The notes under the pieces were generated by a model that did not search any database, was not told the origin of the DNA, and saw nothing but the letters and a program-made list of their open reading frames with translations. The translations under genes were made by a program, and so were the position numbers. DNA of 64,000 nt, from the NCBI GenBank assembly GCA_965112155.1, contig OZ218101.1; one strand, 5' to 3'. How positions within the stretch are numbered: position 1 is the stretch's first letter; each line of letters starts with the position of its first letter. The stretch comes from Podarcis liolepis. Taxonomy: Eukaryota. Shown piece by piece: positions 1 to 64,000 of this stretch.

Positions 1-2729
1 ATACTGGGTGTTTTCATCGCTGTAAAATCCATATACTACACTTTAAATATTGCACTTAGGAAACAGTTTACAGTATCATAATTCAGACCACAGCTATATA
101 ATACCGAACAACCACCACTCGTGGTGAACTGACAGGAATTTGCAGACCCTCGAGGTTTTATAAAACATCTCAAGCTGTTCCAGGTGCTTAGTTTTCAACC
201 ACTATATTGCATTATTAGAAACAGATGAGCATACACACCAACAAATACATGTGTACAATGCATTCATATACACTATCAACACTGATTATAAAAGTAAGCA
301 AAGCAGATGTCTCAACTTTTCAATTCTTTACTAATACTTATGCTGAATTTCACAAACCACTTACTGCAGACTAGCACAACAGGAATTAATCTGAAGTAAT
401 GTGAAGATGACAATGCTACAGTATTTGTCATTTTCTATTAATAAACAATGCATGGATTTAGCAAAGAGCCTGCTAGTTCCAAAATTAGAGGCACAGTCAA
501 AAATTCCCAAAGCTCTCCCTCCCCATGTTACAAAGACTTCTAAACTTTCTTTTCTTCAAAAATACATTATATTTATATTTTTCAAAAAGCTTTTCTTAAA
601 CATCATCTTAAACTTTGAAGAGAAACTTCTTAAAAAAGTTACTTACTCTTCATATACCTTTAATGAACTGAAGAGTTTAAAGAATTCCTCTGCTCTTTAT
701 CCTGACGTGTTTTAAAGCATAGGTTATCACTGTAAACTAAAATGAGACAGTTCAGCTTGTATTGATTTTCTGGTGAGCATAAGCGTACGATTGAACTCAG
801 TGAAACCCTGTTCTGAATGGTGAGCAAGCTAAAAGAAACGTTAAAATGATAATTCCAACATCTTTGCATACTAGGAAAAAAGAAACCAGACTGAAAAGGA
901 ATGTTTCACGTCCACTGTATAAAGTCATTTTGACATGCCTACACAACTGGTTATGGCAGCTTTCAGAGTGATTCCTCGTCACAAAAAAAGAAAGAAAAAT
1001 GCTCCAGGTTCTTTTAGAGAAAGCTCTCCATTGGGAAGTTGATTTTGGCCATGTGCCAAAATCATGTGCAAAAGGGGCCCTCATTACCAATTCATGGCAG
1101 CCTTCAGCGCTAACAAAAAATGTGACCCAACAGGCTAAAGCAACAACAAAAATTAAAATCTAGGAGACAAAGACAACTTACTTAATATTCCCCCCAGAGC
1201 TACATTAAACTTTTTAGTAATTCAAACCCTATTAGTCCAAAGCCATACTGAACAGCTTTTAAATTATCGTCGAGATATTCTGTAAAAGTTGAAAAACACT
1301 CTTTGTAACTCTTCCCAAACTGTAAGACTTCTTGAAAGTATTTTTTATGGGATAGCTGAACTTTCTCTTTCCACATCCATGGCTATGAAATCGTGTTCTA
1401 AACAGGTACAGCTTTGCACACACAGATTTTATAAACTTGGAAACTAAACGGAGTAGTGCAGCATTTTGCCAGCTTTTCAGACAGAGCAAAACAGTTACGG
1501 TGCAAGAATCTCTCTTATTTAGAAAAAAAAAACGTACATGCAAGCAAGGCAGTTTTAAGCAATTGCAATTAACTGAGAACTCACTGCACTGTTTCTCATA
1601 AAAGCAGATTTGATATTCAGCCTTACCTAGATGTCGTCTGGCTTTTCTGTGGATCAAAAAGTTTCCTGCCTAAGCACACAGATATTCTTTCACAACCCAT
1701 AAAGGCCCCTTTTATTAATCCAGCACGGTAACAAACTTCTTTCTGCGCCACACGTTGAGAGCAGGATGCATCAGCTTTCAAGACAGAACGCATTCTTAAT
1801 ACACAAATGTTGGCAGATTGCATAATGCTGGATTTATCTTAAAGAGGGAAAGGCCTTTTTTTTCAAAAAAGCACCAAAAACAAAAAGAGTAAAGAGGGTG
1901 CGGTTAGATGTTAGGCTATCCCTGAGAAAAGGGCCTAGGCTGCTGCACAGGCACCTAAATGCTAGCAGAAGCTTACTGGGAAAGGAGCCAGTGGAATGAC
2001 TTTGTTTGACCCAGCTGCCAATCTCTCCTGAAGCAGTGCGCCAGACTAAACACTGACACTATTTTAACTCAAATCAGGCTACAGCAGCTGTTTGCTTTCC
2101 GGCTTTGAGCTATGCACCATGGCTGTGATGACTCTGCACGGCACTCTATCATGTTAAAATATGTTCCTTGTTTGGTTTTGTCATATAGCAGTCATTATGT
2201 TTAACCACTTCCTCTCCCCCAGTGCAATAAAATAGATGAGCTTATGTGATTGTTGAAACTTCCAGTGAAGAAGAAGGGTTGCCAATGAACACTGGCGATC
2301 TTTAGGACAAGAAGGCAAGTTCCAGAGCCTGGCATACCAGGGATGCAACATAAATGAATTCTGATGTTGAGTGGTGTGCATTCTGTAGTCCACCTCAAAA
2401 CCAAACATATGTGTTATGACATGGTTGAACTTCAATAGTAATATATCTCATCTCCAGTTGAACCTAGATCTTTGCCACTCCTGAGGTTCACTGGGAATTT
2501 ATTAAGGGTTCCTAGAAGAAAAGTCCAATAACTGCAGACAGGTTTGGAAGATATCTGCTTGACTGGTGGCCCAGCTATGCTATTTGGACAAGGATGGCCC
2601 AACTTTTGTTGCCTATGCTCTGGTAACCTCTAGGTTAGATTACTGGTCAGAAGCTGTAGAAGGTACAGAAGTCAACAGCCAGGGTGCTCACTGGGGCAAG
2701 ACAGTGTGAGCACATAAAACCACCCCTAG

Positions 2730-3072
2730 CCTGACTACACTGGCTAATAATTCATTTCCAGCTCAATTCAGAGTGATTGTTTTGGCCTATGAAGCCTTAT
2801 AGGACCCCTATACCGCAAGGACCACCTCTCACAATATGAGCCGGTTTCAGACCCTGAAATTGTTATTCTGAGGTCCAGGCAAAAACATTTCTTTTCACCC
2901 AGGCCTTTGGTCCTTAGTTTGGAAGCTTTTAAAATCTTTGTGGCATCTTCTAGTGGAGTAGGATCTACTAGACCTATCTTATATTTGTATATGTGTTGTT
3001 GTTTTTAGGTTTTTACTGACTGTGTGTTATAAGTTACTTTGAGTCATTTTATGAGTAATGCGACTAATAAAT
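2730..3072 (+). mobile_element. Degenerate L2 LINE 3' fragment
   Basis: Decayed L2 ORF2 C-terminal codons (LHWL...AQFRVIVLAYEAL...KTFLFTQAF) followed by a T-rich 3' UTR and AATAAA-like tail; resembles the L2 copies at 5131 and 61048. Confidence 0.6.
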
Positions 3073-4524
3073 AAAATGATACTGATACTTTTGTTGATTA
3101 CCACCAAACCACATAAATTACAAAGCCAGTGGGGTTTTTTAAGTTTTACATTTGCTAAACTTTTGCTGTGGACTACTTGATCAGGTCAAGCAGCCTGCTG
3201 GGGAACACAGAACCAAACCTGAAAACAGTCCATCATGAGTATGAGGTGAATGGTGCAATCTGGAAAGAGTACAAATCAGTTTCCAGAAATAACAGTACAG
3301 GTGGTCAGAGGAAGACAGTATAAGGCAGGCAAGAAAACAGATCACAAGGACAACAACCCTATGTTTGAAGGGCCAGATGGCAATAGCCCAAGTGAAGCAA
3401 GACAAGACAAAGATACCTCTAGGGCACCTACTTTTTATGATGTTGATGTATGGTTAACCAGGCTCCTTTTGGCTTCTTAGTTCTTGGCCTTGCTGGCTAA
3501 ATTAACTACTATACTTCTTTCTGGACACTATCTGGATGGTTCTGCAGCACAACAAAGATCAGACCAATAGCTCCTCTGCCTGATAACTGCTGCACTGTCA
3601 CAGAGAAAAAGGCACCTGGGCCACCTGCCAGAATCCTAGTGCTTATACATCTCTCTCTTTGGTCAATATATTCTCTCTGTACTGTACATGAGACTGGCCT
3701 TTGAAAATAGTTCGGAAGCTTCAATTAGAGCAGTTGACTAACTGTTGAATGGTTTGGGATGGACACATCATGTAATACCAAATCTGTTACACCTACATTG
3801 GCTGACTGTACACTTTTATTTTTTATTTTGTTTTGGAAAAATAGGTGCCAGTACTCACCATGAAGTTGTTACGGTGCCACACTTTTTAACAACAGCAAAA
3901 GAGGTGCCAGTACTGCGTGCCCTTGAGTACCCCCTAATAATACTAACACTGCTTCTAAGCCCAATTCAGAGTGCTGGTTTTGATATAAATCTCTTTATAT
4001 CTCAGGGCCCCAATATCTTCTGGAACAGCTTGTCCTGCCCTGCCCTGATATGGCCTTAATAACACAAGAAACTGCAATTTCATGTTATGTCCAAACTCTA
4101 AACTGTGGTCAGTGGTTTGGGTTCGCATGCATTGTGAAACAGTAGTTAGTTAAAAATAAAAACAAAAGCTTCCAAGATTTGGGTAGCTGACAATGGAGAG
4201 GGAGTTGATGAGCCGAAGGCTCATTCACATAAAGAAATATAGTACTCCAGACTACTTTTCAGCAAGCTCTTGATGTTTTTTGACACTGGCCACTGCGCAT
4301 ATACATGAGGATAGTAGACAATAAAGGTAATGTGCTTCAGAAATAGTTTGAGAATAAATTCACATTACATAGTTTGTTGAGACAACTGCAGTTCTCACCT
4401 CACAGCTTGCTTATATGAATCTATCAGCACCAACAAGATATAATATTGCCAAAACTTTCTTTTCATAGTGTCAATATTGCACAATTTAAGAACTAATGTT
4501 ATTATATATACTTTTGAAAAAACA

Positions 4525-4614
4525 GCACACTCCTAAGCATGTTTATTCAGAGATAAGGCCCACTGAGTTCAATGGAAATTACTCACTGGTAAAGGATGTT
4601 TAGGATTGCAGCCT
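4525..4614. repeat. ~90-bp palindromic squamate MITE-like repeat
   Basis: Imperfect palindrome ending TAGGATTGCAGCC with central CCCACTGAGTTCAATGG; related copies near 17460-17540, 22610-22696, 23062-23145 and 36735-36815. Confidence 0.6.
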
Positions 4615-5130
4615 AACAGGCATTTCAATATTTGCTTTACATAATGAGGCTTGTGAAAGTAAAACCGAGAATTTAAAACTAAATGCTTTCCTTGCAAAGT
4701 TTAAATAACCCATCAGTCTTCTAACATATGTCCCTTTGACTTGTGCTATGTTGAATTTTAAAATAGTTTTAGTCTAGAAAGTCAACATATATATAAATAG
4801 AGAGAGAGAGAAGAAATCTTCACCATCAAAACTGAAAGAAACTGAAGAAGTTTCATTTTTCTCCCTAGACTCATCTTTTGAACTTGATAAAACCTACTGG
4901 TATTTGGCTATTATTATTATTAATTGCATTTGTTACTCACTTTTTCCAAATCTTCTCAAATGACTGAACAAGATAAAATACAAATAGAGAAATACAAATA
5001 GAGGACATTTTAGAACAATGTTTTATAAATCCTTGCAGATTAGTAAAGTGCACAGCATTTTTTAAAATTAAGATTTGTGCAGTTCATTTTTTTTCTTGCC
5101 TCCCACCCCAACAAAGATTTCATAGAATCA

Positions 5131-5561
5131 TGGCCTAGGACCCTCGTACCTACGGGACCGCCTCTCCTGGTATGCCCCACGGAGAGCCTCAAGGTCCATA
5201 AATAGCAACACCCTAGTGGTCCTGGGCCCTAAGGAAGTAAGATTAGCTTCAACCAGAGCCAGGGCCTTTTCAACACTGGCTCCAGCCTGGTGGAACACTC
5301 TGCCTCATGAGACCAGGGCCCTGCAGGATCTGATTTCTTTCCGCAGGGCCTGTAAGACAGAGTTGTTCCGCCTGGCCTTTGGCTTGGAGCCAGTTTGATT
5401 CCCTCCCTCTTTCTTTTTTCTTTTTCCTTTCTCCTCCTGTGATGAGGCTGCATTTTAATATTATATTGTTTCAATATTTTAATGTTGTACTTTAATCTTG
5501 TTTTTAAGTTGTATTCATTCAACTTGTTTTTATTATTGCTTGCTAGCTGCCCTGAGCCTGG
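5131..5561 (+). mobile_element. L2 LINE 3' fragment (end of ORF2 plus 3' UTR)
   Basis: ORF 5216-5398 (RLASTRARAFSTLAPAWWNTLP...FRRACKTELFRLAF) is L2 ORF2 C-terminus; closely similar to the 45723-46100 translation. Confidence 0.85.
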
Positions 5562-5620
5562 CCTCCTCCTCCTCCTCCTCCTCCTCCTCCTCCTCCTCCT
5601 CCTTCTTCTTCTTCTTCTTC
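5562..5620. repeat. (CCT)n(CTT)n microsatellite
   Basis: Directly visible trinucleotide run at the L2 3' end; explains the poly-R/L/S ORFs in the track. Confidence 0.95.
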
Positions 5621-6090
5621 GGTTGGAAGGGACCCCAGTGTCATCTAGTCCAACCCTCTGCAATGCAGGAATCTCAACTATGACAAAGGGCCTTCCAATG
5701 AAGGGGGATCCACCACCTCATGTGGGAGTCTGTTCTAGTGTTGAACAGCTCTTACCCTCAGAAAGTTCTTCCTGATATTAAGTTGGAATCTCCATGTGAC
5801 AGCCCTTTAGATATTTGGAGATAGTTTGCATATCTCTTCTTTGTTAATATCCTTCTTAAATTGTTGTTCCCAGAACTGAACACAGTACTCCAGGTGTGGC
5901 CTGACCAAGGCAGAATAGAGTGGTACTATTACTTCCCTTGATTGGGACACTATACCTCTGCTGATGCAACCTTGAATAGCATTGGGGGTGGTTTTCTTTG
6001 CTGCTGCATCACACTTAATACTCATGTAAGGTGGTGGTCCACTAAGAACCCTCCTCAATCATTTTCACATGTACAACTGGCAAGCCAGAT
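5621..6090 (-). mobile_element. CR1 LINE 3' fragment, degenerate
   Basis: ORF 5807-6058 contains [24 protein letters not shown], typical of CR1 ORF2; the tail unit CATAGAATCA lies at 5121, on the far side of the L2 insert. Confidence 0.85.
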
Positions 6091-6404
6091 GTCCTCTCTT
6101 GCAAACCTAAGCTCATTCTGAGCTTTCAAGACTGAGATATTCACAGTAAAAATAATGGGGGAAAACAACTACTATAATGTAAGTCAAACATTTGACAGTA
6201 GACCTTTAAGATTTCAGTTTTGAAATCTAGGAAAATAGAGTAAGATAAGGTGTGTGTAATAAATCTAGGACTTACATTATTTATGTGAAATGAAGTGTAC
6301 TGGTTAATGTTTACTTGTTATGCTTCATAGACAGGAAGCTGCAGAATGATGCATAAACTGGAAGTGGTGATTTATTTCTTTTGACATCTTTGGGATTGCA
6401 ACAG

Positions 6405-6560
6405 CATAGGACGCTGCCTTATAATCAGGCAGACCATTGGTCCATCTACCTCAGTATTGTCCACCCTGAAGGGCAATGGCTCTCCAAGTTTTCAGAAGGA
6501 AGACATTCCCACACTTACCTGGAGATGTCAGGGATAGAGCCTACCACTCGGTTATGGCCA
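6405..6560 (-). mobile_element. tRNA-derived SINE with CR1-like tail (Squam3-like)
   Basis: Reverse-strand tRNA-like head (GGAGATGTCAGGGATAGAGCC...CCACTCGGTTATGGCC) and ATAGGA.GCTGCCTTAT tail shared with copies at 39243, 43619 and 49820. Confidence 0.6.
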
Positions 6561-7779
6561 TTTCCTTTAATTGTCAGTAATACTGCCTGAAAGCGCACAA
6601 ATGAAAAATAAAAATACCGTAACTGTAGCTGTTAAGACTGAGCTAAAGCAACTCCTGAGTTTGCATTTAGGCCATACTTTGCGGAGGGCTACAAAGCATT
6701 CACCCCTTGTGCAAGGAGCACACCCTTGTATTGCTTAAGCAAGTAGGAGAATTTGCCTTTTTCCTATGCTGCAATGTGAAGATAAGCCACATATCACCAC
6801 AGCACATCATGCATGGCAAGAGAAGGAGAAACACCTAGGAAAAATAAGGGCACATCCCCTCATTTCCCAGACTGCAGTGGTTTCATTGGTCAGTACTTTG
6901 ATGGCTTCATAGGCACAGCACCAGAAGTGAGGGAGCACATTCCTAAATTGCCTAGGCAACAAAATGAGGCTCCCCTTGTGAGACCATTACATAAACTAGT
7001 AGCAATAGGATTGGTTATTTGATAGACATGCTGTGGAAGCTACCTAACCTTGCCGTTGTTGTTTTTTAAATTTGTCTTTATTAAAGATTTTCTTGGTTTA
7101 CAAAAGTACATGCCTGCTCTATTTTTTTTTCAGGTTGCACAGTCCTTCTTGCAAATCAGTTACATTTGTTGTGAGACATTAGTGTTGAGTATAGTATAAG
7201 GTTGGGGGGAGGGGAGGTGATGTGATGAGGCTTATATTCTTTTGTATAGTGTATGTGTGGGGTTTTGTGTCAGTTGAGCAGTCCATGATGTCCTTTCAGT
7301 AAGATGTGATGCTGATCTAATAAAAAGTATCACCCACTGAATCCTAGTTACTGCCTCTGCATCTGCCTTTAGTCTCTACGGCCAAAGGGGAAGGGAAGCC
7401 AATAAAATGATTCAAATATAGATTAGCCGCAGTCAAGCAGTAGACAAACAAAATTTTCTTGGCAGCTAGCTACTATTATAATGGAAGGACAGGAAGTATA
7501 TTTTAAATATCTCCCCTTTTGTATGTCTCCTCTTCCTCCTTTTGAACCTGCAACACAACATTAAACAAGACATACCTGAGCATCCCACTTTGATATGCCA
7601 TGGGAATGTGGAGAACTGACAGGAAGGAAAGGGGTGGAGGTGGAGGTGGCCTTTATGCACATCAAATCTGATGCCGTGATAAATATATGTGACAAGGATT
7701 GTGTTGCATTGGCCACAGATACTTAATACGGGGTACCTCAAGGACAATTTTGAAGAGGTTGCTATAAAAATACAGTAGA

Positions 7780-10700
7780 ATCATAGAATCATAGAATCAT
7801 AGAGTTGGAAGAGACCACAAGGGCCATCGAGTCCAACCCCCTGCCAAGCAGGAAACACCATCAGAGCATTCCTGACATATGGTTGTCAAGCCTCTGCTTA
7901 AAGACCTCCAAAGTAGGAGACTCCACCACACTCCTGGGCAGCAAATTCCACTGTCAAACAGCTCTTACTGTCAGGAAGTTCTTCCTAATGTTTAGGTGGA
8001 ATCTTCTTTCTTGTAGTTTGGATCCATTGCTCCGTGTCCGCTTCTCTGGAGCAGCAGAAAACAACCTTTCTCCCTCCTCTATGTGACATCCTTTTATATA
8101 TTTGAACATGGCTATCATATCACCCCTTAACCTTCTCTTCTCCAGGCTAAACATGCCCAGCTCCCTTAGCCGTTCCTCATAAGGCATCGTTTCCAGGCCT
8201 TTGACCATTTTGGTTGCCCTCCTCTGGACACATTCCAGTTTGTCAGTGTCCTTCTTGAATTGTGGTGCCCAGAACTGGACACAGTACTCCAGGTGAGGTC
8301 TGACCAGAGCAGAATACAGTGGCACTATTACTTCCCTTGATCTAGATGCTATGCTCCTATTGATGCAGCCCAGAATTGCATTGGCTTTTTTAGCTGCCGC
8401 GTCACACTGTTGGCTCATGTCAAGTTTGTGGTCAACCAAGACTCCAAGATCCTTTTCACATGTACTGCTCTCAAGCCAGGTGTCACCCATCTTGTATTTG
8501 TGCCTCTCATTTTTTTTGCCCAAGTGCAATACTTTACATTTCTCCCTGTTAAAATTCATCTTGTTTGCTTTTGCCCAGTTCTCTAATCTGTCAAGGTCGT
8601 TTTGAAGTGTGATCCTGTCCTCTGGGGTGTTAGCCACCCCTCCCAGTTTGGTGTCATCTGCAAATTTGATCAGGATGCCCTTGAGTCCATCATCCAAGTC
8701 GTTGATAAAGATGTTGAATAAGACCGGGCCCAAGACAGAACCCTGTGGCACCCCACTAGTCACTCTTCTCCAGGATGAAGAGGAACCATTGATGAGCACC
8801 CTTTGGGTTCGGTCAGTCAGCCAGTTACAAATCCACTGAGTGGTAGCATAGTCAAGACCGCATTTTACCAGCTTCTTTACAAGAATATCATGGGGCACCT
8901 TGTCAAATGCCTTGCTGAAATCAAGGTAGGCTACATCCACTGCGTTCCCTTCATCTACCAGGCTTGTAATTCTGTCAAAAAACGAGATCAGGTTAGTCTG
9001 ACATGACTTATTTTTCAGAAATCCATGCTGACTGTTGGTGATCACAGCATTCCTTTCTAGGTGCTCACAGACTGTTTGCTTAATGATCTGCTCCAGAATC
9101 TTCCCTGGTATTGATGTCAGACTGACTGGGCGGTAATTATTTGGGTCCTCTCTTTTCCCCTTTTTGAAAATAGGGACAACATTTGCCCTCCTCCAGTCTG
9201 CCGGGACTTCGCCTGTTCTCCAGGAATTCTCAAAGATGACTGCCAGTGGTTCTGAGATCACATCTGCCAGTTCTTTTAATACTCTTGGATGCAGTTCATC
9301 TGGCCCTGGAGACTTGAACACATCTAAACTAGCCAAGTATTCTTGTACTATCTCCTTAGTTATTCTGGGCTGTGTTTCCTCTGCTGAATCATTTGCTCCA
9401 AATTCTTCAGGTCGGGCATTGTTTTCTTTATCGGAGAAGACTGAGGCAAAGAAGGCATTGAGGAGTTCAGACCTTTCTGTGTCCCCTGTTTGCATTTCAC
9501 CATCTTCTCCTCTGAGTGACCCCACTGTTTCTTTGTTCTTTTGCTACGAACATACCCATAAAAGCCTTTTTTGTTGCTTTTAACCTCTCTAGCAAGCCTG
9601 AGTTCATTCTGTGCTTTAGCTTTTCTGACTTTGTGTCCACACGTGCTGGCTTTTTGTTTGAATTCCTCTTTGGTGGTTTCCCCCCTTTTCCATTTTTTGT
9701 ACACATCCTTTTTTAATCTTAACTCAGTTAAAAGTTCTTTAGATAGCCACCCTGGCTTCTTTAAGCACCTTCCATGTTTCCGTCTCATTGGTATTGCCTG
9801 ACCTTGTGCTTTTACTATCTCCCTCTTAACAAACTCCCAGCCATCATGAACTCCCTTTCCTTTTAGTAATACTGTCCATGGGATCTCACCCAGCACTTCC
9901 CTAAGTTTTATGAAGTCGGCTTTCTTAAAGTCAAGAAATTGAGTCCTAGTATGCTTGGCTGCTCCTTTCCGCTGTATAGTAAACTTTAGAAGAGCATGAT
10001 CACTCGCGCCTAATGATCCTTCCACTTCTACCCCACTAACCAGGTCATCAACATTGGTTAGGACCAGATCTAAAATGGCTGTTCCTCTTGTTGCTTCTCT
10101 CACTTTCTGGACAATGAAGTTGTCTGCAAGGCCAGTGAGGAATCTGTTTGACCTTATGCTCTTGGCTGAGTTTGACATCCAACAAATATCCGGGTAATTG
10201 AAGTCCCCCATTACTACTATCTCCCTTCCTTTTGCATGCTTGGCCATCTGTTCCAGGAAGGCATCATCTATGTCCTCCGTTTGGCTTGGGGATCTATAGT
10301 AAACTCCCACAATGAGGTCTCTGTTATTCTTCTCTCCCTTAATTTTGACCCAAATGCTCTCACTTTGGCTTTGAGGTTCTAAATCTTGGATTTCTTCACA
10401 GGTATACACATCCCTGACATATAACGCCACTCCTCCTCCTTTCTTGTCTGGTCTGTTTCTCTGAAATAGATTGTATCCCCCCATTATTACATTCCAATCA
10501 TGGGACTTATCCCACCAGGTTTCAGTGATGCCTATTATGTCATATTTAGTTTGCTGTACCAAGAGCTCAAGCTCATCTTGTTTATTTCCCATGCTTTGCA
10601 CATTAGTGTACAGACATTGAAGTCCATTAATCATTCCCCCGTGTCTCTTATTTAAGGATTTTTTCCTCCCACCACTAGGTCTGCGTGCTGCTTGCTCCAT

Positions 10701-10826
10701 TTGGTCTATGACATTTGGATGATCATCTTCATCAATTGATAGACTCCTACCTTCAGGAGCACTGTCTCCCTCCCCCACATTAGTCAGTTTAAAGCCCTTT
10801 AAAGCCCATTAGTCAGTTTAAAGCCC
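7780..10826 (-). mobile_element. CR1 LINE, 5'-truncated at the ORF1 stop, near-complete ORF2
   Basis: APE endonuclease (GITETWW, MGDFNYPDI, LGASDH) and RT ([15 protein letters not shown]) motifs; (ATTCTATG)n tail at 7777-7803; possible CAGTAG TSD at 7774-7779 and 10826-10831. Confidence 0.97.
7861..10778 (-). pseudogene. CR1 ORF2 (endonuclease-reverse transcriptase) with one frameshift (~9540) and one premature stop (7954)
   Basis: ORFs 9360-10778 (EN) and 7954-9525 (RT) overlap in different frames; beyond the TGA at 7954-7956 the frame continues QWNLLPRSVVESPTLEVFKQRLDNHMSGML* to 7861. Confidence 0.9.
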
Positions 10827-11104
10827 AGTAGGAACTAGGAACTTGGAAATCCAGTTCAATCGTCTTTCAAAATTATAGAAAACAGTCTCAACATTCATGA
10901 GTGAGAACTTAGAGAATGTTGTACTAATGTGCAAACAGACTTGCCAAATGCTTCCCAGAAATTTAAATATGGTCTGCAGTAAATCTGGAAGTACAATTAT
11001 TATAAAAGCAAATTCAATAACCTAAATGGTTTTTTAAAAACAACAACAGATTTTTAAAACATGTAGTTATGAACACAACAGTAAGATAGCCTTTTAAGCA
11101 GAAC

Positions 11105-11237
11105 TAATCAATGTGGTGCCCTCCAGATGTTGCTAGACTACATTTCCCAACATTCCCAGTCAGAGGCTATGCTAATTGGGACTGATGGGAGTTTGAGTAC
11201 AACAAAAATCTGGAGAGCACCTTGTTAGCCACCCCTG
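11105..11237. mobile_element. ~130-bp palindromic hAT-like MITE
   Basis: Inverted arms GTGCCCTCCAGATGTTG...AAAATCTGGAGAGCAC; other copies at 44128-44262, 22133-22222 and pieces at 16470-16550 and 17030-17090. Confidence 0.65.
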
Positions 11238-11263
11238 CTCTAAAGTAAGAAACATGTTCTGCT

Positions 11264-12090
11264 TTAAATGGGCGCAAGACATAGGCCATGACATTATGTT
11301 GGAAGATTGGGAAAGGTTATGGAAAATAGTCAAAATTAGCAGACTGTTCTTTATTGAAAGAAAATTACATGAAAATGATGTATAGATGGTATATAACACC
11401 AGCACAGTTAGGGAAAATGTATAAAACTGGCTCAAATTTGTGTTGGAAATGAAAGGAAAAAGAAGGGACTTTTTACCATATGTGGTGGGATTGTAGTAAA
11501 ATTAAAATGTTCTGGGAAATGATATATAATGAGTTAAAGAAAATGTTTCATTTAACATTTGTGAAAAAGCCCGAAGCTTTCTTATTAGAGATTATGGGAA
11601 AAGACCTGCCAAAGAAATTTTAAAAACATTTTTATGTACACGACAATGTCGGCAAGAGTCTTAATAGTACAAGGATGGAAGAATGAGGAAATCCCGACGA
11701 AAAACTATGGACTATGCGGAATTGGCAAAATTGACACACAAACTACGTGACAAGCATAACTGTGATTTTAAAGATGAATGGGAACCTTTTACGAAATACT
11801 TAAAGAAGCAACAAAATGAATTGGACTCTTTGGCAGGTTTTGAATAAGCATTCACAAACTCTTTATTGTAATATATAGATAGATAATCTGAGGATCTTTA
11901 CAATTTTACAATATGCAGACAGAAAGATGTGTTGAGAAACCAGAGAAAGGAGCTGAGGGAAGTCCGGGGTGGGTCGGTTGGGTTTTCTGTTTGGGGTGGG
12001 GAAAGGAGGGGGGAAACAGTGTGGATGATGTATTTTTGTTTAAATTACTATGTTGAAATATCTAATAAAAATTTAATAAAGAAAGAAATT
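11264..12090 (+). mobile_element. 5'-truncated L1 LINE (ORF2 C-terminus, 3' UTR, poly-A)
   Basis: Decayed L1 ORF2 C-terminal zinc knuckle (CWK...GTFYHMWWDC), G-rich 3' UTR, AATAAA at 12064; perfect 13-bp TSD AACATGTTCTGCT at 11251-11263 and 12091-12103. Confidence 0.9.
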
Positions 12091-12984
12091 AACATGTTCT
12101 GCTGATAGGACTCTTCTTGGGGTGGGGGCAAACTGACAAAATAAAACAGACTTGTTTGTAGATGAAATAAATAACTACAAATTTTATACATACAATAAAA
12201 ATGCTACAGTCTTAATCATCTGAAAATAAAAATGCATGTCAATTGACATGACAGCTCACAACCTGCATAACCCCAAACCTTATTATTTTTATAAGAAAAT
12301 TTGGGGATGTAGAAATGAATATAAAAAGATTTTAAAAGAAAAGGTTGTGTGCATGCTGGCATGCATCCCCCCAAAACACTGCTCCTTATAGAATGTTAGA
12401 AAAGGGTCCCTTACTCCTGTCAATCAAATGTTAAGCTCCTCTGAGCAAAGATCTATCTCAAGCCTAGTTCCTTTGTTGTTTAAATTGGTGAGTTGGGTAT
12501 AGTATCAACTTCCACCCCTGGGATTCTCCAAAGTTATGGACCCGGAATAATGAACCTGAAATGAGGCAAGTATTGTGTACAATATACTTCAGTGTTTATA
12601 TGTGTATAAATTAATTATTTTCTGACAAAAAGGTTACTTTATTTGAATTATGAATTTTTACAGTAAAATTAACTGGATTCAGTCAATATGATCAAAGTCA
12701 TATTTCTCTACAATTTGAGATACTTAATTTTTGTCCCACCATCAATCAGACATTTTAGAGCTCAAAATTAAGATTCCAATGTACTAGGGTTCAAAATTGC
12801 AATACTAGGGTTCAAGTTAATTTAGCCCCACTGTCTTCATTTGATATTACTAGTAGTAGGGCCTTGTAGATCAGGCTGTTGAGTGTGTCCACTTTCTTTG
12901 GAGTCTAAAAGCATTTTAAATCACCTAATCAAAATGTTTGCGTTCCTGCTTGCAAAATTATTATATTTTAATTGGTGTTTGATT

Positions 12985-13215
12985 TGGCCCCATCTGCACT
13001 ATGCATTCAAAACAGTATCATACCACTTTAAACAGTCATTGTTCCCCCCCCCCAAAGAATCATGGGAACTATAGTTTGTTAAAGGTGTTGAGAGTTGTTA
13101 GGAGAACCATATTCCCCTCACAATCTGTCATTTAACAGCCTAATTGTCTTCCCAGGAAGCTCTAGGAACCGTAGCTCTGCAAAGGAAATAGGGGTCTCCT
13201 AACAATTCTCAGCAA
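12985..13215. mobile_element. Harbinger-like non-autonomous DNA transposon fragment
   Basis: Shares AAAACAGTATCATACCACTTTAAAC and GGGTCTCCTAACA with the copy at 28565-28870; superfamily assignment tentative. Confidence 0.55.
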
Positions 13216-15261
13216 TTGTTGATACAACAGAACTCTGAGCCTGACGCCTTTGACTTACCCTACCTTAAGTCAGCTTTTATTCATTGCTGACCTCTGGCTG
13301 ATCAGATTGGTTTGTTGTGTCTGACCCTGGTTTATATCACTTTGCAACTTCTCCTGCAATTGTTTGGGAATCTTAAGTGTGAGGCCACAGTTTCTATGGA
13401 CTCTGTAGTCCCGCAGCCTCTACAACGACCACTGGAACTCCTACTGTTCTTTTCTTACAAAGCAGCACATCCACCTTTGACTTTACAGAGACACAGTAAG
13501 ATGCTATCTGACATGGCGACCCATTTTTAGGGGGCACAACCTGTATCTAAAACGCTGCTCACTTTCTTCATTGGTGTTTGAGGTGTGAACCCAATTCAAA
13601 AGCTGGGGGGTGGGAAGCGGGAACGCACAGGTCAGGCACTTTCTCTGTGTTAGCTCCCCCTAAGTTACAGTGTAAGAAACAAAGATAGCATCCAAAATTG
13701 AATTCTAGGAAGTAGATATTGGTCTGTATGAGATATTTAACATAGATGGAAATCAAGCCACAAAATGAAGAATTTGATAATACTGAATTTATGGTGGTAA
13801 GTTATGGTGATCTTTAAAAGAACCAGCAGTTAATCACTAATGAATGTGAAGATGCACAGTTAGTGTTGCACAAGGTAGAGGCCACGGAAGAAATGTGACA
13901 TAATAAAAATCTCATTGCTAGAACCCTGCTTAGGCATTCTAATTAATTCCTTGCCCTTCACCAGGTTGGTAGTATAATGTCCATTTATGGAGACCTCCAA
14001 TACAATTTAGAATACTGATGTTCCAGGGTTCTACATCGCGCAGGGAGCCTACCTGAGTAGAAAAGGTTTTCCACTCTAGATATTTGCCTCTGACCTGCAG
14101 ACAGCTATGAGGATGGAAACATGGTGGCTAGCACCACTTTCCCCCCACTTCCCCACACATGATTCTCATTGTTTGTGCAAACAAAAATCCTGAATAGGCA
14201 TTGGATTTTGACCACAGCTGGGAATGGAAGATATAGTAATAGCTTGCATGTATCAGAACTACTGTGTATTTTCATAGAGGAATGGGTTGCTGTATTAGTC
14301 AGAGCAACAATATAGGAAAGGTCTATGATAAAAAAGTAGGATGAAATTATGTTGAAATAAAAATGCACTTTATAGTTATAGGCATATTTCAATTACGACT
14401 GGAAAGTTCTTTCTATTTGTTGCCTGTTCCGTCCCAAAGGATTGGGATGGGTAAAAACATAAAAACGAATAAAACAGACAAGTCATTTGAGGAGAGGAAA
14501 TGTTCCTGTTCTTTTCCAACTTCCAATATCTTGTTTAAAATTTGTAATGAGTATCAGCTAGGCAGAACCAAATTATAGTGATTCCTTTTTGGGAAACAAC
14601 CCAAGGATTATTCAGAATGATATGGTATTTCTTGTTGTACTTCTCTATGTTCCTACACTCTGGGTAACATCCCAATAATTCTGCTTGATTTTTCAACTAG
14701 TTTTTAAATGAAATCACAGTATTTTTCAACAGATGTATTCAGTTAAAAAAGTAATTTAAAACCACATGGGAAAAAAACTCAGAGCTATCATGACCATAAT
14801 AACTAAAAATCTGGTTTCTTAAATTGTGGAGATATTAACAGAACTAAAAACTTGTTCAATGCTTCTTTTTATAATTTATTTGTTTTTTTTAAAGGATGAG
14901 GGAGTTCATTTCGTGCTATTTTATTGCATATCCTGCACTATTTCACTTGTACAGTATTCCTGAATAAAAATGTAATTCATTCCACATATTAATTGCTTCT
15001 CTTTTCTCTTTTTTATAGCTATAAATAATGTTGCATTTTAATTCAGATGATGCTGTGATGATCTGGAGATTGTGGGACAGATGTATGAAGATTGTTAAAA
15101 GCTATGACCTGATAACCAGATATGACTTCTAATGTACAATCATAAAACTACACAATCCTAGATGTCTTGTGAAATAAGCAAGCATGAGATTGGAGCCTAG
15201 TAACACTTACTAATCAAGCTTAGTGAGGCTTCCTAGTGCATAGAATTTTACTTCACAGTAA

Positions 15262-15428
15262 ACGGCGTTTCCGTGTGCTGCTCTGGTTCACCAGAAGCGG
15301 CTTAGTCATGCTGGCCACATGACCTGGAAGCTGTACGCTGGCTCCCTCGGCCAATAAAGCGAGATGAGCGCCGCAACCCCAGAGACAGTCACGACTGGAC
15401 CTAATGGTCAAGGGTCCCTTTACCTTTA
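15262..15428 (+). mobile_element. Sauria SINE 3' half
   Basis: Reverse complement of part of the 24526-24883 copy; ends in the CCCTTTACCTTT tail. Confidence 0.9.
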
Positions 15429-17239
15429 AACAATGTCAGGATGTGCCAAATCAACAACTTTCCCCCTTGAGGAATGCCCTGCCATTCTTCTTTGCTGTGG
15501 GACATCCAGAGATCTTTTAGAAGTATCTCTCCTGCTAGAATATCACATTTTCCCAGCAATTCAAACCTAGGTGTGCTTCTTCAGGTGTTGCAGGAGTAGT
15601 CAGTGTTAGCTATGAATGAGGTATAAAATTGCCACACATATTTGCATTTTTGCCAGAAAAAATAATCCTGGAGTTACTAAAAGGTTCAGTATGCTTAAAA
15701 TGTAAACTTTATATCCATATGGCTTTTCTATCCAAACAAATCCCCAGTAAAGCTATTCATTTCATAGCCTTTAACTACTTTAAAGTCAATGTAGTTCGAT
15801 GACAAATTGCGCCATTTAAAGGTATTTGGATAAAAGTATGACATTCATTTTCAAATGGATGAGATGTAGTCTTACATTATGAAGCTGACGGAATTTGGGA
15901 ATGTAGTTTTTGCTTCTGCTGAAAACTACTTGGATAGAGAACAGATAAGTGATTCTCCTCCATTTATTTTGCTTAACTTCTTCTTGGAAAAAATAATATT
16001 CGTCTTTCACACTTCATTTGAAAGGATCTCATAAAATAGATCACTAGGTCTTATTGTCCAAGAGGAGTTGCCTGAGCGAGCAACTCAGTTAGCCAATTTG
16101 TAAAGTAGACTGTTGAATCACCTGACACAGGTTCTCTCTGTAAATCAGTCTATTGCAGGCACAGGCATGAACCTGTACTCTCTAGATAATGTACTTAATT
16201 AAGCATTCCCCAAAATATAATTTAATACATTTTCAGAAGAGGGAAATGACTTTAATACAATTGTGAAACTGCAGAGTCTGAAGGAAACTTTCCAAACTAA
16301 CATCACTGCACATTTCCTACAAGATTAAGGAACTTGTCACAAGAAACTTGGTACAACATGCCATCAATAATTTGCTGTAACTAATATTTCAATCTTGTTC
16401 CCAATCAAACAGAAGTCATCTTATACCGAGTTACATCATAAGTCCTTCTATGTCAAGATTTCCTACACCAAGGTTGGGTTAAACATCTGTGGCCTTCCAG
16501 GTTTTGTTTGTCTCTGACTCCGGCAAGTCACAGCAAACATGGCCAATAACTTAGGCCTCTGACAAAGTCCAAGTTTCAGATTTCAGTTCAGTATTAAATC
16601 AGTTAAAAGTGAGTTTCAAATTGAAAAGAAAATCTTCACAGGAAGTTAATCCCCACTTCATCTCCACCCACTGTCTGACCCCCCCCTCCCCCCCCCCAAA
16701 AAAAAACATTTCTAAGGGAGCTAAACTTTTTAAAGACCCTCCCTCTTTCAAATCCCTACTTACTATTATTTACCACCTGTGTTTTTCAGATGAGCTCCTT
16801 CTGCTCTAACTGGCTGCAACACAACCTGGGAAAAACTGGCCAGTGCTAGAAATGTGGAACAAAATATGTGGGAGCCCACTCCCAGAATGTCCTAGTGACA
16901 AATCATCAATGTATCATGGAGTAAAGCAACTGAGCAATTTCAGAAACAGGATAAGGAGGTCAGGGCAAACTATGCCCCTTCCCTTTGTGACTTAACAAAA
17001 CTCAAGTTTCCAAGTGAACCAAATAGGTCAATAGGATGATGGGATTTATAAGTCCAGTATCATCTGGAGGGCTATGAATTAGTCATCCTTGAACTATGCT
17101 TACTGGCAGCAGATGCCCATGTCTTTCGCAGTGCTGACTGGAGATGCCAGGGATTCAGCCTAGGAATTCTTGGATGCAAAGCAATTGCTCGCCCACGGAG
17201 CTGCGCAACCCAGAACTATTGATGCAGCCTAAGGCTTTC

Positions 17240-17420
17240 AATGGCTACCTAGCATGTCCGCCAGCAAGGTAATATGCCTCTGAATAGCAGTTCCTGGGAA
17301 TCACAAGTGGGAAGAGTACAGTCCTGCTTGGAGGCCTCCCTTGGGCATTCCCCATGAGAACAGAATGCTGGTCTAGATGGGCTTTGGTCTGATTCAGAAG
17401 GGATCTTCTTATGTTCTTAA
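17240..17420 (+). mobile_element. Old CR1 3' UTR fragment
   Basis: CTGG.CTAGATGGGC.TTGGTCTGATTCAG...CTTCTTATGTTCTT is a typical CR1-type 3' end. Confidence 0.55.
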
Positions 17421-18409
17421 ATATCCATCTGGCTTCTAGTATTGATGTGTGTGTTCTAAGGCTATGATACAATATTCACATGCCTGGGAGTAAGTCCCAT
17501 TGAACTCAATTAGACATACAGCTGAGTAGATATTATAGGTATCCTTATATGATTCTTTAACAAATCCATTATCCATGGATAATATCAACTCCTAAATCGA
17601 ACTTTAGCAGAAGAGCAGTGTTTCTTTTGCCTTTGCATCTATGGGTTACTTCCTTTGACATAAACTATAAATAAGAGTTCCATTTATTATGCCCTGCAGG
17701 CCGGACACTCTATATAACTGTAACCACACTAGCTGCTTTTTGTAGTCTGAATCTAACACACCAGGCTATATTAAAAACAAACTTCATTTTCTTAATTTCT
17801 TCCATAAGCCCTTGCCTTTCACCTTCTCATCTCTTTTCCTTCCACAGTTTGCAGTTGTTGTTTTTTAAATGAAGCTTCCTTCTGCTTTCATGGGAATTTC
17901 TCTCATAACACATCAATACACCAAAACCCTTTTCTAGCAGAAATATCTTCCAGAAATACGTTTTGTGATGAAGGTGTGTGTGTGTTTACACACAGAGTTT
18001 TGCAGGAATGTAGCCCATTCTGGAGCCACTACATAGAGGAAAAGGAAATATATTTTGGAATAATGAAAACTAGATTGCTGTTAGTTGTCTCCTGAGAAAT
18101 TTCATTCTTTTGAAGACAATTTCACATTATTCCAAAAAGATCTCTTTATGCCAAAGGAACATCTTGGGAAGTGTAGTCATCATAGTCACTACAGAAGAAC
18201 CTAAAGAATAAGCATGTAAGCAACAGGTCTATGGCTGTAAAACACAACATGCATTGTATAGTAAGGAAATAACCGGCATCATTAGAGCACAACGCTATTC
18301 TTCCAAGATCAGCCAGATGATACACAGTATCTCTCACATTCTGTATGAGAAGTGATGTCTGTGAGGTCTTACTGCTGTTTTCAGTTGCAGTGACTGAAAT
18401 TTCTTTGGA

Positions 18410-18423
18410 CCACTAGATGGCAG
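18410..18423 (+). promoter_or_regulatory. Candidate CTCF binding site
   Basis: CCACTAGATGGCAG matches the CTCF core consensus CCASYAGRKGGCRS in apparently non-repeat sequence; motif match only. Confidence 0.5.
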
Positions 18424-18917
18424 TCACTTCAACTTAATATAAACGCAAATGGTTGCCACATGTGAAGAAAACAATGGTATTCTTTGTGTTTGAAACTGTA
18501 GCAAGACAAAATTGATTTTAACCTTCAGAACTGTTTCTGGAGCATGACTAGCTAATGTAGATCAAGCTATGCACTCATAGCTAACCTTAAATCAAGCATG
18601 TGGTACATTTATAGTATTTAATTTTATTTTATTGAATATTAATGAGTTACAGTTTCAACTACATATGGAAATATTTCATCAGCATAATGGGTCCGTGAAC
18701 CTTGAATGTGACACATCCCAGCCTACAGACATCAATTCAAGACTTCTGTGATGATGCCAAAATTTAAAACATATGAGAATTGACAAAATTAGATGTATAT
18801 TGCATACTCATCATGGTTATGAAAACTAATATCAGCATATCCAAAATAACAGCTATAAACATCAGCAAGCCAAAAGATATGGTATGCATATAGCACTTGT
18901 ATGTGCCTTTATGAATA

Positions 18918-19171
18918 CAGTGGTACCTCTGGATGCGAACGGGATCTGTTCCGGAGCCCTGTTCGCATCCTGAAGCGAACGCAGCCCGCGTCTGCGCATC
19001 TACGCGTGCCGCGATTCACCGCTTCCGCAGATGCGCATGACATCATTTTGAGTGTCTGCACATGCATGAGCTGCAAAACCTGGAAGTAACGCACTCTGTT
19101 ACTTCCAGGTCTCCGCGGAGCACAACCCGAAAATGCTCAACCCGGAGCTACCTCAACCCAAGGTATGACTG
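18918..19171. mobile_element. Tc1/mariner-type MITE
   Basis: TA flanks at 18916-18917 and 19172-19173; imperfect TIRs CAGTGGTACCT / AGGTATGACTG. Confidence 0.8.
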
Positions 19172-19382
19172 TACTACCATAACTACATGTAAACTAGCCC
19201 ATGATAGGGTCACTGCCAGAGCTGTGTAGGGCTTCACAGACCAAAACTAACACCTAAAAATTGGCTTGGTAGCTAACCAGCAGCCAAATCTGGCTCAGAC
19301 TTGTTTTTATATTTTGTATTCTGCCTTGTTATATTTTGTATGCAAGTTTGGCTTATAAATTCCTAAATAATTAAGTATATAC

Positions 19383-19714
19383 AAGACCCTCCAACTGTCC
19401 CTATTTTCCAGGGATGTCCCTGTTTTAGAGAAGCCATCCTGATTTCTGATTTGATCTCAGAATGTCTCACTTTTCCTTAGGATGTCCCTATTTTCACTGG
19501 ATAAATGTTGGAGGGCATGGAGTTATCCGACCCCTGAGCCATCTGAAGGCAATCCTGTATAGGGAAGTTTTTTAATGTTTAATGTTTTTATAGATGTTTG
19601 AAGTTGCCCAGAGTGGCTGGGGCAATCCAGTAAGATGTATGGGGTGTAAACAGTAAAATTATTATCATGAAATGGGACATCCCTATTTTCATTGGATAAA
19701 TGTTGGAGGGTATG
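19383..19714. mobile_element. hAT-like non-autonomous DNA transposon with internal repeats
   Basis: Inverted ends ACCCTCCAAC / GTTGGAGGGT; internal repeats of TCCCTATTTTC; contains an L2-tail-like segment at about 19560-19665. Confidence 0.6.
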
Positions 19715-19784
19715 AAATGCTATTAGGCCCGATTCCTAGACCACCAAAACCACTGGGCTCTGTTTGCTGGTGCCACATCACAGA

Positions 19785-19950
19785 TATGGTCTGAAGGCAC
19801 AGGAGGCCACCATCTCGTTGAAGCTAAGCAGGTTTGCGTGTGGTCAATGCCCGGATGCAAGACTGTTTGGGAAAGATTTGTACACCAGCTTGGGTACAAG
19901 ATGAATGAAAGGTGGGATTAAAAAATGCAAACAGACAAACAAACAAACAA
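19785..19950 (+). mobile_element. 5S rRNA-derived SINE (SINE3, 5S-Sauria-like)
   Basis: ATCTCG..GAAGCTAAGCAGG...TGGTCA.TGCCCGGATGCAAGACTG.TTGGGAA aligns with the 5S rRNA A/C-box region and is followed by an L2-like tail and (AAAC)n. Confidence 0.65.
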
Positions 19951-20225
19951 AAGTTCTGGGTCTGCTCTTAGCTCCTTTTTCTTGCACAGCAGGCTTCACT
20001 TCCAGACTCCAGTCTGATACCAGAATAGTTGATCTCAATAACTAGCTAGCTTAGCAAGAAGGCCAGAGATCATGAGAGGCTTCCCCATTAGCAGGCCCTT
20101 CACTGTGCAGTCTAAGAAGCCCACTGAATGTGACTGGCCTGAGGACAACATAGTGTGAAGTTGCCACCGCTCCACATATACTTTTACTGTATTTATACTT
20201 TAAAATAAAGGTATTATGAGCTTAC

Positions 20226-20289
20226 CTCCAGTTTCTGAAATGGCAGAAATCTAGCTCTTTTAAAAAATGTCTTCAAGGCACCCAGACAT
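20226..20289 (-). other. Candidate 64-nt internal exon of a minus-strand (probably non-coding) transcript
   Basis: Minus strand reads TTCATTTCACTTCTTTAG|ATGTCTGG...CTGGAG|GTAAGC, with a strong acceptor and donor; no transcript evidence available. Confidence 0.4.
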
Positions 20290-23200
20290 CTAAAGAAGTG
20301 AAATGAATTCAGGTAAGCAGTCACCAAATAACTCATTCAGCAAACTTCTGTGAATATAATCCAGCGCTTCATTGTAAAACAACGTATTTAATGTGCTTTG
20401 ATATTTTAATAGGAAATCAAGACTTTGTTATGATTTAAGTCTACGTGGTAGCTAGTAGCACACCTGAAGGCAAGTTAGGACCAGTCCTCCTTTGGGACAT
20501 GGGTCGCTGGCTTATGGATTGTTCTGCTTAAAATTATTATGTGCTTCTGCAAACTTTGTATTTACTCCAGATCTGCTGCATGTAGATGCTGCTGTTTGGG
20601 TTACATAAGAGTGGAACCACGAGTGAAGGTCCAAAATATAAGGTTGGGGAATGGCCTGTGGGGACATGCAAGCAGGCTTTTTTACTGGTGGCACCAGTGT
20701 TGTGGAAAGTACCTCCTGCTGACATGAGAGGACCCATCTGAAGTGGCAACCCCCTCGCTTTCCCTTGACCTCTTGACCCAAGTCTCCTTTTAAAATTTCT
20801 GTGCTGTTTCTAAGGGAATTGTTTCATTGCATATTTTTTTATGGATGCTTACATTTTAATGTTTTAATTGGACTATTTTAATGTATTTTAATTAAGTTCT
20901 CATTTTAACTATTCAGTATTGTTACCAATGTCATACAATTGGCATTCATGTTTTGGAAACTTCTTAGAAGTCATCTTGGCACTAAACAGAATTTTAAATT
21001 AATTCTTTAATAAACACGTATGCATCTGGCTCCTCATCCAGTTATGTATGTATGGCATGAAAGACTGCTTCTGTGTGTGTTGTGATTCCTACTTGGATCG
21101 GCGTGAACATGCAGATAATGTGTGGAAGGAGGACTAGACACAGATGTATACAGTTTGTGATATTCAAGCCAAAAACTTACAGCTGAAGTTCTTTAAGTAT
21201 ACAGCTATGAACTTCCTTAAGATAAAATATTACTTGAAAGTAATACCAATGGAAAACAAATGCTTTTTGCAATTTAGAATTTCAAATTTTAACCTAAGAA
21301 GGATGTGAACTGAAAACGAGTAAGCCCTGTGGTGAATTAACACTAAATTTAAGTCTGATTTCATCCATCATTTTACATGGGGTGAGCAGCAGCTGAAAAG
21401 TAAGTCCTTAACAGGAAAAGGAGCCGTGGAGATGCTGACAGGCTGGAGTGCACTGGCCATGCCATAGCAACACCTCTGTCATGGATTGGCTAAGCTTCAA
21501 TGTTGTACTGTGCTTGAGTCAGAGAACCTTCCAGTTCTATCTGGCTGAGCTACAATGATGGCATGAAATGCTTATGAAGTTTATAACTATATTTGGCATT
21601 AGATGTATTTTTGCAATTCACCTTAACAACAACAGCAACAAACCAGTAGGTGTAGCCATGCCTGATTGGGACTATTGCAGGAAAGGTTGGCTTCCCTGCT
21701 TGCCACAGTCTCAACAAAAATCCCCTCTCCTGCCATTTGCTCCCATTGGGATTTTCAGTGGGGTCATGGTGAGGAAGGAAAGGGGTAAACCACTTGCCAT
21801 CTTCCAAAGTCCCTACACCTATTTTGTTTGTTCTCTATCAAACAATCATGTTAAATGCAAAAAAGAAAAGCACGGAATGTAGTGCGTAGTTTGACCCAAA
21901 GTTATTACAATGTTTGTAGTTCAGGGACTCAGCTATATAGCCACAAATAAAATGTTTTAAGTGCAATATACAATGTGACACTAGATGGAGATGGTGAGCC
22001 TTATGGAAAACTCAGTGTATTTTTAAAAACGCTTTTTAAAAAAAAACATTTTCAGAACGGTTTTTATATGTGTGTAGTTTCCACCCAGCTCAGCTTCAGT
22101 GAAGGAAAATAAAGTCATCAGTTTTGCTACTACAGGGATGGGGAAGCAGTGACCTTCCAGTGGTTGTTGGGCTTATACTTGTTCCAGCAAGTATGACCAA
22201 GGTCAGGCATTATAGGATTTAACCTTGCCCTAAAGAAATGACAGGAGTTGGCTGTACTTTAGAAAGAAAGCCCAGGATGGAGCATGGGAGCAAGGGATAC
22301 ATGGGCTGAGAAACAAGAACCTGAAGAGAGAATAACCAAAAGAGAAGGAAGGGAGACACAAAATGGATAAAAATGAGATCTGTAGAAGCCTTGTAGCACT
22401 TAAGGTCAGAGAGGTGGTATGAGGACAGCTAAAACAGCGATCAGGTGGCTAGCTGAGAGGCTGACTAAACGAAATGTGGAAAGGTAAAGACTTGAGGAAG
22501 GGACAAATGTGGTAGGGACAAAGAAATAAGGGAGCTGGTGAAAAAGTAGGTCTGGGCTAAAACCTCAGATTGTTGGTATGGACATGAAGGAAGAGGAAAG
22601 ATAAATGAATAGTGTACTCTTATGTATGTTGACTCACAAGTAAATTCCATCGAGTAATGAGGCTTCCTCCTAGGTAAGTGGAGATAGGATTGCACCCTAA
22701 GGGAGGTTTGAAGGACTTAGGGACAGAAGGCAAAGGAGCCTAAGATTAGTAGATCCAGAAAGAGACATGGCTGCTGTATAAAAGGGGAATCCAGCCAAGT
22801 GAAAGACTTCTGTTGCCTCTGCAGCCCTGTGATCTGACAACCCTAAGAGGGAAACAAAAACTAAGACTGGAGGAAGGGGTAGATTATACATATTTGATTT
22901 TCAACATTTGATTTCAACAGCTAATTGTCAGACTTGTAGTTATAAAAAAATATTCTTGAATCTTCAAACAAAATCCTCCTCCTGTCATTATTTTTCTCGC
23001 TATGCATATTTTTCCCTAGGCTTCCTCCATTTTCTTTTCTCCTATTTTCAACAGTCAAAATGTAATCCTCTGTGTGCCTTCTTAGGAGGAAGCCCAATTG
23101 AGTTCAGTGGGACTCTGAAGCAAGCGAGTATAGGAATGCAGCCTCTTGCTCTTGAACTTTCTCAGCCACTGCCTGTTCCACTTGGGGGGCTCAGAGAACA

Positions 23201-24525
23201 GTGGGCCAAGGAATTAATATGATGCAATGAAAACTAATGATTAAAGCTCATAGACAATACAGAAAATCAAGGGTCAAGATTAATAACAAAAATATAAAAT
23301 TAATATCTACTGGAAAATGTGGGGGTGGATCAAACTAGAAGAATCCTGAGCAAATTTACATACAATTGATTAAAACAATGATTACATGATGATAATTAGA
23401 AATGGCCCTGTCAGTCTGTTTTTTGCCTGTATCTTTTTCACATATGTTCATTGATTGAGTTTTCCATCCCATTTCTGTACTGTTTTCTGCATGAAATTAG
23501 TATGTAAATACACATATATTTTTCTTTTATTAAAAATACATATTGAAACATATATTGTTTTGACTTTACACAATACAAAACATATTTTCTCCTAAAATAT
23601 TTTTAATGCAACTTGGCATTTTTTTGAGCCAAGAATTCACAGAATTTGGAGATCTGTGAAATCTGAAGAATAACTACATTCCAATCCCCATGTTGTTCCA
23701 GGTGGACATTATCTGGGAGATCCAGGAGGAGGTGGTAAGGATCAGAAATTCAGTTCCTCAAGCATCCAATTTATTTATTCCTCCTTATTGTACTACTAAG
23801 TACAATGCTACTAAGTCCATCAGTTGTGATTATGTGGCAAACCAAGTCATTCTTTTGCAGTATGCTCTACACTTTGTTGTGTGCCAAGACTGGGGAGTAA
23901 TAGACTAGTTGCCTTGACAACAGGGGTACATTCCCTTTTTATTGTGAAAATTGACATTAGATTTTTACTGAGCCCTAATTCAAATTATAGTAGGAATTTA
24001 AATGTACACCAGTAAGTAGTAATAAATGTATGTAAGGCATTAATGGAAAAATCAGCCAAAGTCATTGTCAAGATGTCAATGGACTCAGAATTCTGATCAG
24101 ACTCCAACTAGTCCTTGCTTTCAGGGGGGAAAGACAAATGAGCCAAAAAGATTATTATATTACTTTTTGACCTGATTAAGTGCCCAAGAGGTATTCTGAC
24201 ATGACATTCTTTAACATGATATTTTGCTTTATGGGCCCTACAGTTATCATTTCAGAATGAACTTTAGCTTGAAATAGTCTGCGCTGACACAAGTATCAGC
24301 TTCTGCTATACAACATCATGTTCAAAATAAGTATAAGCATCACTAAACTGACATAATGACGTCACATAAATATGATTTTCCCACATCAAAATAACACAAG
24401 TTCCCATTTGACAGTTTAAGAGAACTTGTAATTTTTTTAAAAAAATAAGTCACTTAATCAGAGAAAGCCAGTGTGGGCAGGTTAAGGATGGCAGACATAA
24501 CTTTGAACAGCATTCAGGAAGTATA

Positions 24526-24883
24526 AAAAGGTAAAGGTAAAGGTAAAGGGACCCCTGACCATTAGGTCCAGTCGTGACCGACTCTGGGGTTGCAGCGCTC
24601 ATCTCGCTTTATTGGCTGAGGGAGCCGGCATACAGCTTCCGGGTCATGTGGCCAGCATGACTAAGCCGCTTCTGGCGAACCAGAGCAGCACACGGAAACC
24701 GTTTACCTTCCCACCAGAGCGGTAGCTATTTATCTACTTGCACTTGACATGCTTTCAAACTGTAGGTTGGCAGGAGCAGGGACCGAACGAGAGCTCAACC
24801 CGTCGTGGGGATTCGAACTGCCAACCTTCTGATCGGCAAGTCCTAGGCACTGTGGTTTAACCCACAGCACCACCCGCGTCCCT
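24526..24883 (-). mobile_element. Full-length Sauria SINE
   Basis: tRNA-like head (GGGACGCGGGTGGTGCTGTGG...GGTTCGAATCCC pattern on minus strand), (ACCTTT)n tail, 14-bp TSD ATTCAGGAAGTATA at 24512-24525 and 24884-24897. Confidence 0.95.
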
Positions 24884-25277
24884 ATTCAGGAAGTATAGAA
24901 TACAATAAACTGCTTCATGACAGTCAGGGCTGGCAGGAACAAAGCCAATAGGTCTTAGTCACTCTGCATGGTTAGCAGGACTATGCAAATAAACTAAATC
25001 AATGGGTTCCACAGATCTGGAAAGGGACCGTCAATAAGCCTCCCTAAAGTCAGAATCACAATGTTAATGGGTGTAGGATTCCAAGCAGGTTCCAAATCAT
25101 TCTTACTTCATAATAATGAGTTCAGGAAAGACAACAAGTTGAGGGGGGGGATATACTTTTTTACATGTAGTTCTGATAAGATGGCAGCATTATCTGAAAA
25201 GTGTTGTTCTGGCTCAATAAGGCAGGGAAGGCACTTTCAACATTTCCAGCTTTTGCTTGTTTGTTTAAATAATTATA

Positions 25278-25470
25278 ATTAAAATTATACCCCGCCCACT
25301 CTGGGTGGCTTCCAACCAAATATTTAAAACACAATACTGCATTAAACATTAAAAACTTCCCTAAATATTGCCTTCAGATGTCTTTTAAAAATAAGATAAT
25401 TGCTTGTTGCCTTTACATCTGATGGGAGGGTGTTCCACAGGGCAGGCGCCACTACCAAAAAGGCCCTCTG
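25278..25470 (-). mobile_element. L2 3' tail fragment
   Basis: TATACCCCGCCCA.TCTGGGTGGC and GGCGCCACTACCAAAAAGGCCCTCTG match the L2 copy at 61048-61460. Confidence 0.75.
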
Positions 25471-25769
25471 AACAGTGACAACTTTTGCCCAACAACACAA
25501 ATATTCTAAAAAGGGTTTGTTTAATTTAAAATATTGTCATTCAAATAGGAAATCATTGCTTCCAAATCATTAGTGCAGGAAAATTGCTGATGGCTGTGCT
25601 TTTTGTTTGTTTGTTCTCTTGCATTAATAACAGCTGCCTTAGGTTTGGCAAAAAGAAGTGTGCTATAGGTATTTTTAAACAAATAAAAAAAATGATGATT
25701 TTCAGCAAAGAGTACAGCGTCCAGGTTCCACAAGACGGGGCACCAAAGCTACTGTGAAATCTCTCACTA

Positions 25770-26220
25770 AGAGACATAGGGGAAGGGAATCCTGGTCAAG
25801 ACATGTAGCCTCTGATAGCCTTACCCTCCATCAATTTGTCTAACCTGTTTTTAAAGCCAGCCAAGTTGGTGGCCATAACTACATCTTGTGGGAACAAATT
25901 TCATGGTTTGTACTGTACGAAGGACCTCCTTTGTGTGCCCCAAATCTTCCAACGTTCAACAGTCCTGGGTTCCAATATTATGAGGGAGGAAAACTTTCCT
26001 CAATTCACTTCTCTACATTATGCATTATCATTCCTCCCCCCAAGCTCACCCTTTAAAAAAAAATTAAAAATCCTCAGAAAAAGAGTTGCTCCAGTCATTT
26101 TGGTTGCCCTTTTCTGAAGCTTTTCCAGTTCCACACTGTCCTTTTTGAGATGAACTGACTGGAACTGTACTTAGTAGTCCAAGTGTGGCCATACCACAGA
26201 TTTATAAAACATTATTATAT
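25770..26220 (-). mobile_element. Old CR1 fragment
   Basis: TTTAAAGCCAGCCAAGTTGGTGGCCATAACTACATCTTGTGG and GGAACTGTAC..AGTAGTCCAAGTGTGG are reverse CR1 ORF2 3' motifs. Confidence 0.65.
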
Positions 26221-26414
26221 TGGCATATGATGGAGACCTCCTGATCTCCCTAATTTGTATTCTATTGCTCCCAGTCTACTACCAATGACAAAGGATAGTT
26301 GATTAGTTTACTGTCCAATCATACATCATCATAAGGATAGAGTGTTACCAGCTGTCATACACAAAGGCAAGTAACAGAAACCCCATCCGCATGTAATTGC
26401 AGAATCTGTCTATT

Positions 26415-27118
26415 ATCGTTGAGGATTCTTGGAGAACAGGTAAGGTCCCTACAGACTGGAGGTGGGCAAATATTGTCCCCATCTTCAAAAGGGGGGGAAA
26501 GACTACCCAGGCAACTACCGACTTGTGAGCTTGACACCAATACCAAGAAATGTCCTAGAGCAGATAATGAAAGGTCAGTCCTTGAGCACTTAGAAAAAGA
26601 TGCTGTGATTACTAAGACCCAGCATGGCTTTCTCAAAAACAAGTCATGCCAGATGAATCTCATTTCTTTTTTTCTTTTTCTTTTTGATAGTTACTATTTT
26701 GTGGATCAGGAGAAAGCAGTGAACATAGTATGTCTTGAGTTCAGTAAGATTGTTGACAAAGTTCCCCATGATTACCTTGTAGAAGCTGAAAGGAGATGTG
26801 ATAGTCATCTTCCAATATCTAAAGAGCTGTCATATGAAGGATGGAGCAAGCTTGTTTCCTCCTGCTCCACAGGCTAGGATCTTCAAGTTACAAGAAACGA
26901 GATTCCGACTAAACATCAGGAAGAACTTTCTGACAGTAAGAACTGTTCAGTAGTGGAACAGACTTCCATAAGAGGTGGTGAATTCGCCTTCCTTGGAGGT
27001 TTTTAAGCAAAGCTTGGATGACAATCTGTCATGTATAATCTAGTTGAGATTCCTGCATTGCCAAGAGTTGAACTAGATGACCCAGGGGTATCAACTCTAC
27101 AAATCTATGATTCTATGA
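26415..27118 (+). mobile_element. Internally deleted CR1 RT fragment with 3' end
   Basis: ORF 26419-26877 includes [28 protein letters not shown]...DKVPHD; ends with the CTATGATTCTATGA tail. Confidence 0.85.
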
Positions 27119-27925
27119 TGCTAAGTACAATTTAATAAATAAACACTTTGTACCATTAATGTGCCTACTTGTTTTTGACTTGTTTCTAACAACAAGGTCT
27201 GTATTTTGCTAAGCATGCTTAACAAAAAAAGTAAATAATATAGTGATAGAAACTAGGTCAAGTGGGTTCTCTAGAAAGAAATGTGGGGCTGCGAGATACT
27301 TAGCCATGAAAACTGCTTTACGGGCTTGAGGGCAGGCAGCTCTGTTGTCAGGGAAGAACTCATAGGACTTTTAAGACCTAAGCATTTTTCCAAACAATGT
27401 GGCCAAACTAGAAAGGTGCTGCTACTGTTTCTACATTACAAAAAGAAGTGCAAAAACTGAAAGATTAAGGCTGAAATCTTAGGCATACTTGCCAGGAACT
27501 CCTCTCCCTTTGGCTACTATAGACTTTCACTGAAGACTAGTTTTCATCACTTGTTTCTCTCTACAACTACTCTGCAGTTCACAGAATGTTAGTTCATATT
27601 CAACTCTTAAAAGTAGAAGTCCTTTCAGACTTTTCTTGATGTGGTAATCTTCTAGGGTACCTCTCCTACCTTTTCCTCATTGCTGGCTGGAGATAATAAT
27701 AGTTCCCATTTTTGAGAGGAGCTGAAAACTAGAGAAAGCATGCCAATGGTTGCTAGGGATCCACTAACACTTCCAAATTGTTTCCAGAAACTGAGAGCCC
27801 AGGTACATCCCTCTTCTAACAGCAAACTTAAGGGGTGAGTGCCAGATGGATTGAATCCAAATTAGGGTGTCAAAGAAACAAGAGGGAAGTATCAGCAGGT
27901 TTCCACCCCAAGGTTTCCAGAACTA

Positions 27926-28262
27926 CAGTGGTGCCCCGCAAGACGAATGCCTCGCAAGACGGAAAACCCGCTAGACGAAAGGGTTTTCCGTTTTTGAGCT
28001 GCTTCACAAGATGATTTTCCCTATGGGCTAGCTTTGCAAGACGAAAACGTCTTACAAGTGTTCCGATTTTTTTTCGCTTCCCCCCCTTTTCCTAAGCCGC
28101 TAAGCTGCTAATAGCCTTTTAGCCGCTAATCCGCTAATCCTTTAATAGCCGCTAAACCGCTAATAGCGCTAATCCGCTAATAGGGTTGCTTTGCAAGACG
28201 AAAAAACCGCTAGACGAAGAGACTCGCGGAACGGATTAATTTCGTCTTGCGAGGCACCACTG
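27926..28262 (+). mobile_element. Tc1/mariner MITE with internal (GCCGCTAA)-type repeats
   Basis: 22-bp TIR CAGTGGTGCCYCGCAAGACGAA, TA TSDs on both sides; inverted sister copy at 57872-58192. Confidence 0.92.
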
Positions 28263-28564
28263 TACAAAAATATTTTAAGAAGAAAATGTTCTAGGAACAA
28301 ATCCCCTTAAAACTGTGAAATAGGAACTGAACATGTTAAGCAACCATAAAATGTTGAGAAAATGGGGGGGGGGGACAAGCTAGGAGAGTCAAATGCCCTG
28401 CTTGAGCCCCTTGCATTTTAGTAGTCTAAAGGTGGGCATAGCTAGCTGGAACCTTGAACAGGAGCATTCAGGTTAGGGAGGTGATGATGTGCTGCAGCAC
28501 AGAGCCCCCTAATAATATACTAGCAGTGTGAGACATAGCCAGGTTCTGATAGCTGAGACTTCTG

Positions 28565-28870
28565 GTCCAACTACACATTTAAAACAGTATCATACCACTT
28601 TAAACTGTCATACCTCCCCCCACAAAATCCCAGGAAGTGTAGTTTGTTAAGGAAGCCTCTATTCCCCCCGCAGAGCGACAATTCACAGAGTTCCCTGAGA
28701 AGATTTATTGAATGTAAAACCTCTAAGGGAACTGTAGACCTGTGAGGGGAATATGGGTCTCCTAACATTGCTCAGCACAAACAAACCACAGTTCCCAGGA
28801 TTCCTTGGAGTAAGCTATAACTGCTTAAAGCGGTATGACACTGCTTTAACTGTTTAGTGCAAACAGGTCC
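28565..28870. mobile_element. Harbinger-like MITE
   Basis: Long imperfect terminal inversion (AAAACAGTATCATACCACTTTAA / TTAAAGCGGTATGACACTGCTTT); same family as 12985-13215. Confidence 0.6.
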
Positions 28871-31291
28871 TCTGAATGAAATTTACCCTTTGTCACCTTG
28901 TTCAGCAAATTCCACCTAATATCAAACCATGAAAGTGTAATATGTAGCTAGGCTATGTGTTAAGATTACATATTTAGAGACAAAATTCTAAATCTGTACA
29001 CTGCAATATACCTCATTCTTCACCTACCCTAGGGCACATTAATTGGCCAATTACAATTCATTACTATGAAGCTTGGAGATCACTGCGCCCACATTAGTGA
29101 TCATTCTACGACACTGTTGATCTAACTTCCCTTATAACACATTGATATAAACAATGAAGCTACTCTATGGATCAGAGATATCAATATCCAGAGGATATAG
29201 TATGGCAGAAGAGTGTGGGTGGATTGAAAGAGTATACGCAGCACAAGTAGTCCCATACACATAAATATCCTCATGTCCTCCAATGACTCAAAAGTTTTAA
29301 GAATGTATATAATTTTTTTTTGGGGGGGGAATCATGTTTATGGTTTGAGTCCTGCTAAGAGTTATAATATGTATATGCACTACAATACTAAATCACTGCT
29401 CAACATTATAGCATCACCAGGGTCTGTCTTTTTTTAAAAAAAAGAAAATGAAGCCCTGTTCTTAAAGCAAACACAACACAGATCATATAAACCTTGCATT
29501 TGGCTGCATACAAATTAGTTTTTTAAAAAATATCTACAGGTAATATACTTCACATGCAGTCTTTTGGCTAAAGATTCTTTATTCGGAACTAATAAATAGA
29601 GGTACAACCATATAAGGCTTCAGCTGAACAGTAAGCATGGTACATGCATCACTGACAGTAAGCATGTTTTTATGCTTGCAAATATATAGTTATTTGGTGC
29701 TGTATTGTGGGGATGAAAAATCAGAAGTATCTCATAAGTTAGTATAAAATCTAAGTTTATTGTTTCTTGGTTACATAAGGAATAGAGCATTATCCCATAA
29801 TTAGTATAATATAGTATATCAGTATCATTAAGTCTCATTAAAAATAAAAACCTCGCTCAAACTAATTAAGTTAAGTTGAATCTGCAGAACCTGAAATCAT
29901 AAGGAGAACTTAATAATTAATATATATATACCCTAAATTATCTGATGAACACCAATGGTTCCTCTTTTAAAGGCAACATGGCAATTGTTAACATTTATGT
30001 TACACTTAGATTTCTCCTAAGTGTTTGGATATATTTGTTTTGTCCAGTCCTCTTACTTCCTCCTATTCCAAATTATATACTAAAAGACTCCCCCTCTCCT
30101 TGAAAAGCATGGTATTATCATTATTCAACTAACTGTATTGCCATCCCAGCATTCTTACTTTCAAACACACACCATGGAGCTCCCAGTTAAAATACTTTAT
30201 AATGTATCTTGAGAAATGATAGTGTTTTACTAAATATCAATCACTTTAATTTAAATTCTGTAATTATGCATTCCATAAAACACTGTCATGAACAAATAAC
30301 AGCAAAATAATAATGTACATATCCGTACAAACTTTACAGATACTCAATAGAATCTATATTATCCAATATATCCAATCTATATTACCCAATATATTATATA
30401 TTATCCAACACAAATATTTCCGTATTATAAACATGACCTTACAGGTTTTGGTAACCAAGTCATTTTCCCAGTTGTGTGACTCCACAGAAATAATTAGATG
30501 CTTAATTAAAATAATATTTTGCTAACGGTGTTCTAGTACTCTAAATATGTCAGATACCACAAGGGTAAAAAATAGTTAACATTTTAAATGAACATACTGT
30601 TATCACTCACACATGTCTGTCCAAAAATATATACCTTATTCTGGAGAAAACAGCATTTACATTTTCTTTATAAAAAGAAAAACCATTAACTGTAGATTTA
30701 AAGCAATTAAAACAATGCTGTATCCATTCTGCAAACCGTTTTAGGAAGATCAAGGTTGACAAAATAAGTAAATAAACTGAAGATGTTTTGGTCAATATGC
30801 ATTACGAAACTACTCCCGTTCTGAATAATAATAAAAAACTTAAGAAGAAAATCCATTCAGAGTGGTAGAGATTAAGTATTTTCATGCTCATCAAATTTAT
30901 AATAATAGTTTAGATTGAAAGAAAAGCAAAATCTTATTAGGCATTCACTAAAGCTTTCTTAACAAAAGGGCTTGTGGCCCCTTCACACACAAAAAACCCT
31001 TAACCCTTGACCTTTTCTCAGTTAACAGAATAAGAACACTGAAAATATTACATATCATATGAATGTTTGTTTTGTACAAACACTCTTCTCCCTCTACTCT
31101 TGGGTAAGAAAAAACGAAGTCCTCTATTTGAAACAGCCCAAGCCTGCTTCTTAAGTCATGTGACTTTTTTTTTTTTTTTTTTGCTAAGAGCCATGTGCTC
31201 GCGTATCATTTTACTCTGAAATATCTATGCGGATTTCAGCTCAACCTGCCTTTGCTTATAATGCATGACATGGGCTGTGAGGGAGCATGAG

Positions 31292-31445
31292 NNNNNNNNN
31301 NNNNNNNNNNNNNNNNNNNNNNNNNNNNNNNNNNNNNNNNNNNNNNNNNNNNNNNNNNNNNNNNNNNNNNNNNNNNNNNNNNNNNNNNNNNNNNNNNNNN
31401 NNNNNNNNNNNNNNNNNNNNNNNNNNNNNNNNNNNNNNNNNNNNN
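31292..31445. ncRNA. Masked 154-nt block; inferred small structured RNA (probable pre-miRNA plus flanks), identity not readable
   Basis: N-run of hairpin-plus-flank size, flanked by complementary AGGGAGCA (31280-31287) and TGCTCCCT (31467-31474), in unique TE-free DNA. Contextual inference only. Confidence 0.45.
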
Positions 31446-31638
31446 TACCTCTTTGCAGCCACGAGCTGCTCCCTATTGTTAAAAGAGGTACGCCTTGATT
31501 TTTCTCTGTCGTGACCGAACTTGTCTCTTCTTCAAAGGGCAAGATGCTGCAGGTCATCGGTCTAGACTGTTTGCACGGTCCAGAGAACAGCCTTGATGTA
31601 ACCCTTGCTCCGTCTGTGCCACACCACCAGCCGTGCAA

Positions 31639-31786
31639 NNNNNNNNNNNNNNNNNNNNNNNNNNNNNNNNNNNNNNNNNNNNNNNNNNNNNNNNNNNNNN
31701 NNNNNNNNNNNNNNNNNNNNNNNNNNNNNNNNNNNNNNNNNNNNNNNNNNNNNNNNNNNNNNNNNNNNNNNNNNNNNNNNNNNNNN
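31639..31786. ncRNA. Masked 148-nt block; inferred second small structured RNA of a two-member cluster
   Basis: N-run 193 nt from the first block, of similar size, with GC-elevated unique flanks. Contextual inference only. Confidence 0.45.
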
Positions 31787-34700
31787 GCCCAAACCTGTGC
31801 AAAGGGCCAAACTGTTTCCTTTACTCCCAAGTAGTGTTCTTCATTAGATATCTGTTTCTCATTTATTTTATCCAGTTACATATTGATGTTATGCTTCTTC
31901 TGTACAACCACAATCGTTATTCTCAGGCTACATCAACCATCACCTTTCTTCTCCTCAGCTTTTAAAGTAATTTTCTTCCACATAGTCATAGTTAAGGTTC
32001 ACTCCTCAGCAAAGTACTTGGATATCGATGATTTAAGGCTGTAAAAACTGAGTGATCATGAGCAGTCAAAAGTGTGTTAAAAGCACACTGTTGGTGCTTT
32101 GATTACTATTACAAGTAATAAAGCTAATTCAATGCAGAAATAAATGAAGCACATCTCACATTCAGAGAGACAAAGTAAGAAAAAGTGTTGCCTTTTTTAA
32201 AATGGAAGGAAAAAAATCATTTTTCACAAATGTGTAAAAAAAGAGAACTATAGCTTAATCTCTCTCACCACAAAGTCAATGAAACTTTGATCTGAAAATA
32301 ATGGAAATGTTCCCTCTTCAGTAAAATGGCTACCAAACATATTTTTATTTGAAAGAATATATTTCATAAGGGGGGGGGGAGAGAAACCCTGTGAAAGTTA
32401 TGTATAAATGTTTCGAAACCAAACCAAGCATTCAAATATACTTAATTTAAAAAGGAAAACAAACCAACAATCTTCAGTCCCCAAAGCACATAAAGTGACG
32501 TATTCTGAAAACTGTTGATAATCATGTTTTGCTCATCCTCAAATACTGTGACCAAATCTCTATGACCACTGGCTGTCAAAAAAAGGACGGGAAAGTTAAC
32601 CCCCTGACAACTATCAGGATCTGTTCATTGTAAAGTATGCTTGCCTCTACTCCGGTCTAATAAAATTCGGAATCAAAAAGGGCTTATATATTCTTCAGAC
32701 TGCTGCTTAGCAAGAACTGTCTATATATGACATCAGTATCTGTGTATGTTTTGAGATATCAGTTTCTCTGTACTTGGAATACATACCTATTTTGTCTAAT
32801 TGCCAAAGGCAAAGGGGAGGTGCACTAAAGAATAAAGAAGGTTATTGTGACAGATGAAACATAATTCACAATGAATACTCTTTTCATCCAGACTTAAATA
32901 GAAGAGGATTACTCCAAGGAGAATTTTAGAAGAGACAGTATACTTTGATTCCAATAATATAAGGACAGGCCACAAACTGGAAAGGCACTGTAAACCTAAA
33001 TAGGATTTTGCTGAAGATTTTGGATTTCTCCGTACTGGAAGAAGTGCTAACTTGAAGAAAGTCTGAAGAGAAACAGTCAATGCAAAGCAATATGAGCTGG
33101 GATTTTCTGGAGTGGATAATGATGAATGTTTGTCTTATATTTCTTCTTCATTTGACAGAACCTTAATGAAATGAGATCACGCTATTTCTTCAGTAAATTT
33201 GTTCTGTGAAAGTAGGTACCTTATTTTAATACACTTACTAAACTTATCTGGCTTCATAGAACTTCATTTGTTAATCTTCCTTCTATACTTTGCTTTTTCA
33301 GATGCTGGAGAAGTTAAAATTAGAAAATACTTACTAGAATAATTGTTTTACCAGATACAGGCAAATGTATTAGAACCAAAACACATTATATACATATAAC
33401 TACACATTTATTTTACTTGCATTTTTGAAATTTTCAGGGGGGAATGGTTTAAACTGTAAATTGTTTAACTAATTCATTTTAATATTCTCTTTTGCTCATT
33501 TCACTTCCCTCTTTTTTAAAGTACATTTTGAGAAAATTAATTACTTATTATGATCATAGTTATTTAACAAGTAAACATAATAAACCCTTGCTTTTTCTAC
33601 ATTTTCATTTTCGTTGATGCAAATATATCTTAATTAACAAATACAAATAGGTGCATTTTATATGTTAGTCATTGTTGCTGCCGTTTTGCCACAAAACAAT
33701 GTAGCAAGATATAATTTAAGCTAAAACAGAATACAGAGAATCTTAAATGGTAATACCCCAAAACAGTTTAGGGCGAAAGCACACATTAGATTCTTGTTAT
33801 AGGTTTTCTTCATTATTGTATACATTATAAAATACTTCTAAATGACTGTAAGGATGAAAAATGGTTTCTTAATCGAAATAAGAAATGTTTTAAATAATAA
33901 ATGTTCTATAGTATAGCTCTATCTTTACTTGTTTCATACTTAATGACATGCCACCCAGTTTCAGTTCTGAACAGCATGCTACACATTTTAGCAACTTGTT
34001 TGTCCACATATAAGATTACTGAAGATTAAATTAACATTTGAATTAATATTAGTCCAGACATCTGAAAGAAGATGCTGTCCATTGAGTTACATCCCCTAAT
34101 TTTATTACCAAGAAAAAATGTCATACTATAATCTGTCACTACAAAAAACTATTCAGAACAATATATACGATACTATTCAAGCACTACTTTCAAATATCTA
34201 TAATATCAAACTGCCTATATTCCTTGTAATAACAACCATGGCATAATTCAACATTTCTGTAGCCCTTTCTCATAGAATACGCAAGGATGAAAAGAAATAG
34301 TGAAATGCAAGCTATTTTATCATGTTGAGTACAGAGCAAGAGGCGTCAGCTCAAAAGACAAATAAGCTGAAAACAATTGTTTCATACAAAATGTCCATCT
34401 GTGTCAATTTCAGAGGTACGTGTTAAAGAAAAAGAACTGAGTACAGCCATTTTTATTTCATTTTGAATTTTAGTCATTATATGCTTCACTGAACCCTTAT
34501 TAGAATATTTACTTTAAATATTTAGCTGCCATGAAGATTCTAAAATAGAAGGTTCCAATTTAAATCTTAAGATAGTATCTTTTAGAAAACTGTGACTACA
34601 CTATTCATTTTTATCAAGTTATGTTTAATGAAACAAAACATTAAAAGCTGCAATCTTAGTAGCAAATCACTGCATCTGAATAAAGTGCTTCACAAAACAG

Positions 34701-37509
34701 AATGTTATACTAACCATACAAATTAATATTACATAGTAAAATTTGATGCCACTATATGCTTAGCTAGGTTGCATAACAGTATTGTAGATCAACATCTCAT
34801 TTTTGTAAAAAAATATTGTAGTCTACTAAACAATATTATTTTAAATACTACATTATTGTATAGTATCCCTGCATGCTAATAACAATTCAAAATGCATATT
34901 TTCTGCAATTAATTGGCTATGTTAGTAAATATGAAACGAATGTTTAGTTCATTGTTTGAAGTGTGAACATTTTTGTTTAAAGACTGTTTGCATTATTTCC
35001 CTTGACCTTTTGTTGCTGTATGGTTATTACAAATTCAGCAGAGCAATTTAAACATCTTTAATTAAAACTATTTTGATTCGATGAGGCTAGGAGCCGCACT
35101 CTCCATCTTTTTTTAAAGAAGACTTTGATTTTATAAGACAAGCTGGAGAGGAGTCAAATCTGCCACATGCTGTGTGAAAAAATGCCACCCTGGTGTGAAC
35201 AAAGGGTTTAGAATGGAGTCAAGAAGCGTGCAAGCTCAATGTGTAAGCTTTTCCTGTGAATTGTTCTGCCACAACCTGCAGGATATCAAGTGGGCCGGGA
35301 AGAATAGGCAGCTCTTAGAAGCTACAACAGAGAAACACTGGCAATCCAAAGTGTGTGAGAGCCTCTTTTGTTTTGCTTCATTACGGCAAACTGTTTTACC
35401 CAAACAGAAACTCAATTCAAGACCAAAAAAAGAAAAGGAAAAAGTCTGAGACTGGCTGAAGAACCAGTGGTATGTGCCTTTTTATCTTCTCACAGTCCGG
35501 AACAAGGTGATGGAATTTACAAATCAGATAATTCATGGCATGGGCCTCTCAACTCTCCTTCCAAAATATCAGAATAACTTGTGCTGCCCACCAAAAGAAA
35601 GAAAGCTCTGTGACCTCTTCCTAAGCTAACTGCTGTGAGATGGAGAAAAACATTAAACCTTTCTAGCTTTATACATTTCCTTCATGATGGGTGATGTTGA
35701 ATTGAAAATAAAATTCGGTTTTTTCTTAACTCCAGTGGGTCAACTTATTTTCACTCTTGACTAATATTTGTAACTTTTTTCCTCATTACTTGGCAACAAT
35801 TAATCTTCATAACATGCTCAAAAAACAATCCTCATAAAGTTTTTGACATTTATATACTGTTTTTTAACAACTGATATTCATAATCACCTTCAGTGATGGC
35901 ATAAACCTACTCGTCTCTTAGTTCAAAGACACAATTTCATGTAAGCATTAATTTGTGTGGGATACGATTCACTGTAATTTAGAAAGTAATATACCATAAG
36001 TGTTCTAATCAAAATTACGAATGTTTTAGGAATTCTATATCAGTCATTATCAATCTCCACGTAAACAACAGAATATATTATCTTTTTATCCTGCATAAAG
36101 AATTCTGTAAGAATCACATTGTGAAAGTTTCTCTCTTCCCAACTTACAAATACAGATCAATCTGTTACTATCATTACCATCACACAGTCCATTCTATTTA
36201 AAGTATAATGCAACACAACACCCAAGGACAATAGATATCTTAAAAAAAACACAAAACTTATTTCTACAATGACTTTGTTGTCATTATAAAATTATTCCTA
36301 ATTAGTTCACAGCTAGCTTAAAAACTAATATAATTGGATTTTAGCTAATTCTAGCAGAATATCAACAAGAGAAACTATTGAAAAAGGAATTTTAAATCTC
36401 ACTTTAACATTAATAACTCTTTCATACTGTATATAACAGAGGGAGTCTGTCCAAAGCAAACACTCAGTATATCCCATAATATTTCATAGTTTTCCATTGT
36501 TTTAGATGTAGACATGTGTGTGTTCACATGGAAATATGATTTCCACCAAAAACTGGGAAGGGGGACTGAATAAGTCTGAAAACAGTCTCAGTAATCTGGC
36601 CATTATGTATTGCTAATAAGTGTGATTGAGCTGGTCAGTGTCTGCACTGCAAAGAAGCACATTTTGTTCATTCTAAAACACCAGGAGGAATGCGGGTTCA
36701 GGCACACAGTAACAACATAATATGTTGCATAATATGTTTGCATGTCCATTCAGAATAAGCCCCACTAAGATCAACGAACCTTACTCCCAAGTAAGTGTTA
36801 ATAGGATTGCAGCCCAAGTAGCAGGTTTAGCAAAGAGGATATCAGCCTGGCTTCCTGTAGTAGAGCAAATGATACTGTAATTCTTTACTAGACCTGGCTG
36901 TTTGGATGTAACCATCATCCAATTTGCAGTTTTGAATTCCAGTGGTCAGTCCTGAGCAGAACACAACTCAAATTGCTCGTGTTATGAACATTTTTATTGA
37001 GTATTTTTGCTAGGGTTTTAAACATGATTTTAGTTCTTTTTGAACCATTATCCATTAACTCTTGTTGCACCATAACACTGTCTAATGTCCCTGCACATCT
37101 GAAACTCACACACTTCACCCTCTCCCTTACATCCTTCTCTCTTTATACACCGTGGCACAAGCACTGTTTTTCGGGGGGGGGGGGTGCCACCACATGTTTG
37201 CACTCTCTTTTATCAGTTACCCCCTTTCCCCACCTCAGGTCTCTCTGGACCCCATCTCTGAATCTTGTAGCCCTGCTATTTTTGTCTGAACTACCACAGG
37301 CTGCTTGTGCCCTCTGTGTCTCCCTCATGTGTTGCTTCTCTGTTCATATTTTCTCTTTTCTTTGGCCCTTTGCACCATCACAGTTTTCTCTGTGACTCTT
37401 CAATATTAGCTATATTCTCTCCTTCCCCATCATGCACATCTCTTTGTACCCCACCATCTTCCTCTCCCCACTTTTTATTTCTTCAGTCATCATTCCTCTC
37501 CTCTTTCAC

Positions 37510-37726
37510 TAGTGTCAGATTACCAAACAGGCAGAGTAGGCCATGGGCCCCACACCTTTTAGGGGGCCCATGATAATGGATCAAAATAATATTGATTTAA
37601 ACTTGAAATAAAATTGTTTATTAAAATTGTTGGTTGGCAAAATCATAAACATATTAGATTATCTGTGAGGTCCCCCCACAAGATTTCAACTGCCTAGGGG
37701 CCTCCACAGGGTTCAATCCAGCACTG
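37510..37726. mobile_element. hAT MITE
   Basis: TIRs TAGTGTCAGATT / AATCCAGCACTG with an 8-bp TSD TCTTTCAC / TCCTTCAC (1 mismatch). Confidence 0.7.
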
Positions 37727-39242
37727 TCCTTCACCCCTTATCTCTCAGCTCCTCACTCACTCTGATAAAAACACACGACTGTTTGACTGTCATGTCACAC
37801 AACTACTTAACACAAACAGGTACGAAAAGGTTGGGGGCGGTTTGAATGCCGAAAAGAAGAAAAACTGTTGTCAACTGCATCACAAGCCTTTGGATTCTAA
37901 ACAAGGAGCGGCAATGATCACCTAATGATTGTTGGCATATGTTGCCAACCAAGCACCCACTTTTAAGGGCCATGGTAAGAGGAAGGCAATCAGGTCTGGT
38001 TTAAACTGTGTGTGTAGAAAATACTTTGTGTGTCTGTGCCTGATCTGTTGCATACTGACTTCATTAAAATGTTCTAACATTCTAGTATTTTATAAAATAT
38101 GATTCCCAGTTCAGTTTTGTACATCACTGTAACATCCTCAGTCTTTCTAATACAAATCCTTATACTTTCCCCATCTTCTATGTGGAAGACATTCCAGACC
38201 TGCAGTATAATTGTTGCAAGGTTTTGTAGTTGTCTTGTTTCCTTCTTAAGGCAGAATGTTGAGAATCATGTAGTTAGTCCGCCTCAAGGTCTGGTTGCAA
38301 CACTGAGTTACATACTGTAATTATGAAGTTTTCTATGTTATAGTTTAGACAGTTCCTAATAATCAATAGAAATTCTGTTCACATCAATGCATTTAGGAAG
38401 CCATCTACACAGTAATGCTAATATTTCTTTCCTGAGTTGAGGGTACAAAAGCAGTTGTTACTTCTGCCCTTTTGTCATTACAAGTACTTAATGCATTTAT
38501 ATGGATGCATGCTAGAATCAAATATTCAAGAAATAAAAAATACTCAAAAATAAGGAATTTTCAAACCTATAATGAAAAGTCACAATCGGGGCTGAAACAC
38601 AGGTGAGTTCAGCACTATGTGATTGAATATTATGCCATCTTTAAAACAGGCTGAAAGTCTCTGCATTTGATTGGAGGCAAAGATCCTGAATCCCGCTGCC
38701 CTCAGACTGGGGAGGATATTCATTTTGGGTAATTGTTCCTATTGGGTAATTGTTCCTATTAACTGATACCACATGTTCGTCAAGACACAGCCAATTAGTA
38801 TTGTCCTGTTGAGTGGCTAGACCAAACACTTGGCCTCCAGCAGTATCACTGGTATACATTTTGTCTACCACTGTCTTAGTCTACTTTGTGAATCTAATGC
38901 TACCTATGAAAGCTCTCACCACAGTGAATAACTTCACATCTAAGATGCTACAGAGGTATTGTCAATTTTATTAAAGCTGAAACTTGAATTTGGACCTGTG
39001 GATGTGGCCACTAAATAAAATCTATCAGGAAAGTGACTGTCTTTGAATACAGTCAGAAACCTTTATCTGTGGCATGAGTTCATAATTGCCTACAGAGTTT
39101 CCAGGAGCTAAGCTCTCCTGAGTTTTACTTTTAAATATTTATTTCATCGTCAAATCTTAAACTCATCTGCTCACTACCAATACTGTTTCTTGTTGGGTTC
39201 AAATATACAGAATTTCCCCTACAACATCAAAATGAGAGGAAG

Positions 39243-39427
39243 ATAGTAGGTCGTCTTATACTGTGTCAAACCCTTGGTCCATCTAGCTCCTTACAATCTG
39301 TCCTGACTGGCACCAGGTATCTTGGATATCCAGAAAGGAATCCTTCCTATCTCTACCTGCAGATGCTAGACTGAAATTGTGACCTTCTGCATGCAAAACA
39401 TTTGCTATACCACTGAGCTCAAGCCCT
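39243..39427 (-). mobile_element. Squam3-like tRNA SINE
   Basis: GACCTTCTGCATGCAAAACATTTGCTATACCACTGAGCT is the reverse of a tRNA-Cys-like head; CR1-like tail. Confidence 0.7.
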
Positions 39428-39444
39428 CAAAATGATTCATCATA

Positions 39445-41284
39445 GATCGACTTCCGGGTTGACGCGATCTGGAAATGGCGGATTCCCTCCGAGCTCCGGA
39501 GGGAATCGGCTCCACTGAGGATGGGTCTTTGCCGCGCCGGCGACGCGGGGACCCTTAAAAACCGCAGGCGCGGAAGCCTGCGGACTGAAGACTCGGCGGG
39601 TGCCTTAAGCGCCCCCCCTGATTCGCAAAGAGCCTTTTTAAAGGCTGCGGAGGGGATACGGGGGTGGCGTGGCACTGAGAGTCGATCGCTACCTCGGTGG
39701 AGCGAAGCCGCGAGCCATAACCAGAGAGCGCCGACTTCCTTCCTTGAAAATCTGGATTGAAAGAACTACCCGTGAGTAAGACGGATTGGGACTTTAAAAA
39801 TTTTTACCCTGAATTAGAGACGACCGGGGGGTGTGCTAAAAGGAAGTCCGCACCCCCCCCCCCCCTTGCAGAAGATCTAAGCAACGACATAAGAGCTAAG
39901 CTGGAGAGCCTACCCTTGGTGGGGTGAGTTAAAAAGGACATTAACTTTCAAGATTTTGCTAAGGGAAATCTTATGCTGGAGAGTGGAGTTTCAGAAGCCT
40001 TCTTTTTGTTTTAAACTACCCCCCCTCCCGGGCTCGGGAACGTCCTGCCTTTGTGCCTGTGTAAGAGCCGCGGAGTTTGACAGCTGTCAAAGCTGTCAAA
40101 CGGGCAATTTAAAGCGGAAAATTGTTGTTTAAGATCCCTTTGGACTAAGACAAGCTACAATTGAATCAAAATTGTTGGAAACAAAGTGATAATAAGAAGC
40201 TAAAGGGTTGTTGAGCAAAAGATTAATAAGTAACCAGATTCCCCCTAGGGGGAACTCTGTGAAATTACAATGGATACAATGGCTGTGGATGGAAAGTTAC
40301 TAGCCGAAATCGAAAGGATGTTTCAGTTGGTGGGAACCTTACAAGAGCAGAGCTTGGCCATGAATAAACAACTTGTGACTATGACCTTGGGAACAGGCAA
40401 CTCTGCTGTTTGTGTTGAAGACCTGAATGAGAAAGAATCCACAGCTGAAGGGGAAACAATATTTTCAGAGGTGGAAGAGACTAAACAAGAAAAAGAGAAA
40501 GTAACTTTGGGAAGCAACATCCAAAAGCTGACATCTGTGGAATATAAGCAAGGAGACTTTGAGAACACACCTACCACAAGTCTGCGAAAGATGCAGAAGA
40601 AGAAGGAGGAGGCCCTGGGACAATATGGAATACAGGAACTTAAAATAAAGAGACATGATTGGGGCCTCCGTTTGGACTTTGGTTCTGAGGATACAGGCTT
40701 TGTGGAATTTTTCCAGCAGTTGATTACAAATCTCCTTGTGGGAAGAGAATATACTTGGATGCTGAAAGAGCTTTTTCCAGACTCGACGACTGACATAAAG
40801 GGTTACCAACAAGACCGGCGGAGAGGGACTGAAAGAGATTTGAAAGCCTCGGACGTGAGAAACCCAGGCTGAGAACCTCGATTTTGGACTTTCATTGGGA
40901 AGGGACAAAAACCGGGGATGGGAGGGAGGGAAGAGGAGATTCTCAGGAACTCTCAAGACTTTAAGGTTTGGTTAATATGACTTTTAATTAGGACAAAATG
41001 AAAAATCGATGGAAGAGAACTTAAGTCCAACTTAGGAATATTAATTTTAATTACAAAAGAGGTAATAAGAAGAATAAGATGGTTAAGAGGAGAAATACCA
41101 ACTTGCTGATATAATTTTGGGAATTGGGATGCACGAGGGGGGGTGGGGGGAAGTCAGGGAACAAGGTTATGAAATGAGGATTGGCTGAATTTATACATGT
41201 CTTGTTATGTGTTATTTCTTTGTGTGTGTTTTGTTTTTATAAAAGTGGAAAACCCAATAAAAATTTTTTAAAAAAAACAAAAAA
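39445..41284 (+). mobile_element. 1.84-kb L1-mobilised non-autonomous retroelement (HAL1-like)
   Basis: Perfect 17-bp TSD CAAAATGATTCATCATA (39428-39444, 41285-41301), CpG-rich 5' end, single long sense ORF, G-rich 3' tract, AATAAA at 41256 and A-rich tail; no RT or EN motif. Confidence 0.85.
40270..40872 (+). CDS. 200-aa ORF of the HAL1-like element; N-terminal heptad/coiled-coil-like segment, possibly L1 ORF1-derived
   Basis: ATG-initiated (ACAATGG context) and uninterrupted; LLAEIERMFQLVGTLQEQSLAMNKQL heptad pattern; homology not verifiable here. Confidence 0.5.
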   Translation: MDTMAVDGKLLAEIERMFQLVGTLQEQSLAMNKQLVTMTLGTGNSAVCVEDLNEKESTAEGETIFSEVEETKQEKEKVTLGSNIQKLTSVEYKQGDFENTPTTSLRKMQKKKEEALGQYGIQELKIKRHDWGLRLDFGSEDTGFVEFFQQLITNLLVGREYTWMLKELFPDSTTDIKGYQQDRRRGTERDLKASDVRNPG

Positions 41285-43618
41285 CAAAATGATTCATCAT
41301 ATGGTCCATTCCAGTTCCTTGTACAGTATCATATCCCTTCACTTTCACAGAATACTAAGTAGAGGTTTAATATTGTGTTTTATGAGGAAAACATTTCAGC
41401 AAGCAAGGAGGGAAAATTGCACAAGAAATGTTATAAATGCTTCTCCCACTTGAGTAGCCTACTACAAAATAGTAAATTGGATCCTATATATTTCAGGTTG
41501 TGGGGGGAAATAATTACATATTCTTACATTGTATGGCTAGAGTTATGTTCTAAACTGTGAATTGAAGGAGGATAGTAGTAGCAGCAGCAGCAATTTTATT
41601 TGTTTAATTATGAGCCATAACAAAGATAAAAGACATTTAGCTCTTAATTTCCTAGCAGCCAATGTAAATAGAGGGACGCAAAATAACACAATTTCCCTTG
41701 TCTAACAGCAAAAAGCTCACAAATTCCCATGGTGTAACAATTTAAAGGAGGGTAAAAATATTCATAAAAGGTGAAAATGGTTAGACCAGGAAGACAATAG
41801 ATTGCTCAAAAACTTTGACACACATTCTCTTCAGACATTTAGCTGAATGTAATGTAAGAACCTTAAAGGTTTGGGGAGATCTTTCCTTAATTCATAAATC
41901 CCTTTTATGAGGTTTACTATTGTTGTCTTGGCCTTATTTGAATAAAGATTATGAAAGTTTAATTTCAGGGGTTATTAGAGAATGGTAAAGGAAAACAAAT
42001 CTCTTAACACTTTTGATATAGCTAGAATAGCTTGCCATGCCTTCCAGTAATGCTGGATTTTTAAGTACATTCCATTGATGGGATGATAGGTTGTTACAGG
42101 AAGTCCAGACTTCTTATAGCATCTTTTAAAGGTTATGGTTTCTTAATATGCATTCACAAGCAGTCACAATTTAGTTGCATTTAATTAATTTATTTCAATA
42201 TGCATAGTATGACATGGGGGATAGGCACCTCTAACTCTACTGAAAGAGTTTAGGAATTTTTTCTCACAAACATTTTTGCATAATATACACACATTTCTTC
42301 CCTATTATCAAAAACATCCCATATGAGGTGCTTTCATTACAGAGTTGTGATACTTTCAAAGCACTCCAAAAAGCAAAATTGTGTACCTAAAGAAGTGTGC
42401 CTTGATCATCCTAATCAAAAACTAAATACGTAATGTTGTCTTCTCCTGTCTTCTGCTGTTTCACCTTGGTCCATCTCTCTTGCATTCTTCTACCAAAATT
42501 ATTCATTCTCTCATTGCTCTGGTATTTACAGGGATGCTGTCTGTCATGTCGCTTTCAAACACTTTCAGTTTATGCAATGAAAAATATTTGATACACATCT
42601 GAACCCCGTAGTCTAGAAAAGTATCCACAAACTTACCTTAAAAACTAATTAGACAGTTAGTAATGGTAGTGACACAACTGATGCAATATACTTTGTTTCA
42701 TTCCTGATGCCTTAGTCCAAACAAAATATGATGTTTCATAGAAACATTAACTGGGCATGTTTTATTTCTAACATAAACTGTTGTGGCGGTGGCTGCACAA
42801 CCCCCAAATAGGCTAAACAGTTTTCCTTTTGGAGTTTATAGTAGCTGGGGGGATTTTCATCCTGATTGTGATGGTCCCAATCCTGACTGGGTTCCCCACC
42901 AAACTTCTTCACATTAGAAAAAGCATGCAATTAAATCAGAAGAACAGCTGTGTGTGCTGATTTTTGCAGTGCCTGGATATCAGGTGAGAGCCCCTGCCAG
43001 ATTTTATAGCTTCTGGACTAGGAGAGAGCAGAACGGTTGAAAACCCTGACAATAAGTAAATAGATGTGGCTGTACATCGCTGTGTCTCTGCAATACTCCA
43101 TAAGAGTCAACTTGGAACTTCCGCTGCCATTTGCACCTCTGAGAATATTTATTTTGCGTATCTATATCCCACTTGCTTACCAGAGTTGTCAAGACAGCTT
43201 ACAATATATTGTAATAATATTTCTGTTACTATGGCGGGAAAAGTTGTATGCAATTCCCCACCCTATCCTTCTTGGCCTGGAAATAGCTGCCCAAGCCACC
43301 AGATGTTGGTCCCTCATAGCCCTTACCTTTCCTACTGGGCTGGCGCTGTCTCCCACAGCTTCTGGATCTGAAAGCAGATGCAAGAGGCACTGGGGGAGCA
43401 AAGCCTCAGGTGTTTCAGCAGCCCAAATTAAAAATAAAAACCTTGCATCTGAAACAGTTGCAAAATAGTTCTATTGAAATGAAAACTCTGTTCTTAAGAG
43501 CTACATAGAACTATGGTACGCAAACTAACCTCCGGAGTATGTATACCTGAGGAAAGCCCATAGTACTGTAGTACCAATTCCTACGGTCTGAATACGAAAG
43601 CATGCTTTCTCAGAGGCA

Positions 43619-43800
43619 GATAGGAAGCTGCCTTACACAGAGTCAGACCATTGGTCTGTCTTGCTCAATATTATACCACGTAGAAACAGCTCTCAGGGTT
43701 TCAGACAGGAGAATTCCCCGTCCTAACTGAAGATGCTAGGGACTGAATGTAGGAAATTTTCCCTGAAAAGCAGGTGCTCTACTCCTAAACTACAGCCTTT
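43619..43800 (-). mobile_element. Squam3-like tRNA SINE
   Basis: ATAGGAAGCTGCCTTACACAGAGTCAGACCATTGGTC tail and reverse tRNA-like head. Confidence 0.7.
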
Positions 43801-44127
43801 CCATATTTCTGATTCAGTTTTCCCTCTACCTCCTTAAGAAAGTCATATTATCTAGCTCAAGAAGTACACAAGGGTGTGGCTACTTAATAGGTTTGCCTTC
43901 CTTCAGTCTCTTCATGTTCTCTACCACCCATCCCACACCCAACTTTTTTGCGCTGTATTGGACTGCAAGGGAGTAGTACCAATGTTACATCTACTTGAAG
44001 TATCCAGTCCCATCCATTCTGGGTCCCTACTTGCATACTCATAAGGCAGATCATTACTTATTTTTCACGTTCATAGCAAATACTCTCACTGACTTCCTAT
44101 TTCATGATAAACACATCACCAAAAACC

Positions 44128-44262
44128 ATGAATAGGAAACCTGTGGCTGTTCAGAAGTTGTTGGACTTCAAACCCATCATCCCCAGCAAGCATGGTCAAT
44201 GGTTAAGTATGATGGATGTTGGAGTACAACAACATCTGGAAGGTCACAAGATCCCCATCCTT
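44128..44262. mobile_element. ~130-bp palindromic hAT-like MITE
   Basis: GTTGTTGGACT...GAGTACAACAACATCTGGA inverted arms; same family as 11105-11237. Confidence 0.65.
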
Positions 44263-45374
44263 GCTGAAAAACACTCCGGCAAAGACGGTTTTTACATGTC
44301 CTCTGACCATGCTAAGAATCTTTATACTATACAGAATTCTTGCTTTCTGTGTTGTAATTTTTAATGACCTATTTGCACATATCTTTCCCAGTGGATGAAA
44401 TAAACTGAAAAGGAAAACATGGTAGAAAAGGCAGCTTAATCTGTTTTACCTGCCAATGGGAAAATTTGGTGTAAACAAGAATTTCTCTGGCAAGTGACAG
44501 CATGAACACATGGAAGTCAAAGACTGTTAACTTTGATTAAGATGCAGGTTGAAGCAGGCCTTCCATTAAAATTGCAGGAGAGTGTTAGAAGCTGAACCTG
44601 GAGAGCATTCAGCCTATAAAAAGAAGTAAGAGCTTAGGAGTTTATTAATAGTGACAAGAAGAAATCTAAGTATGGAAGGAAGGCTCTACCAGGATGAGAT
44701 ATGCTGATTCATACAGGTTAAAGATAAAGTGCAATTGGGAATAATTTGTCAAAAACAATAATAAGACTATGAATCCTAAGTATACATATTGAAAATAAAA
44801 CCGAATATGAAATTTACTGGTAAGCAAATTTAGTAAACTTAAGCTCCAATCAGGAGCCAAGTTGGGCTACTTCTCTTGCAACTAACTCTGGCTTAGAAAT
44901 CCTGGCTGCCATGAATTCATTTCAAAGGTGAGTTGTGAGAATTGCAGGATAGACACTAAAAGTAAAATAAACTCTGCTTAACCCCCGCTAACTCCTTTCC
45001 CCTTGCAACTCTCCATATCCACCATTCCCATTCATGGTTCCAGATGCAAGTTTGCTGTTCCTTACAAGCCCACTGAAAGAGAGCTATCAGGCCTCTTGAT
45101 TGAGCACCATGACCATTGATAGTTGAAAGGAATATGACTATGATATAGCTATCTCAAACTGCAAGATATTTATGAATATCTACCAAAAGAAAAACCCTAG
45201 TTCTCTTCCCATATTTTCCATCTGCAAAAAGGAAAGCAGGGTCATTTGCACATCAGTGTTACACGAAAACATCTGTAAAGGAACATCCAAACATAAGCAG
45301 TTGAATACACACAGATATCCCATGTCATAAGGGCCAGTTGTGTGGAGCACCTATGTACATTTAGCTGCGAAAAT

Positions 45375-46665
45375 GTAGTAGTAGTAGTAGTAATAATAAT
45401 AGTAATAGTAATAGTAATAATAATAATAAAAATGTATTTGTATTCCGCCTTCCAAGACTGGGCTCAGAATGGCTAACATCATAAAACCAACACAACATGC
45501 ATAAAAACATACATCAATTAATTAAAATACATCTTAAAATTAATTCAGACAAGTTAAAATCTGGGCAGGTGGCAATTATCAGGTTGGAACTGAGAGTGGT
45601 TAATACTTGCCAGGACCAACTGTTTCCACTTATCATACAAGGACCTGTGAGCAGGTTGAGGGCCTCCTTTGGGCTTGTTTTATACAAAGGAAAGTAAGTC
45701 AAACTGCATCCTGCCCAAAGGCCTAGCAGAACGGCTCTGTCTTGCAGGCCCTGCGGAAAGATGTCAAATCCCACAGGGCCCTTGTCTCTTGTGAGAGAGC
45801 ATTCCACCAGGCCGGGGCCACGGCCAAAAAGGCCCTGGCTCTGGTCGAGGCCAGTCTGATCTCTCTGGGGCCTGGAATCTTTAGGATGTTGTTATTTGCA
45901 GCCGGTAAGGTCCTCCATGGGGCATACCAGGAGAGGCAGTCCCATAGGTACGAGGGTCCTAGGCCGTATAGGGCTTTAAAGGTTAAAACCAGCACCTTAA
46001 ACCTGATCCTGTACTCCACCGGGAGCCAGTGCAGCTGATATAGCACTGAGTGAATGTGATCCCATGGCGAGGACCCCATAAGAGGTCCTCGCCACGGCAT
46101 TCTGCACCCGCTGGAGTTTCTGGGTCAGTTTCAAGGGCAGCCCCACATAGAGTGAGTTACAATCATCAAGCCTGGAGGTGACCGTCGCATGGATCACAGT
46201 GGCAAGGTCAGGGTGAGAGAGGACCAACTGCTTAGCTCGGTGGAGATGAAATAATGCCGCCTTTGTTGTAGCTATAACCTGTGCCTCCATAGAAAGGGAA
46301 GCGTCAAATATTACACCCAAACTCTTGACAGAAGGCGCTGGCACTAATTGTTCCTCCACAAGGGATGGGAGTTGGCCCTCCAACCCCATATTGTCCCAAC
46401 CCTGCCAAAGGACCTCTGCCTTCGAAGGATTTAACTTCAACCGGCTCCCACATAGCCATCCAGCCACAGCTTCCAGACATCTCATCAGTGTGTCTGGGGC
46501 CAAGTCAGGATGGCCATCCATCAACAGAAAGAGTTGGGTGTCATCAGCATACTGATGGCAACCCAAACCAAAATTCTGGACAAGCTGGAGCATAAAGATG
46601 TCGAAAAGCATCAGGGAGAGAATTGCGCCATGCAGTACTCCACACACCAAGGAGTAGCGCGATGG
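45375..46665 (-). mobile_element. L2 LINE fragment (RT C-terminal part, 3' UTR, TAA/TAG tail)
   Basis: ORFs 45997-46773 (HQYADDTQL, LKLNPSKAEVL, TSRLDDCNSLY) and 45723-46100 (LHWLPVEYRIRFK) in different frames; (TAG/TAA)n at 45375-45428. Confidence 0.9.
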
Positions 46666-49600
46666 CAGCTCCTCCCCCCCCCCCCGGCGTGCTGCCATGT
46701 AGGTGGTAGGAATGTCTTTCAGTATGAAATGGGGATAAAATGAACCCATGAAAGTAACAAAATGATTCTTCAATCCCTAATAGATATCCCTTTACAAATG
46801 TTTGGGTTGAGTTTGAAGAAGTTGACAGGTGGGGCAGGTGGCAGAAATAGGACCTGCGGTGAATTCACATTCATCCTTATCCACATGTACACTCTACTTG
46901 TGTCTGAAAAGAGTTACTATCTCTAGGTAGTCAAGCTGTCAGTAGACTTGAATAGCTTCATTATTGTGAAGAAATGAAATATGATGCACCTTGAAGTAAT
47001 CCATTAATAGAAAAACAGTTTTTAAAAGTCTATAGATAGCTATTGATGAGTATCTCTGCAAACTATATTAGCCAACTTAACAAAAAAGAACAGCTTCACT
47101 GAAATTACAGATGTTTCAATTAGTTAGCTTTCTATTTATAACACCTTTAAAACTGCTGACAATATCTGAATGGATATCATTAGACAAATGATATCTTCAG
47201 ATGCATTATTCTCCCTCTCTCTCTCCCCTTCTCCCTCCCTCTATCTTTCCCCTTTCTTATTTTTAAAATAATCTTACATCTTCTAGCCAAAGGCGCTTGT
47301 CTATATGGCTGGACAGGTAGCCCATTTAATTAAACCTGCATTGAACATGCTGTGTTTGCTGTTGATAGGCATGGGTAAGACAAAGACAAATGCCAACTCA
47401 GCAGATATTGCTATTCAGAATTGTTTTTAAACATCTTTAATCTCTCATTCAGATCACATAGTATCTTTGATTTGTCTTCCTCCTTCATCCCCTCCCAACA
47501 CTCATCAGTTCAAAACTGCTTTATCTGGAGTGGTTGGTGAGCAAAGTGGGAATCTATGCAGCCTATCCATCACTTTTTCTCTTAATTGAATGACACCAGA
47601 ATTAGATCGATAAAATGAAACATGAGACAACTTTGCATTTCCACACTCACTTATTCTCCCTTCTCTATTACTCCCAGCCATCATCGTGACCAGAAACACT
47701 AAGCATGGCATTTGAACACTGTTGCCAAGCACACAAGCTGTTAGTATATGAATAAAATTGCCAGGAAAACAATAACACTTTTACATTAGAAGAGGCCAAG
47801 AAGTCAATGCAAACAACATTAGCTATGCCCATTCTGAAGGGTTATGTTACTGACAAAAAAGAGAACCCACAAATTCTGTTGCTTCCAGAGTAACTCCACC
47901 CATTCCCACCTCCCTTTCCCAATTCCTTTCCAGCTGTGTCTGATTGTGTGACAAGTCGCTGATATGACCTCTCTGCTCAATTCTGCAAGTTTCACAATAA
48001 ATCCAGACCAGCTGTGATTTCCTTGTATACAAGGTTCCTAAGCTCTCCAATGCATTATTGATAACCTCATCAATGTGCAAAATGCAAAGGCTGACACAGT
48101 TATAATCCAGCCTTTTCTTGAAAAGCTTTAGCGTTACCAAGCGAATCAACAACAAAAAAAGGAGAGAAGACAACTAAAAGTGGGCATTTTGGTCAATTGC
48201 ACTCGTAGTTTTTTTCCATCTGGTCAATATGATATGCTGGTTCCCCCTTCTCCTATCCTTTTCAACATTATTTTGCATTTTTCCACTGTGGCCATATTTT
48301 TATTAATCTCACTGTGTATGCAGGAATTATTCACTCTGAAACTATATATTTATATAAATATAAAAATATTATGCTGCCTTTAACTATTACCCCAATTATT
48401 TATTTCAGATTTTCAGATAAGTATACATAAATCGATGGCTAGCCAACCAGCTCAAACATACTTAAGAAAAAATGTTTAGTATGGGAACAGCAAGTAAGAT
48501 TTCTTCTGACATGCAAATATTTTGCTACCAAAGTAACATGGAGTTGGTTCTTAGCACAAGTGATCAAGTAGGAGTTAAACTGCACACTATATTAAGTGTG
48601 CTTACACCTCACCACTGCCCTTTTCCAGCAAAAGCAATCAAAGTGGGCACTAGTCGAGACTGGGCACAGCACAGGGAAGGTTAGGAGTGAAGGAGGTTTA
48701 ACCCTTTCTACTTCACACTGCTTTCCAACTGAGTCTTGTCCTGACAGCTGCAAACAGCACCTGCAGGGGGAAACAGATCAAAAAGTGATCTGCTTCTAGC
48801 ACCTTTGTTCAACACTCATTTGGGATACCATTGCCAGGAATGACAGTTGGGTTACTATGACATTTCTCTCTTCCATCACTTTGCATTTATAAAGGTAAGG
48901 ATGCACTTTGATAGGCAGAGTTCCACAAATATGGAGATTAGGTGTTGATTAGTGGGAGCTAGTTATTTCCCAGGGGCAATATGAAGTTGAAATTGTAAAT
49001 GACCTTTTACCAGCTCAATCAGATCCTTTCTTCTTAACAAAGTACAGAAAAATGAATTAGCTATCAACTTTTCCAGTTTTCTAATTTATAAACAGCTAGA
49101 ACAACTGTCACAGTTGCATGCACGATAAATACTTTTCTCTGTTACGTTTCCCCCCCAGTACCAGAATAATATGTTGACAACAATGAGAAAGTAAGATGAT
49201 TTAAGTGATTGTCTTCTCATCTGCATCACACAGTATTGTCACTTAAATAAATCAGTTTTTGACAATAGATGTTTTCATGTTGGAAAATATTTTTAATAAT
49301 ACAGAACTTTTGCTTTAAGCCTAGCAATAAAATACAGACTTTAACAAAACAGATATATTCAAGTTAAACTTTTTAAGAAGTTGGAAAACAGCATTAGGTT
49401 GGATCAAATCAAACACGTATCTAATATGGCAGATTTCGACCCCCCACCCCAAACCAGGACCAGCCAGCTCCATTTGGGAGATCCATCTACAAGGGGCATC
49501 ATGACAATGGTGGGAGGCGTAAGCTACCTCTGAACATAGTACTTTTGTTCAGCTATAATGGTCAAAATTCATATCAATGTGCACTTGAGTCACATGAGTT

Positions 49601-49819
49601 ATGTGTCATTGATGCAGTGTTGGTGATGGGTGTATGTTTATATGCACCAGTTCTCCTGTTATGGTCCTCAGGAACTTTTAAAATGGGCAGACAATGCATA
49701 ATGTCACCTGTGCAGTTCTGAAGTGCCATGCCTGAATCAGAGTCAAATTCCCCCACCCAGTGTCAGGAGGAAAAGAAGCAAGAACAGCAGAGGAGCTGTG
49801 GATCATGCAGAGCATCAAC

Positions 49820-49963
49820 TTTACATGCAAAACATTCCTGACTTCTCCTGGTAGGGCTAGGAAAAGACTTCACTCTGAAACCCTGGAGAGCTGCTGCCAG
49901 TCAGTGTCAACAAAACTGAACTATTTTGACCTGGTGTGGCATAAGGCTGTTTCCTGTGTTCCT
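49820..49963 (+). mobile_element. Squam3-like SINE, degenerate
   Basis: CTGAAACCCTGGAGAGCTGCTGCCAGTCAGTGT...ATAAGGCTGTTTCCT is the sense form of the copies at 6405, 39243 and 43619. Confidence 0.6.
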
Positions 49964-52900
49964 ATAAAACAAATAAAAGCCTGTATAAGAACTATAAATT
50001 CTAAAAGAAAATGGGAATTGTCATCTATAATAAAGTTGGAGTGGAAAATCCACCCTACAAACTTATATGCAAAATTAGTAAGTCTGAACGGGGAAAACAT
50101 AGAAGGGCAGGAGGCAGCTGGTAAAAACCAAGCAAATATTAGATAATGACTTTTTGCTATTGAAGTCTCCTCAGGGTAAACAACTGGTAGTGCCAAAGAA
50201 ATTCAGTGATATGATGTGTAAAAGTAGATAATCTGTACCATAGGTTGGTCACCTGATTCAGAATAAGATTGCATGGTATTTGTCAGTATTCTGCACCGAG
50301 AAGTAAAAACAAAACAAACTTTCACTAGGGTACAAAGAAAAAAAAATCATTGCAAATCTATTCTTTGTTTGTTAAGTATTGTTACTTAGTTTATATAATA
50401 ATGCCATCATTTTGATTATTTGTTTTAAAGTATACTATTTTAAAAGGGACATACTTAAAAGGTTTCCATTTATTAGTATCAGTATTTATTTTGTTACTAT
50501 TTTATGACAATAAAGCAATGAGGCAGTCATTTCAACAATTATTGCTAATGACACAAATAGTGCAATTAATTTTGGGGAAGTTGCTTCTATTTTCTTTTTT
50601 AGAAGCAACTACTTTCAAATTAATTGTGGGAACTGATTAATTAACACCCTTTGCCATCTCTTACTTTCCAGATCCTACCAGTTTGTGAAATGTTAAAGCC
50701 ATATTTCCTCGAAGATAACTGGAAAATCCTGCTGATTGGATTTGCATGAAACAAATGCATATCACATTTTGAGTCAAGTTGGGGTTTTTTAAGAAGCAAA
50801 ATGTTACATGAAAAAGAAATGAATATGGGGAAAGCTGTACCTACTGCAGAAGGATCAAAGCTATACCATTCATTACATAACCTATGGGGAAATTTTGGAT
50901 GATGAAATTATTGTGGGAAAAGATCTATGCACAATTTGTTCAAAATTTGCTGAACATCAAAGCCATGAATCCCGATTAGGGATATAAATTGTACACCCAC
51001 CCCATTCTCTTTTTTTACTTATTTACTTGGTCATTTGGGAGGGGGATGAATACTTCTTCGTCCTATTCTTGTTCTGATCCCGGACGGTTTTCTTCACACT
51101 GATTAAATGCAATATCACTAACTGTCAGGGGTGGAAAGCAACGTCAGCTCAGATGTCTCCACAACGGCATTGCCTCATGCACTCTTTCTGCCCTGGCTTT
51201 GCCTGTTTCTGGCTTAGTAGCACAAGGTCATTCAAGCTTACTCAACATTTTAATTGGCACAACTACTCAGCAGCAAACCCTCACACAAGTGCCAGCCTCC
51301 TCCTCCTCATCCCCAAACCCACAGGAGTAAAGCACACAATCGGCAGAGCGCTTCCACAAGCCTGCCACACACGTCCACCTTTGTACCAGGTTCAGCATCC
51401 TTGCCTTCAGCCAGACATTTGTCTCATTATGCAGATTCAATCACATTTTGATTTAAACAAAAACATATTATAGCAATCCATATCGGCTATTTGCATGGCT
51501 TGTGTTTTCATAATGGCACGAAGGCCTATTAATAAAACCTACTTGACTGAGAAAATATTTGAAGAGCTCTGCCAAAGCCTACCACGGCAGCAACTTTGAA
51601 ATTTCCATATCAAATTATAAACTTTGAATGCCTGAAGCACAAATAAACATTCTAAAGGCTTTTAGCCACAAGGAGATAAGATCTCTCTCTGGGGAGAGTG
51701 CCTCCAAACTGCTCCATTGCCTTTGTGCAGACTACTGGAATGTGCTTGCTTTTCATTTCTTTCTTTGTGTCTGGCTCTCAGGCCTCACAGGCAGTGTCTT
51801 AAGCCAGGCAGGGTCAGTGCAAACAGAGAGCAGCATTCATGGACAGATCAAGTTTATGTGAGAATCTGCTCCTCCTGTGCCCTCAATTTCCATTTGAATT
51901 GTTAATAAAATCTCAGCCTGAAAAGCACATGATCCCATCAGTGGAGAAGTCATGCAGAGAATCCTCCAGCTCAGAAAAACAAAATTTCTTTATCTTTCTC
52001 TCTCTCTCTCTCTTTTTAGGCACCCCTCTCCCGCATTCATGGAAATTATGCCATCTAACCTTTCCTACTCCTTAGCATGCCCAACCCCATCATCATACCA
52101 CCTGATAGCCGGTGAGGAGTTCGCCTTTAAAAACAACAACTAGACGAAGAAAACAGCAAACACAAAAGAAAGCATTTAGAGAGCAACAAAGAAACTAGAA
52201 TAGCAAACACTTCACCTTTCTCAGACGTTACTGCTGTGGACATCATTCGGCAAACAGAAAACACTTTTCACATTTTTACATGAATTCTGAACAGCTGATA
52301 AAACTGCATGGAAGAAATTCCCATTGCTTTCTGACACTAGGTGTCAGAAACTATGGATCCACAAAGATAATGCAAGGTCACGTATAAAGCAAAGAAAAAG
52401 GCCACCGCGCAATTAACTTGGTTGCCTGGTGCAAATACTGTGCAGGAACAAGAGCCATTCTTTGCTTTACGTAGCGGACATGCTTCTTCCTAACCTTGCC
52501 ACGAACTAACTGGGCCTCTTGTTTCTTCTGGCTTTGCTCCTTGCAAACTGTTTGAATATATTGAACGCTTTTCAGAGGGATGGGCTGATGAACGAAAACA
52601 TGAATTCCCTCTTACCCCTTAATAAGGGTTAAAGGGGGTGCCAGTGATCAATTGCAGAACAAAAGGAGAGTGACTGAAGATTCTAAACAATATACTTTGA
52701 GCCTGGCTTTCTAAATTGCATTCTCCATCTCCATCTTAAAATAGCTCTCAGTTTAAGGAGAAAATGTAACTCAAGTAACTAGTGCATAAAATATGCATGA
52801 CAGCCACTAGGTTTCCTTCGAATTATGAAATAGTCTTCATGGAACATTCCAGCTGTGAATGAAGTATACACATGATAGGCTATGTTTTCATATATGTTTC

Positions 52901-53139
52901 CATATTAAATGTTCAAATCTGGTTGCATTAGGCACTCATATGAAAATTATTTCAGATCTACTCTTAGTACCTTATCTGCAAGTAATTCCTAACCATGAAG
53001 GTTGCCTTACTTCCAAAACAGTCTTAGATCTTGAACTGCTTTATGAACAGTTCTAAGGCTAGAACTGCAGTTCCAAGGCTAGAACAAAGAATATTGGGAA
53101 AGGTTTCGGGAAGCCTGGCTAACATTTATTATTTTAATT

Positions 53140-53297
53140 ATTTAGTCTTTTACATTTATACACCATCTACCATGTAGCTCAAGGTGATGGACATGTGATT
53201 CTCAAGCAGCCACACACATCTATGCAATGACCAGATCCAATTCTGCTTAGCTTCCGCAAGGTGGTGGCCTAATGTGCCTTTAGAACATGCCCTGGGA
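53140..53297 (-). mobile_element. 5S-derived SINE
   Basis: CTGCTTAGCTTCC and GGTGGCCT..TGTGCCTT are the reverse complement of the 19785-19950 copy; a weaker copy lies at about 58975-59120. Confidence 0.6.
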
Positions 53298-55601
53298 CAA
53301 GTTATGTCCTAATAGACAGTGGAAATTAGACCAGAAGGGTTTCTGTAAACAATGTAAGCTGCAGAAAGATGGGACTGGGATAATTCTTCAGCATGTATAG
53401 GGGGGTATACAAATTCTAATAATAATAATAGCTTAAACCACCAAGCCAAAAGTAACTCATCAGTGATGTATGGTGGTCTAACAAGAGCTCAATAAAGGGG
53501 TTTTGCCTGTAATTGCAAAGAAAGATGGGTTGTCAAACATCTAGCAGGCCACCATACCTGACTCATAGGCTGCATTTGGTCTAATGGATCCTAACTTGGG
53601 GAGCTGGTGGCCTGTTAATAAATACGCTGGGAAATTATTATTTGTAGAATTGCAGTTGCTTTGAATAACTTTCTAACTGGACGTCTATAACTTTTGGCTG
53701 ACTATGGACCCACTCCAAAAACTGTAGGCACTTTGGCCCTGGCTGTTCCCTTGCTAAGTTGGGTGTGTCAGCCAAGTAGGAGGAAACACATCCCCCACTT
53801 CTTTTGACTATCTGGTTCCTACTTGGTCCAGGCACCTGGGAAACTCAGTGGGGCCAGAATCAAGAAAGTCCCCTGTCTCCTCTAAGGAATGGTTTTACTC
53901 CCTGCATTGCTGAACGCCTCATCTACCACTCTTTGCTGCTCTGGGATAGGAAATAGAGGTAAGGGGGCTTCTTTGGCCCTTCATCTGCTTAGGAGCCCAG
54001 AACGCTTCTGCCAATGGCAGTCATATGGGCAGCCTTCATGCATCAGTTTTTAATGGAAAGAAAGGGAGTCTTTGGCTGCTTACCCCTGGAGCTCCTTGGC
54101 CATATGACAGTTAAACCAATAAACAGACCACCTCCAAATCTCAGGCATCCGCCCTGCTTTGCATCTGAGAAGGGTTAATACAGCACCCGACACTGCAGTT
54201 CCAAGGCTAGAACAAAGTCTCAGATAACTGGATTTGTCCGATGGAAGCAGTTTGCTTACCATGGTAAGTAAAGATGTGGTAGCCTGTTCAAAAGATCTCA
54301 CTACGTTTAAAATCTCTATACTATTTCAAAATAAAAAGGGGGTAAAGAGAAGCAAAAGGTCATATGTTATTTGTTCCTTATAAATAGATATTATTTGTTG
54401 TCCTACTGGCAGCTCTGAAATTCCTGCACTTTCACTTATTTCACTTTCCAACCGATTTCTAGAAATCAAGAAGTGATTCAGAGGAAAACTGAAAGACAGT
54501 ACAGATCAAGGATAGTTAGGGACACTTTTGACTTCCTTCTCTTTCATTTCAGGAAAATGGTAAAGAACAGTGTGAATGACAAAAATCAAGGCATTGTTCA
54601 CACATTTGGTTACCTTGACATTGCAACTCCTTAACTCACTTAGACCTTTGGTTTATTTATAGAAATTAAGAGGGAGAGTTGAAAGGGAAGAAAGAGCCTA
54701 TAAATAATTAAGGGATCTTGATTCACTTTCCTTTTATCTAAGAATGATCTAAGAATGATCCAAGATAATATGAATCAAATATATGATTAAAATATCTGTA
54801 AACAAGAGTGCCTAGTTTTCATTACTTAGAACCAACAACTTTTAAAACTACCCTGGATATCCTTGATTGTGTGAATATGATTTTGTTATTAGGGAATAAT
54901 AAGTCATAATGCAGCTGTTGCTGCTAAAAACTTGGAAATATTTCTTTAATGTGAAATGACTTGGGTGTCTGCTAGTTTAAAAAGTAATTAAAAACGAATG
55001 TATCCTAAATGGACAAAATAGTGTGTGGGAGAAAGCAAAGTATCCCTTGTCTTGCTAAGACTGAAATAAGGCTCCAGACACACAACCCTGTTTTTTCCTT
55101 TTATCGCTGAAACTAATGAGTAATAACTTAGCTCTAAAAACTGCTATTACAGGCCAGTTATTATGGATAACATTTTCTTATTACATGAGCACAGTACGTA
55201 TCAGTGAGAGGCAATCAATTGTGAACAGGCCTTAAGAAAAGCCTGAAATTATACGTGAAGCAATGCCTGATACAGCAAACAAAGCAGACAAAAGACCTGG
55301 GCCTACACAATACTACTTTCCACTTTAATATCACAGAACATACACAAGAGAACACATTCAAAGCCGGTGGTCCAGGACTGAACCACTTGAGCTGGCCTAG
55401 GATGCTTCTACCTAATATATTATGTGCAGAGGGTGTTCGTTTTTAACGTGAAGAAAGAAACATTTAAGTAGCTGATCCCACCCCACTTCCAGCCCACTGG
55501 CAATCTGATGTGGAACGTTCCAGCAGCTTGTGATATTGCTGTTGCTGTCATAGGAGCCAATCCTGGGAAGCTGTGGGTACTTGGGCACCCACAATAATAC
55601 A

Positions 55602-56505
55602 CCGTATTTTTCACTCTATAGGGTGCACTTTTCCCCCTCCAAAAATTAAGGGGAAATGTTTGTGCGTCCTATGGAGCGAATGCAGGCTCCTTGGCTTCAG
55701 CGAAAGCAACGCAAAGCCTCCAAAGCGCAGAGGGAGCGCTCCCTCCACGCTCCGGAGGCTACGCATTGCTTTCGCTGAAGCCGGGAGAGCAAGACTCTCC
55801 TGGCTTCAGCGAAAGGAACCCGAAGCCTTTGGAGCGCAGCGCGAGGTTGCACTGCGCTCCAAAGGCTTCGGATGGCTATCTCTGAGTGCAGTGGGACCTC
55901 GCGCTGTGCTCCAAAGGCTTTGGGGTTAACTGCGCAAAGCCTCCGCACGGCAGCGGGGTGCCTTCACCCCGCTACCCTGCAGAGGCTTCAAAGGCTGTCC
56001 CCAAAGCCAGAACAGCGAGATGGAGCACTGTGCAGTGCTCCGTCTCGCTATTCTAGCTTGGGGATGGCTGCGCAAAGCCTCCGTAGGGCAGCGGGGTGCC
56101 TTCATCCCGCTGTCCTCCGGAGGCTTTGCGGGCTGTCCCAGAAGCCTCTGCAGGGCACGGGAATGAAGGCTCCCCATGCCCTGCGGAGGCTTTGCACAAA
56201 GCTAGACCAGCTAGAGGGAGCGCTGCGCAGTGCTCCCTCTAGCTATTCTGCCTTTTGGATGGCCCCGTGAAGGCACCCCGCTGCGCAGCGCTCAGTCTCG
56301 CTATTCTAGCTTCGGGGTTAGCTGCGCAAAGCCTCCCCAGGGCTATCCCAGAAGCCAGAACAGCAAGAGGCTATCCCAGAAGCCAGATCCCTCTCGCTGT
56401 TCTGGCTTCTGGGATTCAGAATTATCTTTTTCTTGTTTCCTCCCCCCCCCCCCCAAACTAGGTGCGTCCTATCATCTGGTGCGTCCTATAGAGCGAAAAA
56501 TACGG
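55602..56505. mobile_element. Tc1/mariner (pogo/Tigger-like) MITE with GC-rich internal repeats
   Basis: TIR CCGTATTTTTCACTCTATAGG / CCTATAGAGCGAAAAATACGG; TA on the right flank, CA on the left. Confidence 0.85.
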
Positions 56506-57028
56506 TAATCATGGGGGCTGGCACTCACAAAGTCAACGAGAAAAGGCAGTAGGCGGCAATGGTGCTGCCTCTGAGAGAGAAGCAGTTCATCTCCACCCTC
56601 TGCCTCTGCGTCTGAGCCCCTCCCCGCAGAAAAGGGTGCCTTGCTCACTGGCTGCAGAGAGGAGGGAGAGGAGCCACCCTGCCGCAACGCAGATGCGCAA
56701 TGTCACACACTCCATGCACAATGTTGCTTTGCATTTTTTGAGGAGCCCCCCTTCCCAAATGCAATGCGACATTGCATGTCATATGTGACATCACACATAC
56801 TGCATGCAGGCGTGTGCGTGTGACATCGCAAATCTGTTTTGTAGCAGCGGGCACACACAATCCTGAAGGTGAGGGGGCACCCCCAGGTTGGTGTAGTTTG
56901 GCTCCTGGTAATAAAGCTAATTTTCTTTGATCGGCATTGCTAAGCACCATTTAAAAAATAGATTTGAGTGATCTAAGGAAGAGTGAAAGAGGAAAAATAT
57001 CAAAGGGGGGGAATTAAAATATTGTTAA

Positions 57029-57624
57029 AGGTAAAGGACCCCTGACAGTTAAGTCCAGTCGCGAACGACTCTGGGGTTGCGGCGCTCATCTCGCTTCTGA
57101 AATATACTCAGAGTCCTGTAGTGATTTCATGCTCTTTATTGCAGCTTGTAAAACAGTGATTTAATTGCCCCCCAAACCTCAGGCTTTTATATACATTATT
57201 TAAACAATGAGTCCTATCTGATTGGCTGATTCTGCTTCCCTCCTGGAGCCTGACTGGTCTTTTCCTGCAGGCCAATCAGTTGTTGCATTCTACGATCCTA
57301 CTTGCCTATTGTTCTAGGATCCAAGCTTAGTACATAACACCTTACTGGCCGAGGGAGCCGGCGTACAGCTTCCAGGTCATGTGGCCAGCATGACAAAGCC
57401 ACTTCTGGCAAACCAGAGCAGTGCACAGAAATGCTGTTTACCTTCCCACAAGAGCGATACCTATGTATCTACTTGCACTTTGATGTGCTTTCGAATTGCT
57501 AGGTTGGCAGGAACTGGGACCAAGCAACGGGAGCTCACCCCGTCGTGGGGATTCGAACCGCCGACCTTCTGATCAGCAAGCCCAAGAAGCTCAGTGGTTT
57601 AGACCACAGCACCACCCGCGTCCC
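57029..57624 (-). mobile_element. Sauria SINE interrupted by a solo LTR
   Basis: Both halves match the 24526-24883 copy; TSD AAAATATTGTTAA / AAAATAATGTTAA at 57016-57028 and 57625-57637. Confidence 0.92.
57098..57339 (-). mobile_element. 242-bp solo LTR
   Basis: TG...CA ends; on the minus strand CCAAT-type boxes, TATATAAAAG (57184-57193) and AATAAA (57135-57140) occur in LTR order. Confidence 0.75.
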
Positions 57625-57871
57625 AAAATAATGTTAAGCTTAGTGAATTCTGAAATACTTCTATACAGACAGAGATTAACATAAATGCTTGCATTCTGAG
57701 TTAAGAGGTTATTAAGCAGATAAGGCAGTTAATAACAGAGTATTCAAGTGTATTCTTTTCATGTGATCATCCAAATTATTCTCATATATAATTCAACACA
57801 ATTGTTTGACATCCCTGAATGTCCTGAGAAGAATATCCCAGAATTTCCTTTCCACTTGTTCATCCAAATTA

Positions 57872-58192
57872 CAGTGGTGCCTCGCAAGACGAAAATAATC
57901 CGTTCCGCAAGTCTCTTCGTCTAGCGGTTTTTTCGTCTTGCGAAGCAACCCTATTAGCGGCTTAGCGGTTTAGCGGCTATTAAAGGCTTAGCGGCTAAAA
58001 GGCTATTAGCAGCTTAGCGGTTATAGAAAAAGGGGGGAAAGCGGAAAAAATTGCAAGACTCACAAGACGTTTTTGTCTTGCGAAGCAAGCCCATAGGTAA
58101 ATTCGTCTTGCGAAACGCATCGAAAAACGGAAAACCCTTTCGTCATGCGGGCTTTTCGTCTTGCGAGGCATTCGTCTTGCGGGGCACCACTG
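57872..58192 (-). mobile_element. Tc1/mariner MITE, inverted sister of 27926-28262
   Basis: Same 22-bp TIR, TA TSDs and (TTAGCGGC)n core. Confidence 0.92.
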
Positions 58193-61000
58193 TATTCATA
58201 TTCATCATTTAACCTAATTGTAACCACATTAATCAAGCTCTTGCCACCCTATCAGCCATTCCACCATACATATTGAGCTAATGTTAGGCAGGATTTTATG
58301 ACATCTCAAGGTACAACAACTGAACGGAAACCAAATATATTGGAATGAAACGACACATGGTTTTAAAATTAAATTAGAAAATCTTGTTCTTAATTCTGAA
58401 GGGACCTGCATATTGAGCTATATATTCTTTACTGATGTCTGGGTCAAGATCTTATCAGCTTTATTATGAAAAATGTCAATAATAGACTACATGAAGATAA
58501 AATGTTTAATTAAAAATGAACACTGTATCCTAGTTATCAATCAGAAAACGAGGCCTATCACATACTGTCCTCCTTTTCCTATTAAACATTATTATTACAC
58601 ATTGTGGAATCTGTAAAAAAAGGGGGGGTTAACTTGTATATATCCCTTAGACAAAATAGTTTAAAATTAGTTGCATCCTGGGAAAGTTATATACTTCACT
58701 GATCTGTGCCAATTATGAAATGAATGAGTGTGGTCTCCTTTTCAGCAGCCCTCAACCTGAATTTCTGGCTAATAAATATTGTTATTCAGAACAGGCTGAG
58801 TCTTGGAGAGAGATCAGCTTGGTTACCAGACACTTCAGAAGCTGCTTTGACTCCACCTACACTTCAAAGCATAGATCAGAAGGTTATTCAGATGAAATTG
58901 GCAAAGGTAGGATTTCAGCTTCTCAAGGCACTCAAATACTAGCAAATGAAGCTGAGAGGAGAGTTCTTGAACAGAATTTATTTAGTGCTTTTATATCCCA
59001 ACTTTCTTCAAGGAAGGCAAGACAAAGTGAATGGGATGCCCAGGTGATCTCTCATCCAGGCTCCAACCAGACCCAGATTTGTTTAGATTCAGAAAAGCAA
59101 CTAAATAATCTGACCTCAGAAATCACTAGGACTGAACACCATTAGAAATACAGTATAAAGGCTGTCAAAGTATAATTTTTCAATCGAACTACTTCATTTG
59201 CACAATAATGTTATAAAATACCATACAGTAGCATGCTTTGGATAATATCCTACTTTTTTCTTCCTTTCCTTTCCATTTCCTGTTTTACAACTAATGCATC
59301 AAAGGTAATCATGCACAGGCATCACCTTCAAAATTTGTGGCCAAGCACCAAAATGTGGCCTCAGCAAGCATTGCATGTGAAAAGTTTTTTTGCCTGGTGC
59401 ACACCACCAAACGAAAAGTCACCATTGCCATTTTTTATAAAACATATCTGTTGGTAGTCGTGGGGCCTCTGGCTGCAAACACGTCCTTCACATCTTTCTA
59501 TGCCCACTGCTAAACTCAGGGGGCTGTGTGGTTTTTTTCCTTTAAAAGTGGTGTATAGCAATGGGAATAGCAGTGCCTTCTAATAAACACAGAAACAAAG
59601 CAAAATAATAATAATTCACTATTAAAGTAAATTTAAAGTAATAATTCAAAATTTTGACCTAACATCAAATAAGCCAAATGATGAATTAATTAGAAACTGG
59701 AAGGAAGAGTTATAGAAGCAAATACTCCCAATTAATAGTGCATTCGCTTATCAGATTTTGGTTGAAAAGAGCAAGAAAGAATAGCCAGTACTGTAGAACT
59801 TAGGAGAATTGGCCTGACCCAATCATGGCCCTTTACAAGAAAGGAATAAAAGCAAATTTAAGTTGATGCAGAAGCTGTAGTGAAAGCATAAAGGGCTATT
59901 AATGAATTACTCTACCTGATCAGTTCAAAAGATAGTGATCAGGTCAGAAGCTTCTCTCCTCTTGACAGCTCCTCTATTTACAGGAAAGGAAGTCCTCTTT
60001 CCGTGACAGAAAGCTTTCTAACTACTGTGATTGCTGCATGATAAGTACAATTATTGTGCACGAAATGCAATGCTAATGCTCAACTAAGTTTGGTTCAGAA
60101 TTAATTCACAATTGCGACAATTGAAAAGTTCTCAAATTAACAAAACAAATATTTTAAAACGTTGACCTGTTCAGCTGATGCTCCAGGAGCACGGATGACC
60201 CTCCCAAGATACAGTACTGATATTCAAAGACAGCAGCAGCAGTGTAGATCATGTGTGGAGTTATGCAATTAGACCTTGCCCTTAAACCTGAAAATCAATG
60301 TAATTGATCAACAAATAGACTACTGGCAGAAATGCTAGATGAGACCGTAATTCAGGATAGCATGAATGCGATCTGCAGCCAGAACTAGGGAATGTAAGTG
60401 ATGAGAAAGGGCAGCAAGAAAGGACATGGAGTGGGTGAGGGGAGTCAGATACTATTCAATAGTAACTTTTAGTCTACGGCATAAGATGTTGACAACATGT
60501 AATAATAATAAATGAGATCATTTTTACAATAAATAAATAGGTGGTTCTCATGCTTACACCATAGGCTTATGGATTAGCTTAAGCTTTATCAGAAACAAAG
60601 GGCAATAGTGCTCTAGTTGAAGCATCATCACATACTTAGGAATTCTGAGTTGGCAAAATAAATTGCCAATAAGTGAGGGTGTGCACAAGACGAGGCCACC
60701 ACGGGGAACACAGGGTTCAAAACCCATTGCTCCCATGGTAGCCTCTCAATCTGGATCTCGTGCACACTGACTGCAAAAATTACCTGCGTTTAAGGGTGGG
60801 GTTGTGTGAGTATTTTTTTTTTCTCTCACAGAAGAAACTGGTTAATTTTTCTGTGCAGGAAACTCATTGCACCTACTAGAACAGGCATGTCTAACTCCCA
60901 AGAGACTGCGATCTATTCCCACTATAAAAAAACTGGCAGCGATCTAACCATTGGATTGAGCAAAGTTGTTGAGCTTTTGGCATTCAGAGGCATCCACCCT

Positions 61001-61001
<1 letters not shown>

Positions 61002-61047
<46 letters not shown>
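61002..61047. repeat. (TAA)n microsatellite (L2 tail)
   Basis: Directly visible. Confidence 0.95.
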
Positions 61048-61460
61048 TTATTATTTGTATCCCGCCCATCTGGCTGGGCCTCCCCATGGAAGGGCGGCTT
61101 CCATAGAAACCAAAAATACACTAAAATATCACAGATTAAAAACTTCCCTGAACAGGGCTGCCTTAAGATGTCTTCTGAATGTCAGGTAGTTATTAACGCT
61201 TTGACATCACAGGGCGGGCGCCACTACCGAGAAGGCCCTCTGCCTGGTTCCCTGTAGCTTTGCTTCTCGCAATGAGGGAACCGCCAGAAGGCCCTCGGCG
61301 CTGGACCTCAGTGTCCGGGCAGAACGATGGGGGTGGAGACGCTCCTTTGGGTATACTGGGCCGAGGCCGTTTAGGGCTTTAAAGGTCAACGCCAGCACTT
61401 TGAATTGTGCTCGGAAACGTACTGGGAGCCAATGTAGGTCTTTCAAGACCGGTGTTATGT
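61048..61460 (-). mobile_element. L2 LINE 3' fragment
   Basis: ORF 61207-61494 ITPVLKDLHWLPVRFRAQFKVL...RAFSVVAPAL. Confidence 0.9.
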
Positions 61461-61856
61461 TTAGTAACACTAAATGGGGCGCAAACATCCTCACCCAGAG
61501 CTCCTAACAGTACCTCCATCTTGATATGATTCAGTTTTAACTTCTTCACCTCCACTTAGTCCTGAAATGACACCAGACTAATAAAATCTCTAAACCTGGA
61601 TGCGTCATTGTCTACAAACCCAAAATATCTCCTTCTCTTGAGCACTGTGACATCATGTGTTGCTCTGTCAAACTTAGAGAGTACAAGGTCATCTGGAAAA
61701 GATCTCTAGCAAGACATTCAAGTAACAACACCCCCTGGCCAGCAATTTTCATTTCAGAAAGCCACACAAACTATTATTTATAATTTCATTTTATTCCCTT
61801 TTATATCCCACTTTATGAATTTTTCAAAGGCTCTTAGTTTATATATTCTTCCCCTC

Positions 61857-62455
61857 TGTGATGGCCTGGGATTCCGATTCGGAGGATGAAACAGAGGAAT
61901 CCCAGCTTGCACAAGAGTCCCCGCCTCCAGGGCCGGCTGAACTGGGGCAAGGCCTAGATGCTGAAGAACCTGCACCTGTGGCAGTGCATCAGGAGCTGGC
62001 CCCAGGTGAAACCCTTCTGGCCCCAGAGAGGCTTGACGACTCAGTGGCCACAGGTGAGCCTCCTCCAGGGCCCAGTAACCCTTCGGCCTCTCCTGATCTG
62101 CAGAGGCTTAGGGCAGAGAGGCGAAGGGAACTGGTTGCCCCCAGGAGGAGTGCTCGCCTTAAGGCCAGAGGAGGCGGGGCTCCTGGGGGCCGGGACCGCC
62201 CCTGGCCTTAGAAGAGGATAAAAGCCCAGTCAGCCCGGCCCCAGGTTGCGGGAGCAACGTCGTTGTTGGCTTCGGACCTTCCTGTGTTCCTGATCCCTGC
62301 TCGGCCTCCTGTTCCCGACCATCCGGTGTTCCTGTTCCCTGCACAGCCTCCTGTTCCAGCGTTCCTGTTCCCCGCCCGGCTCTCTGCCTCGGACCTTGCC
62401 CCTCTTCGTGTGGACTCTGCTACACCCAAGGTACCTTACCCCCGGGACCAGCACA
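61857..62455 (+). repeat. 5' LTR (~599 bp)
   Basis: TGTG...CACA termini, TATA-like GATAAAA at 62217-62223, CCTGTTCC repeats in R/U5; the 3' LTR is not in the window, so the boundary is inferred. Confidence 0.75.
61861..62211 (+). CDS. 116-aa ORF in LTR U3: acidic N-terminus, Pro-rich middle, basic RRSARL motif
   Basis: Uninterrupted from an ATG 4 nt inside the LTR to a TAG just before the TATA-like box; expression unknown. Confidence 0.4.
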   Translation: MAWDSDSEDETEESQLAQESPPPGPAELGQGLDAEEPAPVAVHQELAPGETLLAPERLDDSVATGEPPPGPSNPSASPDLQRLRAERRRELVAPRRSARLKARGGGAPGGRDRPWP

Positions 62456-62457
62456 GT

Positions 62458-62467
62458 TTGCTCCCGC
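62458..62467 (+). promoter_or_regulatory. Self-priming primer-binding site
   Basis: TTGCTCCCGC is the exact reverse complement of GCGGGAGCAA at 62248-62257, the predicted transcript 5' end; no TGG-type tRNA PBS follows the LTR. Confidence 0.75.
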
Positions 62468-62518
62468 CACACCCGCACTCCCCCTTCGTAGGGGTGCGTT
62501 CGGGAAGAGCCAGAGGCC

Positions 62519-63393
62519 ATGGCTGAACAGGCGGCTGCACTGGTGGCTTTGGCCCAGGAGAACCAGGCCTTGACTCACACCGTGCAGCACTTCAGCAACG
62601 CTTGGAAGCCCTACCGGCTCCGGGGGCCGACGCCCCGGCTCCGGGCAAGTACCCAGTGGCTTTGCCTGAGAAATTTGATGGAGCCCCGGCCAGCTTTCCC
62701 ATGTTCCTGGCCCAGGCCAAGCTGTATATTCAGGGGCGAGCCCGGAACTTTCCTGACGACCGCACCAAGGTGCACTTTTTGATTAGTTTGTTAAAGGACC
62801 AGGCGGCCAAGTGGGCGTTGCCGCTACTCAGGCAAGACTCCCCCTTGCTGGCAGACTATACGGGGTTTTGCAATCGTTTGGAGGCCGCGTTCGGCAACCC
62901 CCAGAAAGAGAGTCAAGCCAACCGGGCGATTCGGCGTTTGAAACAGGGCAAGTCCACGGTGGCCACATATACCACGGAGTTTCGGCTGTTGGCACAGGAC
63001 TTGACCTGGAATGACTCGGCACTGCGGGACCAGTATCTCGAAGGGCTTTCGGACGAGGTACTGGACCAGTTGGCCACAATGGAACGCCCCACCACGCTGG
63101 ACACTCTCATTCAACGGAGTCTACAAATAGACGACCGGTTGGAGGATCGTCGTCAGGCCCGGGGTCGCCGACACTTCCAGTTCACGGCACCAGCTTTTTC
63201 CGGCAGCCCCACGGTCACAACTGATTTAACGGAGGAGCCTATGCAGCTCGGGGCAGTGCGGCCACGCCTTTCCCCCGCAGAGAAGGCGCGGCGTCGGGAG
63301 GGAAATCTCTGTCTTTACTGTGGCGGAAGTGGACACTTCGCTCGGTCCTGCCCTGAGAAACGCCAGCCGCAGGGAAACCGCCAACCCCAGTAG
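62519..63393 (+). CDS. gag: Gag (retrotransposon capsid plus CCHC zinc knuckle) with an apparent 1-bp frameshift near 62588
   Basis: ATG 62519 (MAEQAAALVALAQENQ...) joins the 62602-63393 frame (PEKFDG...FLAQAKLY...CLYCGGSGHFARSC) only with a frame correction. Confidence 0.9.
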
Positions 63394-63439
63394 CTGATGG
63401 CCCTAGCTACCGGGGGTCCCAAACCGTACAGAATGGGCC
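63372..63439 (+). promoter_or_regulatory. -1 ribosomal frameshift signal (G GGA AAC plus stem-loop/pseudoknot)
   Basis: Slippery heptamer 63372-63378 in the gag frame, 6-nt spacer, stem CCCC-A-GTAGCT / AGCTAC-C-GGGG; loop GGCCC pairs with GGGCC at 63435-63439. Confidence 0.8.
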
Positions 63440-64000
63440 CGCATCAATGGACTTGCAACATCTTATGGTTTCGGTACGTTTATACCCTCCAGGTGGGCCC
63501 TGGATCCTCACCCATGCTTTGGTAGATTCAGGGGCAACCCGCTCCTATATGGACGCTGCTTTTGCCGCCCATCATCAGGTGCCACTTCGGAACAAGCCAG
63601 TACCGGTCCAGGTGGAAGCGATTGACGGACGACTTCTGCGTTCAGGTGCCGTTACTCAGGAGACCCAGCCCCTGGTCCTGTGTCTCCAGCAGCACCGGGA
63701 GTTGCGAACTTTGGACATTGCCTCTATGCCCCGCTTTCCCCTGGTGCTCGGGATGGACTGGCTGGAAGCCCACAACGTTCAGATTGACTGGGTCAAACGG
63801 ACCGTGCACTTCCCAGACCCATGTTCCCATGCTCAATCCGGAACGCTGGCGGCCGCGCCCTCAGAGGAGGCAGCACCCACGCTCCCAGCCGTGTACCAGG
63901 ACTACCAGGACGTGTTCGAGGAACGGGGGGCAGACCAGCTGCCGCCGCATCGGCCTTTTGACTGCGGCATAGACCTCCAACCCGGAGCGCCTTTACCAGT
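63378..64000 (+). CDS. pol: Pol N-terminus (aspartic protease and start of RT), -1 frame relative to gag, open to the window end
   Basis: Manual translation: ...HALVDSGATRSYMD...VEAIDGR...LVLGMDWLEAHNVQIDW...YQDVFEERGADQLPPHRPFDCGIDLQPGAPLP, with no stop. Confidence 0.92.

Follow-up and report, generated by a model that had tools for sequence, protein, structure and literature searches.

A deeply branched clade of non-autonomous lizard retroelements with L1-like ends and one short open reading frame constrained at both termini

The window analysed here, a 64,000-nt stretch of Podarcis liolepis DNA, contains a retroelement at 39445–41284 whose features are compiled in Table 1. Its outline is basically that of a preceding sequence-only reading, which had described a perfect 17-bp target-site duplication (TSD), a CpG-rich 5′ region, one ORF of 200 aa and a 3′ part with G-tract, AATAAA signal and A-tail; all of these were recovered, the CpG observed/expected ratio and the GC content of the first 300 nt being 1.10 and 63%, respectively. 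The family 5′ end corresponds to the G at 39449, the bases ahead of it being additional ones of the window copy, and the conserved start codon of the family is the second ATG at 40279. The reported lack of reverse transcriptase (RT) and endonuclease (EN) motifs also holds: an open-reading-frame scan revealed no further sense ORF of ≥120 aa in the element, and the 200-aa ORF has no RT or EN match in Pfam. An identity as autonomous L1 was rejected on the grounds that the element contains no ORF2 and neither EN nor RT. The likeness previously seen between its 3′ end and an L1 3′ UTR at 11957–12090 dissolved into a 12-nt motif with an alignment score of 19, compared with a shuffle maximum of 32. 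The entire old L1 fragment of the window (11255–12090) was discarded as partner as well, and an L1 from another locus of the genome, L095, is closer. Directly adjoining the insertion site lies what we take to be a tRNA-headed SINE-like fragment (ca. 39350–39427, minus strand); the segment 39381–39419 is matched by RNA reads from other copies.

Table 1. Features of the element and its flanks (positions in the window)
Feature	Position	Strand	Remarks
5′ target-site duplication	39428..39444	+	17 bp, identical to 41285–41301
Additional 5′ bases of the window copy, ahead of the family start	39445..39448	+	
L1-derived 5′ region with CpG island, probably an internal Pol II promoter	39449..39880	+	end coordinate approximate
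Palindrome TGACAGCTGTCA with third half-site	40078..40098	.	predicted TGIF/TALE-homeodomain site
Palindrome directly 5′ of the start codon	40239..40254	.	like the motif 5′ of ORF1 in 9/11 L1s
Sole ORF	40270..40872	+	200 aa; 197 aa from the family ATG at 40279
N-terminal amphipathic/coiled-coil-like helix	40279..40398	+	predicted structure and purifying selection
Conserved C-terminal motif of 24 residues, ending directly 5′ of the stop codon	40798..40869	+	
Predicted RNA hairpin, 7 bp, over the final 8 codons	40845..40870	+	
G-rich conserved block 3′ of the stop codon	40897..40932	+	RNA read depth falls here
L1-like 3′ terminus: G-tract 41137–41159, T-rich stretch, AATAAA 41256–41261	41113..41269	+	74% over 175 nt to L095
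A-rich tail	41270..41284	+	
3′ target-site duplication	41285..41301	+	identical to 39428–39444

A DNA search of the same genome returned 3700 candidates, and all 40 that were scored are near full length with identities of 90–100%; the nearest copy is 99.15% identical to the window element, and one other copy encodes a protein identical to that of the window ORF. On the protein level, 1220 candidates were obtained, the best 150 of which were scored at 77–100% identity, 145 of them without an internal stop. Queries with divergent relatives revealed further groups, and two protein searches with 150 scored places each, belonging to distinct identity classes, amount to at least 300 copies, a figure deduced from these classes and not from a computed union. 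The window ORF and 96 ORFs from retrieved divergent loci (97 in total) were filtered for intactness; 81 pass and yield 33 representatives of less than 85% identity, whose proteins are 163–215 aa long and share a median identity of 44% and a minimum of 21%. Where both TSDs were found, the loci follow a common plan consisting of a 5′ region of about 800–870 nt, the ORF, and a 3′ region of 400–670 nt plus tail; TSD-bounded elements measure about 1.8–2.2 kb among the fetched loci. An L1-type 5′ end, a single ORF, a poly(A) signal and an A-tail are common to the whole clade. Beyond this genome we recovered 7 close protein relatives, 10 representatives and 14 profile hits; the named ones are solely Podarcis lilfordi "hypothetical proteins" from several loci, and the remainder are Logan contigs. 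The protein search scored neither a longer nor a fused version of the protein, a result that carries little weight. The window copy is a recent member of a large, deeply branched clade of non-autonomous lizard retroelements, and this clade is an abundant, recently active source of insertions. The earlier proposal of a young, multi-copy, non-autonomous element of L1 type is supported and a single-copy status excluded; its notion of one family captured the multiplicity but understated the scope, as the 33 representatives form a deep clade.

TSDs are present in 40 of 41 close copies, with a length of 13–26 bp and a mode of 17–18 bp, after exclusion of nine of 50 loci (a microsatellite site, a duplicate, two tandem arrays, one 5′-truncated copy and four loci without the 5′ motif). 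Most close copies carry 1–3 extra G/A residues at the 5′ end, and in two copies (L088 and L153) a 5′ inversion is found within the TSD, a pattern known from L1 twin priming. Among 20 L1 loci, L095 shares 73% identity with the element over the first 318 nt and 74% over the last 175 nt, the similarity of the 3′ ends reaching a score of 91 versus a shuffle maximum of 30. In an nhmmer comparison with the element profile, L095 matches the 5′ model positions 2–441 with an E-value of 3e-75 and the 3′ end with 6e-25, the latter corresponding to 80 bits versus ≤37 bits for the other sampled L1s. L095 encodes an ORF1 of 339 aa, which matches human ORF1p, and an ORF2 of 1243 aa with EN and RT; its family is young, as reflected in 119 ORF1 matches at 93–100% identity, and all 12 matches that were fetched run on into ORF2. 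The start of the element also fits the 5′ consensus of lizard clade-1 L1s, as far as the available part of its description extends (PMC5381506). In one element family, L079, the 5′ end is 84% identical to that of L095 over 449 nt, far above the other families compared, which suggests that parasite and host L1 may recently have exchanged a 5′ UTR. The element is presumably copied by L1 ORF2p; the driving L1 family is a candidate only, as the L1 sample comprises about 8–10 families at 20 loci and a different L1 may be the actual parent or driver. The genome harbours many young L1 families with an intact ORF2 of 1241–1255 aa (L089–L108), the majority of which display a palindrome and TGACCTTG upstream of ORF1.

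The ORF is intact in 27 of 30 copies selected by DNA, and in a set of 53 copies (23 of them selected by protein) five of the six indels within the ORF preserve the frame, the corresponding numbers for the UTRs being 10 of 44 and 3 of 25. Together with the 81 divergent ORFs that pass the filter, this bears out the expectation that the frame is preserved across the family. Under neutral substitution along the tree, 0.64 of 33 frames would be expected to remain open; the 33 were chosen as open, and the calculation therefore excludes neutral relics only, which such ORFs are not. The dN/dS comparison proposed earlier gave, over the deep tree, 0.31 for codons 4–30 (2ΔlnL versus 1 = 67), 0.78 for the middle of the ORF (2ΔlnL = 13) and 0.39 for codons 177–200 (2ΔlnL = 28), whereas the ratios in shifted frames are 1.4–1.5, 0.69–1.19 and 1.3–2.0, respectively. 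As the values of both ends are far below those of the shifted frames, the ends are constrained in a frame-specific manner and the middle is not; the latter changes faster than any other part of the ORF, varying in sequence and length while staying open. Among 44 near copies, dN/dS is about 0.55 on terminal and 0.62 on internal branches, and at the ORF ends private changes (7N:2S) and shared changes (21N:25S) are too few to be separated (p = 0.14). Since the near-copy ratios are alike and the private changes scarce, the case for selection rests on the deep comparison. The ORF is under purifying selection at both ends only, and part of the C-terminal conservation may reside at the nucleotide level.

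Several conserved signals accompany the ORF. The palindrome TGACAGCTGTCA occurs in all 29 family representatives, 185–235 nt 5′ of the start codon, and in none of the 20 L1 loci; in the accessible portion of one study the same sequence is described as the canonical TGIF1 site (PMC6158717), and we tentatively regard it as a putative TGIF/TALE-homeodomain site of the element. Over the final 8 codons, each position of the predicted 7-bp hairpin pairs in 28–29 of 29 families. Third positions in the stem are nearly invariant and its changes one-sided and G-U-compatible, while the loop codons vary synonymously; no two-sided compensatory change was detected in the 29 families, and Rfam provided no family, only two weak matches far under the gathering score. 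A 5′ UTR intron was considered and dismissed: a GTGAGT donor is present in 25 of 29 families, but no splice joint was seen at it in five raw-read runs, and the complete copies sampled retain the region.

Transcripts of relatives were detected in RNA-seq data, the raw reads being from a related species. Three bulk runs, all from one study and with about 12.6–12.8 million records each, contain 522, 671 and 1400 reads on the relative L047, and in each of two single-cell runs about 70 reads match the window copy. Over the ORF of L047, most first mates of the bulk reads map to the minus strand, which fits sense transcription if the library is a stranded one of the common kind. About half of the L047 reads continue into unlike sequence, and read-through and divergent copies contribute. 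Just 3′ of the stop codon (L047: 2690–2780), the conserved G-rich block coincides with a steep drop in read depth, and in one run 17 molecules start at 2720; the drop may be due to a G-quadruplex that blocks reverse transcription, to an RNA end or to diverged sequence.

The AlphaFold model of the window protein contains a helix from residue 4 to 40 with a pLDDT of about 90 over residues 11–30; the mean pLDDT of both models calculated is about 50, the confidence outside the N-terminal helix is low and the chains are mostly disordered. A profile built on the ORF1s of 8 L1s in this genome recovers human ORF1p over its RRM and CTD (E = 9.5e-7) and served as positive control for a profile of 31 element sequences, which retrieved no L1 ORF1p from the PDB at E ≤ 10. 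Profile–profile alignments between the element and L1 ORF1p by hhalign have probabilities of 3.5% and 0.4%, the better one placing the element start on an internal Met that heads the ORF1p coiled coil. An N-terminal profile likewise hits the start of the ORF1p coiled coil with an E-value of 0.0065, versus 0.92 at best on reversed ORF1s (18 proteins), a match that may reflect a generic coiled coil. ORF1p did not appear among protein searches of 94–377 aa or longer, and both ESM Atlas searches gave leads below 0.9 only. Neither the window ORF nor 7 relatives have a Pfam match above cut-off; this negative result is without diagnostic value, given that three lizard L1 ORF1s likewise lack an L1-family match and PF02994 matches nothing in the genome. 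Upstream of the start codon, the palindrome is common to the element and 9 of 11 L1s compared, and one element family, L125, has also retained the L1 pre-ORF1 motif TGACCTTG; for most L1s, alignments to the L125 upstream region are little or no better than those to shuffles. We consider it slightly the more probable case that the ORF descends from L1 ORF1, with the first coiled-coil helix as the most that would be left; RRM and CTD are absent from the protein insofar as none is detectable from its sequence. The comparison with ORF1p, suggested in the sequence-only reading, gave a hint of homology at best, with a match at the start of the coiled coil, no RRM or CTD and low hhalign probabilities.

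The element works like HAL1 and falls outside HAL1 on the criterion of ORF1p. Both are non-autonomous L1 derivatives with L1 5′ and 3′ ends, one long-kept ORF and no ORF2. According to those parts of the reports that are available, HAL1 codes for ORF1p alone and has several origins in mammals (PMC5753468), its ORF was maintained over long periods (PMC3627910), and it is also found in rat (PMC8535693). Its ORF1p is recognisable as such, unlike the 163–215 residues without detectable RRM or CTD encoded here, and the element has a conserved C-terminal motif of its own, a hairpin at the stop codon and a palindrome of TALE type. Moreover, the accessible text of three papers describes HAL1 from mammals only (PMC5753468, PMC3627910, PMC5786205), whereas the element stems from lizards. 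The previous assignment as HAL1-like is thus upheld with respect to L1 ends, TSD and A-tail, missing ORF2 and preserved ORF, and fails with respect to the coding of ORF1p, given the hhalign probabilities and the empty PDB profile search. HeT-A (Jockey clade) and Ag-Sponge (CR1 clade) also keep one protein in a non-autonomous LINE, but differ from the element in LINE clade and host and in having a protein that corresponds to ORF1p; for ORF1-present elements of this kind, including HAL1, multimerization with the protein of the autonomous partner has been proposed in the available excerpt (PMC5786205). Lizard clade-1 L1s, here L095, share with the element the 5′ terminal motif, the first 310–440 nt, the last 170–200 nt, the TSD length and the palindrome 5′ of the first ORF (PMC5381506, partial text), and L095 differs by its ORF1 and ORF2 and an interior that is not alignable. 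L1TD1, in the available part of its description, is a domesticated ORF1-derived host protein which reportedly binds L1 ORF1p and promotes retrotransposition (PMC11925450); in contrast to the element it is an immobile host gene and is described as an RNA-binding protein. We found no description of such a lizard element in the literature; Repbase/Dfam and the supplementary repeat libraries of genome papers lay outside this search and may contain it.

Our preferred reading, which we hold to be about evenly poised between right and wrong, is that the element is an L1 parasite with L1 5′ and 3′ ends, likely copied by L1 ORF2p, whose own protein likely acts as a minimal adaptor bringing the RNA into L1 particles. 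Transcription would start from the L1-derived internal promoter, and L1 ORF2p would insert the element RNA by target-primed reverse transcription. The ORF might have arisen from L1 ORF1 by loss of RRM and CTD while the first coiled-coil helix was kept. This N-terminal helix is predicted to co-assemble with the coiled coil of ORF1p. The C-terminal motif, which is basic, and the stop-codon hairpin are predicted to hold the newly made protein on its own RNA, such that selection would act in cis. A benefit in cis best explains why the frame was kept open in every lineage. In an extended and more doubtful version, which we would sooner expect to fail than to hold in full, the element would be a kind of L1 parasite not described before: in place of ORF1p it would encode a dedicated two-ended adaptor, composed of docking helix, free linker and C-terminal peptide plus stop-codon hairpin, with which it takes over L1 particles or ORF2p still bound to ribosomes, in either case in cis. 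It would also exchange 5′ ends with its host L1 and have diversified, within lacertid lizards, into dozens of coexisting families.

Rather unlikely, though a serious contender, is a variant of the same parasitism in which the conserved C-terminal peptide and the hairpin slow down termination, so that the RNA stays on ribosomes and captures new ORF2p, an origin from ORF1 not being needed. The final 8 codons and the position of the stop codon are indeed fixed among families down to 21% identity, with the middle free to vary within 163–215 aa, and the hairpin terminates on the stop codon. The C-termini, SD(V/I/L)R(N/S/D/L)PG followed by stop, loosely resemble StopGo/2A peptides in their xPG-stop end. 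The 2A motif is D(V/I)ExNPG followed in frame by P, and a genuine StopGo/2A peptide was rejected here: the register is off by one residue, E and the following Pro are missing, and N varies to S, D or L. Slowed termination also leaves the selected N-terminal helix unexplained.

We regard it as improbable that the protein acts in trans, either by poisoning L1 ORF1p assembly and thereby freeing ORF2p or by countering a host repressor, with the fast middle as a sign of conflict. A lone helix devoid of RNA-binding domains would suit a dominant-negative fragment, and the middle changes faster than the rest of the ORF; its dN/dS is, however, below and not above 1, and a benefit in trans would be shared by copies without the ORF, so that the frame would not easily be kept open in every lineage. 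Less credible still is the absence of any protein function, translation merely stabilising or exporting the RNA and the conserved ends being nucleotide signals. The near-neutral middle, the nearly invariant third positions of the C-terminal stem and the mostly disordered models are in line with this, but the N-terminal block has accumulated many synonymous changes at a dN/dS of 0.31 versus 1.4–1.5 out of frame (2ΔlnL = 67), and the residues of the C-terminal loop are kept through synonymous changes. That the element is a processed pseudogene derived from a host mRNA, or an isolated insertion, would be compatible with TSD and A-tail by themselves but has a negligible probability; it is refuted by the hundreds of full-length copies that are dispersed over the genome and fall into nested subfamilies, by the L1 derivation of both ends and by the lack of an intron-containing source gene among the scored matches.

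The clade bears on the questions of why non-autonomous LINEs such as HAL1 retain a protein and of how an RNA obtains access to the cis-preferring L1 machinery. Its protein is reduced to two short selected blocks over dozens of families, equivalent to a natural deletion scan, which points to a helix of about 40 residues and to a 24-residue tail plus hairpin, alongside young intact L1s in the same genome. Podarcis lilfordi copies carry the annotation "hypothetical proteins".

Some copies share their surroundings. At L043 and L048, two and three near-identical copies are arranged in tandem at distances of 3.4–4.2 kb in a satellite-like array and were probably amplified together with the satellite; the L1s L097 and L098 are flanked by a repeat similar to this array. 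Identical TSDs at different places were noticed for L016/L017, which have common flanks too, and for L158/L162/L164, and these are considered to be segmental duplicates and not independent insertions because of the same TSD (and, for L016/L017, the same flanks). Further repeats of the window include a LINE on the minus strand at 7954–10808, presumably of CR1 type, whose long frames for EN (482 aa) and RT (529 aa) are separated by a frameshift, a broken RT at 45723–46776 on the minus strand, which we take to be L2-like, and, at 62527–63972 on the plus strand, a frame of 288 aa with a zinc knuckle, presumably a gag-like frame of an LTR retrotransposon, followed by a protease-like region.

Follow-up and report, generated by a model that had tools for sequence, protein, structure and literature searches.

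Coding sequence that overlaps the U3 of an LTR is known from MMTV sag and lentiviral nef, which are separate genes with mRNAs of their own. The lizard frame described here has the overlap in common with them, but it is the end of pol. Its closest precedent is group A of the plant CRM elements, in which pol continues into the 3' LTR and codes for a targeting element (PMC3059260). The pol extension is common to both, and the likeness is one of arrangement. CRM elements have a CR motif instead of a chromodomain, are primed by tRNA-Met, and reside in plant hosts, whereas the lizard element keeps its chromodomain, adds a 116-residue tail coded in the LTR, is predicted to be self-priming, and resides in a vertebrate. 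The lizard element falls outside CRM and represents a variant of the known CRM-like design, with the end of pol coded in the 3' LTR.

The tethering of a retroelement protein to the nucleosome acidic patch has been described for the prototype foamy virus, where an arginine anchor of Gag steers integration (PMC12125541). The candidate anchor of the lizard element is a different motif, which sits on the integrase rather than on Gag and is coded by the LTR. Binding of the acidic patch by Dot5 (RRSARIAT) and Dsup (RRSSRLTS) needs three arginines, as stated in PMC13347269 and PMC12480509. The RRSARL motif of the lizard tail shares with HMGN, Dsup, and Dot5 the three arginines essential for this binding, and it lies where the tail is predicted to be disordered. 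It differs from the HMGN proteins in its location on an integrase and in the lack of a Pfam family match, the scan giving no hit to the HMGN family (HMG14_17) at E ≤ 1. Among the listings of the open-access literature, nothing reports a retrotransposon integrase with an HMGN-like or FxGF motif, or pol read-through into the LTR in squamates; the term "ORF" is absent from the available part of PMC3601003.

We consider it fairly probable that the frame is the read-through integrase tail of a sushi-type chromovirus of young age and that this tail, through its Arg-rich helix and RRSARL motif, would tether the integration complex to nucleosomes.

The element in the window

The window, i.e., the whole 64,000-nt stretch of DNA that was analysed, corresponds to G000:C4:59706001-59770000 of a 1.57-Gb genome, and the element occupies C4:59767857-59773413. 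The names of almost identical UniRef proteins suggest a wall lizard of the genus Podarcis. Its features within the window are the following.

61852..61856, + strand: left copy of the TSD, 5 nt, identical to the 5 nt after the 3' LTR
61857..62455, + strand: 5' LTR, TG...CA, 599 nt; its 3' counterpart, 100% identical, is G000:C4:59772815-59773413
61861..62211, + strand: U3 frame, duplicate of the last 116 pol codons, of which the 3'-LTR copy (L031:5320-5670) is presumably the one translated
61861..61902, + strand: acidic segment at the beginning of the tail, codons 1-14, with a pN/pS of 0.20-0.40 vs the oldest subfamily
62092..62136, + strand: Arg-rich helix of the AF2 model, tail residues 78-92, PDLQRLRAERRRELV, in the block where constraint at the protein level is strongest
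62143..62160, + strand: RRSARL, HMGN-like motif (RRSARLKA vs the HMGN core RRSARLSA)
62216..62224, + strand: TATA-like box; the TAA within it is the pol stop codon in older subfamilies
62248..62257, + strand: 10 nt complementary to the PBS, near the presumed transcript start; putative Tf1/sushi-type self-primer
62458..62467, + strand: PBS, complementary to 62248-62257
62519..63393, + strand: gag, with Retrotrans_gag, DUF4939, and zf-CCHC; frame broken near its start in the window copy
63357..64000, + strand: first part of the pol frame, which has 1270 codons between stops, continuing beyond the window and ending within the 3' LTR

An earlier note on this DNA had described an intact ORF in the U3, and its description of the sequence is accurate. 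The frame has 116 aa and contains the acidic DSDSEDETEE, the Pro-rich middle, and APRRSARLKAR, with RRSARL at the position reported; the ATG, which had been placed 4 nt into the LTR, begins at LTR base 5, and the frame terminates directly 5' of the TATA-like GGATAAAAG at 62216. The ORF by itself is weak evidence, because base shuffles of this U3, whose GC content is 63%, stay open over 116 codons in 2.7% of cases in the given frame and in 8.3% in any sense frame.

The assignment of the element to the sushi type, made in the same note, agrees with the present results. The Pfam scan of Pol gives the order PR-RT-RH-IN-SH3-Chromo, followed by 139 residues, which is the order of a Gypsy element with a C-terminal chromodomain. 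The PBS has a 10-nt complement located about 25 nt beyond the TATA-like box, from which the transcript start is predicted, and a PBS complementary to the element's own 5' RNA is the mark of self-priming in Tf1/sushi elements (PMC6317226). The 5-nt TSD is present in 10/10 elements with both ends read, out of 12 fetched, and the LTR pairs are 99.0-100% identical in 12/12, which indicates that the family of this element (family A) is very young. A quick tree places the element beside fish and amphibian chromoviruses; it has 30 rows, no named sushi-ichi sequence being among these and 4 short rows having been left out, and its long branches meet inside the squamate clade. The chromodomain, the DUF4939 gag, the predicted self-priming, and the 5-nt TSD are in common with the Tf1/sushi chromoviruses (sushi-ichi and the source lineage of PEG10), whereas most of the homologues seen stop within tens of residues after the chromodomain or have unrelated run-ons.

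Several other observations concern the organization of the copies. Gag and pol are in offset frames in most full copies, and they form a single frame in one subfamily (L034, L036, and many 1564-codon frames). The heptamer GGGAAAC, the sequence of the PEG10-type -1 frameshift site, is found at the gag-pol overlap (window 63372-63378; L031-L042). The R/U5 region at 62270-62400 contains a short repeat unit, and copies differ in LTR length by 42-nt steps (about 600, 642, and 684). Chromodomain matches about 5 kb apart at G000:C2:104475170-104485323, C20:11770631-11776496, and C3:125381234-125386430 suggest tandem elements with common LTRs, in which the internal LTRs would be transcribed through U3. 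Old, degenerate copies of family A and of a second family, B, are concentrated on contig G000:C20, which we guess to be the W chromosome or another heterochromatic contig. Elsewhere in the window, a 93-aa ORF at 61207-61488 on the - strand resembles the end of a LINE reverse-transcriptase frame and adjoins an (AAT)n tract at 61003-61048.

Passage of pol into the 3' LTR

Just beyond the window, in the 3' LTR, this frame forms the last part of pol. Pol proceeds from the chromodomain through the PPT, which is translated as GGPGRGDG, into V-MAWDSD...RRSARL and on to the stop of the tail, without an intervening stop codon. The tail is in frame with the chromodomain in 12/12 full elements, and in 10 of these 12 the frame is open over at least 1152 codons upstream. 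The first homologue found is a chromodomain protein that leads directly into MAWDSDSEDE. In three further searches, the frame from chromodomain to RRSARL was reached in 76 of 88 element loci, and the tail or the motif is lost in the remaining 12; two host chromodomain genes were set aside from this count, and some places are counted twice in it. The same junction occurs in UniRef proteins of Podarcis, and a like junction in those of Rhineura and Salvator.

RNA from a related organism is consistent with this arrangement. Of two stranded runs, one has sense reads that extend over pol and continuously across the junction, with a depth of about 3, and a 372-nt contig, from a run whose RNA nature is a guess, links the chromodomain with U3 in an unbroken sequence. 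Among the joints listed for the RNA runs, none leads into U3, at a depth low enough to miss a minor spliced form.

We are nearly certain, on this basis, that the ORF in the window is a duplicate, lying in the 5' LTR, of the final 116 pol codons, and that pol passes through the PPT into the U3 of the 3' LTR. The window copy of the tail frame lies upstream of the promoter. The results show that U3 is dual-coding in these elements, serving both as promoter and as integrase tail. The earlier note had proposed a separate accessory gene that needs splicing or internal initiation, as for MMTV sag, and had suggested looking for a splice acceptor; neither the separate gene nor the need for such a step holds, as the pol frame is uninterrupted and the contig from the presumed RNA run crosses the junction. 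No splicing is required, because the tail is in frame with the chromodomain in all 12 full elements.

Selection on the tail and the RRSARL motif

The tail is under purifying selection at the protein level. Compared with five copies of the oldest subfamily, its pN/pS is 0.41-0.50 (Fisher p 1e-11 to 4e-7; copy L261 was excluded as mis-assigned), which bears out the expectation that the tail sequence is a selected protein. In the same comparison, the ratio is as low as 0.16-0.21 in codons 71-91, the block of the predicted Arg-rich helix, vs 0.54-0.70 in the linker. The fixed differences from the oldest subfamily are distributed as 27, 25, and 46 over codon positions 1, 2, and 3 (p 0.016), and the corresponding test vs a nearer subfamily is not significant (p 0.38). 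The dN/dS of the tail, calculated for the window copy vs nine other copies, is 0.33-0.60, and that of the integrase is 0.06-0.14 in eight of the nine pairs, the tail being less constrained than the integrase; the rows L078 for the chromodomain and L074 for the integrase were excluded, as they are distorted by frame breaks.

An older subfamily was found by a motif pattern (670 matches vs 7 for the control), and one of the matches led to a still older one. From the LTR start to the motif, the frame is kept in 22/26 and 17/23 of the old copies that could be located, 30 having been examined in each case. Collection of family LTRs, as had been suggested, yields RRSARL in the ATG frame in 125 of 138 LTR starts, a sample biased to young copies. 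Five copies of one subfamily are without the tail, which is lost in a run of G close to the PPT. These copies have variants in common with intact copies and not with each other, so that the losses seem to be separate events, either slips or errors of assembly.

In the AF2 model, obtained from the single sequence with a mean pLDDT of 55, the chromodomain is folded, and the tail is unstructured except for the helix at residues 78-92. The Pfam scan gives nothing for the tail, the PDB sequence search gives 0 hits, and the best score in the ESM Atlas is an uninformative 0.80.

The motif RRSARLKA is identical to the HMGN core RRSARLSA in 7 of 8 positions, position 7 being K, Q, or R and not S. As arginines 1, 2, and 5 of RRSxR[LI] are all present, it is HMGN-like in the sense used for Dsup and Dot5. 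It is kept in all four subfamily groups of family A with zero fixed amino-acid changes, and it is absent from the sister squamate families (RRSxR[LI] was not found in family B, Rhineura P0140, or P0014); among the squamate families examined, it is confined to this one. When 103 Pol homologues are compared, RRSxR[LI] follows the chromodomain in 1, which is family A itself, and it does so in 1 of 78 single-chromodomain matches, many of which are spliced gene models. The latter, P0237, is a chromovirus protein ending in MPHSDDVRRSARIAARV, with RRSARIAA right after a PPT-like junction, and this ending is possibly an independent HMGN-like motif.

We have also considered that the element took its motif from an HMGN exon of the host, and rejected this on the codon usage of two such exons. 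The two HMGN-type exons use the serine codon TCT vs AGT in the element, which argues for convergence rather than capture. Pattern searches for RRSxRL with TCN serine (906 matches vs 1423 for the control) and for the helix in other codons (26 vs 23) revealed no new family.

The proposed mechanism would start with the translation of the genomic RNA into a Gag-Pol that includes the tail. The integrase would be released with both the chromodomain and the tail, which would stay on the mature protein, and the 5'-LTR copy would normally not be transcribed. The disordered linker would let the helix and RRSARL reach the nucleosome, where an arginine of RRSARL would anchor in the acidic patch in the manner of foamy virus Gag; the Arg-rich helix would bind DNA or act as an NLS, and the chromodomain would add the reading of histone marks. 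Judged from its sequence, RRSARL has about an even chance of placing an arginine anchor in the H2A/H2B patch.

The same read-through may also be combined with a different role of the basic residues, namely, that the basic block is an NLS or a non-specific DNA- or RNA-binding element and that a promoter element of U3 which overlaps RRSARL, rather than nucleosome binding, keeps the motif unchanged. We regard this as a doubtful but serious alternative. The RRSAR codons have zero fixed synonymous changes and form part of a 19-nt identical run (shuffle p 0.012), and this invariant DNA is located about 55-75 nt upstream of the TATA-like box, i.e., in the proximal promoter. Moreover, it is [ST]P and an Arg-rich block, and not RRSARL, that the squamate families have in common. 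On the other hand, the Leu codon of the motif does vary synonymously, adjacent codons (92-94 and 101) change non-synonymously, and shuffling of the residues yields the exact RRSARL in only 18 of 200,000 cases and RRSxR[LI] in 147 of 200,000. The protein and DNA constraints on RRSARL are inseparable, because the DNA is invariant and belongs to the proximal promoter, and because it was the motif that led to the two older subfamilies, which biases both readings of the constraint.

It is improbable that the U3 ATG gives rise to a stand-alone accessory protein, whether through splicing, through internal initiation, or from 5' or solo LTRs transcribed by read-through. The ATG is indeed flanked by G at -3 and +4 and has been retained in every subfamily of family A, and RNA reads enter the LTRs from the flanking DNA, with loose ends at the LTR start. 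However, the ATG belongs to the LTR end motif, CRM LTRs likewise beginning with TGATG (PMC3059260), and the corresponding residues are V-R or V-V in family B and in P0014. The continuity of the frame with pol also argues against it, as do the RNA runs, which at their low depth list no joint into U3. The gene models that start at this ATG in UniRef/NCBI (P0112, P0045, P0270, P0271, and P0169) fuse it to gag or to host exons of a GPCR, and they are probably annotation artefacts from LTR insertions.

Finally, a neutral run-on, in which pol merely has no stop before a GC-rich LTR and the tail is functionless, would fit the frequency of equally long open frames in shuffles and the many chromovirus tails that are short or unrelated, but it is largely refuted by the pN/pS well below 1 and by the third-position excess. 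The five tail-less copies, which are not grouped by common variants, also speak against it, and we consider it very improbable.

Related squamate families and implications

The reading as a read-through integrase tail can be compared with the situation in other squamate elements. In family B of the same genome (Gypsy loci L163-L182, L184-L187, and L189-L202, e.g., L198 at G000:C3:53791000-53798400, and L168), pol proceeds through the PPT about 100 codons into the LTR; the DNA ends were checked in four elements, one of which has a stop in the tail. The family B tail ends with PTP and an Arg-rich block without RRSARL, and the chromodomain is degenerate. Two acidic-[FL]xGF motifs precede the PPT and persist over diverged subfamilies. 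The Anolis proteins P0088 and P0092 have SDE[ED]SFEGF after a PPT-like junction, and FxGF is the LEDGF/IBD-binding consensus (PMC6877644). The FxGF motifs of family B are thus a possible lentivirus-style tether in a retrotransposon, judging by the motif itself. Acidic tails after PPT-like junctions are also present in Rhineura P0140, Salvator P0157, and P0014, their position in the LTR being deduced from the protein alone. In the quick tree, a single clade (SH-aLRT 97) unites families A and B with P0014 and the Anolis elements.

We tentatively suggest, as an idea less likely to be right than wrong, that the integrase tails of squamate sushi elements, reaching up to or into the 3' LTR, are a swappable cassette of host-mimicking motifs, with an HMGN-type anchor in family A and paired LEDGF/IBD-type acidic-FxGF motifs in the sister family with its degenerate chromodomain (one such motif in the Anolis family). 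If true, the ways in which foamy viruses and lentiviruses tether to chromatin would both have arisen anew in squamate sushi elements.

The dual-coding U3 affects how LTR evolution and LTR-derived gene models are to be read in lizards. The choice of integration sites by vertebrate LTR retrotransposons has been little studied, and, if the RRSARL motif works, the element would provide an integrase-borne acidic-patch anchor, convergent with HMGN, in a very young, high-copy family with mappable insertions.
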